Positions 1-57,487 of a stretch of DNA of 57,487 nucleotides are shown here, piece after piece. The DNA lies in the NCBI GenBank assembly GCA_043771175.1, contig JAYVHO010000012.1, positions 1 through 57,487 of the forward strand. Reading direction: 5' to 3'. The DNA comes from a bacterium (GTDB lineage: Bacteria > Patescibacteriota > Minisyncoccia > Phycocordibacterales > UBA1006). The notes beneath the pieces were generated by a model. It worked only from the letters and a program-made list of their open reading frames with translations. It ran no database searches and was not told the DNA's origin. Both the position numbers and the translations under genes were made by a program. The first letter of the stretch is position 1; every line of letters starts with the position of its first letter.

Positions 1-31
1 AAAAGAGCGGCGCCGTAGGCGCCGCTCTTTT
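1..31. terminator. Intrinsic terminator-like hairpin downstream of cysS
   Basis: aaaagagcggcgcc-gta-ggcgccgctctttt, a perfect 14-bp stem including the A/T tracts. Confidence 0.8.
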
Positions 32-38
32 AATCTTC

Positions 39-1463
39 TTATTCCAAAGTAACTCCAAAAATATGTTTTATAAAATAAACACTTTCATCTTTTCCATCAT
101 TAACACTAATGTTGTGTTTTAATAGTTCATCACGTAAGCGGTCTGATTCTCTATAGTTTTTTAATTCACGAGCCAATTTACGCTGTGTAATAAGATCTTT
201 TACTGCATGTTGAGAAAATGTATCTTGTGATACTTTATGGACGGTACTAAACCCAAGACCAAATAATTCATCAAATGCTAACAGTAGTTCTACTTTTTGT
301 GTTACTTCAATATCATGATGCTTCATCATAAGAGAAAAGGCCAGTGCAGTATTTAAATCATCTTCATACGCTGCAGTAATATCTTGATGTATTGTTCGCA
401 GGGTATTAATAGTTTGTGTATCAAATGATCCATGTAAAAATACATATTTTGAAATAATTTTATATAATCCAGATAATAAATGAGTGGTTGCTTCAAGTGA
501 TTCAAAAGAAAAGTCCATCACGGAACGATAATGGGTTTGAAGGAATAACATCCGCAGAGCCATAGGCGAAACACCTTGGTTTATAATATCTCCCAAGTTA
601 TACATATTTCCAAATGATTTTGACATTTTTTCTGACGCAACATTTAAAAATTCACCATGCATCCAATAGTTACAAAAGTTTCCTCCATATGCTGCGCATG
701 ACTGAGCTATTTCGTTATTGTGATGAATCATCTTTAGATCCATTCCACCGGTATGAAAATCAAATTCATTACCAAGCAAGGCGGTGCTCATAGCTGAACA
801 TTCTATATGCCAACCGGGAAATCCTTTTCCAAGTTCACTTTCAAATCCATGATCTGAATTAAATTTCCACAATGCAAAGTCTTTTCGGTTATGTTTTTGA
901 ATATGAGTTATTCTTTCATGTAATTCTCCATCTTTACCGCCAGATGCGTCTCCTAAGGCTCCATATAATTCATATTTACTGGTGTCAAAATAAATACCAT
1001 CAGACAACGTATAAGTATAGTTTTTTTCTATAAGAATTTTAATAAGTTCTATTTGCTGAGTAATATATTCAGATGCGCGTGGCATATGGTGTGGCGTTAA
1101 AATATTGAGCTTAAGAAGGTCGCCCTTAAATTCATAAATAATTTCTGCACAAGCAGACAGCATATTTTCAAGAGAAACTTCAAGATCTTTTCTTTTCAAA
1201 AGTTTCATCATTTTGTCATCGCCATGATCACTATCACCAGAAAGGTGACCAATATCGGTAATATTCATGACTTGCTTAACGGGAATATTTTTAAATTCAT
1301 AATATCTACGTAGAATATCACCCAATAAAAATGAACGTAGATTTCCAATATGTACTCGATCATAGACCGTTGGTCCACAATGATACATGGTAACAATATT
1401 TTTATTTATTAATGTGACAGGTTCTTTTGATTTTGTGAGTGAATTATAAACGTGAAGAGACAT
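39..1463 (-). CDS. cysS: Cysteine--tRNA ligase
   Basis: CGPTVY, HIGN (HIGH-like), PGWHIECSAM and KMSKS motifs. Start moved to MSLHVYNS (1463) from the longer track ORF. Confidence 0.97.
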   Translation of the reverse strand: MSLHVYNSLTKSKEPVTLINKNIVTMYHCGPTVYDRVHIGNLRSFLLGDILRRYYEFKNIPVKQVMNITDIGHLSGDSDHGDDKMMKLLKRKDLEVSLENMLSACAEIIYEFKGDLLKLNILTPHHMPRASEYITQQIELIKILIEKNYTYTLSDGIYFDTSKYELYGALGDASGGKDGELHERITHIQKHNRKDFALWKFNSDHGFESELGKGFPGWHIECSAMSTALLGNEFDFHTGGMDLKMIHHNNEIAQSCAAYGGNFCNYWMHGEFLNVASEKMSKSFGNMYNLGDIINQGVSPMALRMLFLQTHYRSVMDFSFESLEATTHLLSGLYKIISKYVFLHGSFDTQTINTLRTIHQDITAAYEDDLNTALAFSLMMKHHDIEVTQKVELLLAFDELFGLGFSTVHKVSQDTFSQHAVKDLITQRKLARELKNYRESDRLRDELLKHNISVNDGKDESVYFIKHIFGVTLE

Positions 1464-2382
1464 AAGCGTGCTTTGACTTCTTTTTCGTGAAGTACGTAAA
1501 TAACAGTATACTGGCAAGCCCTGCAAAAGCAAGTAAGAGATAAATCCCTAATGTGGTATCAAAAAAAGTATCATTAAAAAGTCCAGAGGCAATTACCGCA
1601 CACATGGTGGCAATTGGGGTAGACAAACATGCAATAGAGGTAATAACATAAAAAGATTTTGCAGAGCCAAGCTGAACTAGTAAAAATCCTGTTTCGCGTA
1701 GGTCGTCAAGAATCAGTTTGGTGTTTTCTACCTGAGATTCCAAATAGTGATATTGGGTATGGAGGTCTTCAATGTATTCAATAAAACTTTCATCAGAGAA
1801 TACATGCTTTTTAATTAAAATGGTTTCAAATAATTGAGCATGGTTTTTTAAGGTTCTGTTACATGACAAAATAATTCTATTTACTGACGCTAGTGTATAC
1901 ACCATATATTCTTCTTCACCCGAGAAAATTTTATCTTCAACCTTCTTAAGATCTCCGGAAACATTATGAATTTCTTCAGAAATAATTCCATAGAGAAGCT
2001 TGAGAAGTGATGTAAATAATACATAGCCGCTGAGATTGGCTGTTTTCTTTTGAATCAAATATTGAGTTTCTAATTTTTTTTCAAATTCCAAAAGTCCATC
2101 AAGTGGGCTGTTGTGTGCGGTAATCAGCGTTGAGCCAAATACCATAATGTCCAATTTTGTTTCCCATAAGGTGGTATTGTCATAGCGGTCAGTAGGGAAA
2201 TACATAGTCAGATGGATATAATGAGGCAATACACGTGCGCGTGAGTATTCTGTTTGATTAATGAGATCTTTGGTGCTTATGGAATCTAAAGAAAATTCAT
2301 CAGCCACTGAAATAATTTCATCATATGATGGGTTTTCAAGGTCAATCCACGTGGTGGTTCCATAGATAAATTCTTTCCGCAT
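1444..2382 (-). CDS. corA: CorA-family Mg2+/Co2+ transporter-like protein
   Basis: N-terminal 'TTWIDLENPSYDEI', long helical stalk and two C-terminal TM segments. The canonical GMN motif is degenerate. Confidence 0.8.
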   Translation of the reverse strand: MRKEFIYGTTTWIDLENPSYDEIISVADEFSLDSISTKDLINQTEYSRARVLPHYIHLTMYFPTDRYDNTTLWETKLDIMVFGSTLITAHNSPLDGLLEFEKKLETQYLIQKKTANLSGYVLFTSLLKLLYGIISEEIHNVSGDLKKVEDKIFSGEEEYMVYTLASVNRIILSCNRTLKNHAQLFETILIKKHVFSDESFIEYIEDLHTQYHYLESQVENTKLILDDLRETGFLLVQLGSAKSFYVITSIACLSTPIATMCAVIASGLFNDTFFDTTLGIYLLLAFAGLASILLFTYFTKKKSKHAYVSSRL

Positions 2383-2435
2383 GATTACATTGTATCACTT
2401 GCAAAAAACACAAAAGTAGGTATACTGGTACCACT

Positions 2436-2771
2436 ATGGAAAAAACCACCGAAAATCTATTTGCGATCATTATTGCAGGAGGAAAACAACATAAAGTTAC
2501 CCCTGGAATGACACTAAAGGTAGAAAAAATGAATGATGAAATTACTACCGGTCAAAAAATCACCTTTGATCAAGTTACCCTTATTTCACGAGACGGAAAC
2601 GTTACTGTTGGGGCTCCAACTGTTGCGGGTTCAACCGTTACGGCAGAATTTGTAGAAACTACCAAAGACAAGAAAATTCGTGTTGCAAAGTTCCGCGCTA
2701 AGTCTAACTACCATAAAGTATACGGACACCGCCAACCACACAGCTACGTTAAAATCATTGAGATTAAATAA
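2436..2771 (+). CDS. rplU: 50S ribosomal protein L21
   Basis: FAIIIAGGKQHKV and GHRQPHS motifs. Confidence 0.98.
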   Translation: MEKTTENLFAIIIAGGKQHKVTPGMTLKVEKMNDEITTGQKITFDQVTLISRDGNVTVGAPTVAGSTVTAEFVETTKDKKIRVAKFRAKSNYHKVYGHRQPHSYVKIIEIK

Positions 2772-2775
2772 TAAC

Positions 2776-2797
2776 AGCCCCAAACGGGGCTTTTATT
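2776..2797 (+). terminator. Intrinsic terminator after rplU
   Basis: agcccc-aaac-ggggct followed by tttatt. Confidence 0.75.
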
Positions 2798-2852
2798 ATG
2801 CCACAAGAGGTGATATAGTAGAAAAAATATTTATCAACTAAATACTATCAAT

Positions 2853-3401
2853 ATGAAAATAGTTGTCTGTTCACAGTCGCCATCAAAGTTGGAATCAACA
2901 TTAGGGGCTTTTGAAACGTTGTTTCCATCAATGGAAAAAGAATATTTTATCCATGATTCGCAATCTAAAATAATGTATCAGCCAATTGGTATCGAAACCA
3001 CCATGGCGGGTGCAAAAAATAGAATTATCTCTGCAAGAAAAGCGTTCAAGGATAATTCAATTGATTATTTTGTTGCCATTGAATCAGGAATTGATTTATT
3101 TCAAGGAGAAAAAACAATTGTTTGCTTTTCTGCTGTCTCAATTTTTTCGACAAAACATAAATATTCTAAACGCGCTCTGACTGGAACCATTGAATTACCT
3201 TACAAGATTTATTTCAAAAAGATATTTCAGGAAATGAAAGGAGTTGGTGAAATTACCGACAGTTATTTTAAGAAAAAAGATACTAAATTAAGTAAAGGTG
3301 CTTTTTATTTATTAACAGAAGGGAAAATTGCACGAGAAGATGATGACCGCCAAGCAGTTGTGCGTGCACTCATACCATTTGTTTCAAAGTATTACCTATA
3401 A
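2853..3401 (+). CDS. yjjX: Inosine/xanthosine triphosphatase (YjjX/DUF84 family)
   Basis: S..P.K, QPIG.E.T..GA.NR, AIESG, and the C-terminal GAFYLLT.G...R pattern. Confidence 0.85.
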   Translation: MKIVVCSQSPSKLESTLGAFETLFPSMEKEYFIHDSQSKIMYQPIGIETTMAGAKNRIISARKAFKDNSIDYFVAIESGIDLFQGEKTIVCFSAVSIFSTKHKYSKRALTGTIELPYKIYFKKIFQEMKGVGEITDSYFKKKDTKLSKGAFYLLTEGKIAREDDDRQAVVRALIPFVSKYYL

Positions 3402-3438
3402 TTACCAAAATCACCTTACGACAATCGTAAGGTGATTT

Positions 3439-4074
3439 TTATTTCCGTCCTTCAAGTGCGGAACTGATGGTGGATCTATCCAAATATTCAAGTTCACTAC
3501 CGGTAGAAATTCCACGGCCCAGTGTAGAAATTCTAAAAGAATAAAAAGGAATTTCTGTTTCTATAATGTCTTTAATTTTATTCATGGTCATGTCGCCCTC
3601 TAAAGATGGAGAAAGTGCAAAGATAATTTCTTTTAATACTGATTGGTTTTCAAGAATTTTTACACGTTCAATGAGTTCGGGAATTCTTGAATAGAGTTTT
3701 TTCTTTTTCTGGATCAGTGGTTCCAAATTTCCAATCACAAAATATTTTCCAATATACACAGAAGATTCTTCTACTGCTTTTAAATCTGAATCTTTTTCCA
3801 CAATCATGAGAAGGCTGCTGTCACGGTGTTCATCACGTTCAATTGGTGACAGTCCTGTTTTATCATACGTATCAAAATATATCTGAAAACTTTGTTTGCA
3901 GACTTTCATATTGCCACGGACTTCCTTAATTAAATCAGAAAAACGAGTGATTTCATCACCTGACATTTTCATGAGAGAAAAGATAAATCGTTCTGCTTGA
4001 CGTGGTCCCACACCAGGAAGTGCTTTAAAATAATCAATGAGTTCTTCTTTAACTGACATACTAAAATTCATCAA
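3439..4074 (-). CDS. recR: Recombination mediator RecR
   Basis: LPGVGPRQAERF HhH, TOPRIM region (IVEK..D; EIIFAL....EGD.T) and LGRGISTGSELEYLD. Confidence 0.95.
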   Translation of the reverse strand: MMNFSMSVKEELIDYFKALPGVGPRQAERFIFSLMKMSGDEITRFSDLIKEVRGNMKVCKQSFQIYFDTYDKTGLSPIERDEHRDSSLLMIVEKDSDLKAVEESSVYIGKYFVIGNLEPLIQKKKKLYSRIPELIERVKILENQSVLKEIIFALSPSLEGDMTMNKIKDIIETEIPFYSFRISTLGRGISTGSELEYLDRSTISSALEGRK

Positions 4075-5506
4075 AGTCTACACCAACGCCGCTATGTCCG
4101 CCACCGCCTGTATCTTCATATCCTCGGTCACGAATAATATCTTCAAAGGTGGTGTTTTTACCATTAAAGTACAGTTCTACCATTCCCGTAGGACCATTTC
4201 TATGTTTTTCAATAAGAATTTCTGCGATGTTGGTACGTTCTGATTCATCTTTTGACTTATCTTCACGGTGAATAAACATAACCACGTCGGCGTCTTGCTC
4301 GATTGATCCTGAATCACGAAGGTCTGATAGACGTGGTTTTCCTCCACGACTTTCCACTTGACGTGACAACTGTGACAGTGCCACAACCGGAACATCTAAT
4401 TCACGTGCTAATTCTTTTAATGAACGAGAAATTTCTGTCACTTGTTGCACTACGTTGTCGGTTTTTCTTTCCGGGTTAATAAGTTGAAGGTAATCAACGA
4501 TAATGAGATCCAGGCCATGTTCACGTTTTAATCGTCTGGCCGCAGAACGCATATTTAAAATAGTATTACCGGGTTGGTCTTCAATAAATATTGGTGCTTT
4601 TGAAAGTACTGCCATGGCTTCTTGGATTTTCTCATAATCATCAGGTGAAAGATTTCCATTTCTGATTTTCCACCCATCAACCTTTGACTGAGACGATAGC
4701 ATTCTGTTAATAAGTTGTTCTGATGACATTTCTAGTGAAAAAATTCCCACAGAAGCACCGGCATTTACCGCAGCGTTGCGGGCGATATCCATTGCAAGTG
4801 TGGTCTTTCCAACTGACGGACGCGCTGCCAAAATAATGAGATCAGAACGTTGAAGTCCGGATAGTTTTAAATCAAGTGCCGCAAATCCGGTCGATACTCC
4901 ACGCATGGCATCAGGGGATTCCGATAAACGTTCCAGTGCCGCAAATGCTTCCGGAAGAATATCACTGATTCCAATGAATTTATGTTTTACGTGATTTGAT
5001 TCAACCGATTGTGAAAATATTTTTTCTGCATCATTGATGGTTTCACCCAGTGTTTTGTCTTCAATAAATCCCAGTTCGGTGATTTGTGCGCCAGCTTCAA
5101 TAAGATTTCTGTGAGTTGCTTTTTCAGCAACAATTTTTGCGTAATGTTCAATATGGGCAGATGAGTGAGTTGATTCGGTAAGTTTTGAAAGATAATGAGT
5201 TCCACCAACAAATTCAAGCACGCCCAAATCTTTTAGTTTGGCGGTAATGGTCAAAAGGTCGATTGGCTCATGGTTGGTCATGAGGGTTTTCATGGTGGTG
5301 AAAATGAGAGAGTTTTTTTCTGAGTAAAATGAGTCAGATTTGATGAGATCGACAATATCAAACAACGCCTGTGGACGCAAGAGGATTCCACCGAGGACTG
5401 CCTCTTCTGCCTCCAAATTCTGAGGAGGAAGGCGGTTTCTGTACAAATTATCCAGAGAAATCTCGGGTTTTTTGAATGTGCTGTTTTTATTGTCCGTTTT
5501 GGCCAT
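4061..5506 (-). CDS. dnaB: Replicative DNA helicase
   Basis: PPQNLEAEEAVLG, Walker A ARPSVGKT, IIVDYLQL, and LSDLRDSGSIEQDAD. Confidence 0.99.
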   Translation of the reverse strand: MAKTDNKNSTFKKPEISLDNLYRNRLPPQNLEAEEAVLGGILLRPQALFDIVDLIKSDSFYSEKNSLIFTTMKTLMTNHEPIDLLTITAKLKDLGVLEFVGGTHYLSKLTESTHSSAHIEHYAKIVAEKATHRNLIEAGAQITELGFIEDKTLGETINDAEKIFSQSVESNHVKHKFIGISDILPEAFAALERLSESPDAMRGVSTGFAALDLKLSGLQRSDLIILAARPSVGKTTLAMDIARNAAVNAGASVGIFSLEMSSEQLINRMLSSQSKVDGWKIRNGNLSPDDYEKIQEAMAVLSKAPIFIEDQPGNTILNMRSAARRLKREHGLDLIIVDYLQLINPERKTDNVVQQVTEISRSLKELARELDVPVVALSQLSRQVESRGGKPRLSDLRDSGSIEQDADVVMFIHREDKSKDESERTNIAEILIEKHRNGPTGMVELYFNGKNTTFEDIIRDRGYEDTGGGGHSGVGVDFDEF

Positions 5507-5613
5507 GTTGGTAGTAGTATAGCATTTTGATAAGAATAATTAGAATTTACTTGACTTTTTCCTTATTATATGTGATAATAAATTCATATTTTTTAACATA
5601 AAACCAATCAGAA

Positions 5614-6327
5614 ATGAAAAATTTTAGTGATTTCACTGAACAAGATTTAGAAAATCTTGTCGAGTCATGTGGTGGTCCTGAAAATGCATGGGCTCAAGTT
5701 CAAGAATTTTTAGCCAAAAAAGCAAACAACGCTACAAATCTACAAAAAGTAGATGAAAGTATTGAAGTCAAAAAGCAAAAAACAATCACATTCTGGAAAA
5801 CACAATTTAATACTGATATTCCAGAAACAGACATCATCCCACCTCAACCAGAGCATTTGTCCTATCTTAGTTGGTCACCAGAAAAATCTTTACGTAATTG
5901 TGATGAAGTATTACAAAAATACAAAGAACAATTCGGTGAAGATAATATATATTGTTACTATGATTCAATTGATGAGTCAATTCAGACACAACAAGACCGC
6001 ACAGAAGAAAGTTACTGGTACTGGCATAAGGGAGAGGAAGAACCAGATAAAAGACACCGAGGTAAATCGTACGATGTATTTTCAAAAGAAGAAACAAAGT
6101 ACATGATTCCTTTTGAAGGTATAGTGTTTGCCTATGAATATAGACTTAGCACAGGCAAAATGTTAGATATTGATGGTGTTACCTATTTTCACGCTCTGTA
6201 TTCTGGCGGCAACGTCATCCTCATGTGCGAGAACGATAGCGAATTCTACTTCGACTACAATTACCGCAATCGCAGTAATGACAAGTACGGACCCCGTGAG
6301 ATCAGTTTTAAAACTTTTCTCTTGTAA
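5614..6327 (+). CDS. DGR target protein with a C-terminal variable region (probable C-type lectin-like fold)
   Basis: The last ~45 codons contain a VR matching the downstream TR with adenine-specific differences. The fold is inferred from known DGR targets. Confidence 0.9.
   Translation: MKNFSDFTEQDLENLVESCGGPENAWAQVQEFLAKKANNATNLQKVDESIEVKKQKTITFWKTQFNTDIPETDIIPPQPEHLSYLSWSPEKSLRNCDEVLQKYKEQFGEDNIYCYYDSIDESIQTQQDRTEESYWYWHKGEEEPDKRHRGKSYDVFSKEETKYMIPFEGIVFAYEYRLSTGKMLDIDGVTYFHALYSGGNVILMCENDSEFYFDYNYRNRSNDKYGPREISFKTFLL
6193..6301 (+). repeat. DGR variable repeat (VR)
   Basis: 109-nt ungapped match to 6569-6677 with 16 mismatches; the last 28 nt are identical (IMH side). Confidence 0.97.
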
Positions 6328-6332
6328 CTTTT

Positions 6333-6365
6333 AACCCTTGCGCTTGTAAAAGTGTGAGGGTTTTT
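6333..6365 (+). promoter_or_regulatory. Hairpin 3' of VR (DGR target-recognition hairpin and/or terminator)
   Basis: aacccttgcgctt-gtaa-aagtgtgagggtt, a 13-bp stem with 3 G:T pairs and a GTAA loop, followed by a T run. Confidence 0.7.
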
Positions 6366-6568
6366 GTAATATATTAATATGGTTATTAAACTGGTTTGTG
6401 TATACAAATAGCAGTTTGCCACATTTTAAAAACTGCCTATGCTGACGTGCGTATAATAATGTATACGAAATAATGATAATGATCTTATCAAATGGATATA
6501 TAGCAGAGTATCCTCAACCCTTGGTTGCGACTGGGTGTGGTGAATAGATGTGTCAGTATAGAAACGGG

Positions 6569-6677
6569 GCTCTGAATTCTGACGACAACGTCATCAACAT
6601 GTACAAGAACAATGGCAAATTCAACATCAACTACAATAACCGCAATAACAGTAATGACAAGTACGGACCCCGTGAGA
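6569..6677 (+). ncRNA. DGR template repeat (TR)
   Basis: Non-coding copy of VR with 44 adenines and 12 AAY codons in the VR frame; 15 of 16 differences fall at TR adenines. Confidence 0.97.
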
Positions 6678-6683
6678 AGTTTT

Positions 6684-6706
6684 AACCCGCTATAGATGCG
6701 GGTTTT
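6684..6706 (+). terminator. Hairpin 3' of TR
   Basis: aacccgc-tatagat-gcgggtt followed by tt. It overlaps the avd stop codon on the other strand. Confidence 0.6.
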
Positions 6707-7068
6707 CTGCTACGGATTTATACCAACCATGTGCCATAATAGAAATTTTTTGGAGTTCCTGAATAATTTTTAAATAAAATTCTGAAGTAATAATATTAAG
6801 TTCATATTCTGTTCTTATTATATGTTTTGAAACTTCGATATTTCTACGAAGTGAAAGAATATATGGTAGTTTTTCTTTCTTATTAAGTAATCCTGCTTGA
6901 ATACTTTGCTCAAGTGTTTTTAAAATAGAGGTAAGTAGTTGGCTATGAATACCTAATTTGTCTTGCTTTGAAAGTTTACTGCTTGCTCTATAGGTATTTT
7001 TATATACACTTTCTATATGATGAACAATAGGAATTGCAAGGAAGTTTTCTCGGGGGGGTACTATTCAT
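6690..7068 (-). pseudogene. avd: DGR accessory variability determinant (Avd, four-helix bundle), frameshifted at the C7 tract
   Basis: Hand translation gives ...LAIPIVHHIESVYKNTYRASSKLSKQDKLGIHSQLL...LRRNIEVSKHIIRTEYELNII...ELQKISIMAHGWYKSVAENPHL*, matching the Avd E.G.M..GW-type C-terminus. The ATG at 7068 is one base out of frame (379 nt = 126 codons + 1). Confidence 0.85.
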
Positions 7069-8043
7069 AGTAATTTATTTAATAGTATAACATCGCTTGA
7101 AAATATATTAGATGCATGGAATAAATTCAAGATACAAAAACTTAAAAAATTTGGAGTGCAAGAATTTAGATATAATTTAGAAATAAATTTATTACAAATT
7201 CATAAAAAACTTATAAGTAAGAAATACATCCCAGACCCATATAAACCATTTTGTATTCAAGATCCTAAAAAACGCTTAATTCATAAAGCAGAAGTGTCTG
7301 ACAGGGTCGTGCATCAAGCAATCATTAATATTATTGAACCAATTTTTGATAAAAGTTTTATAAACGATTCTTTTTCTTGCAGAAAAGGTAAAGGAACACA
7401 CAAGGCTGTTAAAAGATTTAAATATTTTTTACAAAAAGTAAGTAAAAATAACACTCAGCAAACATGGATATTGAAGTGTGATGTTAAAAGATTTTTTGAT
7501 TCTATAAATCACGATATTTTAAAAGAACTTTTACATAAAAAAATTGAATGTTCTGAAACAATAAACCTTTTGAATATAATTATAGACAGTTTTGAAAAAT
7601 CAGAAAATACTGGATTACCACTTGGAAACTTAACAAGCCAATTTTTTGGAAATATATATTTACACGAATTAGATTTTTTTATTAAACATAGTTTGAAGGT
7701 AAAATATTATCTCAGATATTGTGATGATATGATTTTGGTAAGTAATAGTAAAATTGAACTTCAAAGTTGGCTTAAAACTATAACTGAATTTTTATACAAA
7801 AATTTGAAACTTGAAATCCATCCATCCAAGATATTTTTTAGAAAATATACCCAAGGAATGGATTTTTTAGGATATATAACATTTCCGAATTATACAATTT
7901 TAAGAAAAAGTACTAAACAAAGAATTATTAAAAAATGGTCTGGTTTGAATAATGATCAAAAAAATTCATATTACGGCGTTTTGAAATATTCAAAAAGTTT
8001 TAAAATAAAGAAAATTCTAAATAAAGAAGAAACAAATATATAA
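7017..8043 (+). CDS. DGR reverse transcriptase; 5' end frameshifted at G7 (track ORF 7156..8043 is the in-frame part)
   Basis: GLPLGNLTSQ (DGR-type SQ), YLRYCDD, RKGKGTH, and LKCDVKRFFDSI motifs. The RT frame stays open upstream to 7024 and encodes the conserved ITSLENILDAW segment, but has no ATG/GTG/TTG before 7156. Confidence 0.93.
7052..7058. repeat. G7/C7 homopolymer inside the overlapping 5' ends of RT (+) and avd (-)
   Basis: cgggggggta at 7051-7060. It is the longest G/C run I noticed in the window. Confidence 0.95.
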
Positions 8044-8141
8044 TTTATTGACATATATAATTAAATAATGTATTTTGTTGATATCTTGTTTAACTAATAG
8101 TTAATCGTTCACAATCTTAAGATGAAAAGGAGGTGTAAAAA

Positions 8142-8423
8142 ATGGAAGACCCAAATAATCAATCATCAACTAATTCTGATATAGTAACAATTGCTGAAAT
8201 AGCTGATAAAGTTGATGCAAGTTCTAATAATGGTTGGAATGAGAAAGATGAAGCTGAAGCAACAGGTCAATAATCGAGTAATGTTTCAAATACCTGGCAT
8301 TCTGTTCGAGATGATGCACAAGAGTCAGGTGAATTACCAGAAAGAATGTTTACAAAAGAAGACTCACAAGATGGCGGAAATGGTTCTGGCATTTTTAGTT
8401 TTCTGAGTGGCATATTTGATTAG
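8142..8423 (+). pseudogene. Small acidic hypothetical protein with an internal in-frame TAA (8271-8273)
   Basis: Strong SD (aggaggt) before ATG 8142. MEDPNNQ...EATGQ*SSNVSNTWHSVRDDAQESGELPER...FD* continues in one frame through the stop. Confidence 0.6.
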
Positions 8424-8491
8424 TATTTTAAACATAAAACTCTTACCATTTATTTGTGGTGAGAGTTTTTTAGGCTGTACTCATAGTTAGT

Positions 8492-8815
8492 ATGAAAAAC
8501 TTTAAAGAAATTACACCAATTCCATATACTCTTGAAGAAGATTTAGAGTTAATAAAAACAGAAAACTTTACAAATAAAAAATTAATTGAAAAATATTCAT
8601 TTTATCCAACTCTGATACTTATGGATTATCAATTTGAATATTTTTACTTTAGAGATTCTGTGATTGAAAAAATCACCACCGAACTTCTTCAATACGCTAA
8701 ATACTATCATGAGTATTCTACAGAACTTAATGAGTCACTTTATCAAAAATTACAAAAATTTACCGAAGAGTTGATGGTAAAATATATCGTTGAAGAAAAA
8801 GCAAGAAAGATATAA
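8492..8815 (+). CDS. Hypothetical protein
   Basis: 107-aa ORF with normal codon usage; no recognised motif. Confidence 0.6.
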   Translation: MKNFKEITPIPYTLEEDLELIKTENFTNKKLIEKYSFYPTLILMDYQFEYFYFRDSVIEKITTELLQYAKYYHEYSTELNESLYQKLQKFTEELMVKYIVEEKARKI

Positions 8816-8854
8816 TTTGTATACACATTTAAAATTTCTCTGTATAATAGACAC

Positions 8855-9868
8855 ATGTCAGAATTCGCTCCAAAAACAAACATATCTGTGAAACGAATTA
8901 TAACCGGAATTAGGCCTACTGCGACGCTAACCATCGCTAATCTCATAGGAGCTGCGGTTCCCTTATTAGAACTACAAAATACTACTGAAGGGCAGGTCTT
9001 GGTATTTGTTGCGACAATGCATGGACTTACTGACCATGAAGCAATTCAATTAAACACAGAAGAGATTGTTAAAGACTATCTTGCACTAGGTCTAGATCCA
9101 AAAAAAGTAATCATTTTTGATCAAAAAGATATTAGAAAAGAGGTTGCTCTTTTGAAAATGTATCTTGAGCGTCATCTTACGGTTGCTCGTGCTTGTCGAG
9201 TTCCAACGCTCAAGGATAAACTTCGACAAGGACAGAAACCAGAAGAAGCGAATGTTCTACTGATGAACTACCCAGTAATGATGGCAGCTGATATTTTTTT
9301 GCAAGATGCTGATGTTGTTCCAGTTGGTAAAGATCAGTATTCACATATGGAGCTTATGCGAGAACTTGCCGATTCAGTAAATGAAAAATATGGAAAAGAC
9401 AAAAAAATTCTTGTTCGAGCTGAAACCATGAATCGTGATGAACCTATCAATATTTTGTCACTCAATGGTGAAGGTAAGATGTCAAAATCAAAACCAGAAG
9501 GTGCAATATTTTTAACAGATAGCCCAGAAGTTATTACAAAAAAAATGAAGCGAGCTGAAACTGCAATTGAAGGCGATATGAGTGATAAACTTAATAATCT
9601 TATTAAAATCGCAGATGCTTTGGCTCCTGAATACAATAAAGAAATTGAGTCAATAATAGCTCGTCATATGTCAGGAGAGAAAGTAATGGGTGAGCTTAAA
9701 AAGCTTCTCACAGAAATACTTATTAATTTTACAAAAGCATTTCAGGTAAGACGTGCTGAAATTACTCATGAACAGGTCTCAATTATTTTGAGTGAAGGTT
9801 CAGTGATTGCAAAAACAAATGCTAATATTGTGCTCGAAAGATTAGAGAAAGCTATGGGTTTAATATAA
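8855..9868 (+). CDS. trpS: Tryptophan--tRNA ligase
   Basis: TGIRPT, TIAN (HIGH-like), YPVMMAADI, VPVGKDQ and KMSKS motifs. Confidence 0.96.
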   Translation: MSEFAPKTNISVKRIITGIRPTATLTIANLIGAAVPLLELQNTTEGQVLVFVATMHGLTDHEAIQLNTEEIVKDYLALGLDPKKVIIFDQKDIRKEVALLKMYLERHLTVARACRVPTLKDKLRQGQKPEEANVLLMNYPVMMAADIFLQDADVVPVGKDQYSHMELMRELADSVNEKYGKDKKILVRAETMNRDEPINILSLNGEGKMSKSKPEGAIFLTDSPEVITKKMKRAETAIEGDMSDKLNNLIKIADALAPEYNKEIESIIARHMSGEKVMGELKKLLTEILINFTKAFQVRRAEITHEQVSIILSEGSVIAKTNANIVLERLEKAMGLI

Positions 9869-9879
9869 ATTATCAAGTT

Positions 9880-10422
9880 TTATTCTTCAAACGGATTTGG
9901 AGAAATATCTGCCACCTTCATCAGTGTTATTTCGTGGCTCAAGTTAAACTTTTCGCGTAGAAATAAAATGAATTCTTCAATAGGATTTTTGGTAACCCAC
10001 ACGCCGCTACGCATTTGTTCACACCCCACAGAAACCAAGGCTTTACGCACATCGTCACGTATTTTGCGGTCTTCGTCCGTAAAATCGAGCATAATCACGC
10101 GGTAAAACCCATCAAATCCAAAGTCTGGATGGTGAGCAATTGGGTTGTCTAAAGGGCGACTTTTAACGTGGTCACGTCCAATGGTGGTAAGAGAAATTGA
10201 ACATTCAGAATCGGTGTAGTCAAACGACACAAATCCTCGTTCCTCAAGACGCTTGAGGGTGCGTGAAATCAAATATTCTGGCTTAAAACTGCGTTCTTCT
10301 AATGATTTGAGAGTTACTGAGTCTGATACCCTAAACATGGCTTCTGGGACGATATCTTCTTTTGAAAGAAACCCCTTTTCCTCCAGGATTTCCATAATGA
10401 TGTACTGCAGACTCTTTTTCAT
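9880..10422 (-). CDS. PaaX-like transcriptional regulator (wHTH plus PaaX/Cas2-like central domain)
   Basis: ISRTLKRLEERGFV...ISLTTIG wHTH, then FDGFYRVIMLDF...R...R..L...G...M..GVWV. Start taken at MKKSLQY. Confidence 0.75.
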   Translation of the reverse strand: MKKSLQYIIMEILEEKGFLSKEDIVPEAMFRVSDSVTLKSLEERSFKPEYLISRTLKRLEERGFVSFDYTDSECSISLTTIGRDHVKSRPLDNPIAHHPDFGFDGFYRVIMLDFTDEDRKIRDDVRKALVSVGCEQMRSGVWVTKNPIEEFILFLREKFNLSHEITLMKVADISPNPFEE

Positions 10423-10501
10423 AAATCTATAGTAACATATTTGACAAATATTGCAATGTATGTCAATATGTTGTAAACATTCATTAAAACAAAAAATAAA
10501 A

Positions 10502-11257
10502 ATGGAAATCAAAACAATTGTATTGAGTGTAATTGCCCTGAGAAATCTTCTTATTGAAATTCAGCAAGAAATTTCACAAGTGCAAAAATATGGTGCAGGT
10601 GCTGCCAAGCATGCCAATGATAAATTTTCAGAAATTATCACAGGATATGACAAATTTCTGGATGATTTAAAAACAGGATTTCTGGCAGAAGTTCAAAGCA
10701 CTGGAGTAACACCACATCAATTTATAGTGAAGTACGGTATTTGTGACTACACTAAAGATGGTGGTGGAATTTCAGGAATTAATGTTGAAAATTTTTCTTT
10801 TAAAAAGCAGAAAGAACTTTTTGTTGGAAAAAGAAAAGGTGAAATCATTCGCTCTTTTGGCTCATTGCAGATTGCAATTTTTAAGTCTGTACAATCAAAG
10901 CAAAAAGTACTGAAGTTTCAATTCCCATGGCCAAAATGGGTTGAAAAAAATGAACTTGACTCATGGTTGAGTTTATATCAAGAGAGCCACATGTATAGTA
11001 TGATTACGGGTGCGCCATGTGAATTTGGTTTAAATAAATCAAAAGAATATGCCACAAAGATTCCAGACATAAGACTGTTTATCGGCAAAGAATATGGTTC
11101 ATTTGATGAAAATGCACCGTTTCAGGAACCATTATCCAAAACTTTGACAACAAAATCCTATGGATGGAAACGCAAAGAATCATTTTTGGTTCTTGAATCA
11201 AATTTTATAGTAGAGTTTCTTAACGATGTTTTATTAAAAAGTTTACTTCCTGAGTAA
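10502..11257 (+). CDS. Hypothetical protein
   Basis: Long ORF; start taken at MEIKTIV after an A-rich leader. Confidence 0.7.
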   Translation: MEIKTIVLSVIALRNLLIEIQQEISQVQKYGAGAAKHANDKFSEIITGYDKFLDDLKTGFLAEVQSTGVTPHQFIVKYGICDYTKDGGGISGINVENFSFKKQKELFVGKRKGEIIRSFGSLQIAIFKSVQSKQKVLKFQFPWPKWVEKNELDSWLSLYQESHMYSMITGAPCEFGLNKSKEYATKIPDIRLFIGKEYGSFDENAPFQEPLSKTLTTKSYGWKRKESFLVLESNFIVEFLNDVLLKSLLPE

Positions 11258-11398
11258 ATCAAAGACTGTTGCGTATTATGCGTAACAGTCTTTTCATTTG
11301 TATTATTACTTGACATTTATGTTATTTCATGATATATTTTAATTCAATTGTATTTTTAAAACCAAACCAAAAGTCCTGCTACCTCAGGCATCTAAGAC

Positions 11399-11878
11399 AT
11401 GAAAAAAGTGTTTTTTCACCTTGCTATTATTATCTTTACTGTTATTGCATTAATACTGACGATTGGAAAATCACCGGTATTTGCAAACAAGCCACCGGCA
11501 CCAAAAACACCAATTACAGATATCTTGAAAAAGAATTATTCTGCAGAAGTACTCAAAGTCGGTGGTGTGGAGTATTTGGCGATTAAACCAAATCACCATC
11601 ATTTCCCTGGCGCAGCGTATGCATATCTGGAGTATATGCTTTATAAATATGCAGTTCCTGCGAATGAGAGAAAGATCCTCGAAGTGTTTGGTAATAACCC
11701 AAAGTACATGACCGAAGGTCTTGAGTTTTGGTTTCCATATTCTCGGGAAAGTGCCGAGAGACCATACCTATGGAAAGTGACTTCTTTAGCAAAAAATAAC
11801 CTTGGTATGGTAGGTAACTTAGTAGATCTAAAATATAATTGCCATCCAAAAACTCGTTTTTTGTTTGTACTCAGGTAA
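11399..11878 (+). CDS. Hypothetical secreted or membrane-anchored protein
   Basis: N-terminal hydrophobic signal-like segment; TTGACA-17-TATATT promoter at 11310-11338. Confidence 0.7.
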   Translation: MKKVFFHLAIIIFTVIALILTIGKSPVFANKPPAPKTPITDILKKNYSAEVLKVGGVEYLAIKPNHHHFPGAAYAYLEYMLYKYAVPANERKILEVFGNNPKYMTEGLEFWFPYSRESAERPYLWKVTSLAKNNLGMVGNLVDLKYNCHPKTRFLFVLR

Positions 11879-11900
11879 ACTTGCCAATTTTTGGTAAGCA

Positions 11901-11937
11901 AAAAGCCGGAAAATTCTTTCAGAATTTTCCGGCTTTT
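11901..11937. terminator. Bidirectional terminator-like hairpin
   Basis: aaaagccggaaaattct-ttc-agaattttccggctttt, a perfect 17-bp stem between convergent units. Confidence 0.85.
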
Positions 11938-11954
11938 ATACTGCCTGTTTTTTG

Positions 11955-12035
<81 letters not shown>

Positions 12036-12050
12036 ATGTGATTTATGATA

Positions 12051-12974
12051 TCACTTATGCATTGATTTGAACAGATCTTCTAATGCTTTTATACCATCAC
12101 CAGCAGCAATGTTATTTTGATGATATAAAATATTGGTACAATCTCCTGCGGCCCAAATTCGCGAGTGAGATGTTTTACCAGTTAATGGATCAATTTTGAT
12201 AGATCCAAATTCAGAAAGTTCTACCAACTCTTTAATAATTTCTGTAGTGGGGATTTGTCCAATTTCACAAAATATTCCAGACACGGGAAGGGTTTGAGTT
12301 TCTTGAGTAATGGTATTTTTAATAGTTATACCAGTAACGGCAGTATCTCCAATAATTTCAACTGGTTCAGTATTTATAAGGAGCGTGAAATTTGGATGTT
12401 TAAGAATATTTTGAACCGTTACCGCATCTGCTCTGGGTTCACTACTTCTGTTAATCAGGGTTACATTGGGGCAATAGGCAAGTAGTTCAAAAGCTGACTC
12501 AAACCCTGCATTTCCTCCACCAATCACTACGGCATTTTTACCAGCATATAATGGTCCATCACAAGATGCGCAATACACAACGCCTTTGGCATCAAATTCT
12601 TCCACTCCTTTAATGCTAAGTTTTTTCCTGGATGATCCAGCCGTATAGAGAATTTTTTTTGCGATTATAACTTCAGAAGATGAAAGAATGATAGAAAAAT
12701 TCTCACCGTCATCCGTAATTGTAGTAACTTTAAAATATTCTTTAATAATAGCTGTTTCTGTCACATTTGCTTTTGCATGTGTTTTAAACTTTTCTGCGAG
12801 GTCAGAACCGCTGATGTGTGATTCTCCAATCCAGTTTTTAATATCGCTTGAAACGATAGATTGTCCTCCAAAACTTTCCGTAATAAGTACTGTTTTTAAA
12901 CCTTTTCGTGAAGCATACACAAATGCAGCGGTTCCTGCAGGGCCAGCTCCAATAATTGCTACATCAAATATCAT
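12051..12974 (-). CDS. trxB: Thioredoxin reductase/AhpF-like FAD-dependent oxidoreductase
   Basis: IIGAGPAG FAD motif, CASCD redox pair, VIGGGNAG NADPH motif, and AAGD. Confidence 0.85.
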   Translation of the reverse strand: MIFDVAIIGAGPAGTAAFVYASRKGLKTVLITESFGGQSIVSSDIKNWIGESHISGSDLAEKFKTHAKANVTETAIIKEYFKVTTITDDGENFSIILSSSEVIIAKKILYTAGSSRKKLSIKGVEEFDAKGVVYCASCDGPLYAGKNAVVIGGGNAGFESAFELLAYCPNVTLINRSSEPRADAVTVQNILKHPNFTLLINTEPVEIIGDTAVTGITIKNTITQETQTLPVSGIFCEIGQIPTTEIIKELVELSEFGSIKIDPLTGKTSHSRIWAAGDCTNILYHQNNIAAGDGIKALEDLFKSMHK

Positions 12975-12985
12975 AGAATAATTTA

Positions 12986-14227
12986 TTAATCGTTATTAAA
13001 AGGTTTGCGGCGAAGAAGTGGGGGAAGCTTACCACCAAAGCGAGATTGTGTTGGTGCATTATGTGAAATTGGTTCTTCTACTACAATTTCTGTTACTTCT
13101 GCGCGTTGTACACGTGGCTGAGCATACGTTGGTGCCGGTGCTTCCTCATGGGTTACTTCATGTATTTTAACCGGTTCTGTATTGTGATGATTTTCATTAT
13201 TTTTTGAAAGAATAATAGGTTCTTCACGTTTAGTATGTGATTCTTTTATTTTTGCAGTATCAAAACCAGCAGCAATAACGGTGACTTTAATTTCACCTTC
13301 TTTTATTTCTTTCATATGGTCTGGTGAATGCATAATTTGACCATAAATAACACGAGCATTTGGATCTATTGATTCAGTAATAATTTGTGAAATTTTATTA
13401 AGCTCTGACATTTTAAAGTCTTGACCCGAGGTAATGCAATACAAAACATTTTTAGCACCAGTAACTGACATATTAAGAAGAGGAGTATTAATAGCTTTTT
13501 TAGCAGCTTCTACTGCACGGTTTTCTCCACTGGCAAATCCAATTCCAATAAACGCAGATCCAGCACCCGTTAAAATAGCTTGAAAATCGCGGAAGTCTGT
13601 ATTGATTTTACCTGGTGTAGTTATAATATTTGAAATACCTTCAACGGTTTGGCGGAGAATTTCATCGCACATTTCGAAAGCTTCATTCAGAGTTTTCTCT
13701 TCATCAATGACTTCAAGAATTTGGTCATTTGGAATAACAATAATTGCATCAACTTCTTTACGAAGATCTTCGACACCTTTAATAGCAATAGCATTGCGTT
13801 GCTTTTGTTCAAACATGAATGGGGTGGTAACAACAGCAATGGTTAAAATTCCTTGCTCTCGTGCCTCTCTGGCAACTACTGGCGAGGCACCTGTTCCGGT
13901 TCCTCCTCCCATACCACAGGCAATAAATACCATGTCTGCACCTTTTAACACTTCTTGGATTTCAGAACGAGTTTCTTCTGCGGCGTCACGTCCAATTTCT
14001 GGATTCATTCCGGTGCCTTTACCGCTGGTAAGGTTTCTTCCCAGATGAATTTTGGTGCTGGCAAGTGATTTGTGCAAATCTTGTGAATCAGTGTTCATTC
14101 CAATAAATTCAACTCCTTCAATTCCTGATCTTATCATGTGATTAATGGCATTTAATCCTGATCCACCAATACCAATTACCTTGATATTGGCTATAGTTTG
14201 TGGTTCTCGTTCAATGATTCTTGGCAT
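12986..14227 (-). CDS. ftsZ: Cell division protein FtsZ
   Basis: IKVIGIGGSG and the GMGGGTGTG tubulin signature. Confidence 0.99.
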   Translation of the reverse strand: MPRIIEREPQTIANIKVIGIGGSGLNAINHMIRSGIEGVEFIGMNTDSQDLHKSLASTKIHLGRNLTSGKGTGMNPEIGRDAAEETRSEIQEVLKGADMVFIACGMGGGTGTGASPVVAREAREQGILTIAVVTTPFMFEQKQRNAIAIKGVEDLRKEVDAIIVIPNDQILEVIDEEKTLNEAFEMCDEILRQTVEGISNIITTPGKINTDFRDFQAILTGAGSAFIGIGFASGENRAVEAAKKAINTPLLNMSVTGAKNVLYCITSGQDFKMSELNKISQIITESIDPNARVIYGQIMHSPDHMKEIKEGEIKVTVIAAGFDTAKIKESHTKREEPIILSKNNENHHNTEPVKIHEVTHEEAPAPTYAQPRVQRAEVTEIVVEEPISHNAPTQSRFGGKLPPLLRRKPFNND

Positions 14228-14275
14228 AATTAATGTTATTATATCACAAAAGAAAAATATGAGGCTTTACTGTCT

Positions 14276-14350
14276 GTCATCCCGTTGCATAACGGGATCT
14301 AGATTGTTAATTGCATGATTCGCCTGGGTCACGTTATGTAAGGGGATGAC
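14276..14350. repeat. REP/MITE-like palindromic element (copy 1)
   Basis: 8-bp terminal inverted repeat gtcatccc...gggatgac with an internal hairpin atcccgtt-gcat-aacgggat. Confidence 0.55.
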
Positions 14351-14358
14351 GCGTAGTG

Positions 14359-15531
14359 TTATGGTATTAATTTTTTTAACACCTTTGTAACAAAAACCTT
14401 AACCGAGTTTAAAATATCCTTTGGAGAAATGGTAAATTCATTATACTCGCTGGCCAAAAGACATGTTCCATACGGAGTAGCCCATGATGTCTCACGAATT
14501 CTGGTTCTGGTATTAATCGGCAAATCAATTGTTGAAACAAATGCGGGAAGTTCAAAATATGCTTTGGCACTTTGGTCGATTTTTGAAAGTTGAGATCCTC
14601 CTCCCATAATAATAATTCCCGCTGGAAATTGTGAATCTTTATGATGATTTTCAAGGTGAAAAGAAATAGTATCAAAAATAGCAGACAAACGTGATTGAAC
14701 AATCGTGGAAACACGATCTTTTGAAATAGGATGAAGAAGTTTATCAAATTCTCCTTTTTTTGCTTTCTCTGCTTCTTCAAGTGAAATCTGAAGGTGAATA
14801 GCAATGTCATTGGTGATGTCACTAGATCCCGTTTCGTATACTTTTAAAGATGATAAAACCCCTTCTTCATAAACAGAGATAGTGAGTGTTTCTGCACCCA
14901 AATCAACAAAAATACATCCAGAAATTTTTTGACGTTCCGTTAATATTGCGCGAGCTGAGGCTTGGGGTGCAGCTAATATTCCATGAACTTCAATTTCGAG
15001 ATTTGAAAATACGTCGGTGATATCTGCAAGATGATGTTCTGGATATAAAATATATACCACTGATGCAGAAATGGTTTCTCCCAACAGTCCCAGCGGTTTA
15101 CCCATAATTGGTTTTTGATCAAGTAAATACCGTTTGGTGACGCTGTCGATAATATGATAGTTGGGCTGATAATGGTCCACATAGTCTCGTCCTTTTTGGT
15201 GGAGCGCTTTAATATCATCTGATGAAATAGATTTACGCTGTGTTAGTGTGGTACTGGCGGTCAAAGAAAATGAAGTAAGGCCAATGCCACCAAGTGACAC
15301 GTAACAAGATTTTATAGGAATTTGAACATCTTTTTGAGCTTTAGTGATGGCTTCTTCTATGGAACGAGAAATTTCCTTTTTATTGATAATGTATCCACTG
15401 CGCATTCCTCGTGACGGTGCCTCACCTATAGAAATAATTTTTGGAGCCGATCCATCACTTTTAACTTCACATACAATCACACGTACGTGTGAAGTTCCAA
15501 GGTCGATTGATGTGATCAGGGCGGTTCTCAT
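14359..15531 (-). CDS. ftsA: Cell division protein FtsA
   Basis: SIDLGTS, VDLGAET, GIIIMGGGSQL and WATPYG motifs; directly upstream of ftsZ. Confidence 0.95.
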   Translation of the reverse strand: MRTALITSIDLGTSHVRVIVCEVKSDGSAPKIISIGEAPSRGMRSGYIINKKEISRSIEEAITKAQKDVQIPIKSCYVSLGGIGLTSFSLTASTTLTQRKSISSDDIKALHQKGRDYVDHYQPNYHIIDSVTKRYLLDQKPIMGKPLGLLGETISASVVYILYPEHHLADITDVFSNLEIEVHGILAAPQASARAILTERQKISGCIFVDLGAETLTISVYEEGVLSSLKVYETGSSDITNDIAIHLQISLEEAEKAKKGEFDKLLHPISKDRVSTIVQSRLSAIFDTISFHLENHHKDSQFPAGIIIMGGGSQLSKIDQSAKAYFELPAFVSTIDLPINTRTRIRETSWATPYGTCLLASEYNEFTISPKDILNSVKVFVTKVLKKLIP

Positions 15532-15638
15532 AAAATAAAGTATATCATGGACATAAAATGAAAGGAAAACAAGGATTGATTGTTGACAATTTTTTAATAC
15601 CGTGTAATCTGTTCAAGAACAAATTAACAAAAATATAT

Positions 15639-16055
15639 ATGAACTTAAAAACAATAGTAATTGCAGGTAATGAATTTTCTTACCAGAACAACGCACTGTA
15701 TGTAGCCATGACAAATGGTGTTGGGGTTTGGACAGCTCGTGGTACCTTTGAGGAAAATCCAAAAATAATCCCAAAAGCAACATCAAGTAATTTGCAAGAT
15801 GCTTCTGCAGAGTATATTAAAAAAACATATGACATTAAAAAGTTGTATGAAAATATGACACAGTTACCAGAGTATTCTAAATCGCGTACCCATTTATTTT
15901 TGATTGATTTTGAAAATAAGCGGATTTATTCTCATTCAAATAGTGCAGAAGATATAGCTCGGAATCATTTGGAAAAATTTGGCGTCGAGAATCTTCACGA
16001 ATTCTCTGTAATGAATATTGAATGGTATTTTGCTGAAAGTCTAATATGTTATTAA
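15639..16055 (+). CDS. Hypothetical protein
   Basis: ORF with its own TTGACA-16-TAATCT promoter (15583-15610) and terminator. Confidence 0.65.
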   Translation: MNLKTIVIAGNEFSYQNNALYVAMTNGVGVWTARGTFEENPKIIPKATSSNLQDASAEYIKKTYDIKKLYENMTQLPEYSKSRTHLFLIDFENKRIYSHSNSAEDIARNHLEKFGVENLHEFSVMNIEWYFAESLICY

Positions 16056-16062
16056 ATCTATC

Positions 16063-16097
16063 AAAAAGCCGAACATGCGTAGCATGTTCGGCTTTTT
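16063..16097. terminator. Bidirectional terminator-like hairpin
   Basis: aaaaagccgaacatgc-gta-gcatgttcggcttttt. Confidence 0.85.
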
Positions 16098-16099
16098 AT

Positions 16100-16501
16100 T
16101 TATATCTGCGATAGATATTTTTTATAATAAATCTTTTCTTGTTGTTCCATGGCATGACCATGAGTGTATCCTTTTAAATGAAGACACCCATGAATACATA
16201 TAAAAAGCAGGTGTTCCACATAGGTTCTGTTGTATGATGGAGCCTTTTTTCTAATTGAAGGAAGATGAAGAATAATTTCACCAGAGTCTGTTTCAAGCGG
16301 AAAACTTAAAATATCTGCTGGACCATCCTTGTGTTTAAATTGGATATGTAATGCTTCTGATTTTTTTGCCATGATACAGGCAACAGATAAAATATAGTTT
16401 TTACCTAAAATATCATTTTTTATATCAAACAAAGGAAGCTTTGGAAAGCTTCCTTTGTGGAATACGTGAACAGAAAGAGTACTTTCAGATTCCGTAGTCA
16501 T
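16100..16501 (-). CDS. ybeY: rRNA maturation endoribonuclease YbeY
   Basis: DILSFPL and the HGCLHLKGYTH metal-binding motif. Confidence 0.93.
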   Translation of the reverse strand: MTTESESTLSVHVFHKGSFPKLPLFDIKNDILGKNYILSVACIMAKKSEALHIQFKHKDGPADILSFPLETDSGEIILHLPSIRKKAPSYNRTYVEHLLFICIHGCLHLKGYTHGHAMEQQEKIYYKKYLSQI

Positions 16502-16505
16502 AGAA

Positions 16506-16739
16506 TTATTGACGAACAGCAACTTTTCCAAGCTTTTCAAGCTTAGCTTTTTCTTCAGTTCGTTTAATGCGTACTAGCGCTCCTTCTTTACGGCGGAGTG
16601 TAGACTTTGAACGCTTGAAGTATCGGTCGTCCTTTATTTCTGAAACGTATCCAGCTGCGCGAACTTTACGAGAAAATCGTCGTAGGAGTCCTACTGCTGG
16701 TTCTGCTCCGTGTTTGGTTACAATTACTTGAAATGGCAT
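16506..16739 (-). CDS. rpsU: 30S ribosomal protein S21
   Basis: LLRRFSRKVRAAG...RYFKR; small basic protein. Confidence 0.85.
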   Translation of the reverse strand: MPFQVIVTKHGAEPAVGLLRRFSRKVRAAGYVSEIKDDRYFKRSKSTLRRKEGALVRIKRTEEKAKLEKLGKVAVRQ

Positions 16740-16779
16740 ATGTAACAATATAGTACCATGAATTTTCTTATTTGCAATT

Positions 16780-18267
16780 TTAAATCACAAGTGCCTCTTG
16801 TAATAAATCTTCTGGTGTTGGGGCAAGAGTAGGGTCTTCTGAAATTAAGTAAAGTTCAGAAGTTTTTAAAAACATGAGTGAAAGCATTTTCGCCATGGGG
16901 AGGGTGCCAGAAGAAAATACTAATCGATCATAATCAAATATATATAAAGCATCATACGTTTGAGCAGAAGATAAAAATGCTTTTAAGCTTCCCAGAATAA
17001 TTCCACCTGACAAAGAAACATCTTCAATTAATGTACTTACCTTCTTGGGTGATAGTTTATCTTCTGTTTCTTTAAATGCATCAAGTCTAAAAATTTTTAC
17101 CTGCTCGAAATATGCTAAAAGATATTCTTCTAATTGGCCAGTACCAAGACCCAGTTCAATAAGCGAAAGGGCACTACAGTATTGACATGCATCCCATGGT
17201 ATAAAAACTTTTTTTTCAGCGTGACACATATAGGTGATTTTTGAACCATTTTTATGTTTGTGAACTTTGGCATCACAACTGGAACATCTGGCTACTTTTT
17301 TACAGGTAGTACAAAATATTGCACTGCTGTAGCTGGTTTGAAGAGAAAATATGCCAATAGTTTTATGAGCTTTGATGTCTTTACTGAGCAGTCCTAAAAC
17401 TTTTTTTGGAATTACTGCGTGAGCTGTTGAAACGTATTCTGTTTTCTTATCTTCTTTTGAAGAAATTATATAGGTATCGTTTGATGATATACATATATCT
17501 GCTGTTAAACCATATACAACAACAGGTTGTGATGACGTTTGAAGCAGTAAATCTATGTGTGAAAACTTAAGATCATTATCATGATGAAAAATATTTTCAG
17601 GTTCAATAACACGAACAATACATAAATGTGTTGGAATAGATGGAATAAAACTTGATGTGGTCAGAATAATAAGACGCTGAGTGTTTTGATTATGTAAAAA
17701 TTCTTCATATGTTTTTTTATCATGAGCGTTTGAGCCTCCGTACATGTTTATAATTTCTATTTCATCATCATATAATGACAATAGTTTATGATGAAGCGTT
17801 AAAAGATATAACACAGAAGGACAAATAATTATCTGGCTTTGTTCGTATTCTTCAAGAATATCACCATGTAAAAGTGTTATATTTTTATATTCATGATCAT
17901 AACTTACAAATGGTGTTTCAACCCATAGAGAAATTTCTGACATGTGGCGTTCGATAATTTTTTTTGAAATAATTTGATGAAGAGGAATATTATATTTTTT
18001 TGATTCCGACATAAAAACATCAAGCGCTGCTGGTGAAATAATTCCATGTGGAGTTTGAAGAGGAATCGGCTTTAACTCAAAGTCACTGCTTTTAATAGAA
18101 AGCTTACGTTCTCTGATATGTGATGAGGAAAGTACCAAAAAAAATACATCGGCAGATCGTAGAGAAACGGTGATTATTGAGCCATTTTCAAACTGTTGCG
18201 TAGAGCGAAAAGAAAGCAGGGGATTTGGTAGATTTCTATATAAAACAATTCCTTCAACGATGTACAT
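16780..18267 (-). CDS. priA: Primosomal protein N' (degenerate helicase)
   Basis: 3'-DNA-binding N-terminus, Cys-rich zinc region, GLGTGQLEE and RLD motifs; Walker A is absent. Confidence 0.8.
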   Translation of the reverse strand: MYIVEGIVLYRNLPNPLLSFRSTQQFENGSIITVSLRSADVFFLVLSSSHIRERKLSIKSSDFELKPIPLQTPHGIISPAALDVFMSESKKYNIPLHQIISKKIIERHMSEISLWVETPFVSYDHEYKNITLLHGDILEEYEQSQIIICPSVLYLLTLHHKLLSLYDDEIEIINMYGGSNAHDKKTYEEFLHNQNTQRLIILTTSSFIPSIPTHLCIVRVIEPENIFHHDNDLKFSHIDLLLQTSSQPVVVYGLTADICISSNDTYIISSKEDKKTEYVSTAHAVIPKKVLGLLSKDIKAHKTIGIFSLQTSYSSAIFCTTCKKVARCSSCDAKVHKHKNGSKITYMCHAEKKVFIPWDACQYCSALSLIELGLGTGQLEEYLLAYFEQVKIFRLDAFKETEDKLSPKKVSTLIEDVSLSGGIILGSLKAFLSSAQTYDALYIFDYDRLVFSSGTLPMAKMLSLMFLKTSELYLISEDPTLAPTPEDLLQEALVI

Positions 18268-18359
18268 AGGTGTATTGTACGATATAAAAAACATATAGCG
18301 AAGTAAGGTTGGGTGTGGTAGAATTTGCCCTCATGATACAAAAGCGTATACTTAATTTT

Positions 18360-19379
18360 ATGGCATCCTTGTTAGTAAAAAAACTTGGAATTGATATTGG
18401 AAGTTCGTATACGCGAATATATATTCCAAATAAAGGGATAGTTTTAGAAGAACCAACCCTAGTAGCATTGTCTAAAAAAACCGGAGAAATTGTTGCAGTT
18501 GGAAAAGACGCAGAAGTAATGCTGGGGAAAAATCCAGAAATAATAGAAGTGTATGCACCTATTTCTCATGGTGTACCTATTCATTTACCACTCCTTGAAG
18601 TGATGATCAATGAATATATTCACAGTGTGGTAAGTTCTTATTCTTTAGTAAAACCAGAAGTGGTGCTTTCTGTTCCCACAGATATTTCTTCAACAGAAAA
18701 GCGTGCTATTGTAGAATCTCTTTTAAAAGCAAATGTAAAATCGGTCTTTGTGGTAAAACAACCCGTCCTGGCGGCCTATGGCGCACAAATAAACACTGAT
18801 CATGCAAAGGGTTCTATGATGGTGACTATTGGTGGAGGAACCACAGAAATTGCAATCACATCACTGGGATCTACGGTGTCTGGCAGATCTCTTAAAATTG
18901 GAGGAAAAGATATTGATGCAAAAATTAAAGAATATGTCAGTACCTATAAAAATTTAGAAATTTCACCTAAAAATGCAGAAGATATTAAAATTGCAGTTGC
19001 CAGTGCTGTATTTGAAGAAGATGAAGAATATGTTGTAACCGTACGTGGACGAGATATATTTTCTGGACTTCCAGCAAGTTTTGACATTACATCAAATGAA
19101 ATTTACCCAATTATTAAAGATTTTTTAGAAGAAGTATGTGAAGGAATCCGATTAGTTCTTTCTACTACGCCACCAGAAATTGTGGTTGATATTATGGATC
19201 AAGGAATTCATTTGGCAGGAGGTGGTGCACAGATTACCAATATTACAGAATTTATTTTTAGAAAAACGGGAGTACGTTCTTTATTAGTTCAAAATCCAAC
19301 TCATGTGGTAATTTTGGGAACTGAAAAAGCACTTTCAAAATTACAGGATTTTAGAGATAGTGAAAAAATTTCACGATAA
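18360..19379 (+). CDS. mreB: Rod shape-determining protein MreB/Mbl
   Basis: LGIDIGSS, IGGGTTEIA, and GIHLAGGGA motifs. Confidence 0.95.
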   Translation: MASLLVKKLGIDIGSSYTRIYIPNKGIVLEEPTLVALSKKTGEIVAVGKDAEVMLGKNPEIIEVYAPISHGVPIHLPLLEVMINEYIHSVVSSYSLVKPEVVLSVPTDISSTEKRAIVESLLKANVKSVFVVKQPVLAAYGAQINTDHAKGSMMVTIGGGTTEIAITSLGSTVSGRSLKIGGKDIDAKIKEYVSTYKNLEISPKNAEDIKIAVASAVFEEDEEYVVTVRGRDIFSGLPASFDITSNEIYPIIKDFLEEVCEGIRLVLSTTPPEIVVDIMDQGIHLAGGGAQITNITEFIFRKTGVRSLLVQNPTHVVILGTEKALSKLQDFRDSEKISR

Positions 19380-19388
19380 AAAAGTGTT

Positions 19389-19443
19389 TTGTCATTCCGC
19401 AACAAGCGCAGTCCAGCTGGATCCCGCTAATGGCGGGACGACA
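19389..19443. repeat. REP/MITE-like palindromic element (copy 2)
   Basis: tgtcattcc...gggacgaca ends and an internal hairpin tcccgc-taatg-gcggga. It shares the 17-nt core agcgcagtccagctgga with 56622-56638 (inverted). Confidence 0.65.
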
Positions 19444-19470
19444 GGAAAGGTTTTATGTTAAAATACCCCT

Positions 19471-20094
19471 ATGAATATTCCTGGATTTTATCTTGTTTGT
19501 ATTGATACTCAAGATTTAGTGAGTAGAATTTTACCTCACAACATAAAAGAAATATTATATTCTTGCGGAGTATTAAAAAATGAAGAAATTCAAACAATGT
19601 TTTTTGAGAGAATGTCCATTGATGAAGCTAGAACTCTGCGTAGTCAGGTTTCTTTGGTTATGCAAAAAGGCATTATTTGTGTAGTGGTTGATAGAATGCC
19701 ATTTGATGCCCAGCAATCTTTGTTAAAAATATTAGAAGAATTACCACGTGGAATATCACTGTATTTATGTGTTTCGCCTGATATTGAAATTCTGCCAACT
19801 ATTTTATCTCGAACAGTGAGAAAGTTTTTTAAGAAAGTTGTATTGCCTGAATCAACAGAAATTACCGAACAACTTCTGGAAAAACTTCATAAAAAAGATC
19901 CAGAACTGTATAAAAAAAAGATTCAAGAATTGGGACATGCTATTTTGCAAACAATTACGTTCAGTAAAAAAATGCCACAAACCTCAAAAGAAAAAACATA
20001 TCAACACGTACTGACATTGATAGAAACAGTTCCTGTTTCTCGATCCGCCAAGATAATAGGTGATTTTTTCCTCAATGTGAGAAGGATTTTTTAA
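19471..20094 (+). CDS. DNA polymerase III delta' subunit-like protein (truncated clamp-loader fold)
   Basis: IDEARTLR, DAQQSLLKILEE, and LPTILSR motifs typical of HolB. Confidence 0.75.
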   Translation: MNIPGFYLVCIDTQDLVSRILPHNIKEILYSCGVLKNEEIQTMFFERMSIDEARTLRSQVSLVMQKGIICVVVDRMPFDAQQSLLKILEELPRGISLYLCVSPDIEILPTILSRTVRKFFKKVVLPESTEITEQLLEKLHKKDPELYKKKIQELGHAILQTITFSKKMPQTSKEKTYQHVLTLIETVPVSRSAKIIGDFFLNVRRIF

Positions 20095-20135
20095 AGTATG
20101 TTGCAAAAAAAATGAGGTATGGTATAGTGATTGTC

Positions 20136-20384
20136 ATGAAAAAAGGTATTCACCCACAATCACAAAACGTCGTGTTTAAGGACGTAGGAAGCAGTGAAAT
20201 GTACGTAATTTCAACTACTATGAAGACTTCAAAAACCGTTTCTTTTAATGGTTCAGAAATGCCACTTATAGAAGTAGAAACATCAAGTTCTTCACACCCT
20301 TTCTATACCGGTGACACCAAAGTTTTGGATACTGCTGGACGCGCTGAAAAATTCCGCAACCGTGCAGTTAAGGCATCTAAATAA
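20136..20384 (+). CDS. rpmE2: 50S ribosomal protein L31 type B
   Basis: MKKGIHP, IEVETSSSSHPFYTG, and GRAEKF; no Cys zinc motif. Confidence 0.95.
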   Translation: MKKGIHPQSQNVVFKDVGSSEMYVISTTMKTSKTVSFNGSEMPLIEVETSSSSHPFYTGDTKVLDTAGRAEKFRNRAVKASK

Positions 20385-20429
20385 ATGTTTTGTTAGAAAC
20401 ACTTCAGAAATGAAGTGTTTTTGACGTTA

Positions 20430-21419
20430 ATGAAATATATGAACAAAGAACAACTTGAAGAATATAAAAAAGATCCACGATTTACCTACACCATCAAAGA
20501 TATTGAAGGTTTTTATAAGCGTATTACAGAAAGTGAATCACTATTAGATGATCCAGAACTCGGACCCATGGTTAACGATGAAATTGAATCACTAAAACTT
20601 CAAATTGTGGAATTAGAAGATTATATTAAAAATATTTTGAAACAAGATGAACTTGCTGAGGAGTTTCCTAATGAACTTATTATGGAAATCAGAGCAGGTG
20701 CAGGAGGGGATGAGGCTTCTTTATTTGCATTTGAGTTGGCCCAAATGTATCAACGATACGCCGAAATAAAAGGATATTATTGTAAAGTTATTGATGAATC
20801 AGCAAATGAAGTAGGCGGGTATAAAGAAGTTTCCATTGAATTTAAAGCGCCAGAAATTTTTAAATATTTGCGTTTTGAAACGGGTATTCATCGTGTGCAG
20901 CGTATTCCTGCAACAGAAAAACAAGGACGTATTCATACCTCAACAGCATCAGTGGTAATCATGCCTATCCGCAAAAAGTTTACCGTAGAATTAAATCCTT
21001 CAGATCTTGAATTTGAAACGTCTCGTTCAGGTGGAGCAGGAGGACAAAATGTTAACAAGGTAGAAACCGCCGTGCGTGTAATTCATAAACCGTCAGGACT
21101 TTGGGTTAGATCTACATCTGAACGTATGCAGCAAAAAAATAAAGATAAAGCTATGGAAATTTTGCGCAATAAATTACAAGACATTGCCGATGAAGAGTCA
21201 GCAGCAAAAGATGCCAGTATGCGTTCTGGGCAAGTAGGAAGAATGGATAGATCTGAAAAAATTCGCACCTACAATTTTCCTCAAGACCGCATAACGGACC
21301 ATCGCATCAGACAATCATGGAGCAATATTCCAAAAATAATGTTGGGATATATTGACGGCATTATTTCTTCTCTTCAAGAAGCCGGTGAAACAGGGTTTAG
21401 TCATGATGATTTTGAATAA
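20430..21419 (+). CDS. prfA: Peptide chain release factor 1
   Basis: GGQNVNK, PAT anticodon-like motif, and RSEKIRTYNFPQDR. Confidence 0.96.
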   Translation: MKYMNKEQLEEYKKDPRFTYTIKDIEGFYKRITESESLLDDPELGPMVNDEIESLKLQIVELEDYIKNILKQDELAEEFPNELIMEIRAGAGGDEASLFAFELAQMYQRYAEIKGYYCKVIDESANEVGGYKEVSIEFKAPEIFKYLRFETGIHRVQRIPATEKQGRIHTSTASVVIMPIRKKFTVELNPSDLEFETSRSGGAGGQNVNKVETAVRVIHKPSGLWVRSTSERMQQKNKDKAMEILRNKLQDIADEESAAKDASMRSGQVGRMDRSEKIRTYNFPQDRITDHRIRQSWSNIPKIMLGYIDGIISSLQEAGETGFSHDDFE

Positions 21420-21580
21420 AAGAGATTTTGAGTTTTCCAAGAAAGTACATTTTATGTTCTGTGGAAATCTATTGACAATATCAATTTAATTTGCTACTAT
21501 CAACTTCACACAATTTTTTTAAAATAATGTTCATCGCGAACCTATTTTTGTTCGCAAATTTGTCAAAAAACTAAAAAGTT

Positions 21581-21805
21581 ATGAAAAAAAGGAATTTCCA
21601 ATCTACACAACGGGTTCGTTTGGTAGTTATGGAAAAAAATGAAAATGATGCAAAACTTAGTAGAGCTTATGGCTTAACTGAGTTTAATCGCATGAAAAGG
21701 GAGTCGCCTGAAGCTCTCCAAATCCAGTTACGTCAAAGTGACGAGTTGGAAAAGGGGAGATTTTTTGAACCGCATGGTGGTAGATCGAATGGAGTCCGCA
21801 CGTGA
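21581..21805 (+). CDS. Hypothetical protein
   Basis: 74-aa ORF after a TTGACA-17-TACTAT promoter (21472-21500), followed by a hairpin at ~21809-21843. Confidence 0.45.
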   Translation: MKKRNFQSTQRVRLVVMEKNENDAKLSRAYGLTEFNRMKRESPEALQIQLRQSDELEKGRFFEPHGGRSNGVRT

Positions 21806-21902
21806 TGTTAGCCGCTTGTTATATTGAGATATAATAAGCGGTTTTTATTTTAGATTTTTTTTGTTATACTAAAAATCAAACTCAACATTAAAAACTTGTA
21901 TT

Positions 21903-22376
21903 ATGGAAACATTAGAGAAAAAAGCCGTCAAAACGGTGATTGATATCAAGGATACTATTAATAAATATTCAAAGATTTTAGTAAAAGAAAGAGACGCAGA
22001 TGGTAGGAGAATTTTTATCTCCAGTTCTCTTCGGTATATCATGCATAGTAGTATTGCTGCGCAGCAATCCGTATGTCTTTTTAAGTATGAGGTGATTGAC
22101 TTGGCTCCAAATTTCAAAAAAATTATTCCATTTTCTGAAAGTGAAATTGGATTTATTATTATGTATTGTGTCGTTCAAATGTGGAAAAAAGATGCCAATA
22201 TTCAACAACCAAGTACGATGCTGACTTTTATTTCTGAAAATGGCACCATGTATATTGAAATTAGCACCAATAGTAATGATTTTAATATCAACATATCATG
22301 TAGCTATGAAGAACCTAATCTTATAGAATATGATAGATTTAATTTTGAATATAATATTTATTCAAAAGTATCGTAG
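21903..22376 (+). CDS. Hypothetical protein
   Basis: 157-aa ORF with an A-rich leader. Confidence 0.6.
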   Translation: METLEKKAVKTVIDIKDTINKYSKILVKERDADGRRIFISSSLRYIMHSSIAAQQSVCLFKYEVIDLAPNFKKIIPFSESEIGFIIMYCVVQMWKKDANIQQPSTMLTFISENGTMYIEISTNSNDFNINISCSYEEPNLIEYDRFNFEYNIYSKVS

Positions 22377-22486
22377 TCATACAAAAGCCGGACGCGCCCT
22401 AAACTTTGTATATTTACAAAGCAGGGTTGCGCGTCCGGCTTTTTTGTTGTAAAAATTGCCCAAATACGCTATTATGGTGGTACGTT

Positions 22487-24277
22487 ATGAATTCCTCAAA
22501 TATAAGAAACTTCAGTATTATTGCTCATATTGATCATGGAAAATCAACCTTGGCTGATAGAATGATAGAACTCACTCAAACCATAGAAAAGCGCGTCATG
22601 AAAGACCAAGTATTGGATTCTATGGAACTTGAACGTGAACGAGGTATCACCATTAAAATGCAGCCAGTTCGTATGAATTTCAAAAAAGGCAGCGATGAGT
22701 ATATTTTAAATTTGATTGATACTCCTGGTCACATTGATTTTTCTTACGAAGTTTCAAGAGCTTTACGAGCAGTAGAGGGAACACTTCTGTTAGTGGATTC
22801 AACTCAAGGAATGCAAGCACAAACACTAACCGTTTTAGATATGGCGCTGGAACTGGGGATTAAAATTATTCCGGTGGTTACTAAAACTGATTCACCTTTA
22901 GCACGGATTTCAGAAGTTAAGAAAGAAATTTCTGATTATCTTTTGTGCGATGAATCAGAAATTTTGGAAGTCTCAGGAAAAACTGGCGCGGGAGTTCATG
23001 ATCTTTTGGATCAAATAATCGAACAAATTCCTGCACCTGCTGTACAAGTAGAAAATCCGCCCGTACAAGGGCTTGTATTTGATTATGCATATTCTGGACA
23101 CCGAGGAATTATTATCTATCTACGTCTTATTGCAGGATCTGTTAAAAAGGGAGATGAACTGACACTTTTGGGTGCGGGAGTTTCTTTTATTGCTACGGAA
23201 GTGGGATTTTTTGCTCCCAAAGAAACACCCTCTGATATTTTGGAAGAAGGAATGATTGGATATATTGTTACAGGATTCAAAGAGGCAGGAATCGCGTCCG
23301 TTGGAGACACCGTCACCACCAAGGCTCGTAAAGGAGAAATGCTTTCTGGATATGGCAAACCAACACCTATGGTATTCGCATCATTGTATCCTGAATCACA
23401 AGATGATTTTCCAGCTCTTACCACCGCACTTAAACGTCTTGCTTTGTCTGACTCGTCATTTACGTTTGAAGAAGAAACTTCTGGGATTTTGGGGCGAGGG
23501 TATCGAAGTGGATTTTTGGGAATGCTTCACCTTGAAATTATTACAGAACGTCTTCATAGAGAACACAATTTGGAATTAATTATTACACAACCCAGTGTGA
23601 CATACAGGATTACCACCAAAAATTCTGAAGTATTAACTATTTATTCTCCCATCCAATTTCCTGACTACGGGAATATTAAAGAAGTAGAAGAACCTTGGGT
23701 GATAACCACATTAATGTTCCCTCAAGAATTCATGAGTGGTGTTATGAAATTGCTTCATGAACATGAAGGAGAAATTACCTCTACGGAAACATTGTTAGAT
23801 GGTCGTGTAAAGATTGTGGTAAATATGCCGCTGCGTGAACTGATGAGAAATTTCTTTGATGAATTAAAATCAACCTCTTCAGGTTATGCATCGGTTTCAT
23901 ATAAAGAGTCAGAATATCGAACAGCCGACGTAGTACGTCTTGATATTTTACTTGCGGAAGAACTTGTTATTGCACTGACAAAAATTGTCGCTAGAAGACG
24001 ACTTGAGGAAGAAGCAGAAAAATTTGTAAAAAAACTTGCTGACACATTGCCTCGTCAACAGATTGTGGTAAAAATTCAAGCTAAAGCAATTGGACGAATT
24101 ATTTCGTCAGAAACGTTAAAATCATTTCGTAAAGATGTTACAGGATATTTATACGGAGGAGACATTACAAGAAAAATGAAACTTCTTGAAAAGCAAAAAA
24201 AGGGAAAGAAGAAGATGCAACAAACAGGGAAAGTTAATTTGGATCATGATGTGTTTATTAAAATCATGAAAGGATAA
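22487..24277 (+). CDS. lepA: Elongation factor 4 (LepA)
   Basis: IRNFSIIAHIDHGKSTL, DTPGHIDF, and RKDVTGYLYGGDITRK. Start moved to MNSSNIRNF. Confidence 0.99.
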   Translation: MNSSNIRNFSIIAHIDHGKSTLADRMIELTQTIEKRVMKDQVLDSMELERERGITIKMQPVRMNFKKGSDEYILNLIDTPGHIDFSYEVSRALRAVEGTLLLVDSTQGMQAQTLTVLDMALELGIKIIPVVTKTDSPLARISEVKKEISDYLLCDESEILEVSGKTGAGVHDLLDQIIEQIPAPAVQVENPPVQGLVFDYAYSGHRGIIIYLRLIAGSVKKGDELTLLGAGVSFIATEVGFFAPKETPSDILEEGMIGYIVTGFKEAGIASVGDTVTTKARKGEMLSGYGKPTPMVFASLYPESQDDFPALTTALKRLALSDSSFTFEEETSGILGRGYRSGFLGMLHLEIITERLHREHNLELIITQPSVTYRITTKNSEVLTIYSPIQFPDYGNIKEVEEPWVITTLMFPQEFMSGVMKLLHEHEGEITSTETLLDGRVKIVVNMPLRELMRNFFDELKSTSSGYASVSYKESEYRTADVVRLDILLAEELVIALTKIVARRRLEEEAEKFVKKLADTLPRQQIVVKIQAKAIGRIISSETLKSFRKDVTGYLYGGDITRKMKLLEKQKKGKKKMQQTGKVNLDHDVFIKIMKG

Positions 24278-24316
24278 ATGGGGCATAAAAAAAGAGCTTG
24301 AAAATTCAAGCTCTTT

Positions 24317-24393
24317 TGGCTGGGGCAGTAGGATTCGAACCTACGTAGTCCAAACCAAAATTGGAAGCACTGGGCCATCTGTGCTATACCCCT
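24317..24393 (-). tRNA. tRNA-Gln(TTG), atypical
   Basis: Anticodon arm tccaa-ttTTGgt-ttgga, T arm gtagg-ttcgaat-cctac, encoded CCA. It has an A1:A72 mismatch and an unusual D loop. Confidence 0.8.
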
Positions 24394-24441
24394 AATTTGG
24401 ATTTTTAGTATAGCAAAGGTTTTTATAAAGTCAAACTTTAA

Positions 24442-24558
24442 TTACATGCCAAAAATACCAGCATATGCACCCAGCATTGAAATGATAATTAAAATTGCAA
24501 TTACGCTGAAAATGGCAGTAATTTTCTTTTTGTGTTTTGGGTGAAAGATAGAACTCAT
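24442..24558 (-). CDS. Small single-pass membrane protein (38 aa), not in the ORF track
   Basis: MSSIFHPKHKKKITAIFSVIAILIIISMLGAYAGIFGM*: basic N-terminus followed by one TM helix. Confidence 0.6.
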   Translation of the reverse strand: MSSIFHPKHKKKITAIFSVIAILIIISMLGAYAGIFGM

Positions 24559-24599
24559 AATGAACAGAATTTATATATTATAATGTAAGTATATCGCCT

Positions 24600-25022
24600 A
24601 TGCCTCAATTAGCAAGTGGAATTCCTAAAAGAAAACGTCTCAAAATATACAACAAGAAAAGAATTTTTTTGACTCTTTTTGTGGTGCTACTGTTGTTAAC
24701 TTTGACGATACATTTTACGGTAAAAATGCGAAGGGTTTATTTGCGTTCACAAGTTATGTATGAAAAACAAGCATCAGCCCTGCAAGGCTTGCAAGATAAA
24801 AGTAAAGAATTAGATGATCAATTAAAAATTTATGATTCACCCGTGGGGCAAGAAAGACTCCTTCGTGAACGATATAACTTTGCCAAAGAAGGTGAGCATG
24901 AAATTATCATAGAAGACACCAGCATAAAAACTCAAACACCACCGGTCAAAAAAAACAGTCTATGGACGATTATCAAAAAGTTTTTAGGATTGTATGAAAA
25001 CACACCATCATCTAATTACTAA
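24600..25022 (+). CDS. Septum formation initiator (FtsB/DivIC-like)
   Basis: Basic N-terminus, TM helix, coiled coil, and ERLLRERYNFAKEGEHEIII. Confidence 0.8.
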   Translation: MPQLASGIPKRKRLKIYNKKRIFLTLFVVLLLLTLTIHFTVKMRRVYLRSQVMYEKQASALQGLQDKSKELDDQLKIYDSPVGQERLLRERYNFAKEGEHEIIIEDTSIKTQTPPVKKNSLWTIIKKFLGLYENTPSSNY

Positions 25023-25689
25023 TTTTTTCAATAGATGGTTTTGTTTGGTAAAGTTTTACAAACGTTGAAGCAGTAAGATAGGAAATAACTATTAATAGTG
25101 GCAAAATTATAATAAAGAAAATAAGAGAAAATGATCCATCAGAAAGTGTTGAAGATGAATAAATAAATAAGAATTGATTAATAGCAAAAAGTATAAAAAA
25201 TCCTAAATGTTCTTTGGTGAGGCGTGATGTTTTTGTAAATGAAGATTTGTACGCTTCCTTAAGTGACATGTTTTCAATACTTATTTCTGTTGTCATAAAC
25301 ATACTACGGATAATAAACAACAATCCAGGAATAATTAAAAATATCAAAGAAGCAGCAGTTCCAATAATCAAACTGATAACTGGTAAAAGAAGTTGTATAA
25401 AAAGTTTTGGAAAAGATTGAGCAGTTTCTATAAGATACTTTGTTTCCAGTGGATTTTTGATTGAACGTGAAATAGTAATAATTCCAATATTTCCAATAAC
25501 TACCAAACACATTACATAGATAAATGATGTACTCAGACTAACAATCTGTGATAATGATCCAATATAATTTAACAAAGCATCGCACAATAAAGCTACTGAT
25601 ATAAGAACAGCAAAAAAACCAAGTTGGAAACGTTTTGAGTACACAAAGTTTTTGGCTGTGTGCGTGTGTGCAATAATGTTATTTTTCAT
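25012..25689 (-). CDS. Hypothetical multi-pass membrane protein
   Basis: About 5 hydrophobic segments; IIPGLLFIIR...SLKEAYKSS pattern. Confidence 0.7.
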   Translation of the reverse strand: MKNNIIAHTHTAKNFVYSKRFQLGFFAVLISVALLCDALLNYIGSLSQIVSLSTSFIYVMCLVVIGNIGIITISRSIKNPLETKYLIETAQSFPKLFIQLLLPVISLIIGTAASLIFLIIPGLLFIIRSMFMTTEISIENMSLKEAYKSSFTKTSRLTKEHLGFFILFAINQFLFIYSSSTLSDGSFSLIFFIIILPLLIVISYLTASTFVKLYQTKPSIEKISN

Positions 25690-25697
25690 ATCTCATG

Positions 25698-25771
25698 TGC
25701 CGAAAGGCGGACTCGAACCGCCGACCTATCGCTCTTCAGGCGAGCGCTCTAACCAACTGAGCTACTTCGGC
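25698..25771 (-). tRNA. tRNA-Phe(GAA)
   Basis: gccgaagtagctcagttggttagagcg...ctGAAga...ggttcgagtcc...ttcggca. Confidence 0.97.
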
Positions 25772-25876
25772 AACTGTGGTTCAATGATATCATACAATTT
25801 TCTGTTCGTCACGATAAAAAATTGACAAATAATTAATATGTGTGTATGTTAAGTTAAACTTAAAATATACATTACA

Positions 25877-26430
25877 ATGAAGAAAATAATAATGTTCGTA
25901 ATTTGTTTAGCAGGTAATGGTAATGATCTTTATGGTCAATCTACAACTATTTTACCAAGTGGTAGCACACAATCAGTATTACAGATTGGTACACAGTCAT
26001 TTGCACTAGGTCGATATTCATCATCGTTTGGATTGGATATCAGCGCTCGATCGTATGCAAGTTCTGCATTTGGTAGGTTTTAGATCAAGGTTCATCCACT
26101 GTCTGGGTGCCTACTGATCCAATTTTTACCATTGGAATTGGTACATCGGATATTTTAAGAAATAATGCATTTACTGTTTTAAAAAATGGAGATGTATTTT
26201 TTGGCAATGCTACATTTAGTTTTTCTAAAAATCAATTACAAATCAAAAATTTAGTGGTAGAAAATGTGTATTTAGATATTAGTAAAGATACCGTCGCAAC
26301 GCAAACGGTTAAAACTCTTGATGGCTATTCTCTTGGTGCTGGTGAGATTTCTATTACTGAAACAATTCTTTATTTATTAAAAGAAGTAAAATCTTTAAAA
26401 AATGAGATAGAAATTCTCAAAAAAAAGTAA
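25877..26430 (+). pseudogene. Frameshifted secreted adhesin-head/tail-fibre-like protein (track ORFs 25877..26083 and 26107..26430)
   Basis: Adding one base at ggtttta (~26078-26082) fuses SSAFGRF to DQGSSTVWVPTDPIFTIGIGTSDILRNNAFTVLKNG. The product ends in a coiled coil (LLKEVKSLKNEIEILKKK). Confidence 0.65.
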
Positions 26431-26432
26431 TT

Positions 26433-26462
26433 AAGCCCTGCCGATATATCGGCAGGGCTTTT
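26433..26462. terminator. Perfect 28-bp palindrome/terminator
   Basis: aagccctgccgata|tatcggcagggctt followed by tt. Confidence 0.7.
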
Positions 26463-26499
26463 GACTTATTAAATATTTTATGGTAAGAGTAGATTACAT

Positions 26500-29400
26500 A
26501 TGAAAAAACCATTATGGTATAAGCAATTAACAGTACTGCTCATATGCTCACTGTTAATGCAAAACTTATTTGCTTTCACTTTGGTACACGCTCAAGAAGA
26601 AGTTGTGATAGAAACACCTCTCACAAATTCATCCTCGGTCGATGTACCTTTTTTAATACCTCAAGAAGTTATCTCTGGTGAATTACCAAATAGAACACAG
26701 GATGTTTTGCCATCTGAAGTCTTGAAAGTAGAAATACCTACTGAAACACCAAAACCACAATTATCAGATTCAGCGCCTGACATTGCACCAGATACCACAA
26801 ATTTAAATCCAGATACCACAAATTCTCTTGCCGCAGTAGCAGAAAAAGAACAAACAGGGCGTAATGCACCATCAATAACATCAGCAACTGAACCATTTCA
26901 ACAAACAGCAGTTCTTCAAAAGCCTCAGTATGTTGCTAAGCCTGATGTTGATAATACTACCGGTGCTATGAGTTTTGATATTCCTTTTGAAATTCCAATC
27001 CCAGAAATGATTGACCAAAAACTCGTTCCTCAACTTTCTCTGTCATATAATTCAAGTAATACTGCTAAAAATACCCCTTTTGCATATGGTTGGAACTTTG
27101 ATATACCAAGTATTTATCGAATTAATGAGCGTGGAACTGATAAGATGTACCAGTATAGTACAAGCCTCATGTCTTCAAAATATGGAATTATTCGATATAT
27201 AAATGATGGATATTCTGTATATAATGCTGATGTAATTCCGCAAGAAATTAAATCTAAAAACATGAATGCATATCCAAAAGAACTTGAATTCGGGTATCAA
27301 AAAGATATAACGAAAGAAACCTATCAATTATTTGCAAAGCCAAATAATGAATCGGTTAAAGAAAGTACGATAGCTGGTGATGTTGCGAATGATATTACGA
27401 GCTCGGTTATCGTTGTGGATACTACTACCGAAAATTCATTTTCTTCGTCAAATCAAGCAAAGCAAGTTTTTACACCTGCCATTGAGGTACCATCAACAAA
27501 TATAAATCCAACCGCACCAGTTTCTCAAAATGCGATGGTTCCCATTATTGATAACGGAACGCAAACAGAAATAATTTTAAATAGTGCAACCTATATTGAG
27601 CGTAGTTCCGACGGGTATATGTATTATTATGGATATGATGACAGTTCACGACAAAATTCGGCAACTGATCCATATAAAATTTATAAATGGGCACTATCCA
27701 AAATAATTAGCCCAAAAGGTGATAGGACAGAATATTATTATATTGAGTCAAATGGACAATTGTATATTTCAAATATTAAGTATGGTTTAAATACTACTAC
27801 CGACACAGGTGCCTATTCCATCGACTTTACCTACAACATGATTACACCATTTAAAGCATATGATACGGGCTTTGAGGTAGTAACGGATCGCTTGCTTTCT
27901 GAAGTGGTGGTAAAATCTATGATTACCAATCAAGTGGTATATAAATATCAACTCAATTACTCAATTGATAGCAGTTTTTCTTACAATTTATTAAATTCAG
28001 TAAATAAGATTTCTGCAACAAATTCAGAATCTCTCTACTCATTTGGTTACACAACGGGGGGTGGACAGTTTTCTACAACGGGTATTCCGATGACAACAGC
28101 AAGCGGAGGACAAAATGCAAACTGTAGTATTCAGGATTCAATTGATGGATTATGCCGTCAATTGCTTGATTTAAATGGTGATGGTTTGACTGATTATTAC
28201 ACTATTGATAATACATATGGTTATTTAACCGTAAAATGGTATATAAATAATGGTGTTGAATTTGTATATTATTCAAATTCTCAAATATCATTAAACAATA
28301 CTGGAGGTTCATATAATATGGTATTTGATGTGAACGGAGATAATATGCCGGATCTCATTACTCATGAATTAAATGGTTCTAAAAATGTTTTTATCAATAA
28401 CGGAGAAAAATGGCAATACCGATATGATTGGATAGCACCACCATTTAGTTTGCGAAATTTTTCTCTGCGGTCAGATGTCAAAAATTTTGGTGTTACCTAT
28501 TCTGATGGGTGTTGGACAGGAGAATGGAATTGTTCTGTATTTAAAGGGTTCATTTTTGATATCAATAAAGATGGATTAAATGATATTTTTAGACTTAAAG
28601 GTGCTCAAGATCAAGAGTTGTGGATAAATAATGGAAGTGGTTGGACTCTTGATACTTCAGGTAATTTTAAAATTTCATTTACGAGCTATGAAACATTTAG
28701 CACGATTATGAGCGATAATGTTAAATATAGTTTGGTTGATATTAATGGTGATGGATATGAAGATTTCTTTAAACAATCATCAGAAAATAGTACCAGCTAT
28801 ATGGCATATCTGTATAATCCAAGTAACTTGCAATGGTATTATGTTGGTGCTTTTTCGCCTTCATTTAATGTATGTGGATTGTATTCAAGCTGTCCATTTT
28901 CAATGAGTGATTTAAATAATGATGGACTGATTGATATTTTTACCAATTCTCGTATTTATCTTAACAAGGGATATGACTTTTCGCTGGTGTTTGATAGAGA
29001 TCCAAATACTGGTCAAGTAAATGTTAATAATGGGTTTTCTATGGCATCGGTGCCACATAATAACATTGCCGCATTTTCATCATTTTCTGGTAATGGTTCT
29101 GTTGATGTGTATACCACCAACAATTCCGTTCAATATACAAGTAATGGAAAAGATGGTTTTGCTACTTTAAACGGATGGAATGCTAATGAGGCATATCAGC
29201 AAAAGTTTATTGATATGAATGGTGATACTATGACGGATAAGGTTACTCAAAATGCTGTGTATTTAAATCAAGCCACAACTCCAGGATTACTCAATTCAAT
29301 TAAAAACAAATACGGTGGTGTAGCTCAAGTGAATTACAAAACATCAACTGCATATACAACGCACCAAGGATATACTGCGCCAATCAAAACTGTTGCGAGT

Positions 29401-32400
29401 ATTAATTTTATTTCATGTGCAATTACCGGTAGTAATGCATTTCAGGATACCTGTACGGAAAATGGAAAAGTTGAGTATGCCTATGATGGTGGTGTTTTTG
29501 GTTTAGATATATTTGGTAAGTCATACAATTTTTCTGGATTTAGAACAGTAAAGAAGAAAACGTATAATCAAAATAATCAGCTTTTGGATAATGCGGTATA
29601 CACCTATAACGTAAACGAAAGTACCTATCCTGATTATTATAGAAATGCCATAAATAAGTCATTGCAAGGTATCGAATATTACGGATCAAATGGAAATATT
29701 ATTAAATCATCCTATTATTCATATTATGTATTTAACCAAGATCATATAACAACGAAGCAAGAATTTAAATCGATTCGTCCATCATATGAATTTAATAGTG
29801 TTTCAAGCTCATCATCTACCATTGAGCTTGATAACAAGATATATTTTTATAATTCAACAAAGCAATTAGCTAAAGTGTGCTACGGCACTAATAATCATAT
29901 AACTGGTGATGTGAATGCGTGCGGGCTTAAAAATGATGTTTTTTTCTATACGAGTCCATACTGGGGAGAGATATTTAAAACAGAAACATATAATTCAGCG
30001 GGGTTTAAAGTAAAATCAAATGAATTTTACTATGATAATTTGGCCCTTGGTTTAACTTCGGCTGCACGCAACCTTACTCAAACGGTTGAATCAGTTGATG
30101 ATTCCAGTTTAAAAAATGAAACCTATGAATATAATTCGAAAGGAAGATTAACTAAAAAAATATTCCACGGAGGTAGAAGTATTACGTATGCATATGAACC
30201 AAATCAATTGTTTGTTACATCAGAAACGGATCAATTAGGTTACATTACTACAAACACCTGGAACTATGGTTTTGCTAAGCCACAAACTAAAACACTACCT
30301 GATGGGGGAATTATTAGTTATACCTATGATGGGCTTGGGACTCCAACGCAAACTATGCTTGCGTATGGTGTTAAGAAAAGAATCAGTCAGGTGATTGAAT
30401 ATCCATGCCAATCAGTATGTGCATCATGGCTTTCATATAGAATAGTAAGTTCATCAAATAATACCAGTAACGGTGAGAATATGTCAGAAGAATCGTATCA
30501 ATTATTAGATGGATGGGGTGAAGTAGTTTCTGAAAGAATCAATAAAGGGATTGCAAAAGGGGTTGCGTCATATGTATATTCACATACCGTGCGTGATGTT
30601 CTGGGAAGAATAATAAAAAAATCAATTCCAACGAGTTCAACCACGAAACTTTCACAAGATTATACGACAACAACATATGACACATTGTCTCGTCCCGTGC
30701 AAGTAGAAAATACACTAGGAATAGTGACCAATATCTATGATGGTATGTATGTTACCACTACAAAACCAAGCGGTAATAAAAAGATGGTGAGATACAATAC
30801 GTCAGGAGGAATCGCTGCTGTTTATGAATACCTTACACCAACATCAACACCGTTTGTCACTTCATATTGGTATGACCACAATAACAATATAAAAGGTATT
30901 ACTAATGCGGCAGGACAATCAAAATTCTTTACCTATAATCATATAGGACAATTGACATATGTTACTGATTTTAAGTCGTCAAATGACACTACCTATATGT
31001 CAAATTCGATCATATATTATATTTCATCGGGTGCAGTGTTTCAGTCAAAAGATGATGTTCCAGGTACCTCTACGTGGAATTATGTGGATAATTTAGGTCG
31101 TAGTACGATGTTGTTTTATCAAAACCCTGCACTCACAGGAAGTGCATCATTTGAAAATCGGTATTCGTACACGTATGATACTTGTGTTGGTGGTATCAGA
31201 AAAGTTTGTTCAGTAACAAGTAATAAAAATAACTATAAAGATGAATATACCTATGGAGCATTCGGGCAGATTACTACTTTTAAAAGAACACTCCTCGCAC
31301 CAAAACCAGGTGCAGCTGCGTCAGCGATCGCGTACAGCGTTTCATATGAATATAATCAACGTGGTGCTGTTTCAAAAATTATTTACCCAAACAATTCATA
31401 TGTCAGATATACGTATGGTGACTTTGAAAAGGTAGAAAATGTTTATTACTTTTCACCTATCACCAATCAAGAACTTTTAATTGGAACATATACATACAAT
31501 GCACTTGGGCAACCAGTGACGGTTGCAACTCGCCAAGGAACATATACTAATCAATACAACTCAAATAAGCTTAATCAATTATCAACAAAAACATTTAAGC
31601 GTCGTGGTGATTCAAAATCACTACTATCAACTAGTTTTATTTATGATAGTGATGGAAATTTAGTATTCATAAATGATGCACCACAAGTAGGTGATGCTAC
31701 TATGAAGACGTACCAATATGATGGCCTTGGAAGACTTACTCAATCAGGGTACAGCAATAATAATCCATCTGTTCCAAATACTACCGACACGTACACATAT
31801 GCTTCAACCGGTGTGTTAATGCAAAAAAATCTGACAACCGTAAATAAATCTCCTAGCACCACCACTACGGTAGTTACCAATTACCAATACGGTGGCACCA
31901 GTTATGAAAGCCCCTATGCACCAACACAAATTGGAGACACAACCCTTACCTATGATACCTATGGAAACGTAATTCGATATAACACCATCGGTCCAGACAA
32001 AGGAACAGAAATAACATACAACGGCTTGCGCCAAATTGAAACCGTTAAAGATTATTCAGGAGTTCAAAAAACTAAAGCGTCAACCATTACAGTATTTCCA
32101 GATGTACAAGTTAATTCACCAAGTGTTCCTTATACGTTCACTGACGAGGAGGGATCATTAGTTAATTCATTAGCAGAAGTTGACACGGCAGGTGTAATTG
32201 AACCTCAGTCAACGGTACCTGCTCCTGTGGTATCTGCAGGTGGGGGAGGAGGAGGCGGTGGTGGCGGTGGTTCACCAGGTCCAGTACCAGTACAAAAAGT
32301 TGCCGGAACTTCAGTGGTTGTTATTGATGATTATTGTCAATTGATAGAACTTGGCACTACTAATTCAAAATCACTCACATCAAATATCCTTACATTGGAA

Positions 32401-33939
32401 TCAATTTTGGTAAATAAATTGTTCCTTTCAAAAAAATACCGTGATGGAAAATGGGATATACAAACAACACGTGCAATGAAACGACTTCAATCAAAGATGA
32501 GGGTCAAGCAAACGGGGGTGTTTGATATCACAACCAAAAAAGCAGTTTCAAAAAATCTATGTAATAAGAAAGAATTAAAGAATAGTACCTTATTAAAACT
32601 ATTCTCTGAAATTAAAGTAGCGTTTGAGCCAAAGAAAGCCTATGCAGAAGTAGTCATGAAACCAGGTACTAAAATAACCGGCCCCGTATCAATCCGCCAA
32701 GGAGCGTCCCGCGGAGTCTATCAAGGAACCATCACCGGCCCCTGCACCATTGTTGGTGCCTACACCACCTGTACCACCAAATCTCTCCCTCATGCTCAAA
32801 TGACCTATGATGACAGTGGTCAAAGAATCCAATACATAACTCCAGATTCTATAGAAACCACTATAGTCCCAGAATACGTAGTAAAAAACAACAAACCAAC
32901 GCTTACTATTACCATAGAAGGAATCCCCCTCATCATCATAGAAGACTCCGCAAACACCTATCCGGTAGTAGATTACCAAAACTCTCCCAAACTCCTTCTC
33001 AACCAATACTCTCAACGTATAGAAGAACGAGACTACACTGACTACGGATCAGAAAGATACACCAGATCTACCACTCCATCATCTAAAACAGATAAAACCT
33101 ACACTAACCACCAATTAGATAATGAAATACGGTTTCAGTACTTAGGTGCACGGTACTATGACCCTGAACTATCTATCTTTCTAACGATGGATCCTGCTAC
33201 AACATACGTTCCTCAAGATATATTAAATCCTCAATCATTTAATACGTATGGGTATGCAGAGGGGAATCCGGTGATGAAGGTGGATCCGGATGGAGAAAAT
33301 GCCGTTGATGTATCTGTTGGAATAGGTACTGGAATATATGGAACCACCGTAGGTACTATACAAACAGTATGGATAATCATGGCAAGTCCATATTCAAAAG
33401 CTGCTGCCGAACAGTATCAAGAATTAACAAGTCAAACAGCTGATTTCTATATTGATGCTGGTAAAGGAGCTGCATATCTTGCTCAAGATCCACAAGGATT
33501 TACTAATGATCTTGTTACCTTAACCAAGGCAGATGGTGGTGCTGCAATAGGTCAAGCTATTGGTGCGGGGATAGGAGCAGGGATTGTGACTGCTGGGGTG
33601 GGGAGGATAAGCACAGCGGGGAGTGTGGCAAAAGTTTCGACAACTGCCGAAGTGGGAACTTATTCAACATACCGTGGATTTGATGCTAATACTGGAGCTG
33701 TAAAATATACCGGTATAACAAGCAGAAATCCAATTATAAGATTTAATGAGCATTTAAAGTCAGCAGGAACTGGAAAAGAAAATTTAAGATATAGGGTAAC
33801 AGAAGCAAATATTACAAAGAATGCAGCCAAGAAAATTGAACAAGCTGATATAAATAAATTTGGTCTTCAAAAAAATGGTGGACAATTGTTGAACAAGATA
33901 AATTCGATTGGCAAAAAGATTATAAAAAAGCTAAAATAA
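26500..33939 (+). CDS. RHS/YD-repeat polymorphic toxin (signal peptide, SpvB-like, FG-GAP/VCBS repeats, YD repeats, RHS core, GIY-YIG-like C-terminal toxin)
   Basis: Signal peptide ending VHA; VDNTTGAMSFDIPF...QLSLSYNSS...GWNF (SpvB-like); repeated DxNGDGxxD; core RYYDPELSIFLTMDP...GNPVMKVDPDG; tip YTGITSRNPIIRFNEH...IEQ...GGQLLNKINSI. Confidence 0.93.
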   Translation: MKKPLWYKQLTVLLICSLLMQNLFAFTLVHAQEEVVIETPLTNSSSVDVPFLIPQEVISGELPNRTQDVLPSEVLKVEIPTETPKPQLSDSAPDIAPDTTNLNPDTTNSLAAVAEKEQTGRNAPSITSATEPFQQTAVLQKPQYVAKPDVDNTTGAMSFDIPFEIPIPEMIDQKLVPQLSLSYNSSNTAKNTPFAYGWNFDIPSIYRINERGTDKMYQYSTSLMSSKYGIIRYINDGYSVYNADVIPQEIKSKNMNAYPKELEFGYQKDITKETYQLFAKPNNESVKESTIAGDVANDITSSVIVVDTTTENSFSSSNQAKQVFTPAIEVPSTNINPTAPVSQNAMVPIIDNGTQTEIILNSATYIERSSDGYMYYYGYDDSSRQNSATDPYKIYKWALSKIISPKGDRTEYYYIESNGQLYISNIKYGLNTTTDTGAYSIDFTYNMITPFKAYDTGFEVVTDRLLSEVVVKSMITNQVVYKYQLNYSIDSSFSYNLLNSVNKISATNSESLYSFGYTTGGGQFSTTGIPMTTASGGQNANCSIQDSIDGLCRQLLDLNGDGLTDYYTIDNTYGYLTVKWYINNGVEFVYYSNSQISLNNTGGSYNMVFDVNGDNMPDLITHELNGSKNVFINNGEKWQYRYDWIAPPFSLRNFSLRSDVKNFGVTYSDGCWTGEWNCSVFKGFIFDINKDGLNDIFRLKGAQDQELWINNGSGWTLDTSGNFKISFTSYETFSTIMSDNVKYSLVDINGDGYEDFFKQSSENSTSYMAYLYNPSNLQWYYVGAFSPSFNVCGLYSSCPFSMSDLNNDGLIDIFTNSRIYLNKGYDFSLVFDRDPNTGQVNVNNGFSMASVPHNNIAAFSSFSGNGSVDVYTTNNSVQYTSNGKDGFATLNGWNANEAYQQKFIDMNGDTMTDKVTQNAVYLNQATTPGLLNSIKNKYGGVAQVNYKTSTAYTTHQGYTAPIKTVASINFISCAITGSNAFQDTCTENGKVEYAYDGGVFGLDIFGKSYNFSGFRTVKKKTYNQNNQLLDNAVYTYNVNESTYPDYYRNAINKSLQGIEYYGSNGNIIKSSYYSYYVFNQDHITTKQEFKSIRPSYEFNSVSSSSSTIELDNKIYFYNSTKQLAKVCYGTNNHITGDVNACGLKNDVFFYTSPYWGEIFKTETYNSAGFKVKSNEFYYDNLALGLTSAARNLTQTVESVDDSSLKNETYEYNSKGRLTKKIFHGGRSITYAYEPNQLFVTSETDQLGYITTNTWNYGFAKPQTKTLPDGGIISYTYDGLGTPTQTMLAYGVKKRISQVIEYPCQSVCASWLSYRIVSSSNNTSNGENMSEESYQLLDGWGEVVSERINKGIAKGVASYVYSHTVRDVLGRIIKKSIPTSSTTKLSQDYTTTTYDTLSRPVQVENTLGIVTNIYDGMYVTTTKPSGNKKMVRYNTSGGIAAVYEYLTPTSTPFVTSYWYDHNNNIKGITNAAGQSKFFTYNHIGQLTYVTDFKSSNDTTYMSNSIIYYISSGAVFQSKDDVPGTSTWNYVDNLGRSTMLFYQNPALTGSASFENRYSYTYDTCVGGIRKVCSVTSNKNNYKDEYTYGAFGQITTFKRTLLAPKPGAAASAIAYSVSYEYNQRGAVSKIIYPNNSYVRYTYGDFEKVENVYYFSPITNQELLIGTYTYNALGQPVTVATRQGTYTNQYNSNKLNQLSTKTFKRRGDSKSLLSTSFIYDSDGNLVFINDAPQVGDATMKTYQYDGLGRLTQSGYSNNNPSVPNTTDTYTYASTGVLMQKNLTTVNKSPSTTTTVVTNYQYGGTSYESPYAPTQIGDTTLTYDTYGNVIRYNTIGPDKGTEITYNGLRQIETVKDYSGVQKTKASTITVFPDVQVNSPSVPYTFTDEEGSLVNSLAEVDTAGVIEPQSTVPAPVVSAGGGGGGGGGGGSPGPVPVQKVAGTSVVVIDDYCQLIELGTTNSKSLTSNILTLESILVNKLFLSKKYRDGKWDIQTTRAMKRLQSKMRVKQTGVFDITTKKAVSKNLCNKKELKNSTLLKLFSEIKVAFEPKKAYAEVVMKPGTKITGPVSIRQGASRGVYQGTITGPCTIVGAYTTCTTKSLPHAQMTYDDSGQRIQYITPDSIETTIVPEYVVKNNKPTLTITIEGIPLIIIEDSANTYPVVDYQNSPKLLLNQYSQRIEERDYTDYGSERYTRSTTPSSKTDKTYTNHQLDNEIRFQYLGARYYDPELSIFLTMDPATTYVPQDILNPQSFNTYGYAEGNPVMKVDPDGENAVDVSVGIGTGIYGTTVGTIQTVWIIMASPYSKAAAEQYQELTSQTADFYIDAGKGAAYLAQDPQGFTNDLVTLTKADGGAAIGQAIGAGIGAGIVTAGVGRISTAGSVAKVSTTAEVGTYSTYRGFDANTGAVKYTGITSRNPIIRFNEHLKSAGTGKENLRYRVTEANITKNAAKKIEQADINKFGLQKNGGQLLNKINSIGKKIIKKLK

Positions 33940-33940
33940 T

Positions 33941-34471
33941 ATGATGAATATACTCAAAAGATACAAACCAAAAATTGGAGATTATTACGTAATCCCAATA
34001 CATGAAAGAAATACAAAATATTACTTCCAAATAGTAGGAGTAGATGAAATACAATTGGGAAGTGAAGTAATTGTAATTCTTGATAAAGAATATAAGATGC
34101 AAGAAAATCCAACAACTGAAGAGTTAGATTCACATGCAATGTTGTTCTATACACATGTATTTGTTCCCGTCGGTGTAAAACATAAAGTTTGGGAATATTC
34201 AGGTATAAATAGTAAATTAAACGATAGATATTTAAAAGAAGAATTTAAATTCAAAGGATCTAGTGATAGTGGTGAATTAAATTATCAACTTTCTTCAGAT
34301 TGGAAAATATGGAAACTTGGTGACAAAGAATGGGCTAGTGTTGTAAAAATTCCAAAAGACTTTGTTGATTCTGAAAACGATTTAGTCTTTACACCATTAG
34401 ATGTAAAAGACAGAATTGCAAATGGTAGTTATAAAATAGACTGGTATCCTCTCTTCGAAATCGAAGAATAA
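33941..34471 (+). CDS. Immunity protein, Imm26-like
   Basis: Starts 2 nt after the toxin stop; KIGDYYVIPI...YFQIVG N-terminal pattern resembles Imm26. Confidence 0.7.
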   Translation: MMNILKRYKPKIGDYYVIPIHERNTKYYFQIVGVDEIQLGSEVIVILDKEYKMQENPTTEELDSHAMLFYTHVFVPVGVKHKVWEYSGINSKLNDRYLKEEFKFKGSSDSGELNYQLSSDWKIWKLGDKEWASVVKIPKDFVDSENDLVFTPLDVKDRIANGSYKIDWYPLFEIEE

Positions 34472-34499
34472 ACATTATTAAATTAATCAAAATAACTAT

Positions 34500-34688
34500 A
34501 TGAAATATATACAAAACATAAAATCAATCATAACGGTAATCGGATTACTTATCGTGTATATGATTTTCGAATTCATAGCTCCAAATGTTACTTCTGATAC
34601 CATAGATACGCTATTTGGAAATCTTATTGGTATTGGACTTGTTGTGGCTTTGATTATTGACTTGATGAGATATTTGAAGAAAAAGTAA
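34500..34688 (+). CDS. Small two-TM hypothetical protein
   Basis: 62 aa with two hydrophobic helices, in the toxin operon orientation. Confidence 0.55.
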   Translation: MKYIQNIKSIITVIGLLIVYMIFEFIAPNVTSDTIDTLFGNLIGIGLVVALIIDLMRYLKKK

Positions 34689-34689
34689 A

Positions 34690-35643
34690 ATCATTACCAT
34701 AGAAGACTCCGCAAACACCTATCCGGTAGTAGATTACCAAAACTCTCCCAAACTCCTTCTCAATCAATACTCTCAACGTATAGAAGAACGAGACTACACA
34801 GACTACGGATCAGAACGATACACCAGATCTACCACTACATCATCTAAAACAGATAAAACCTACACTAATCACATATTAGATAATGAAATACGTTTCCAGT
34901 ACTTAGGTGCTAGATACTATGATCCTGAATTATCTATCTTTCTGACGATGGATCCTGCTACAACATACGTTCCACAAGATATATTAAATCCTCAATCATT
35001 TAATACGTATGGGTATGCGGAGGGGAATCCGGTGATGAAGGTGGATCCGGATGGGAAGGAGCCAAAACAAGGTCAACTTGCAACATTATCTCAAGTTGTT
35101 GAATATATAACCTATAAAAACATAAGTAATTATCAAAATCAAATTAGTTTCGGAGAACTAGCAAAAGCATTTGGGGATAATGTGAAATGGGATAAAAATA
35201 TTGGTGGTGGGTACGTTATGATTCAATCTGGCTCACCAAGATATATTTATACCGAAAATTCAGGATGGATTGATATGCAGCATTTCTTTGGCTCAGCCGA
35301 ATATACACAAAAATATGGTAAAAACATAACTTTAGTAGGTGGTTATTTGTTTGAATTACTTCAAGAACAAGTCTTGAAAGGACAAAAGGCATCAGGTTTT
35401 TCATACGAAGACATAACCTCAAATTATTATGGTGCTCAATTTTCAAAACAGTATTCATTAAAAATTAAAAATGGTGATATTACAGTACAAGATGCAATAT
35501 ATGAGTTTTTTAATATGATGGAACCTAAAAAACCAATTGAATCACCAAATATTGATAAAATCCCGTTTCAAACAAATAAATCCGGGCCATCTCAAAAATC
35601 AAACACTGTAAAAAAGAAAAATAATAAAAAGAAAAATAAATAG
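34690..35643 (+). pseudogene. Orphan RHS core plus alternative C-terminal toxin cassette (no native start)
   Basis: The frame is open from 34678 with no ATG until the internal Met at 34948. After DPDG comes an unrelated tip containing RYIYTENSGWIDMQHFF...FSYEDITSNYYG. Confidence 0.88.
34698..35054 (+). repeat. Direct repeat of the RHS core (copy of 32937-33293)
   Basis: 357 bp, ungapped at offset 1761, with about 17 substitutions by hand count (~95% identity); it ends exactly at the DPDG codons. Confidence 0.95.
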
Positions 35644-35660
35644 TAGAATATAATTATTAT

Positions 35661-36239
35661 ATGAAAAATACTTCAAAAATAAAAAACATAGTTTTGTTCT
35701 CGCTAGGGTTTGTAATTTCTACGCTCATTATTAATACTCTTCAGCTAATTCCTATTAATGAGATCACACCTTTTGTGGCGTGTATAAAAAATGCATTAAG
35801 TGTCATGCTGGCTATAGGCGTAGCGCTAAGTGTTTTTTTTGCATTTTTTGTACTATGGTTAATTATTCAAAAAAAGCTTAATTTGGTATTAAAAAAATAT
35901 AATTTAGTTCTTCTTTCTAAAATAGTATATATAGTAATTACTGGAATAGGTGTTATATATTTCACGGTATCTATTTTATCTATTTTTGATAGATTAGATT
36001 CAAAATATCTCAGTAGTAAAATGGCTAGAGGTGTTTTTGGGAATACCATTGGCCATGAATTGATGTTATCGGACACCAGCGAGAGAGTATACTATAAAAT
36101 GATGATGGGCGATCGTCTTTATTATGAAAAAGGCTCGACGATATTGTATTGTGGATTAGAAAACTATAAAAAATGTGTTCAAGATACTGTCGAGTATAAA
36201 TTTATTAATCAAGATGTATATATTGAATATAATTTGTAA
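35661..36239 (+). CDS. Putative membrane immunity protein for the orphan toxin
   Basis: Directly follows the orphan tip and has three N-terminal TM segments. The role is inferred from position. Confidence 0.55.
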   Translation: MKNTSKIKNIVLFSLGFVISTLIINTLQLIPINEITPFVACIKNALSVMLAIGVALSVFFAFFVLWLIIQKKLNLVLKKYNLVLLSKIVYIVITGIGVIYFTVSILSIFDRLDSKYLSSKMARGVFGNTIGHELMLSDTSERVYYKMMMGDRLYYEKGSTILYCGLENYKKCVQDTVEYKFINQDVYIEYNL

Positions 36240-36257
36240 TTAAATAATGGATGATAT

Positions 36258-36732
36258 ATGAAAGCAAGTAACGAAACAAAAATATGGGTTGCAATAGTAT
36301 TTGTAATTATTGTCTTAATAACAATTAGAATCATATATACCAAAAATGAGACAAAATTTGAAAGAAAACTAACCAATCTTGTACAATCAAAATAACTATA
36401 TTGTTGATGCAAATAATATAATTGATGAAGATTGGGATTATGTGCTTGTGGGTAGAGGAGTTGATTATAATAATGTAGAAATGAAAGATGTTGTTGATTA
36501 TGATAATTTCAAACTTCAAGCATTAGACGGTAACGTTTTGGTATTTTATAAAAATAACAAGATTATACAGATGTCAAACTTTCAAGTTTTGATTGAGGGA
36601 TATAAGCAAAATGAAATATGGATTAATACATCAGATAAAATAATAAAAGTAAATTACGGACATCTCAATTTTATAACAAAGATTATAGATTATGATAAAT
36701 CCGTAATTGAACTTACTTTGTTTTCTAACTAA
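36258..36732 (+). pseudogene. Frameshifted membrane-anchored, immunity-like protein
   Basis: MKASNETKIWVAIVFVIIVLITIRII...LVQSK* joins ...NNYIVDANNIIDEDWDYVLV... if one base is removed, for example from the A4 at 36389-36392. Confidence 0.6.
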
Positions 36733-36734
36733 AA

Positions 36735-36892
36735 ATCACCGGCCCCTGCACCATTGTTGGTGCCTACACCACCTGTACCACCAAATCTCTCCCTCATGCT
36801 CAAATGACGTACGATGACAGTGGTCAACGAATCCAATATATAACACCAGATTCTATAGAAACCACCATCGTTTCAGAATACGTAGTAAAAAA
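36735..36892 (+). repeat. Truncated third copy of the RHS pre-core segment (copy of 32731-32888)
   Basis: 158 bp, ungapped at offset 4004, with mostly third-position changes. It is not followed by a core or a tip. Confidence 0.92.
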
Positions 36893-37081
36893 TCAACACT
36901 TACAATTTTTGAATAAATGGCTATAACCGCATGGTAAATACATGAGATACCATGTACTTTACAAAATATGTAATATATGTTATTATAAGTTTGTCGTGTT
37001 AGAGAACAAGCACGTAAATCCTTGCAGGTGTAAGGTGGTCAGACGTAAAACTGATCGTTCATAACTTAAAAATTAAAAAAG

Positions 37082-37798
37082 ATGACAAAGATTAAAGTAG
37101 GAATTTCGCTTGCGTTCGTTATCCTTATGGGATGTTTCATGTTCGGATTTACCGAATTTATGGGGATATTGTTTAATCCCATTGTTAATTTTCTTTTTGT
37201 GAAGGTACCTGTGTGGTTTAATCTTTTGGAAATCATAGTGGTGTTGATAGTTTATTTTGCATATAACAAGGCAGTTAATAGACAACATCAGCCAGATACA
37301 CTTTCCAGGTCAAGAGAGCTTTTAAAAGAAGCTTTGGCGATTCAACAAAACCCTGCAGAATATGCAAATATTGAAGAACTCAAAAAATTCGAAAAGTTTA
37401 CTCGACACAAAGAAACTACCGATGGCTTTAAAAAAATTTCACAATCTACGGTAAATGCAATTCTTCGACACTTTGATTATAAAACCGTTTTTCATATTAA
37501 TTATGCAGATGGAACTATAAACTGGAATCCCGAAGAAGCTCGAATATTGTGCGGAGCCCTCCAGCAGTGTGAAATGATTGCCGGTTCTGATATTGCTTAT
37601 TCAGTTAAACATAATTTACGTAAATTTTTACGTCAAATTATCGAGCTTGATGACAAGATTTTTAAGAAATCAGGTAGCAAGAAAGCACTGATTTTGTACT
37701 TACAGGAAAATCTAGATATTTATCGAAGAAAATACATAGATTGTGAATTTTTCTTTGGGGTAAAATTTAGTAAAAAAAAGTTAGTTGCCACTATGTAA
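37082..37798 (+). CDS. Hypothetical membrane-anchored protein
   Basis: Two N-terminal TM segments followed by a soluble helical domain. Confidence 0.7.
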   Translation: MTKIKVGISLAFVILMGCFMFGFTEFMGILFNPIVNFLFVKVPVWFNLLEIIVVLIVYFAYNKAVNRQHQPDTLSRSRELLKEALAIQQNPAEYANIEELKKFEKFTRHKETTDGFKKISQSTVNAILRHFDYKTVFHINYADGTINWNPEEARILCGALQQCEMIAGSDIAYSVKHNLRKFLRQIIELDDKIFKKSGSKKALILYLQENLDIYRRKYIDCEFFFGVKFSKKKLVATM

Positions 37799-37849
37799 AA
37801 AAAATAGTGTTTAATTTCTAAAAATCCGCATCGGAATGATGCGGATTTT

Positions 37850-38368
37850 TTATTGCACGCGGACGCGGTTTTGGCGTTCTTTATCTATCTTTGGCATCTT
37901 AATGGTGAGAAGTCCAAATTCTTCTTTGGCGTCAGTGTTGTCAATATCTACTTCGTCAGGAAGTTCAATAACTCTTTCAAAATCTCCCCATACCAGTTCA
38001 CTGACATGACGGGTTTCTCGGTAACTGTTGGTAGTTGGTTCTTGGCGATTGATGTTAATAGTCAAGGCACTGCGAGTGAGAGAAATCTGAACATCGTTTT
38101 TACGCGCACCTGACGTGAAGGCTGTGACAAAGATAGCATCATGAGTTTCAATTAAATCAATGGGTAGAACTTGAACAGGTTCTTCAATAATTTCTTCTAT
38201 AATGGGAAGATTCTTTATTTTCACGGTACCGAGGTTTTGAATAGAAAGATCGTCCGAATCTTCTTCAAGTTCTAGTTGGTCGTCATATTCTTCATCATAC
38301 TCAACATATGATCCACCAAAGTTAAAAAGGTCTTTTACTTTTTGCCAAAATGATTGCTTCTCGTACAT
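37850..38368 (-). CDS. Hsp20/alpha-crystallin small heat-shock protein
   Basis: PIDLIET...WGDFERVIELPDEVD...AKEEFGLLTIKMPK. Confidence 0.93.
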   Translation of the reverse strand: MYEKQSFWQKVKDLFNFGGSYVEYDEEYDDQLELEEDSDDLSIQNLGTVKIKNLPIIEEIIEEPVQVLPIDLIETHDAIFVTAFTSGARKNDVQISLTRSALTININRQEPTTNSYRETRHVSELVWGDFERVIELPDEVDIDNTDAKEEFGLLTIKMPKIDKERQNRVRVQ

Positions 38369-38369
38369 A

Positions 38370-39095
38370 TTATTTCTTGATTGTTTTTTTCTTTTGCGCG
38401 ACTGACTTCATATTACCTAATTGTAACACCCCGTGAATGAGCAAATACACAGCAATGAACAATATCCACGAAATCACTAATGATGCATACGTTGAAATAT
38501 TTGGTGGTGTGGCAATAATAATAGCAAAAACTCCGCCAATAGCTGCAGCTCCAACCCAACCAAGAATATGAAGAATATGACTGATATGAATATTTTTCTC
38601 TACTGATGCATAGGCAAACAGTGAACCAAATACACATCCGCACAATGAAAAAATGAGTGAAGAAATAAGTGGGGAAGAAGAACCAAGATATAAAGGCAAA
38701 GAAGAAAATAGAGATGATCCTGGCAAAATACTTGAAAATGTATGAGCCATTACGCCAAACCCCAAAATAGCTGTGGTGTAATAAACGATGTAGTCATATG
38801 GTTCGTCAAGCGTTTGAAGGATTGATTGAGAAAGTTCTATCATGATAAATAATATTAAGAAGGTGAGGAGGAGAAAAAAGAAAAGTTCTAAAATTGGGGA
38901 CGTGAAAGAAAAAAGGCCTAACGAGGTAATTGCTTCGAGCGCAAAGTAAGAAGTCATTCCTCCAACAAAGGTAACCAGCAATGCACTTTTTGGTTCACGG
39001 TGTTTATCTTGAGAAAGAAATACCAATAACCAAATAAGGGTAGGAATTAAAATAGCCCCGGCAGTGGTTAATGAGGAAGAATAAAACGGCATCAT
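38370..39095 (-). CDS. PrsW-like intramembrane protein (catalytic motifs degenerate)
   Basis: PTLIWLLVF..QDKHREP N-terminal signature and YDYIVY.TTAILGFG; no EExxK motif. Confidence 0.6.
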   Translation of the reverse strand: MMPFYSSSLTTAGAILIPTLIWLLVFLSQDKHREPKSALLVTFVGGMTSYFALEAITSLGLFSFTSPILELFFFLLLTFLILFIMIELSQSILQTLDEPYDYIVYYTTAILGFGVMAHTFSSILPGSSLFSSLPLYLGSSSPLISSLIFSLCGCVFGSLFAYASVEKNIHISHILHILGWVGAAAIGGVFAIIIATPPNISTYASLVISWILFIAVYLLIHGVLQLGNMKSVAQKKKTIKK

Positions 39096-39162
39096 ACATA
39101 TATGATACCGTTTTATTTTTTGCTATTTTATTGTTGTACACAACTACTACTGTCTATCGTCT

Positions 39163-41364
39163 TTATTCCCACTTTTTAATTGCTAAAAACTTTTCAAGAT
39201 TTGGATTCAGAACACGGAGATCTTTCCAAATACGTTCCGTAATAAATGGCATAAATACGTGATTGATAACAAGAATTTGTTCAATCATAAGAGAAATACA
39301 TGCACATACCTCTTCATACTGTGGGTGTTCTGGTTGAGAAAGAATCTCCTTGGTTCCTTCTATAATAGTATCCGCAAAGGTGTGCCATGTGTAGTGATAC
39401 GCCGCGTCAGCTGAAAGATATAATTTACTACCCATGATATTATTTGCAACATCTTTTTTAACTTCCAAAAGCTCTTTAATATATGTTGTAAATATTTCAG
39501 AGGTAACTTCTGAAATATTTGCAGGTTTATAATAGGAAATACAAAACCTTGCAATATTCCATAATTTGTTGGTGTATTTTTTATAGGCACCAACTTTATT
39601 GATTCCAAGATTAAGATTATTTCCTGCAGGGTTTCCAACGGTGAGTGCCATGCGTAGGGCATCTATTCCATGAGTCTCGCGGATTTCTAGAGGATCAATT
39701 CCATTACCAAGAGATTTTGAAATTTTCTTTCCATCTTCTGCATATACGGTTCCATGATAGTACACTTGCTTAAAAGGGATTTGCCCAATTAATGTGGTTG
39801 AAAATAGAATCATACGAGCAACCCAAAAGAAAATAATATCAGGGCCAGTTTCAAGTATTGAAGTGGGGTGATATGTTTTTAAGTCGTCTGTCTGTGCTGG
39901 CCAACCAAGCGTTGAAAATGCCCACAGACCTGATGAAAACCATGTGTCTAAGGTGTCTGGATCTTGTTCCCATAATGGATCTGTTTGATCAGGTGAAAAC
40001 CGTGATATGGTAAGAGGCTTGGTTGGGTGAGTCCATACGGGAATTCTGTGTCCGTAAATAATTTGACGAGAAATACACCAATCGCGAAGATTATCTATCC
40101 AGTTAAAATATACATTTTCAAATCGCTCAGGCGTCATTTGTATTTGATGGCTGCGCACCGTATGTTGCATGAGAGATTTTAAGGTAACGGTATCACCAGT
40201 AGTGATTCCTTCAATTTCACTGTGTGGAATTTTAAATTCTTTATTTACATTAATAAACCATTGCTTCATGACTTGTGGTTCAATAATACATTCACTGCGT
40301 TCTGCGGTGGCAATGTTATGAGTATATGGTTCCTCTTTAGTAACCAAACCTTTTGATTTTAATTTTTCAATAATTTTTACTCGAGTTTCTGAGATTTTCA
40401 TGCCAGCAAATTCTCCAGCAATAGGAAGAAGTTTGGCATATTTATCAATAATTTGTTCTCCTTCTAGATTGTGACGCTGTGCGATTTCAAAGTCTTCTTT
40501 ACTGTGGTACGGAGTAATAGTCATGGCTCCTGTTCCAAATTCCATGTCAATAATTGCATCCTTAATAACCGTTGCGGTAATGGGGCCGTTGATCCATTCG
40601 CACTCAAAGGTGTCGCCGTGGCTAAATTGAGCATATCGAGCATCTTCTGGGTGAACTACCACATATTTATCACCAAACTTTGTTTCTGGTCTGGCGGTGG
40701 CAATAACAAATGGACCATATTGAAGTTCATAAAAAACTGACTGTTCTTCTTTGTGTACAATTTCATCATCAGAAATTACCGTTTGACCTTTGGGATCCCA
40801 ATTAACAATGCGTTCACCTTGGTAAATAAGCCCAAGGTCATAGAAACGTTTAAATGCTTCTATGACGCCAATTTGACGAGTTTCATCTAAGGTGAATGCT
40901 TCACGCGACCAGTCAAGCGAAGAACCCATAGCGCGAAGTTGTGATTGAATGGTTGATTTTGAATCCATTGCAAATTCTTGAATTTTTGCAAATAATTCTT
41001 CTCGCGGCATTTGGCGAGGTTTTTCTCCTTTTTTCTCAAGAAGTTTTTCTACTTTTGACTGCGTGGCGATAGCTGCATGATCTGCACCAGGGATCCATAA
41101 GGTACGATAGCCGTTCATACGGTGAAATCGTGTAAATACATCTTCAACGGTACACATCAGTGCATGTCCCGTATGTAGAACTCCCGTCACGTTTGGTGGA
41201 GGCAGGATCATAGAAAACACCGGTGCGTTGGGTGCCGTAATTCCATCTTTGATATTTTGTTCAGGATTAAAAATGTTGGCAGATTCCCACTCTGTATACA
41301 AGACGGATTCATGTTCTTTGGCGTTATATCCGCTCAAATAATGATCTGGTGGGTTTTGTTTCAT
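39163..41364 (-). CDS. valS: Valine--tRNA ligase (short form)
   Basis: PPPNVTGVLHTGH, DWCISRQ, DTLDTWFSS and KISKS motifs; the C-terminal coiled-coil arm is missing. Confidence 0.97.
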   Translation of the reverse strand: MKQNPPDHYLSGYNAKEHESVLYTEWESANIFNPEQNIKDGITAPNAPVFSMILPPPNVTGVLHTGHALMCTVEDVFTRFHRMNGYRTLWIPGADHAAIATQSKVEKLLEKKGEKPRQMPREELFAKIQEFAMDSKSTIQSQLRAMGSSLDWSREAFTLDETRQIGVIEAFKRFYDLGLIYQGERIVNWDPKGQTVISDDEIVHKEEQSVFYELQYGPFVIATARPETKFGDKYVVVHPEDARYAQFSHGDTFECEWINGPITATVIKDAIIDMEFGTGAMTITPYHSKEDFEIAQRHNLEGEQIIDKYAKLLPIAGEFAGMKISETRVKIIEKLKSKGLVTKEEPYTHNIATAERSECIIEPQVMKQWFINVNKEFKIPHSEIEGITTGDTVTLKSLMQHTVRSHQIQMTPERFENVYFNWIDNLRDWCISRQIIYGHRIPVWTHPTKPLTISRFSPDQTDPLWEQDPDTLDTWFSSGLWAFSTLGWPAQTDDLKTYHPTSILETGPDIIFFWVARMILFSTTLIGQIPFKQVYYHGTVYAEDGKKISKSLGNGIDPLEIRETHGIDALRMALTVGNPAGNNLNLGINKVGAYKKYTNKLWNIARFCISYYKPANISEVTSEIFTTYIKELLEVKKDVANNIMGSKLYLSADAAYHYTWHTFADTIIEGTKEILSQPEHPQYEEVCACISLMIEQILVINHVFMPFITERIWKDLRVLNPNLEKFLAIKKWE

Positions 41365-41415
41365 AGAAATCTAGTATATATAAAAAAAGACGTTTATTCA
41401 ACGTCTTTTCAAAGA

Positions 41416-41913
41416 TCAGGCAAGATCTCGGGTAATCTTTTCTAGTGTTTTGGGTAATGCGCACAACAACCATGACCATATGAGCATGTATATAATAATC
41501 AAAGGACTCATAAAAAAAATAGGGATGTTCACAATATATGGAAGTGCCACAAAGAAAATAATATGGATACCAAATACTTGAAATGTTACAACGAGAAAAT
41601 ATGCCACCAGAACAGCAATCGCATCAAAATTAACATCAGAATGAGAGTTTACTGAGCTTGCAAGTATTGAAGATATGAAAAGAATAAACAATACCACCAG
41701 TAAAAATAATAATGAATACAAAATTACTAAGAATACTTCCTGAAATAAATCAATACACATACGTATATAATTTACCTGCGAAGTAATCACCAGCGCAATA
41801 CTGATAATCAGTAATGCTGTTGAAAGCACTAATAGGAAATTTTTCATGAGATTAATATTAAGGTTGTAAATAAAATTCTGAGTATATTGTGCAGTAAAAT
41901 AAAAAAAAGTCAA
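41416..41913 (-). CDS. Hypothetical membrane protein
   Basis: Four to five hydrophobic segments. Confidence 0.55.
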   Translation of the reverse strand: MTFFYFTAQYTQNFIYNLNINLMKNFLLVLSTALLIISIALVITSQVNYIRMCIDLFQEVFLVILYSLLFLLVVLFILFISSILASSVNSHSDVNFDAIAVLVAYFLVVTFQVFGIHIIFFVALPYIVNIPIFFMSPLIIIYMLIWSWLLCALPKTLEKITRDLA

Positions 41914-41992
41914 ATATTATAGACAATATAAGAAATATATAGTAATGTAGAGGAAATAAATTATTTAAAATAACCTAAATATATAGAAAAAA

Positions 41993-43210
41993 ATGAGCTC
42001 ACTTAAGCAGACACTCATAGGTTGGAAGGAATATGACCAGCAAGAGTTTAATATTGAAGTAAAAACATTAGATGGAATATTGAAAGAATATTCCATTGGT
42101 GAACAAGTTAATAACTTTTATCGTAATTTTCATAATGCTAATATACAACAAGAAGAAGTTAATGTTATTTTCCTTTTGTTTTCTTTAACATTTAGTAAAT
42201 TATACATAACGGCACCTTCCGTTCATAAACTATACCAAGAACTGTACAAAGTTTTTATCTGTGACGAATCTGGTATTCAAGCATTTGCTGTATACATGAA
42301 AAAAACTCCCGAACAAAAAAGTTTTTCTTTTGATGCATATATATGTCAAACACTTTTATATATAAATGAACATGAAAAGATTAGCCTTGATGATGACTTG
42401 CATGTTTTGTGTAAGAAAGTAAAAAACCTTAAAGCTCCTGCTCATTTTTACCTTTTAGAAGAAGTAATTATGAAGGATTATTCTGAGAAATATGGAAAAG
42501 AATTTGTAAAAAATGTTTATTCAGAAAGAGAACTTGGATTACTTTGTGAAATTATGAATGATATTGATTTTTTATTAACATGGTCTCGTTCAAGAACAGA
42601 AAAAGTGATTAATTACACCATTGGTATGATGTGTATGATGGGGGTTAAAAATCATAATTTAGATTTTATGCTGGTGATAAAAATTGTTGAATATGTAGAA
42701 TTTCTTAAAAAAAATTACAAAAATGTAATTACTGTTCATCTTACAGATTTATATGAGCCAACATTAAATTCAATTGTTCATTTCACTGAAGAGGGTGAGG
42801 TGGTTACTTTTCTTGAATTGAGTATCTATGAAAAGGTGCAAGCACTCAGTGTGATTGCGCAAGACTGCGATATTTGGAATATTATCTTAAATCCAAAAAA
42901 TAATTTTGTGAATATGATAGCTGTATGGAAAGAATTTAAAATTTACGAAACGATGATTCATCGGTTTGCAAAATTCTTTTGCATTTTTGAATATCATGTT
43001 GAAAATTCTGGTAATAGTCAAATAATAAAAAAGAGATATGATCAGTTTATTGAAGCATTCTCAGTTCCAAAAAAAGAACTTAACGCGGACTATATTTATT
43101 TTGAAAGTTTGGTAGAAAAATTCAAGAATGAGTTGTCAGAAAATGAAAAGAAGCAACCGCCGCTATATATGGTTGGAGCTCTAACATTACACCAAAAAAC
43201 TTTAGTATAG
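41993..43210 (+). CDS. Hypothetical protein (AT-rich ORFan)
   Basis: 405-aa ORF with no recognised motif. Confidence 0.7.
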   Translation: MSSLKQTLIGWKEYDQQEFNIEVKTLDGILKEYSIGEQVNNFYRNFHNANIQQEEVNVIFLLFSLTFSKLYITAPSVHKLYQELYKVFICDESGIQAFAVYMKKTPEQKSFSFDAYICQTLLYINEHEKISLDDDLHVLCKKVKNLKAPAHFYLLEEVIMKDYSEKYGKEFVKNVYSERELGLLCEIMNDIDFLLTWSRSRTEKVINYTIGMMCMMGVKNHNLDFMLVIKIVEYVEFLKKNYKNVITVHLTDLYEPTLNSIVHFTEEGEVVTFLELSIYEKVQALSVIAQDCDIWNIILNPKNNFVNMIAVWKEFKIYETMIHRFAKFFCIFEYHVENSGNSQIIKKRYDQFIEAFSVPKKELNADYIYFESLVEKFKNELSENEKKQPPLYMVGALTLHQKTLV

Positions 43211-43253
43211 ACAGTTAATTTATGTAAAATCCCTTCTTTTTAAGAGGGGTTTT

Positions 43254-44471
43254 TTATAAACTCATATTTCCTTGTGCAACAATATCGGAAATTACCGCAT
43301 CAGGTGCTATTAAAGATGCAACACCAATCATGACCGCGTTGTCGGTTGCTAAAATACCAACAGGAAAAGAAACTTTACAATTCAAACCATATTTTAATAT
43401 TCCTTCTTGTATTTTTTCGCGTAGGCGTGGGCTGGCGGCTACGCCGCCAGCCACTATTAATTCTTCACAATCATGACTTTGTAAATATAAAAATAATTTA
43501 TACAAAATAGTTTCCAGCGCTGCCTCTTGAAATTCATATGCAATGTACGAATGATCAACTGTTGGGTTTTTTTCTATATAATACTTTACAGAAGTTTTAA
43601 GCCCAGAATAAGAAACATCATAGCCAACAGTAGTTTTCATAGGACGAGGAAATACATTATCAGAAATTATATTTGGTTGTGTTTCAATATATTCTTGTGC
43701 AAGTTTCCCAATTTCAGGACCTCCAGGATAGGGAAGTCCTAACATGCGGGCAGCTTTATCAAAACTTTCACCCAGTGCATCATCTAATGTTTTTCCAATT
43801 TTTTCATACCCATGTTCTGTAATTGCAATAATTTCTGTGTGCCCACCAGAAACCAAAAGTGCCACAGACGGTATTGTGTGTGGTGTTAAGGTAAAGGCAG
43901 ATAAGGTGCTTTGTACAGAAAGTAAATGTCCCATCATATGATTCACGGGACGCACAGGAATATTCCAAATCATTCCCAATACCTTGGCGGTGTTTACTCC
44001 AACCCACAGTGCGGGCATCAGTCCTGGGCCGGTGGTTATGGCAATATATGTCAGACTTGGTTTTGGTGTAGTTTGTATAAATTCTATGAGCATATCCGCA
44101 AAGCCATCTTCATGTTTGCAGGTTTCAATAATGTATTGTTTTTGTTCATCAGAAAGGTGAATAGTCACGCCATAAAAATCATCCATTTCTTCTAATGTTT
44201 CCAAGGTTTCTTTGATTAAAGGTAGTATGTTTCTTATATGTTCTCGTTTCGCCATATTTGGAAATACTCCACCAAACGGACGATGGATTTCTATTTGAGA
44301 TTGAATTTTATGACTCAAAATGTCACCAGACCATGAATTTTGACGGGATTCCGCTAATGGTGGGATGACGGAAGTAGGGTTATCATTTTGTATTTGTGTA
44401 GCACTTAACAGCGCAATAGCGGTCTCGTCGCAGCTGGTTTCTATGGCCAAAATAAAAGAGTTGAACTTCAT
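43254..44471 (-). CDS. tsaD: tRNA N6-threonylcarbamoyladenosine synthase subunit TsaD
   Basis: ILAIETSCDET, HMMGH, LLVSGGHTE, DDALGESFDKAARMLGL, and TDNAVMI; contains an insertion of about 45 aa. Confidence 0.97.
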   Translation of the reverse strand: MKFNSFILAIETSCDETAIALLSATQIQNDNPTSVIPPLAESRQNSWSGDILSHKIQSQIEIHRPFGGVFPNMAKREHIRNILPLIKETLETLEEMDDFYGVTIHLSDEQKQYIIETCKHEDGFADMLIEFIQTTPKPSLTYIAITTGPGLMPALWVGVNTAKVLGMIWNIPVRPVNHMMGHLLSVQSTLSAFTLTPHTIPSVALLVSGGHTEIIAITEHGYEKIGKTLDDALGESFDKAARMLGLPYPGGPEIGKLAQEYIETQPNIISDNVFPRPMKTTVGYDVSYSGLKTSVKYYIEKNPTVDHSYIAYEFQEAALETILYKLFLYLQSHDCEELIVAGGVAASPRLREKIQEGILKYGLNCKVSFPVGILATDNAVMIGVASLIAPDAVISDIVAQGNMSL

Positions 44472-44533
44472 AAATATTATGTTATACTATCGCACAGAAA
44501 AGTGTGTTCGTCGAGAGGGGAATTACTTTTTAC

Positions 44534-44605
44534 GGCCTCATCGTCTATCGGTTAGGACACAGGATTTTCATTCCTGGAAGCGGAGTTCGATTCTCCGTGA
44601 GGTCA
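44534..44605 (+). tRNA. tRNA-Glu(TTC)
   Basis: ggcctcatcgtctatcggttaggac...ttTTCat...gttcgattc...tgaggtca. Confidence 0.96.
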
Positions 44606-44700
44606 CACAAGTCAAATAAGACCTATTATAGTGAGCCTTAAAGCTCCTGTTATAGTCACTAACAAAAAATCACCAATTTATTGGTGATTTTTTGTTGATA

Positions 44701-45114
44701 TTATTTTGGCATTTTGCTCATATCCATATAAAATGGCTCCCATATATGACCATCAAGGTCTTCAACTTCATAACCAAACATAAAATCAGTTTCTTTGTTT
44801 ACATCTGACATGTAATAATTGCCACCTTGCTCTTTGGCTATATCTGCAAATTTTTGAACTAGTTCTTTTGAATCCAATGAGAGAGCAAGAAGTGCACCTG
44901 AAGTTTTATGAGTATCAGCAATACTTTTTTCTTGTATAAAATTGGAGTAGAAAGAATGAATTAATAGCATCACGATAATATTATCTGACCAAACCATTGC
45001 ACTTGCAGTTTCACTTGAAAACATTGGGTTTTTAACAAAACCCAGAGCCTCATAAAAAGCAGTTGCTTTCCCAAGGTCTTTTACGGGCAAATTTATGTAT
45101 ACTTCTTTTTTCAT
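44701..45114 (-). CDS. VOC/glyoxalase family protein
   Basis: YINLPVKDL.KA..FYEALGF and EDLDGHIWEPF. Confidence 0.9.
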   Translation of the reverse strand: MKKEVYINLPVKDLGKATAFYEALGFVKNPMFSSETASAMVWSDNIIVMLLIHSFYSNFIQEKSIADTHKTSGALLALSLDSKELVQKFADIAKEQGGNYYMSDVNKETDFMFGYEVEDLDGHIWEPFYMDMSKMPK

Positions 45115-45242
45115 ATAAAAATCATACCATAATAAAAAGAGTCAGGTACCATTACTCCTTAAACCCTATCAAGATCTTGATAGAAAGAGAGTAATATGAG
45201 GGTCTGACCCCATTTATTCATCTATGATATGATAAATATACT

Positions 45243-46046
45243 ATGGCATTTTGGGATAAAATAACTTCACGAGGAAACGTTGACGACAGACGAGGGTCTT
45301 CTGGTGGAATGCGTAATATTGGATTTGCAGGAATTATTATGGTGGGGCTGATTACTTATTTTAGCGGAGGAGGTGTTGGTGAATTTTTTAATAACTTACA
45401 ATCCATGTCCGGTCCAACAGTAACAGAAGAACAAAAAGCGGCTTATCAAGGAAAAGATGAATATGAAGTATTTGTATCAACGGTGATCGGTACTATTAAT
45501 GATATGTATAAAACACAATTTTCACTGCTTGGTAAAACATATACTGAACCAACATTGGTGCTGTTTCGTGGTTCAACTCAATCATTATGTGGTGGGGCAT
45601 ACAGCAGTTCTGGTCCACATTATTGCCCGGCTGATCAAACAATTTACTTAGATGAAACATTTTTTGAACAGTTAACAAATACTCTGGGTGCACATGGTGG
45701 TGATGTTGCACAAGCATATGTTATTGCTCATGAAGCAGGGCATCATGCTCAGCATTTATTGGGATTACTGAGTGATTCAAAATCAAATTCGCAATCCATT
45801 AAAGATGAACTGCAAGCAGATTGTTTTGCAGGAGTGTGGGCACATTCATTAAAAGATCAGCAAGTATTTGAACTCAATGAAATATCAGAAGCAATTGACG
45901 CAGCAAAAGCAGTAGGGGACGATGCAATACAACAAAAAATAGAAGGGCGTATCACACCTGAAGATTGGACACATGGTAGTAGTATGGCACGTATGAATGC
46001 ATTTACTGGTGGATACGAAAAGGGAGCACTGAATCAATGTAAATAA
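45243..46046 (+). CDS. Neutral zinc metallopeptidase, YpfJ family
   Basis: GPHYCPADQTIYLD, AHEAGHH, ELQADC.AG, and WTHGSS. Confidence 0.92.
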   Translation: MAFWDKITSRGNVDDRRGSSGGMRNIGFAGIIMVGLITYFSGGGVGEFFNNLQSMSGPTVTEEQKAAYQGKDEYEVFVSTVIGTINDMYKTQFSLLGKTYTEPTLVLFRGSTQSLCGGAYSSSGPHYCPADQTIYLDETFFEQLTNTLGAHGGDVAQAYVIAHEAGHHAQHLLGLLSDSKSNSQSIKDELQADCFAGVWAHSLKDQQVFELNEISEAIDAAKAVGDDAIQQKIEGRITPEDWTHGSSMARMNAFTGGYEKGALNQCK

Positions 46047-46134
46047 TTTATATGAATAGCTGATTTTTATTTTTTGCTTTGGATTATATTTCAAAGATGT
46101 GTCTATTTCTTGGGGAAATAGTATAATTAATATT

Positions 46135-46641
46135 ATGATAACTCGCAGTCACACCCATAATGGAAAACAATATTTGTTTGAATACACTGAATGTGATTCC
46201 TTTGATCATTTGATTGATTATCCTATTAGACAAGTCCGCAGTGTTACTGTTTGTGATGATAAATTTGTAATTGTTTTAAATAAAAATAAAAGCTACGGAC
46301 ACCCTGGAGGAACTCTTGAAAAAGATGAGACTGTGGCGTTGGCGCTGAAACGTGAGCTTTTAGAAGAAACAAGCTGCAGTTTAATATGGTGGAAGCCACT
46401 TGGTGTACAAAAAGTGACTGAAATAGAAAATGGCAAAATTTATTATCAAGTACGTGTTGTTTCTGAGGTAGCATTTGCAGAATTTACCGGTGATCCTGAT
46501 GATGGAATTATTGCTTGTGAACATGTAAATTTTAAAGAAATGAATAAAAAAGTTAATTGGTATAAAATTGGTGATAAAATACTTGAAAAAAGTTTGAAAT
46601 TATTAAAAGAAAATAAAAATGATATTGATTTGCTAAAGTAA
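46135..46641 (+). CDS. NUDIX hydrolase
   Basis: Nudix box GGTLEKDETVALALKRELLEET. Confidence 0.9.
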   Translation: MITRSHTHNGKQYLFEYTECDSFDHLIDYPIRQVRSVTVCDDKFVIVLNKNKSYGHPGGTLEKDETVALALKRELLEETSCSLIWWKPLGVQKVTEIENGKIYYQVRVVSEVAFAEFTGDPDDGIIACEHVNFKEMNKKVNWYKIGDKILEKSLKLLKENKNDIDLLK

Positions 46642-46743
46642 GCAAAAAATATTTTGCTGGTGTATTGTGGTTACTTTTGAAATAATGAGGAGTATACTAT
46701 CTATATGGTCGAACTTTCTACTTTATAATTAGAGATTAAAATT

Positions 46744-46908
46744 ATGTTAATAACTATAACTGTGATACTGGTTGCACTATGGCTGCTGGGTATTATTACT
46801 TCAACTACACTTGGAGGATATATTCACTTGTTACTGATAATTGCCGTCATTGTATTTCTTATTAGAATTATTCAAGGAAAAAATCCTATCAAGGAACTTG
46901 AAGATTAA
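46744..46908 (+). CDS. lmo0937-family small membrane protein (54 aa), not in the ORF track
   Basis: MLITITVILVALWLLGIITSTTLGGYIHLLLIIAVIVFLIRIIQGKNP... matches the family pattern LWLLG...GG.IH.LL..A. Confidence 0.85.
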   Translation: MLITITVILVALWLLGIITSTTLGGYIHLLLIIAVIVFLIRIIQGKNPIKELED

Positions 46909-46933
46909 AAGCGCCGAAAGGCGCTTTTTTATG

Positions 46934-47428
46934 TTATCTATTATTTTCAATAATGTTATATGCCAAAATATCAGAATCAAAATTTTTGCGTTCTTCTAAG
47001 CATTCTGACTGTTGTGGATTGTCATAGTTCATACATTCTGTAGACTGAAGAGTAAAGGTGGTAGAAAGAGTTTTTTCTCCTGCGGCAGACGAATAGATAT
47101 AGGTACGGTAGGTGCTTCCTGCAGCGCCTTCGTTTGTTACCGTGACACAATAAGGAACTCCTTGAATTTCTTTCAGAGTTGTTGTTCCGCGCTCTTGGGA
47201 TGTTAGTGGTGACTCTTTGCAAATAAATGCAGATTCTATGGTAGTTACAGCAGGGGGCCACACATCACCAACTTTTTTAATATATGTTGTTGACAGTGAC
47301 GTGTCATAATTTTTTACAACAGGAGAAGATGGTATTTGAGAAATTTCAGGTTGAGAATTTTTATAAATCCATAAAGCACTCATAACAATAATAATAAGGA
47401 CAACGGTGGTAATTATTTTCTTTATCAT
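46934..47428 (-). CDS. Hypothetical membrane-anchored protein with Cys pairs
   Basis: N-terminal TM helix and four Cys in the soluble domain. Confidence 0.7.
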   Translation of the reverse strand: MIKKIITTVVLIIIVMSALWIYKNSQPEISQIPSSPVVKNYDTSLSTTYIKKVGDVWPPAVTTIESAFICKESPLTSQERGTTTLKEIQGVPYCVTVTNEGAAGSTYRTYIYSSAAGEKTLSTTFTLQSTECMNYDNPQQSECLEERKNFDSDILAYNIIENNR

Positions 47429-47478
47429 ACCGTCAGCATACCATGGAAAACAATGTCAAGATATGATAAGGTAAGTAT

Positions 47479-48006
47479 ATGGAAAAACCAACGTATTGTG
47501 ATTATGTAAAAAATCTACCAATAGATAATGTTCACAAAATTTATCATGACACTATGTATGGATTTAAAATAGATTCTGATCATGAATTATTTGAACGTTT
47601 GATTTTAGAAATTAATCAAGCGGGTTTAAGTTGGGATACTATTTTAAAAAAGCAAAAAAATTTTAAACAAGCGTATGCACAATTTGATATTGAAAAAGTT
47701 GCACAGTTTAATGAATTTGATTTTGAACGATTGATGAATGATGCTGGAATTATTAGAAATAAATTAAAGATTTTGGCAGCTATTTCTAATGCTCAGGTTA
47801 TAATGGAAATTCAAAAAGAATATGGCTCTTTTAAGAAATGGATAGAATTTCATGATCCTCTTGATAAAACGCAGTGGGTAAAGTTATTCAAAAAAACGTT
47901 CAAATTTACTGGCGGAGAAATAGTGAATGAGTTTTTAATGAGTACCGGATATTTAGAAGGCGCACACCATGCCGATTGTGTAGTTGGGAAAAAGTTAAAA
48001 AAGTAA
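47479..48006 (+). CDS. tag: DNA-3-methyladenine glycosylase I
   Basis: YHD..YG, LEINQAGLSWDTILKK, IIRNKLKI, and GAH. Confidence 0.95.
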   Translation: MEKPTYCDYVKNLPIDNVHKIYHDTMYGFKIDSDHELFERLILEINQAGLSWDTILKKQKNFKQAYAQFDIEKVAQFNEFDFERLMNDAGIIRNKLKILAAISNAQVIMEIQKEYGSFKKWIEFHDPLDKTQWVKLFKKTFKFTGGEIVNEFLMSTGYLEGAHHADCVVGKKLKK

Positions 48007-48008
48007 AT

Positions 48009-48578
48009 TTATTTCTTTATATTTTTCAGTTCCTCTTGAATTTCCGCTAAAAGTTTTTCTATTTTTGAGAAACGTTCATCACTTCCATGAGTTTCTACTT
48101 CATCGTCACTAAATTCTTCTTCAATATCCTCTTGAATTTCCTCAATATCAGCAGTAACTTCTTCTATATCTTCCTGCATTTCATCAACATCTTTTTGAAT
48201 TTCTTCAATATCGTCACTGACTTCTTCAATATCTTCTTGGATACCTTCAATGTCGTCGTGGATTTCTTCTACATCTTCTTGAATTTCTTCGATATCTTCA
48301 TGAATTTCTTCAATATCATCACTTACATCTTCTAGTTTTGATTGCGCACGATTTACTGACATTTGAATAAAAATAGAAAGATAAATTGCTTCTAAGGAAA
48401 CGATAGTCGTTAAAAATAGTAAAATTTTATCCACCTCAAATCCAAACATGATAAGCACAAAAAAAGCAATAAACATTATAGTGTGCAGAATAAGTGAGGG
48501 GATTGAACCAATAAATTTTGTGGCAGAGATTGAAAAATTCTCAAGTGCTTGAGTAGTTTTGTGTGGAGTTGGTTCCAT
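48009..48578 (-). CDS. DUF1003-like membrane protein with an acidic heptad-repeat coiled coil
   Basis: LTTIVSLEAIYLSIFIQMSVNR followed by about 10 (D-I/V-E-E-I/V-x-x) heptads. Confidence 0.8.
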   Translation of the reverse strand: MEPTPHKTTQALENFSISATKFIGSIPSLILHTIMFIAFFVLIMFGFEVDKILLFLTTIVSLEAIYLSIFIQMSVNRAQSKLEDVSDDIEEIHEDIEEIQEDVEEIHDDIEGIQEDIEEVSDDIEEIQKDVDEMQEDIEEVTADIEEIQEDIEEEFSDDEVETHGSDERFSKIEKLLAEIQEELKNIKK

Positions 48579-48582
48579 ATAA

Positions 48583-50913
48583 TTATTTTACTTTTTCATA
48601 CGCTATTAATTCCGCAGGTTCTGCTGTTAATGGGTTTACTGAATCTGGTAAGTAAATTCTCTTCAAACCTTTTTGAAAAAATACTCCTTGTTTACCTTGT
48701 AATAATCTCATTTCTTTTTTAGTTTTTGGGTGGACAAATTCACGAACAAGCGTTGCGCCTTTTGGAAGTGCCTTGGGAGTGTTTAAAAGTTCTAGAGCTC
48801 GTTCAAAGGTAATTGTTTCTAGAGAATCTATTTTTTTAATTGGTCGGAATGTTTTGCCCATACCAACATATGGACCATATCGTCCATCATTGGCAAAAAC
48901 ATCTTCTCCACTGGCTTCATCTTTTCCAAGAATTTTTGGATATACCAGTGCGGCAAGAGCTTTTTCAAGCGTGACTTGATCCGGTGGTGTCCTTCCTAGT
49001 GATGCTTTTTTAACTTCTGTTTCTTTTTCACCAATCGTTACATAGGTTCCATAACGTCCTTCATATAAATAAATGGGAAGTTTGGTTGCTGGGTCTTCTC
49101 CCAGTATGGTTCCTTGTCCAATAGGTAAGCCACTGACCGTCAGCGCACCCATACATTCTGGGTACCGTGAACAAGAAATAAACTTTCCTGTTTTTCCAAT
49201 TTTAATAATCATAGATGATCCACATAAAGGACAGATATATGACGCGTCTGCTTCTCCCAGATTTGAAATTCTTTCAATTGATTCTTTTGAAAGAATTGCA
49301 GCATGAAGTGGTTTATACATTTCATCAATGGTTTCAATATATTGTGCAGAACCGTCAGTAATGTCGTCCAATTTTTCTTCCATGTGGGCGGTAAATGTGT
49401 CGCTGGTATATTCTAAAAAGTGTTCACGTAAAAATTTACTCACAATCATTCCCGTGTCAGTTGGTTTTAAGGAGCGACCCAACTTTTCTACATACGCACG
49501 TTCCACTAATGTTGAAATAGTACTGGCATAGGTTGAAGGCCGGCCGATGCCACGTTTTTCAAGTTCTTTTACCAGTCCTGCTTCTGAATATCGTGCAGGT
49601 GGTTCCGTATGTTTTTCTAAACAACTAATAGATTCTTTTAAAATTGTTTGACCTTGTGAAAGTAGTGGAAGTGGTTTATCAGTTGATTCACCATAGGTAT
49701 CACATTTCATATATCCAGCATTTACAATCACACTTCCCGTCGTTGAAAAATTATAGGTTTCTTTTTCAAAATCTATTGAAATGGTCGCGGTAGTTCGTTT
49801 GGTAATTGCAGGAATCATTTGTGAAGAAATAGTTCGCTTCCAAATTAAATCGTATAAACGTTTTTCTTCTTCCGTAGTTCCGCGCCCAGGATTTGAAACA
49901 TCCGTTGGACGAATCGCCTCATGGGCTTCTTGGGCATTTTTTGATTTAGATTTAAATTGTCGTGATTCGTGAAAATCTGCACCATATAATTTAACTACAA
50001 CATCTTTGATAGATGCCAAAGAATCAATTGAAAGATTTGGCGAGTCCGTACGCATATAAGTAATAAATCCTTGTTCATATAACTTTTGAGCCACCATCAT
50101 GGTTTTTGAAGGAGAAAATCCCAAATAGTTTGAAGCAGCTTGTTGAAGTGAAGAGGTGGTAAATGGAATCTTTGGTTTTTTTTCAACATCGGTTACATTG
50201 ATTTTTGAAATGGTAAATTGTGAGTGTGAATCAAGGTGTGTGGTAAAAGATTCAGAAAATTCTTTTGAATCAAAATCTTTGGTTGCAGAAAACAGTAAAC
50301 TTGGTGATTTAGTGTGGATAGCAAGTTCATAAAATGTAGTACTATTAAATTTTTCAATTTCTTCTTCTCGTTCAACTAATATATGAAGAGCAGGAGATTG
50401 AACACGCCCAGCAGATAATCCATAGCGAAGTTTTTTCCACAGCAGGCCAGATAAATCATATCCCACTAAGCGGTCTAATACTCTGCGGGCTTCCTGTGCT
50501 TCTACTAATTGCATATCAATATCGCGAGGCTGTGCAATAGCTGCAATGATGGCTTTTTGAGTAATTTCATTAAACGTGATTCTACGCATGATAGGAAGTT
50601 TTTTAACTTTTTCTGTCAGTACTTCTTTAATATGCCAAGAAATTGCTTCACCTTCGCGGTCGGGGTCGGTTGCTAAATAAACCATGTCGGCTTCTTTGGT
50701 AAGGCGTGCAAGTTCAGAAATGACCGCAGATTTTCCGGCAGACATTTCATAGTGAGGTTTATAACCACCTTCAATATCAATAGCATTTTTGCTTGATTTT
50801 GGGAGATCGCGAATATGTCCTACGCTGGCACGTACTATATAATCTCCTTCAGATTTAAGGTATTTTTCAATGGTTTTAGCTTTTGATGGGGACTCAACGA
50901 TTACTAGTTTCAT
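48583..50913 (-). CDS. topA: DNA topoisomerase I
   Basis: IVESPSKAKTI, DPDREGE, ITYMRTD, EAHEAIRP, a zinc ribbon, and GRYG C-terminal repeats. Start moved to MKLVIVES. Confidence 0.98.
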   Translation of the reverse strand: MKLVIVESPSKAKTIEKYLKSEGDYIVRASVGHIRDLPKSSKNAIDIEGGYKPHYEMSAGKSAVISELARLTKEADMVYLATDPDREGEAISWHIKEVLTEKVKKLPIMRRITFNEITQKAIIAAIAQPRDIDMQLVEAQEARRVLDRLVGYDLSGLLWKKLRYGLSAGRVQSPALHILVEREEEIEKFNSTTFYELAIHTKSPSLLFSATKDFDSKEFSESFTTHLDSHSQFTISKINVTDVEKKPKIPFTTSSLQQAASNYLGFSPSKTMMVAQKLYEQGFITYMRTDSPNLSIDSLASIKDVVVKLYGADFHESRQFKSKSKNAQEAHEAIRPTDVSNPGRGTTEEEKRLYDLIWKRTISSQMIPAITKRTTATISIDFEKETYNFSTTGSVIVNAGYMKCDTYGESTDKPLPLLSQGQTILKESISCLEKHTEPPARYSEAGLVKELEKRGIGRPSTYASTISTLVERAYVEKLGRSLKPTDTGMIVSKFLREHFLEYTSDTFTAHMEEKLDDITDGSAQYIETIDEMYKPLHAAILSKESIERISNLGEADASYICPLCGSSMIIKIGKTGKFISCSRYPECMGALTVSGLPIGQGTILGEDPATKLPIYLYEGRYGTYVTIGEKETEVKKASLGRTPPDQVTLEKALAALVYPKILGKDEASGEDVFANDGRYGPYVGMGKTFRPIKKIDSLETITFERALELLNTPKALPKGATLVREFVHPKTKKEMRLLQGKQGVFFQKGLKRIYLPDSVNPLTAEPAELIAYEKVK

Positions 50914-51047
50914 ACGCTCTAACGTAACATACATACATATATACGTAAAGCAGTGGAAAACAAATTTTCTCATAACAACAATATTTGTTGCAAAAAAAAG
51001 AGTTTTCTGGTTTAATAAAGAAAAATTAAAAACTAAAAATAAAAATT

Positions 51048-51479
51048 ATGGAAACGCACAGCAAGTATGATATCTTGGGATTAATTCCAGGAAAACAAAA
51101 CCATGTTAAGCCAAAAAATATTATGGATGCAAACTACAAATTATTGGGGCCAATTAGCAATTATCCTGACTTTGTAAAAACATCACTGTATTACTTGGTC
51201 AGCTTCCTAAAAAGTGGAAGCGGAAACAAAAATGAAAATGGAGATTGGCGAGGGTTTACGCTATCAGAATATTTTTTATATGCTGAAACAGAACTAAAAC
51301 TTCGTGGTAAAGTGCTGCAAAAAAGTATGTCAGTTTTACTGGGTAAAATTTATCATACTGATGTAAATGGAAAAGAGAAAATTTATGATGCAACATTTGA
51401 GCCATTTTTTATTTTTAATGCTGAAGATGGAAAGTTTTACGCAACTACTAATATTCAAAAAATGTGTAAATTAAATTAG
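51048..51479 (+). CDS. Hypothetical protein
   Basis: 143-aa ORF followed by a terminator at ~51488-51517. Confidence 0.6.
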   Translation: METHSKYDILGLIPGKQNHVKPKNIMDANYKLLGPISNYPDFVKTSLYYLVSFLKSGSGNKNENGDWRGFTLSEYFLYAETELKLRGKVLQKSMSVLLGKIYHTDVNGKEKIYDATFEPFFIFNAEDGKFYATTNIQKMCKLN

Positions 51480-51575
51480 AACAATCAAAAAAGCCTCAAA
51501 AATATTTTGAGGCTTTTGTGATAACTTATTTTGCGTATCTTTGCTATTTTGTCAATATTTTGCTAGGATAGCACT

Positions 51576-52817
51576 ATGAAAAAGATTTACGACGTATGTG
51601 TGGTTGGTGGTGGGGCATCTGGAATGATGGCTGCTATTTCTGCTGCACGAAATGGCAAGAAGGTTTTGATCCTTGAAAAAAATCAAAAGCTCGGAGCTAA
51701 GCTTTCTATCTCTGGTGGTGGGCGTTGTAATATTACCAATGCAACATATGATATTCGTGTCATGCTTGCTCATTATGGCGAATCTCACAAATATTTATTT
51801 AGTACATTTAATCAATTTGGCGTACAAGATACGTTTGATTTTTTCCATGCTCTTCGCCTGCCATTGGTAGTTGAAGCCAGAAATCGCGCGTTTCCATTTA
51901 CTCAAAAATCAGTAACAGTAACAGCAGCGCTTGAAAAAGAATTATATCAACTTAATGTTGATGTAGTGGCGGGTCAAGCAGTAAAAAAAATTAACACAGG
52001 TGCTGGAATGATTTTGAGTGTTGATGCTGGAGCAGAAAATTATATGGCTGATCATTTTATTTTTGCAACAGGTGGTATGTCTCATCCTGAAACAGGATCT
52101 ACTGGAGACGGATACCGCTGGCTTAAAAATTTGGGACACACCGTCATTGACCCAACTCCGTCATTGGTGCCGCTTGCTTGTTCTGACACATGGATTCATG
52201 AACTTTCTGGAACGGCATTTGAAAATGTTCGTATAACTTTTTTTGTTGATGAAAAACGTTCATTTGCAAAAGTGGGGAAAATTTTGTGTACTCATTTTGG
52301 TTTGTCTGGTCCTCAAATTTTGAATATGTCAAAGAAAGTTGCAGACTTACTGCATGAAGGAAATGTTACCGCGACAATAAATTTGTACCCAGATTTGAAT
52401 GAAAAACAACTCGATGAAAAGTTTTTAAAACTTTTTGATAATCATAAAAATAAAATGTTTAAAACGGTTATTAAAGATATTCTTCCTGAGGGATTTTATG
52501 AGACATTCAAAAAGAATTTTATTACCGAAGAAGAAATGCAAACACCAGTACATAGTGTTTCTGTTGTGATGCGAAAAAAGTTTGTTAAATTGTTACAGGC
52601 ACTACCAGTGGTTATATCTGGACTGATGGGGTATGACCGCGCCATTGTTGCTGATGGAGGAATACCTCTGGAAGAAGTTGATATGCGTACCATGAAGTCT
52701 CTTAAGATTTCTAATCTTTCCGTGACAGGAGATTTGCTTCATATTATGCGTCCATCTGGTGGGTTTTCTTTACAACTTTGTTGGAGTACGGGGTATGTGG
52801 CAGGGAAGAATGTATAA
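51576..52817 (+). CDS. HI0933/BaiN/YhiN-family flavoprotein
   Basis: VVGGGASG, KLSISGGGRCNITN, TGSTGDGY, LCTHFGLSGP, and GGFSLQ.CWSTG. Confidence 0.93.
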   Translation: MKKIYDVCVVGGGASGMMAAISAARNGKKVLILEKNQKLGAKLSISGGGRCNITNATYDIRVMLAHYGESHKYLFSTFNQFGVQDTFDFFHALRLPLVVEARNRAFPFTQKSVTVTAALEKELYQLNVDVVAGQAVKKINTGAGMILSVDAGAENYMADHFIFATGGMSHPETGSTGDGYRWLKNLGHTVIDPTPSLVPLACSDTWIHELSGTAFENVRITFFVDEKRSFAKVGKILCTHFGLSGPQILNMSKKVADLLHEGNVTATINLYPDLNEKQLDEKFLKLFDNHKNKMFKTVIKDILPEGFYETFKKNFITEEEMQTPVHSVSVVMRKKFVKLLQALPVVISGLMGYDRAIVADGGIPLEEVDMRTMKSLKISNLSVTGDLLHIMRPSGGFSLQLCWSTGYVAGKNV

Positions 52818-52847
52818 AACTTTGCTATACTGTACAGACATAATATT

Positions 52848-54536
52848 ATGGTAAAAAAACTCTTTTCTGTGGTGAATAAGGAAATTTCGTCCTTTTATCA
52901 GTCTGCTCTTATCTTGGGTGCTTTTACCTTGTTGGCTCAGTTTATTGGTCTTTTTAGGGATCGTCTTTTGGTACAAGTAGTGGGGCTTGGAAATGATTTG
53001 GATGTCTATAACGCATCATTTAAAGTTCCCGACATTATGTTTGCGTTAGGAGCTTCACTGATTTCTGTAAATATTTTAATACCATATTTACGATCAAAAA
53101 AACAAAATTTAAAAGAAGGAGAGAGCGAATACGGTTTTTTGTACAGTGTTTTGTTAACATTCGGAGTTTTTATGGTGGGGGTTTCCGTTATTCTATTTGT
53201 AGCCATACCATTCTTGACGCCACTGTTGGTGCCTGGGTTTACTGATATTCAAGTTGATCATTATGTTCATATGGTAAGAATTATTCTACTGTCGCCAATC
53301 TTAATGGGACTTGCTTCAAAGTTTTCTGCAATTTTACAGTATGAGCATAAAATTTTACCCGTTGCCATGGCTCCTGTTTTGTATAATCTTGGAATTATTT
53401 TTGGAACACTCGTTCTTTATCCCATAATGGGTCCAATAGGGCTTTCAATGGGAGTTATATGTGGAGCTCTTTTTTCTTTCACGTTTCAAGGAATTATCTC
53501 CTATTCATCACTTAAGAAGATTTTTGCCAAACGAGTTTTTATAATACAAGATGTAAGGTCAATTTTTGCTTCATCAATCCCACGAACGCTGGCTCTGATG
53601 ATGTCTACTATTACCTTTACTGGTTTGACGGCTTTGGCTTCTGTTATTGCGCCAGGGTCAATTTCACGCCTTCAATTGGCATATATTTTACAAGGTGTAC
53701 CACTTTCATTGGTTGGAATCAGTTTTGCGGTAGCGGCTTTTCCACGACTTTCAGAATATTTCAGTGATCATAAAATGCCAGAGTTTGGAAAGCTTCTTTC
53801 AAATGTGGTGTCTTCTATTATTGTATGGATTTCACCAATGATGGTGCTCATGATTTTACTGCGTGCCCATATTGTAAGACTCATCTTTGGAGTTTCTAAT
53901 GTATCATGGACATCAACGCGAATCATTGCAGCAGCACTGGGGCTTTTTAGTATTTCACTGCTGGCGCAAGGAATTTTACAACTTGCACTGCGTACGTATT
54001 ATGCAATTGGAGAAACCAAGCGTCCATTTATTCAAGCAGTTATTTCTTCTATTATCACCCTTGCATCAGGTGCAGGAATGTTTTTTCTTGCAAAATCAAA
54101 CGCACCATTGTGGAGAGAATTTACACAATTTATAAAAATACCGGCAACCAGCGAATCCTACATTGTACTTTTGGCACTGGCGTTTTCTTTTGGATCACTT
54201 ATCAACATGATGATTGCATGGTTGCCGCTGGTGGGCCGTTTTATGCCAGAATTTGATGAAAAATTTTCACAAGTATGTATGCATGTGGCACTGGCTTTGA
54301 CGGGGGCAGTGGCATCTGCTAGTATTGTGCTTCATTTAATTGGATCAATTGTGACATTAGATACGGGATTTGCGGTACTGCTTCATGGTGGTGCTGCTGG
54401 TCTTACCGCAATTGCAATATATATGCTTATTATGGTGCTTCTTGAAAATGAAGAGGTGTTAAATATGATAAAATCTGTTCGTCAGAAGTTTGGATTTAAA
54501 GATACGGATTATATTGAAGAACAGGGGATTGAATAG
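52848..54536 (+). CDS. murJ: Lipid II flippase MurJ (MviN)
   Basis: GLFRDRLL, DVYNASFKVPD, APVLYNLGII, and FAVAAFPRLS; about 14 TM segments. Confidence 0.93.
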   Translation: MVKKLFSVVNKEISSFYQSALILGAFTLLAQFIGLFRDRLLVQVVGLGNDLDVYNASFKVPDIMFALGASLISVNILIPYLRSKKQNLKEGESEYGFLYSVLLTFGVFMVGVSVILFVAIPFLTPLLVPGFTDIQVDHYVHMVRIILLSPILMGLASKFSAILQYEHKILPVAMAPVLYNLGIIFGTLVLYPIMGPIGLSMGVICGALFSFTFQGIISYSSLKKIFAKRVFIIQDVRSIFASSIPRTLALMMSTITFTGLTALASVIAPGSISRLQLAYILQGVPLSLVGISFAVAAFPRLSEYFSDHKMPEFGKLLSNVVSSIIVWISPMMVLMILLRAHIVRLIFGVSNVSWTSTRIIAAALGLFSISLLAQGILQLALRTYYAIGETKRPFIQAVISSIITLASGAGMFFLAKSNAPLWREFTQFIKIPATSESYIVLLALAFSFGSLINMMIAWLPLVGRFMPEFDEKFSQVCMHVALALTGAVASASIVLHLIGSIVTLDTGFAVLLHGGAAGLTAIAIYMLIMVLLENEEVLNMIKSVRQKFGFKDTDYIEEQGIE

Positions 54537-54767
54537 ATAAATTTAAAAACCAACGTTTGCGTTGGTTTTTTAATAACATATATTTTATTTGAAGAATGAA
54601 ACAACTTTTTTAACAGAGAGTAGGCTTAAATCTGATGCTGTGTCAATCTTGCTGTAATCATCAATTGCTTGTTCGACACTGGGTGATAGTTCAATCATCT
54701 TTTTGGCAGCACAATAAAATTGTGGTGAGGCTTCGTATGAACTTTTAAAGAGTCTTGTTGCATCCTC

Positions 54768-54810
54768 TCAGAAAGAGCCCGAGGCGCTGCGCGCCTCGGG
54801 CTCTTTCTGA
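54768..54810. terminator. 43-nt palindrome downstream of thrS
   Basis: tcagaaagagcccgaggcgc-tgc-gcgcctcgggctctttctga, a perfect 20-bp stem. Confidence 0.75.
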
Positions 54811-54827
54811 TATAAGTATATATTTTT

Positions 54828-56570
54828 TTATGAAGCATCCAAACTTCGTTCTTTGATTTCAGTTAAAACTTTTTGAGTAAAGTCTTCAAGGCTCATTTCA
54901 AATTTTACGTCGTTGCGTCCTTCTATTGTTAAAATTCCTGATTCCATTTCTTTATCACCAATGACAATAGCGTATGGTTCTTTGCTTACTTTCCATCCTC
55001 GTATTCTTTTACCGAGAGATTCTTGCATCATTACTTTAGCGCGAATATTTACATCATCAAGTTTGTCTTGAATATCTTTTGCAAATGCTTCATGTTTTTC
55101 AAGAACAGGAATGACCGTAACTTGGTTTGGTGACATCCATACTGGAAACGATCCTCCAAAGTGCTCAATCATAACACCAATAAATCGTTCCAGTGAACCA
55201 GAAACAGCGCGGTGGATTACTACGGGGCGTTCTTTTTGACCTTCTTTATTAACAAATGAAAGATCAAATCGTTCAGGAAGATTAAAGTCAACTTGAACAG
55301 TTGCTAATTGATGTTCTCGGCCAATAGCATCTTTAAACATAAAATCAAGTTTTGGTCCATAAAATGCAGCTTCACCAGGTCCTTCAAAATATGGTAATTT
55401 TTGTTCTTTACAAAGTTCGGTAAGTGCTCCTTCTGCTTTGTCCCATACTTCATCTCCTCCTAAGTAATCATCTTTGTTTTCTCCACGAAGTGAAAGGCGA
55501 ACGCGATAATTATGTATCATTCCAACGGTGGTATAGAATTTTTTAATAATCTCAACCACGGTTCCAATTTCTTGTTTCAAAAGATCAACAGGAACAAACA
55601 AGTGTCCGTCATCTTGAGTAATAGAACGAACACGGGTAAGTCCAGAAAGTTGTCCTGTTTTTTCATCACGATAAATAGTTGCTGGTTCAAAATACCTCAC
55701 TGGCATATCACGGTAACTCCATGGAGTATCTGCAAAGATTTGCATGTGGTGTGGGCAGCTCATTGGTTTTAAATAGAAATCTTCTTTTGAAGTTCCACCA
55801 TGAACCTTAAACATATCATCCATATAATGTGAGCTATGCCCAGACGTTTTGTATAATGCTTCTTTTGCAATATGAGGAGTCCATACACGCTGGTAACCCT
55901 TTTTTTTATGAAGTTCCCAGAGGAAGTTTTCAAGTTCACGCCGAATAATAACACCATTTGGTTTAAAAAGAGGAAGTCCAGATCCAACCAATTCTGAAAT
56001 GGTAAACAAATCAAGTTCCTTCCCAAGTTTGCGATGGTCGCGTTTTAATCCTTCTTCAATTTGATATAGGTATTGTGTAAGTTCATCTTTAGTATCAAAC
56101 GCAATTCCATACACGCGGGTAAGCATCGTACTTGCTTGATCACCACGCCAATATGCACCAGAAAGTTTTTCAAGTTTCCATGAACCTTCTTCTATTTCAT
56201 TCATATTTTCAACATGGCCACCGCGGCACAAATCAGTAAATTCACCTGATGTATAGGTAGTAATTTCTTCACCTTTTGTGGAGATTTCTGATATAAGTTC
56301 AAGTTTATATGGATTGACCGCAAAAAGTTTTTTTGCTTCATCTTCAGAAATAGTATTTTTTATAAACGATGACCAGGTAGAAATAGTGGTTTTCATAATC
56401 TCTGTAAGGGCTGGAAGATCATCTAGAGAAAGGGTTTCTCCCTGCAAATCAACGTCATAGTAAAATCCGTGTTCAACTGCTGGCCCAATGGTTAATAGTG
56501 CAGAAGGTTTAAGTTTAACAATGGCGTCCCCAAGCAAATGGGCAAGTGAGTGGCGTTTTTCTGTGATCAT
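54828..56570 (-). CDS. thrS: Threonine--tRNA ligase
   Basis: RHSLAHL, DLCRGGH, RDHRKLG, LKPMSCPHH, EAAFYGPKLD, and IHRAVSGSLERF. Confidence 0.99.
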   Translation of the reverse strand: MITEKRHSLAHLLGDAIVKLKPSALLTIGPAVEHGFYYDVDLQGETLSLDDLPALTEIMKTTISTWSSFIKNTISEDEAKKLFAVNPYKLELISEISTKGEEITTYTSGEFTDLCRGGHVENMNEIEEGSWKLEKLSGAYWRGDQASTMLTRVYGIAFDTKDELTQYLYQIEEGLKRDHRKLGKELDLFTISELVGSGLPLFKPNGVIIRRELENFLWELHKKKGYQRVWTPHIAKEALYKTSGHSSHYMDDMFKVHGGTSKEDFYLKPMSCPHHMQIFADTPWSYRDMPVRYFEPATIYRDEKTGQLSGLTRVRSITQDDGHLFVPVDLLKQEIGTVVEIIKKFYTTVGMIHNYRVRLSLRGENKDDYLGGDEVWDKAEGALTELCKEQKLPYFEGPGEAAFYGPKLDFMFKDAIGREHQLATVQVDFNLPERFDLSFVNKEGQKERPVVIHRAVSGSLERFIGVMIEHFGGSFPVWMSPNQVTVIPVLEKHEAFAKDIQDKLDDVNIRAKVMMQESLGKRIRGWKVSKEPYAIVIGDKEMESGILTIEGRNDVKFEMSLEDFTQKVLTEIKERSLDAS

Positions 56571-56617
56571 AATATGTGTAGTATAACGTAGAATGGTAAA
56601 AAATTCTAGAACAAGAA

Positions 56618-56653
56618 GGGGTCCAGCTGGACTGCGCTAGGGCGCAGTGACAA
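56618..56653 (-). repeat. REP/MITE-like element (copy 3, truncated, inverted relative to copy 2)
   Basis: Reverse complement ttgtcactgcgccctagcgcagtccagctggacccc aligns with 19389-19425 (ttgtcattccgcaacaagcgcagtccagctggatccc). Confidence 0.7.
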
Positions 56654-56753
56654 GTACTGTTCCTTTACAAATCACCAAAAACGTGATATTTTCTACATAA
56701 CAAAAAATTAACATATTTTGGAACAATTAATCATAATTTAAACAGCTAGCCAA

Positions 56754-57284
56754 ATGAACAAAATTTCATTTTACGAAGATAAACATTATTATCTTTCAAA
56801 TTTCTCTTCTTTTGAAGTAAAAGTGCGTGGCTTTGTATTTAAAACTTCAGAGCATGCATACCAGGCACTTCGGTTTAATAGTAAGTCACCGGTGTTTACT
56901 AAAATATTTCAAGCACGTTCAGCATATGAAGCAAAAAGCATTGCACATACACATCTTCACTTGCAGTTAGAAATATATAATACACCAGACAAGAGATTGC
57001 CACTGATGTTTGAGATACTCATTGAAAAGGTACTGTATGACCAAACAGGATATGTTAAACGCAATCTTATGAATACGGGTGATTCATATATATATGAAAA
57101 TTCTCCCTATGATTTTTTTTGGGGAATAGGAGCAGATAAATCAGGAGAAAACTGGCTTGGAAAGCTATGGATGATAGTACGTTACCGACTTAACGCAAAT
57201 ATGGGAAACATTGGTGTTCGCAATATTGCTGTTAATAAAACAGCCTTTATTAATCAATACTCACGGTTGTGGAATATGGAATAA
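56754..57284 (+). CDS. NADAR (YbiA-like) family protein
   Basis: FYE...YLSNF, SEHAYQA, ENSPYDFFWGIG, and GENWLGKLWMIVR. Confidence 0.92.
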   Translation: MNKISFYEDKHYYLSNFSSFEVKVRGFVFKTSEHAYQALRFNSKSPVFTKIFQARSAYEAKSIAHTHLHLQLEIYNTPDKRLPLMFEILIEKVLYDQTGYVKRNLMNTGDSYIYENSPYDFFWGIGADKSGENWLGKLWMIVRYRLNANMGNIGVRNIAVNKTAFINQYSRLWNME

Positions 57285-57330
57285 TATTTTAAGGGGTCAG
57301 ATCCCAAAATAAGAGTTTAAAATAAATGTA

Positions 57331-57357
57331 AAAAGCCGCAAAAATGCGGCTTTTTTT
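57331..57357. terminator. Bidirectional terminator-like hairpin
   Basis: aaaagccgca-aaaa-tgcggctttt followed by a T run. Confidence 0.75.
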
Positions 57358-57487
57358 ATTCTCCAAAAGAATTTAATTTAAACGTGAAAAATGGAACATG
57401 TTTTACTCGTCGCTTTTTCAAAATATTGTGACGAATGTCAGAAATATTTCTTTGAAGAAACAGTAACGCTTCATCTGATTTACTTTC

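Follow-up and report, generated by a model that had tools for sequence, protein, structure and literature searches.

Downstream of the sole full-length rhs gene assembled in this Patescibacteria-type genome of a groundwater-type bacterium, the window (the whole 57,487-nt stretch of DNA analysed) carries what is probably an orphan rhs-CT module, in which a displaced, start-less toxin tip of the CapCone-1 family and its own immunity-type gene lie behind the main gene and could be swapped into it by crossover. The sequence-only reading had likewise seen an orphan cassette here, and the anatomy of the locus supports it. The main-plus-orphan layout of Rhs systems is already known and the CapCone-1 family was described in 2025; the locus adds a clear example of this layout in an ultra-small genome and assigns a previously unplaced tip to a lipid-targeting family, which is predicted to attack lipid-linked precursors of the cell wall from the cell's outside. 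The features of the array are as follows.

26500-33939, + strand: full-length rhs gene, 2479 aa, with signal peptide, SpvB-like/FG-GAP part, YD/RHS repeats, PG_binding_1-like insert, core and tip
32930-33294, + strand: rhs core repeat copy 1, the 3' core end of the main gene, which stops at DPDG
33295-33939, + strand: main tip, 214 aa, with a GIY-YIG-like C-terminal domain after a hydrophobic stretch rich in Gly and Ala
33941-34471, + strand: 176-aa Imm26-like soluble protein, candidate immunity for the main tip
34500-34688, + strand: 62-aa ORF with two transmembrane (TM) segments, closing the main-tip module, with a stop 2 nt 5' of the orphan repeat
34691-35055, + strand: rhs core repeat copy 2, the orphan's 5'-truncated core, with the YYDP, TMDP and PVMKVDPDG motifs kept
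35056-35643, + strand: orphan tip, 195 aa plus stop, assigned by sequence to the CapCone-1 family of the Lipocone superfamily
35661-36239, + strand: 192-aa membrane protein with about three TM segments, candidate cognate immunity, starting 18 nt past the tip's stop
36379-36732, + strand: 117-aa acidic soluble ORF, last of the orphan module, its stop 2 nt 5' of the second core fragment
36735-36898, + strand: second rhs core fragment, a pseudogene 94% identical to 32731-32893, frameshifted by a 1-bp insertion and without a tip
37082-37798, + strand: 238-aa protein with two N-terminal TM segments, listed for its position only

The main gene encodes an Rhs protein with a Sec-type signal peptide (hydrophobic segment at residues 11-29), Pfam matches to SpvB (2e-09), FG-GAP_3 (1.7e-09), RHS_repeat and PG_binding_1, and an RHS-associated core (TIGR03696, E 1.2e-13). 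Scanned whole against Pfam, its tip gave no match; the last 100 aa match GIY-YIG (PF01541) over profile positions 4-72 of 78 with an E of 8e-4 and a score of 20.1 bits, below the gathering threshold of 22.6. The 176-aa protein encoded next has no TM segment and a sub-threshold match to PF15428 (E 0.013). Another contig of the same genome, C17, encodes homologues of both: one of the main tip, at 46% identity, and one of the 176-aa protein that matches Imm26 with an E of 5e-4.

The two core copies form a 365-bp repeat on the same strand and in the same frame, with 94-95% nucleotide identity and 117 of 119 residues identical, and a repeat of this length at 95% within 57 kb excludes chance as its origin. 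Both copies contain PVMKVDPDG, and identity breaks off in both at the Gly codon, which ends at 33294 in the main gene and at 35055 in the orphan. Beyond this point the 214-aa main tip and the 195-aa orphan tip, which begins KEPKQGQ and carries RYIYTENSGWIDMQHFF and SYEDITSN, are unrelated in sequence. The sequence-only reading had described a 357-bp core copy about 95% identical to 32937-33293, ending exactly at DPDG and fused to an unrelated tip of about 195 aa with its own downstream membrane protein, and this description is borne out on each count, with the repeat now measured slightly longer. The orphan core fragment itself matches TIGR03696 with an E of 4.6e-15. The copies differ at 19-20 nucleotide sites, falling in 18 codons of which 15 are changed synonymously (dN 0.014, dS 0.23, dN/dS 0.06), and the second core fragment has nine mismatches, eight of them synonymous. 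That nearly all differences are synonymous suggests that the copies diverged inside working genes, as expected of displaced or imported cassettes, and the fact that the two core copies are still 5% apart argues that homogenising exchange between them is not frequent.

By sequence, the orphan tip is a member of CapCone-1, which belongs to the ClaspCone-CapCone-TelC clade of the Lipocone superfamily (Burroughs, Nicastro and Aravind, eLife 2025, PMC12419801). The Lipocone active site comprises a His in H2, a Glu in H3 and an Asp in H4, with a downstream polar residue and a Gly cap in H4 (PMC12419801). The predicted counterparts in the orphan tip are H76, E100 and D119, which are invariant in family alignments of 25 and 28 sequences, together with N123 at D+4 and G126, the latter present in at least 90% of aligned sequences. 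Conservation extends further to G70, D73, S113, S116 and S122, and all family-invariant residues are kept. The CapCone and clade signatures, namely a Gly at position -6 and xD at -4 of the H2 His, S/GxxSxx before the H4 Asp with an aromatic residue before the Ser, and a small residue and Asn at D+3/D+4 (PMC12419801), are all present as G70, I72-D73, S113-G-F115-S116-Y-E-D119 and S122-N123. P0022, which is RPD94046.1 and an entry in the family authors' CapCone-1.tsv, matches the orphan tip with an E of 1.6e-15, and the same table also contains the core sequences of P0024 and of the proteins at loci L030 and L034. CapCone-1 members are soluble domains in which a beta-hairpin clasp and an extra strand leading into H2 precede a helical core (PMC12419801). 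The AF2 model of the orphan tip (pLDDT 81) has this clasp-plus-helical-core architecture, with predicted strands at 44-47, 53-57, 63-66 and 70-73 followed by helices at 74-87, 89-109, 117-138 and 144-154, and the tip contains no TM segment.

Against Pfam and NCBIfam the orphan tip gave only sub-threshold matches, to DUF4056 and DUF2279. Membership of DUF4056 (PF13265) was rejected in favour of the sister family, as the match covers the H2 motif only and scores 16.6 bits against a threshold of 23.6. Sub-threshold DUF4056 matches also occur in 7 of 25 members of the tip family, and a search for true DUF4056 proteins found none in this genome, in five other genomes or in 14 controls. The earlier suggestion of DUF4056-like motifs therefore came close, CapCone-1 being the sister of CapCone-DUF4056, but did not name the family itself. 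Searches of PDB sequences with the single tip sequence and with a profile returned nothing relevant, and in a Foldseek search of the PDB with the tip model the best match had an E of 1.1, with no solved structure alike, TelC included.

By analogy, the orphan tip would act outside the cytoplasm, where its predicted reaction is the cleavage of lipid II-like, phosphate-linked head groups from lipids. As presented in the 2025 survey, the only member of the clade whose activity has been measured is TelC, a lipid II phosphatase that works exclusively outside the cytoplasm (Whitney et al. 2017, in PMC12419801). The sequence-only reading had called the tip's activity unknown; a family can now be named and with it a predicted reaction. 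Action outside the cytoplasm would fit a membrane-anchored immunity candidate, and each of the Lipocone immunity proteins is described as either a TM protein or a lipoprotein (PMC12419801). The 192-aa protein has a C-terminal domain of about 85 aa, predicted by hydropathy and the positive-inside rule to face outward. Our searches found no homologue of this protein, and none of the 106 ORFs that follow related tips is related to it, so that position and topology are what argue for its immunity role.

The tip family, with 355 representative clusters, invariably occupies the C-terminus of its carriers, which are RHS proteins of 1250-2500 aa, VENN/CdiA-type proteins, Bacteroidota scaffolds and archaeal proteins. 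In a genome of the same family (G012, here identical to Cand. Nomurabacteria RIFCSPLOWO2_01_FULL_36_10b), it sits on a full-length 2053-aa RHS protein and is followed by a small TM protein. The proteins encoded 3' of 30 related tips mostly have an N-terminal TM segment or signal anchor. In a word-indexed protein search the single tip query recovered only the tip itself, and a profile recovered 12 matches.

The two core copies lie 1761 bp apart, start to start, and since 1761 is 3 x 587, a crossover product keeps an open frame; computed, this product is in frame and free of stops, with 2265 + 195 aa. If a RecA-type crossover took place inside the 365-bp repeat, precisely these 1761 bp would be lost and a full-length, in-frame rhs gene ending in the CapCone-1 tip would remain; the genome encodes RecA. 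The deletion length proposed earlier is correct, but the interval had been described as a GIY-YIG/Imm26 pair and in fact has three parts: the main tip, the Imm26-like gene and the 62-aa two-TM ORF. Most likely, an incoming cassette made of these three parts displaced the CapCone-1 tip from the end of the main gene. The frameshifted core fragment further downstream, which does not figure in the sequence-only reading, points to serial tip displacement and would be the record of an older round. The 238-aa protein beyond it has no family match and may be an orphan immunity gene left by a lost third tip. All nine mismatches of the second core fragment fall in the last 90 of its 164 aligned nucleotides, and the first 74 are identical. 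Once delivered, the CapCone-1 tip would, by analogy with TelC, reach the target membrane from outside and cut phosphate-linked head groups there, either of lipid carriers or of membrane lipids; the 192-aa protein would block it at this outer face through its predicted outward-facing C-terminal domain.

The same anatomy is also expected of a displaced relic that is kept only for its immunity gene, and the two readings differ only in the future fate of the cassette: in a relic the tip decays and never swaps, and selection acts on the 192-aa protein against neighbours that fire CapCone-1. Decay is indeed seen in the array, in that the second core fragment carries a frameshift and no longer has a tip, with a TM protein still downstream; orphan immunity genes have been described in the literature, the core repeats are not homogenised, and no recombinant was seen in the one other assembly that carries the locus. 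The orphan tip itself, however, has an unbroken frame across 196 codons in DNA of 30% G+C, retains the cleavage motif in full along with all residues invariant in the family, and adjoins a repeat whose synonymous divergence argues for little or no neutral decay since displacement. We therefore regard a relic as rather unlikely and favour a cassette that can still be swapped. A counterpoint to the swap is that a plain deletion would also remove the immunity gene of the main toxin, a costly loss among siblings; the Salmonella swap needed a prior duplication (PMC3967940).

A stronger proposal is that the array is an actively used two-state weapon, in which a RecA-mediated swap would exchange a GIY-YIG-like nuclease that has to get into the target cytoplasm for a CapCone-1 payload for which arrival at the outer face of the target's membrane is enough, both on the same Sec-exported shell. 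On this view the identical first 74 nt of the second core fragment could be the footprint of an exchange that the array and the main gene underwent recently. We consider this proposal quite doubtful, but if true it would change which neighbours or host cells are open to attack.

The open frame of the orphan spans 34678-35643 (321 codons, stop to stop), and the orphan begins 2 nt past the stop of the 62-aa ORF. It encodes neither an RHS shell nor a signal peptide. The cassette had been said to lack a start codon; an in-frame ATG is in fact present at 34948, from which public gene callers annotate a 231-aa gene, but it is the conserved core Met of LTMDP, shared with the main gene, and does not have the A-rich leader of real starts here. 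Because of this ATG, we infer, rather than read directly, that the cassette is silent and start-less. Since it lacks a signal peptide and a shell, and probably a credible start as well, the orphan tip would probably not be made as a secreted toxin by itself. Its candidate immunity gene would still be readable from a common transcript: a scan of the + strand over 28165-37860, which covers the end of the main gene through the end of the 238-aa ORF, found no terminator-like site. A promoter scan was uninformative, giving fewer matches than shuffled sequence. Translation of the tip inside the producer, from ATG 34948 or from GTG/ATG 35032/35035, would instead make the cassette a toxin-antitoxin-like module of the kind reported for the Salmonella rhs-CT orphan. 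In Salmonella, Rhs-CT expression is indeed driven by internal promoters and internal starts (PMC7043789); here, a GGAGG stands 8-11 nt 5' of 35032/35035, and the annotated 231-aa protein would be such a product. This genome, however, does not use Shine-Dalgarno sites (such motifs stand before 3% of first ATGs, the background being 7%). The tip's clade acts outside the cytoplasm, with TelC reported as inactive inside cells, the domain of the candidate immunity protein is predicted to face outward, and a protein translated from within the frame would lack a signal peptide. Together with the character of ATG 34948, these points make a toxin-antitoxin-like module very improbable.

Relatives of the locus are few. 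The only other assembly that carries it is a 197-kb ENA scaffold, 100% identical over 20.7 kb, which probably derives from the same population and shows no recombinant junction or alternative arrangement. A genome of the same genus (G001) has a divergent, non-syntenic rhs gene with another tip, no repeats and no orphan. Close relatives of the core or the tip were absent from the collections searched; an exact search of JGI metagenomes for the tip junction gave no match, and the core protein has one relative there, at 28% identity. That the array is an assembly artefact, joining the tip alleles of two co-existing strains in tandem through their shared core repeat, is scarcely credible: the source is a metagenome (ENA ERZ28573538, sample SAMN19433714), and the rhs-bearing contig C17 closes on itself by a 99-bp overlap, so that repeats do disturb this assembly, but the orphan's junctions are unique sequence continuous with their flanks (the 62-aa ORF stop 2 nt upstream, the 192-aa gene downstream), the repeats differ at enough sites not to have been collapsed, and the 197-kb scaffold has the same arrangement, albeit possibly from the same reads.

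One toxin gene and its spare parts take up about 11 kb of the 670-kb assembly (~1.7%). If the swap is real, even episymbiont-sized genomes would hold interchangeable payloads for different cell compartments. As a compact candidate pair, the orphan tip and the 192-aa protein would also lend themselves to the first toxin/immunity biochemistry of CapCone-1.

The closest precedent is the rhs-main (STM0291)/rhs-CT-orphan (STM0292) locus of Salmonella Typhimurium (Koskiniemi et al. 2014, PMC3967940), where recombination was shown experimentally to join the orphan tip onto the main gene, with deletion of the main tip and its immunity gene. The earlier reading was thus right to cite a precedent for recombination of orphan RHS modules. 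In both loci, a full rhs gene and its immunity gene are followed by a core fragment with a different tip and an immunity gene of its own, the fragment being probably start-less and both immunity genes candidates in the present locus, and the repeat is 95% identical, although it is 365 bp here as opposed to 522 bp in Salmonella. The two also differ in their tip families and in their hosts, the present one being a CPR-type monoderm of 0.67 Mb whose Rhs protein has a Sec signal and whose locus showed no T6SS, PAAR or VgrG context; the swap is proposed here from anatomy and frame arithmetic. More broadly, the array resembles orphan cdiA-CT/cdiI and rhs-CT/rhsI arrays, in which tandem start-less tip and immunity cassettes lie 3' of a main gene and keep a short pre-toxin stretch (Poole et al. 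2011, PMC3150448; Zhang et al. 2012, PMC3482391). It departs from them in having one intact orphan and one decayed fragment, and in its lineage, CPR/Patescibacteria.

As with published CapCone-1 domains, the tip has all the signatures, belongs to a family found as the C-terminal tip of polymorphic toxins including RHS, and has a membrane-anchored immunity-type neighbour. Unlike them, this copy is an orphan and not a deployed tip, and the candidate immunity protein, with three TM segments and a C-terminal domain, lies outside the recurrent neighbour families of related tips. TelC/TipC of Streptococcus intermedius falls in the same superfamily clade under the 2025 classification, which describes TelC as soluble and as toxic only from outside the cytoplasm, with an immunity protein at the membrane (PMC12419801). 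TelC is delivered by a T7SS/LXG route, whereas the carrier here is a Sec-exported RHS shell, and the two toxins have no detectable sequence or Foldseek similarity.

Bacillus subtilis WapA is a Sec-dependent YD/RHS toxin of a monoderm bacterium. A WapA-type YD/RHS toxin of another monoderm is described for S. suis (PMC12704120). With the WapA type, the main gene here shares a signal-peptide RHS toxin with a wall-binding module, a host with no outer membrane, and polymorphic tips with adjacent immunity genes. It differs from WapA in its N-terminal part, which is SpvB/FG-GAP-like (TcB-like).

A repeat scan of the window reveals a direct repeat at 32930-33229 and 34691-34990 (94% identical, spacing 1761 bp), which base-by-base comparison lengthens to 32930-33294 and 34691-35055, and for which a whole-genome search returns 95% identity over 364-365 nt and no third copy. 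Each copy codes for the last part of the RHS-associated core, with TIGR03696 E-values of 1.2e-13 for the main gene and 4.6e-15 for the orphan, and their likeness ends exactly past the Gly codon of ...NPVMKVDPDG. Repeat scan, base comparison and TIGR03696 together confirm the sequence-only reading of an RHS-core copy that ends at DPDG and is fused to an unrelated tip of ~195 aa, with a membrane protein behind it. That reading recovered the orphan cassette but missed a second core fragment, with which the array falls into three units.

Order of the array
26500-33939, + strand: unit 1, full-length rhs main gene (2479 aa) with tip 1 (33295-33939, 214 aa)
33941-34471: unit 1, Imm26-like gene
34500-34688: unit 1, 62-aa ORF
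34691-35055: unit 2, 5'-truncated core fragment (orphan)
35056-35643: unit 2, tip 2 (195 aa), directly after the repeat
35661-36239: unit 2, 192-aa membrane protein
36379-36732: unit 2, 117-aa ORF
36735-36898: unit 3, decayed core fragment
37082-37798: unit 3, 238-aa protein with two TM segments

The fragment at 36735-36898 matches 32731-32893, the main-gene stretch directly 5' of the first repeat copy, at 94% identity; a 1-bp insertion breaks its frame, and no tip follows it. Its start lies 2 nt past the 117-aa ORF's stop, and the orphan, whose frame is open over 34678-35643, likewise begins 2 nt 3' of the stop of the 62-aa ORF. Such an ordered series of three units is what older tips serially displaced by incoming cassettes would be expected to leave (Poole 2011, PMC3150448; Zhang 2012, PMC3482391; Koskiniemi 2014, PMC3967940). 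The 238-aa protein that comes after the decayed fragment may be an orphan immunity gene product. At 25-30%, the G+C content of 35056-36732 (orphan tip, 192-aa gene and 117-aa ORF) lies below that of the window (35%) and of the main tip (38%), as would fit a foreign origin of the cassette.

Searched in full by HMMER with the orphan tip, 1.84 billion representatives gave 355 matching clusters at E <= 0.001, and the match is C-terminal in every protein found. RHS proteins 1249-2518 aa long are among the carriers, as are scaffolds of Bacteroidota and numerous short fragments; a profile search added one VENN-motif (CdiA-type) protein and one RHS fragment; loci with related tips occur in Bacteroidota, several CPR lineages, Acidobacteria, Poribacteria and DPANN/Thaumarchaeota archaea. 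This spread of carriers and taxa is typical of a polymorphic-toxin domain. Invariant or nearly so in the alignments are R62, G70, W71, D73, H76, E100, Q103, S113, S116, Y117, E118, D119, S122 and G126 (numbered within the tip), all of which the orphan tip keeps.

In the Lipocone superfamily the active site is composed of His (H2), Glu (H3) and Asp (H4), and the CapCone signatures comprise a Gly six positions ahead of the His, an xD motif that also precedes the His, S/GxxSxx leading up to the Asp, where an aromatic residue stands ahead of the Ser, and, following the Asp, a small residue and an Asn, on a fold with a beta-hairpin clasp and an extra strand (Burroughs, Nicastro and Aravind, eLife 2025, PMC12419801). 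The tip carries these published motifs as G70, I72-D73 and H76; E100; S113-G-F-S116-Y-E-D119; and S122-N123 with G126. An AF2 model (pLDDT 81, pTM 0.78) places four strands within 44-73 and, after them, helices at 74-87, 89-109, 117-138 and 144-154. On sequence grounds we assign the tip to the CapCone-1 family because one of its matches, P0022 (E 1.6e-15), is GenBank RPD94046.1, an accession in the CapCone-1 table of those authors, which also contains the core sequences of a second match, P0024, and of the archaeal loci L030 and L034. The motifs had earlier been likened to DUF4056, which proved close: Pfam gives sub-threshold matches to DUF4056 (the RYxYT..GWxDxxHF stretch) and DUF2279 (SYEDxxSNxxG), so that membership of DUF4056 itself is rejected; CapCone-1 is its sister family. 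Sequence searches of the PDB with the tip returned nothing, and Foldseek found no solved structure resembling the model (best E 1.1); kinship of the tip with TelC is taken from the published classification.

TelC, the only assayed toxin of the ClaspCone-CapCone-TelC clade, splits lipid II where undecaprenol joins the pyrophosphate-linked head group; its activity is confined to the outside of the cytoplasm, and every immunity protein of a Lipocone toxin is either a TM protein or a lipoprotein (PMC12419801). A comparable mechanism is predicted for the orphan tip. Next 3' of 30 related tips there is usually a gene for a small protein anchored at its N-terminus by a TM segment or signal, or in archaea for a polytopic membrane protein, in agreement with the membrane-anchored immunity-type proteins of that paper. 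These neighbours include one HEAT-repeat lipoprotein family in Poribacteria and one recurrent family of N-terminally anchored proteins of ~100-166 aa directly 3' of CapCone-1 tips in Bacteroidota (L023, L024, L025, L029, L038, L042 and L013); the latter has no Pfam match and may be the BamE-like immunity family of the same paper. The N-terminus of the 192-aa protein and the second loop of its ~3 TM segments are rich in Lys, and the positive-inside rule, a crude method, predicts that its C-terminal domain of 85 aa faces outward. Neither a protein search nor the ORFs downstream of related tips yielded a homologue, as is common for immunity proteins; by position and topology it is the candidate immunity protein of the orphan tip.

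For the main pair, the proposed GIY-YIG and Imm26 labels are plausible, short of proof: the last 100 residues of the main tip match GIY-YIG just below threshold (E 8e-4), the gene 3' of it matches Imm26 below threshold, and contig C17 of the same genome holds a homologous toxin/immunity pair (46% and 30% identity, respectively). That C17 pair, a GIY-YIG-like tip with an Imm26-like gene, is one of two further rhs core/tip/immunity modules on C17, the other having an Ntox44 tip (E 1.8e-14); their core family differs, being ~34% identical to the core on C12 (the window), and no full-length rhs with a C17-type core is assembled in the genome. C17 (3599 bp) closes on itself with a 99-bp terminal overlap, the only such contig among 23, which a tandem array, a circle or an assembly cycle could each explain.

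Among the 121 codons shared by the repeat copies, 18 differ, 15 of them synonymously, and 13 of 20 base differences lie at third positions (dN 0.014, dS 0.23); between the second fragment and the main gene, 8 of 9 mismatches are synonymous. The copies thus diverged while each lay within a translated, selected gene, and the orphan sequence bears little sign of neutral decay since. All nine mismatches of the second fragment fall in the final 90 of 164 aligned nt, the first 74 being identical (p ~0.005 under uniform scatter, by our own arithmetic), a clustering that is a hint of earlier exchange with the main gene and may be a gene-conversion footprint.

The host is a CPR/Patescibacteria-type organism, since Candidatus Nomurabacteria RIFCSPLOWO2_01_FULL_36_10b belongs to its family (the locus in comparison genome G012 and the named locus L020 encode the same protein); the assembly comprises 670 kb in 23 contigs, with the window as the whole of contig C12, and is ~90% complete. 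SD-like motifs are depleted 5' of its genes (3% of 378 first ATGs versus 7% background), and translation initiation appears SD-independent. True starts in the rhs locus have A/T-rich leaders. A perfect palindrome with a 12-bp stem at 26433-26460 (AAGCCCTGCCGATATATCGGCAGGGCTT), 40 nt 5' of the rhs start, is probably a bidirectional terminator insulating the operon.

The claim that the cassette lacks a start codon holds only in part. Public collections start a 231-aa gene at an in-frame ATG, 34948, yet this codon is the conserved core Met (LTMDP) that the main gene shares, and it is not preceded by an A-rich leader as six neighbouring genes are. GGAGG precedes GTG/ATG 35032/35035, in a genome that avoids such motifs. 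A promoter scan gave fewer matches than shuffled sequence and is thus uninformative; no terminator-like site was found on the + strand over 28165-37860, so read-through of the array from the main gene is possible. We infer that the orphan tip is not produced as an exported toxin and that the candidate immunity gene is co-transcribed.

The repeat offset (1761 = 3 x 587) is such that a crossover anywhere in the repeat would give a computed open frame of 2265 + 195 residues. The proposed 1761-bp deletion would take out the 62-aa ORF along with the main tip and Imm26-like gene. RecA is encoded on contig C20. The other assembly carrying the orphan is identical over 20.7 kb; JGI metagenomes contain no exact match to the tip junction, the one core relative there being 28% identical, and a same-genus genome (G001) has a different, non-syntenic rhs and no orphan. 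G006, listed in the same family, has a main rhs and a start-less orphan on the reverse strand of contig C16 (L046; copies at 6071-6381 and 7479-7787, a 312-bp repeat at 86% identity) with lipoprotein-type neighbours; this parallel carries little weight, as its proteins look Bacteroidota-like and the contig may be misbinned.

In the Salmonella precedent, exchange between rhs-main and orphan involved 522 bp at 95% identity, and a prior duplication spared the main immunity gene (PMC3967940); loss of the main immunity gene would be a cost here too. The rhs-CT orphan cassette is of an ordinary type and well preserved; its host is unusual, and its tip is now assignable to a family published in 2025.
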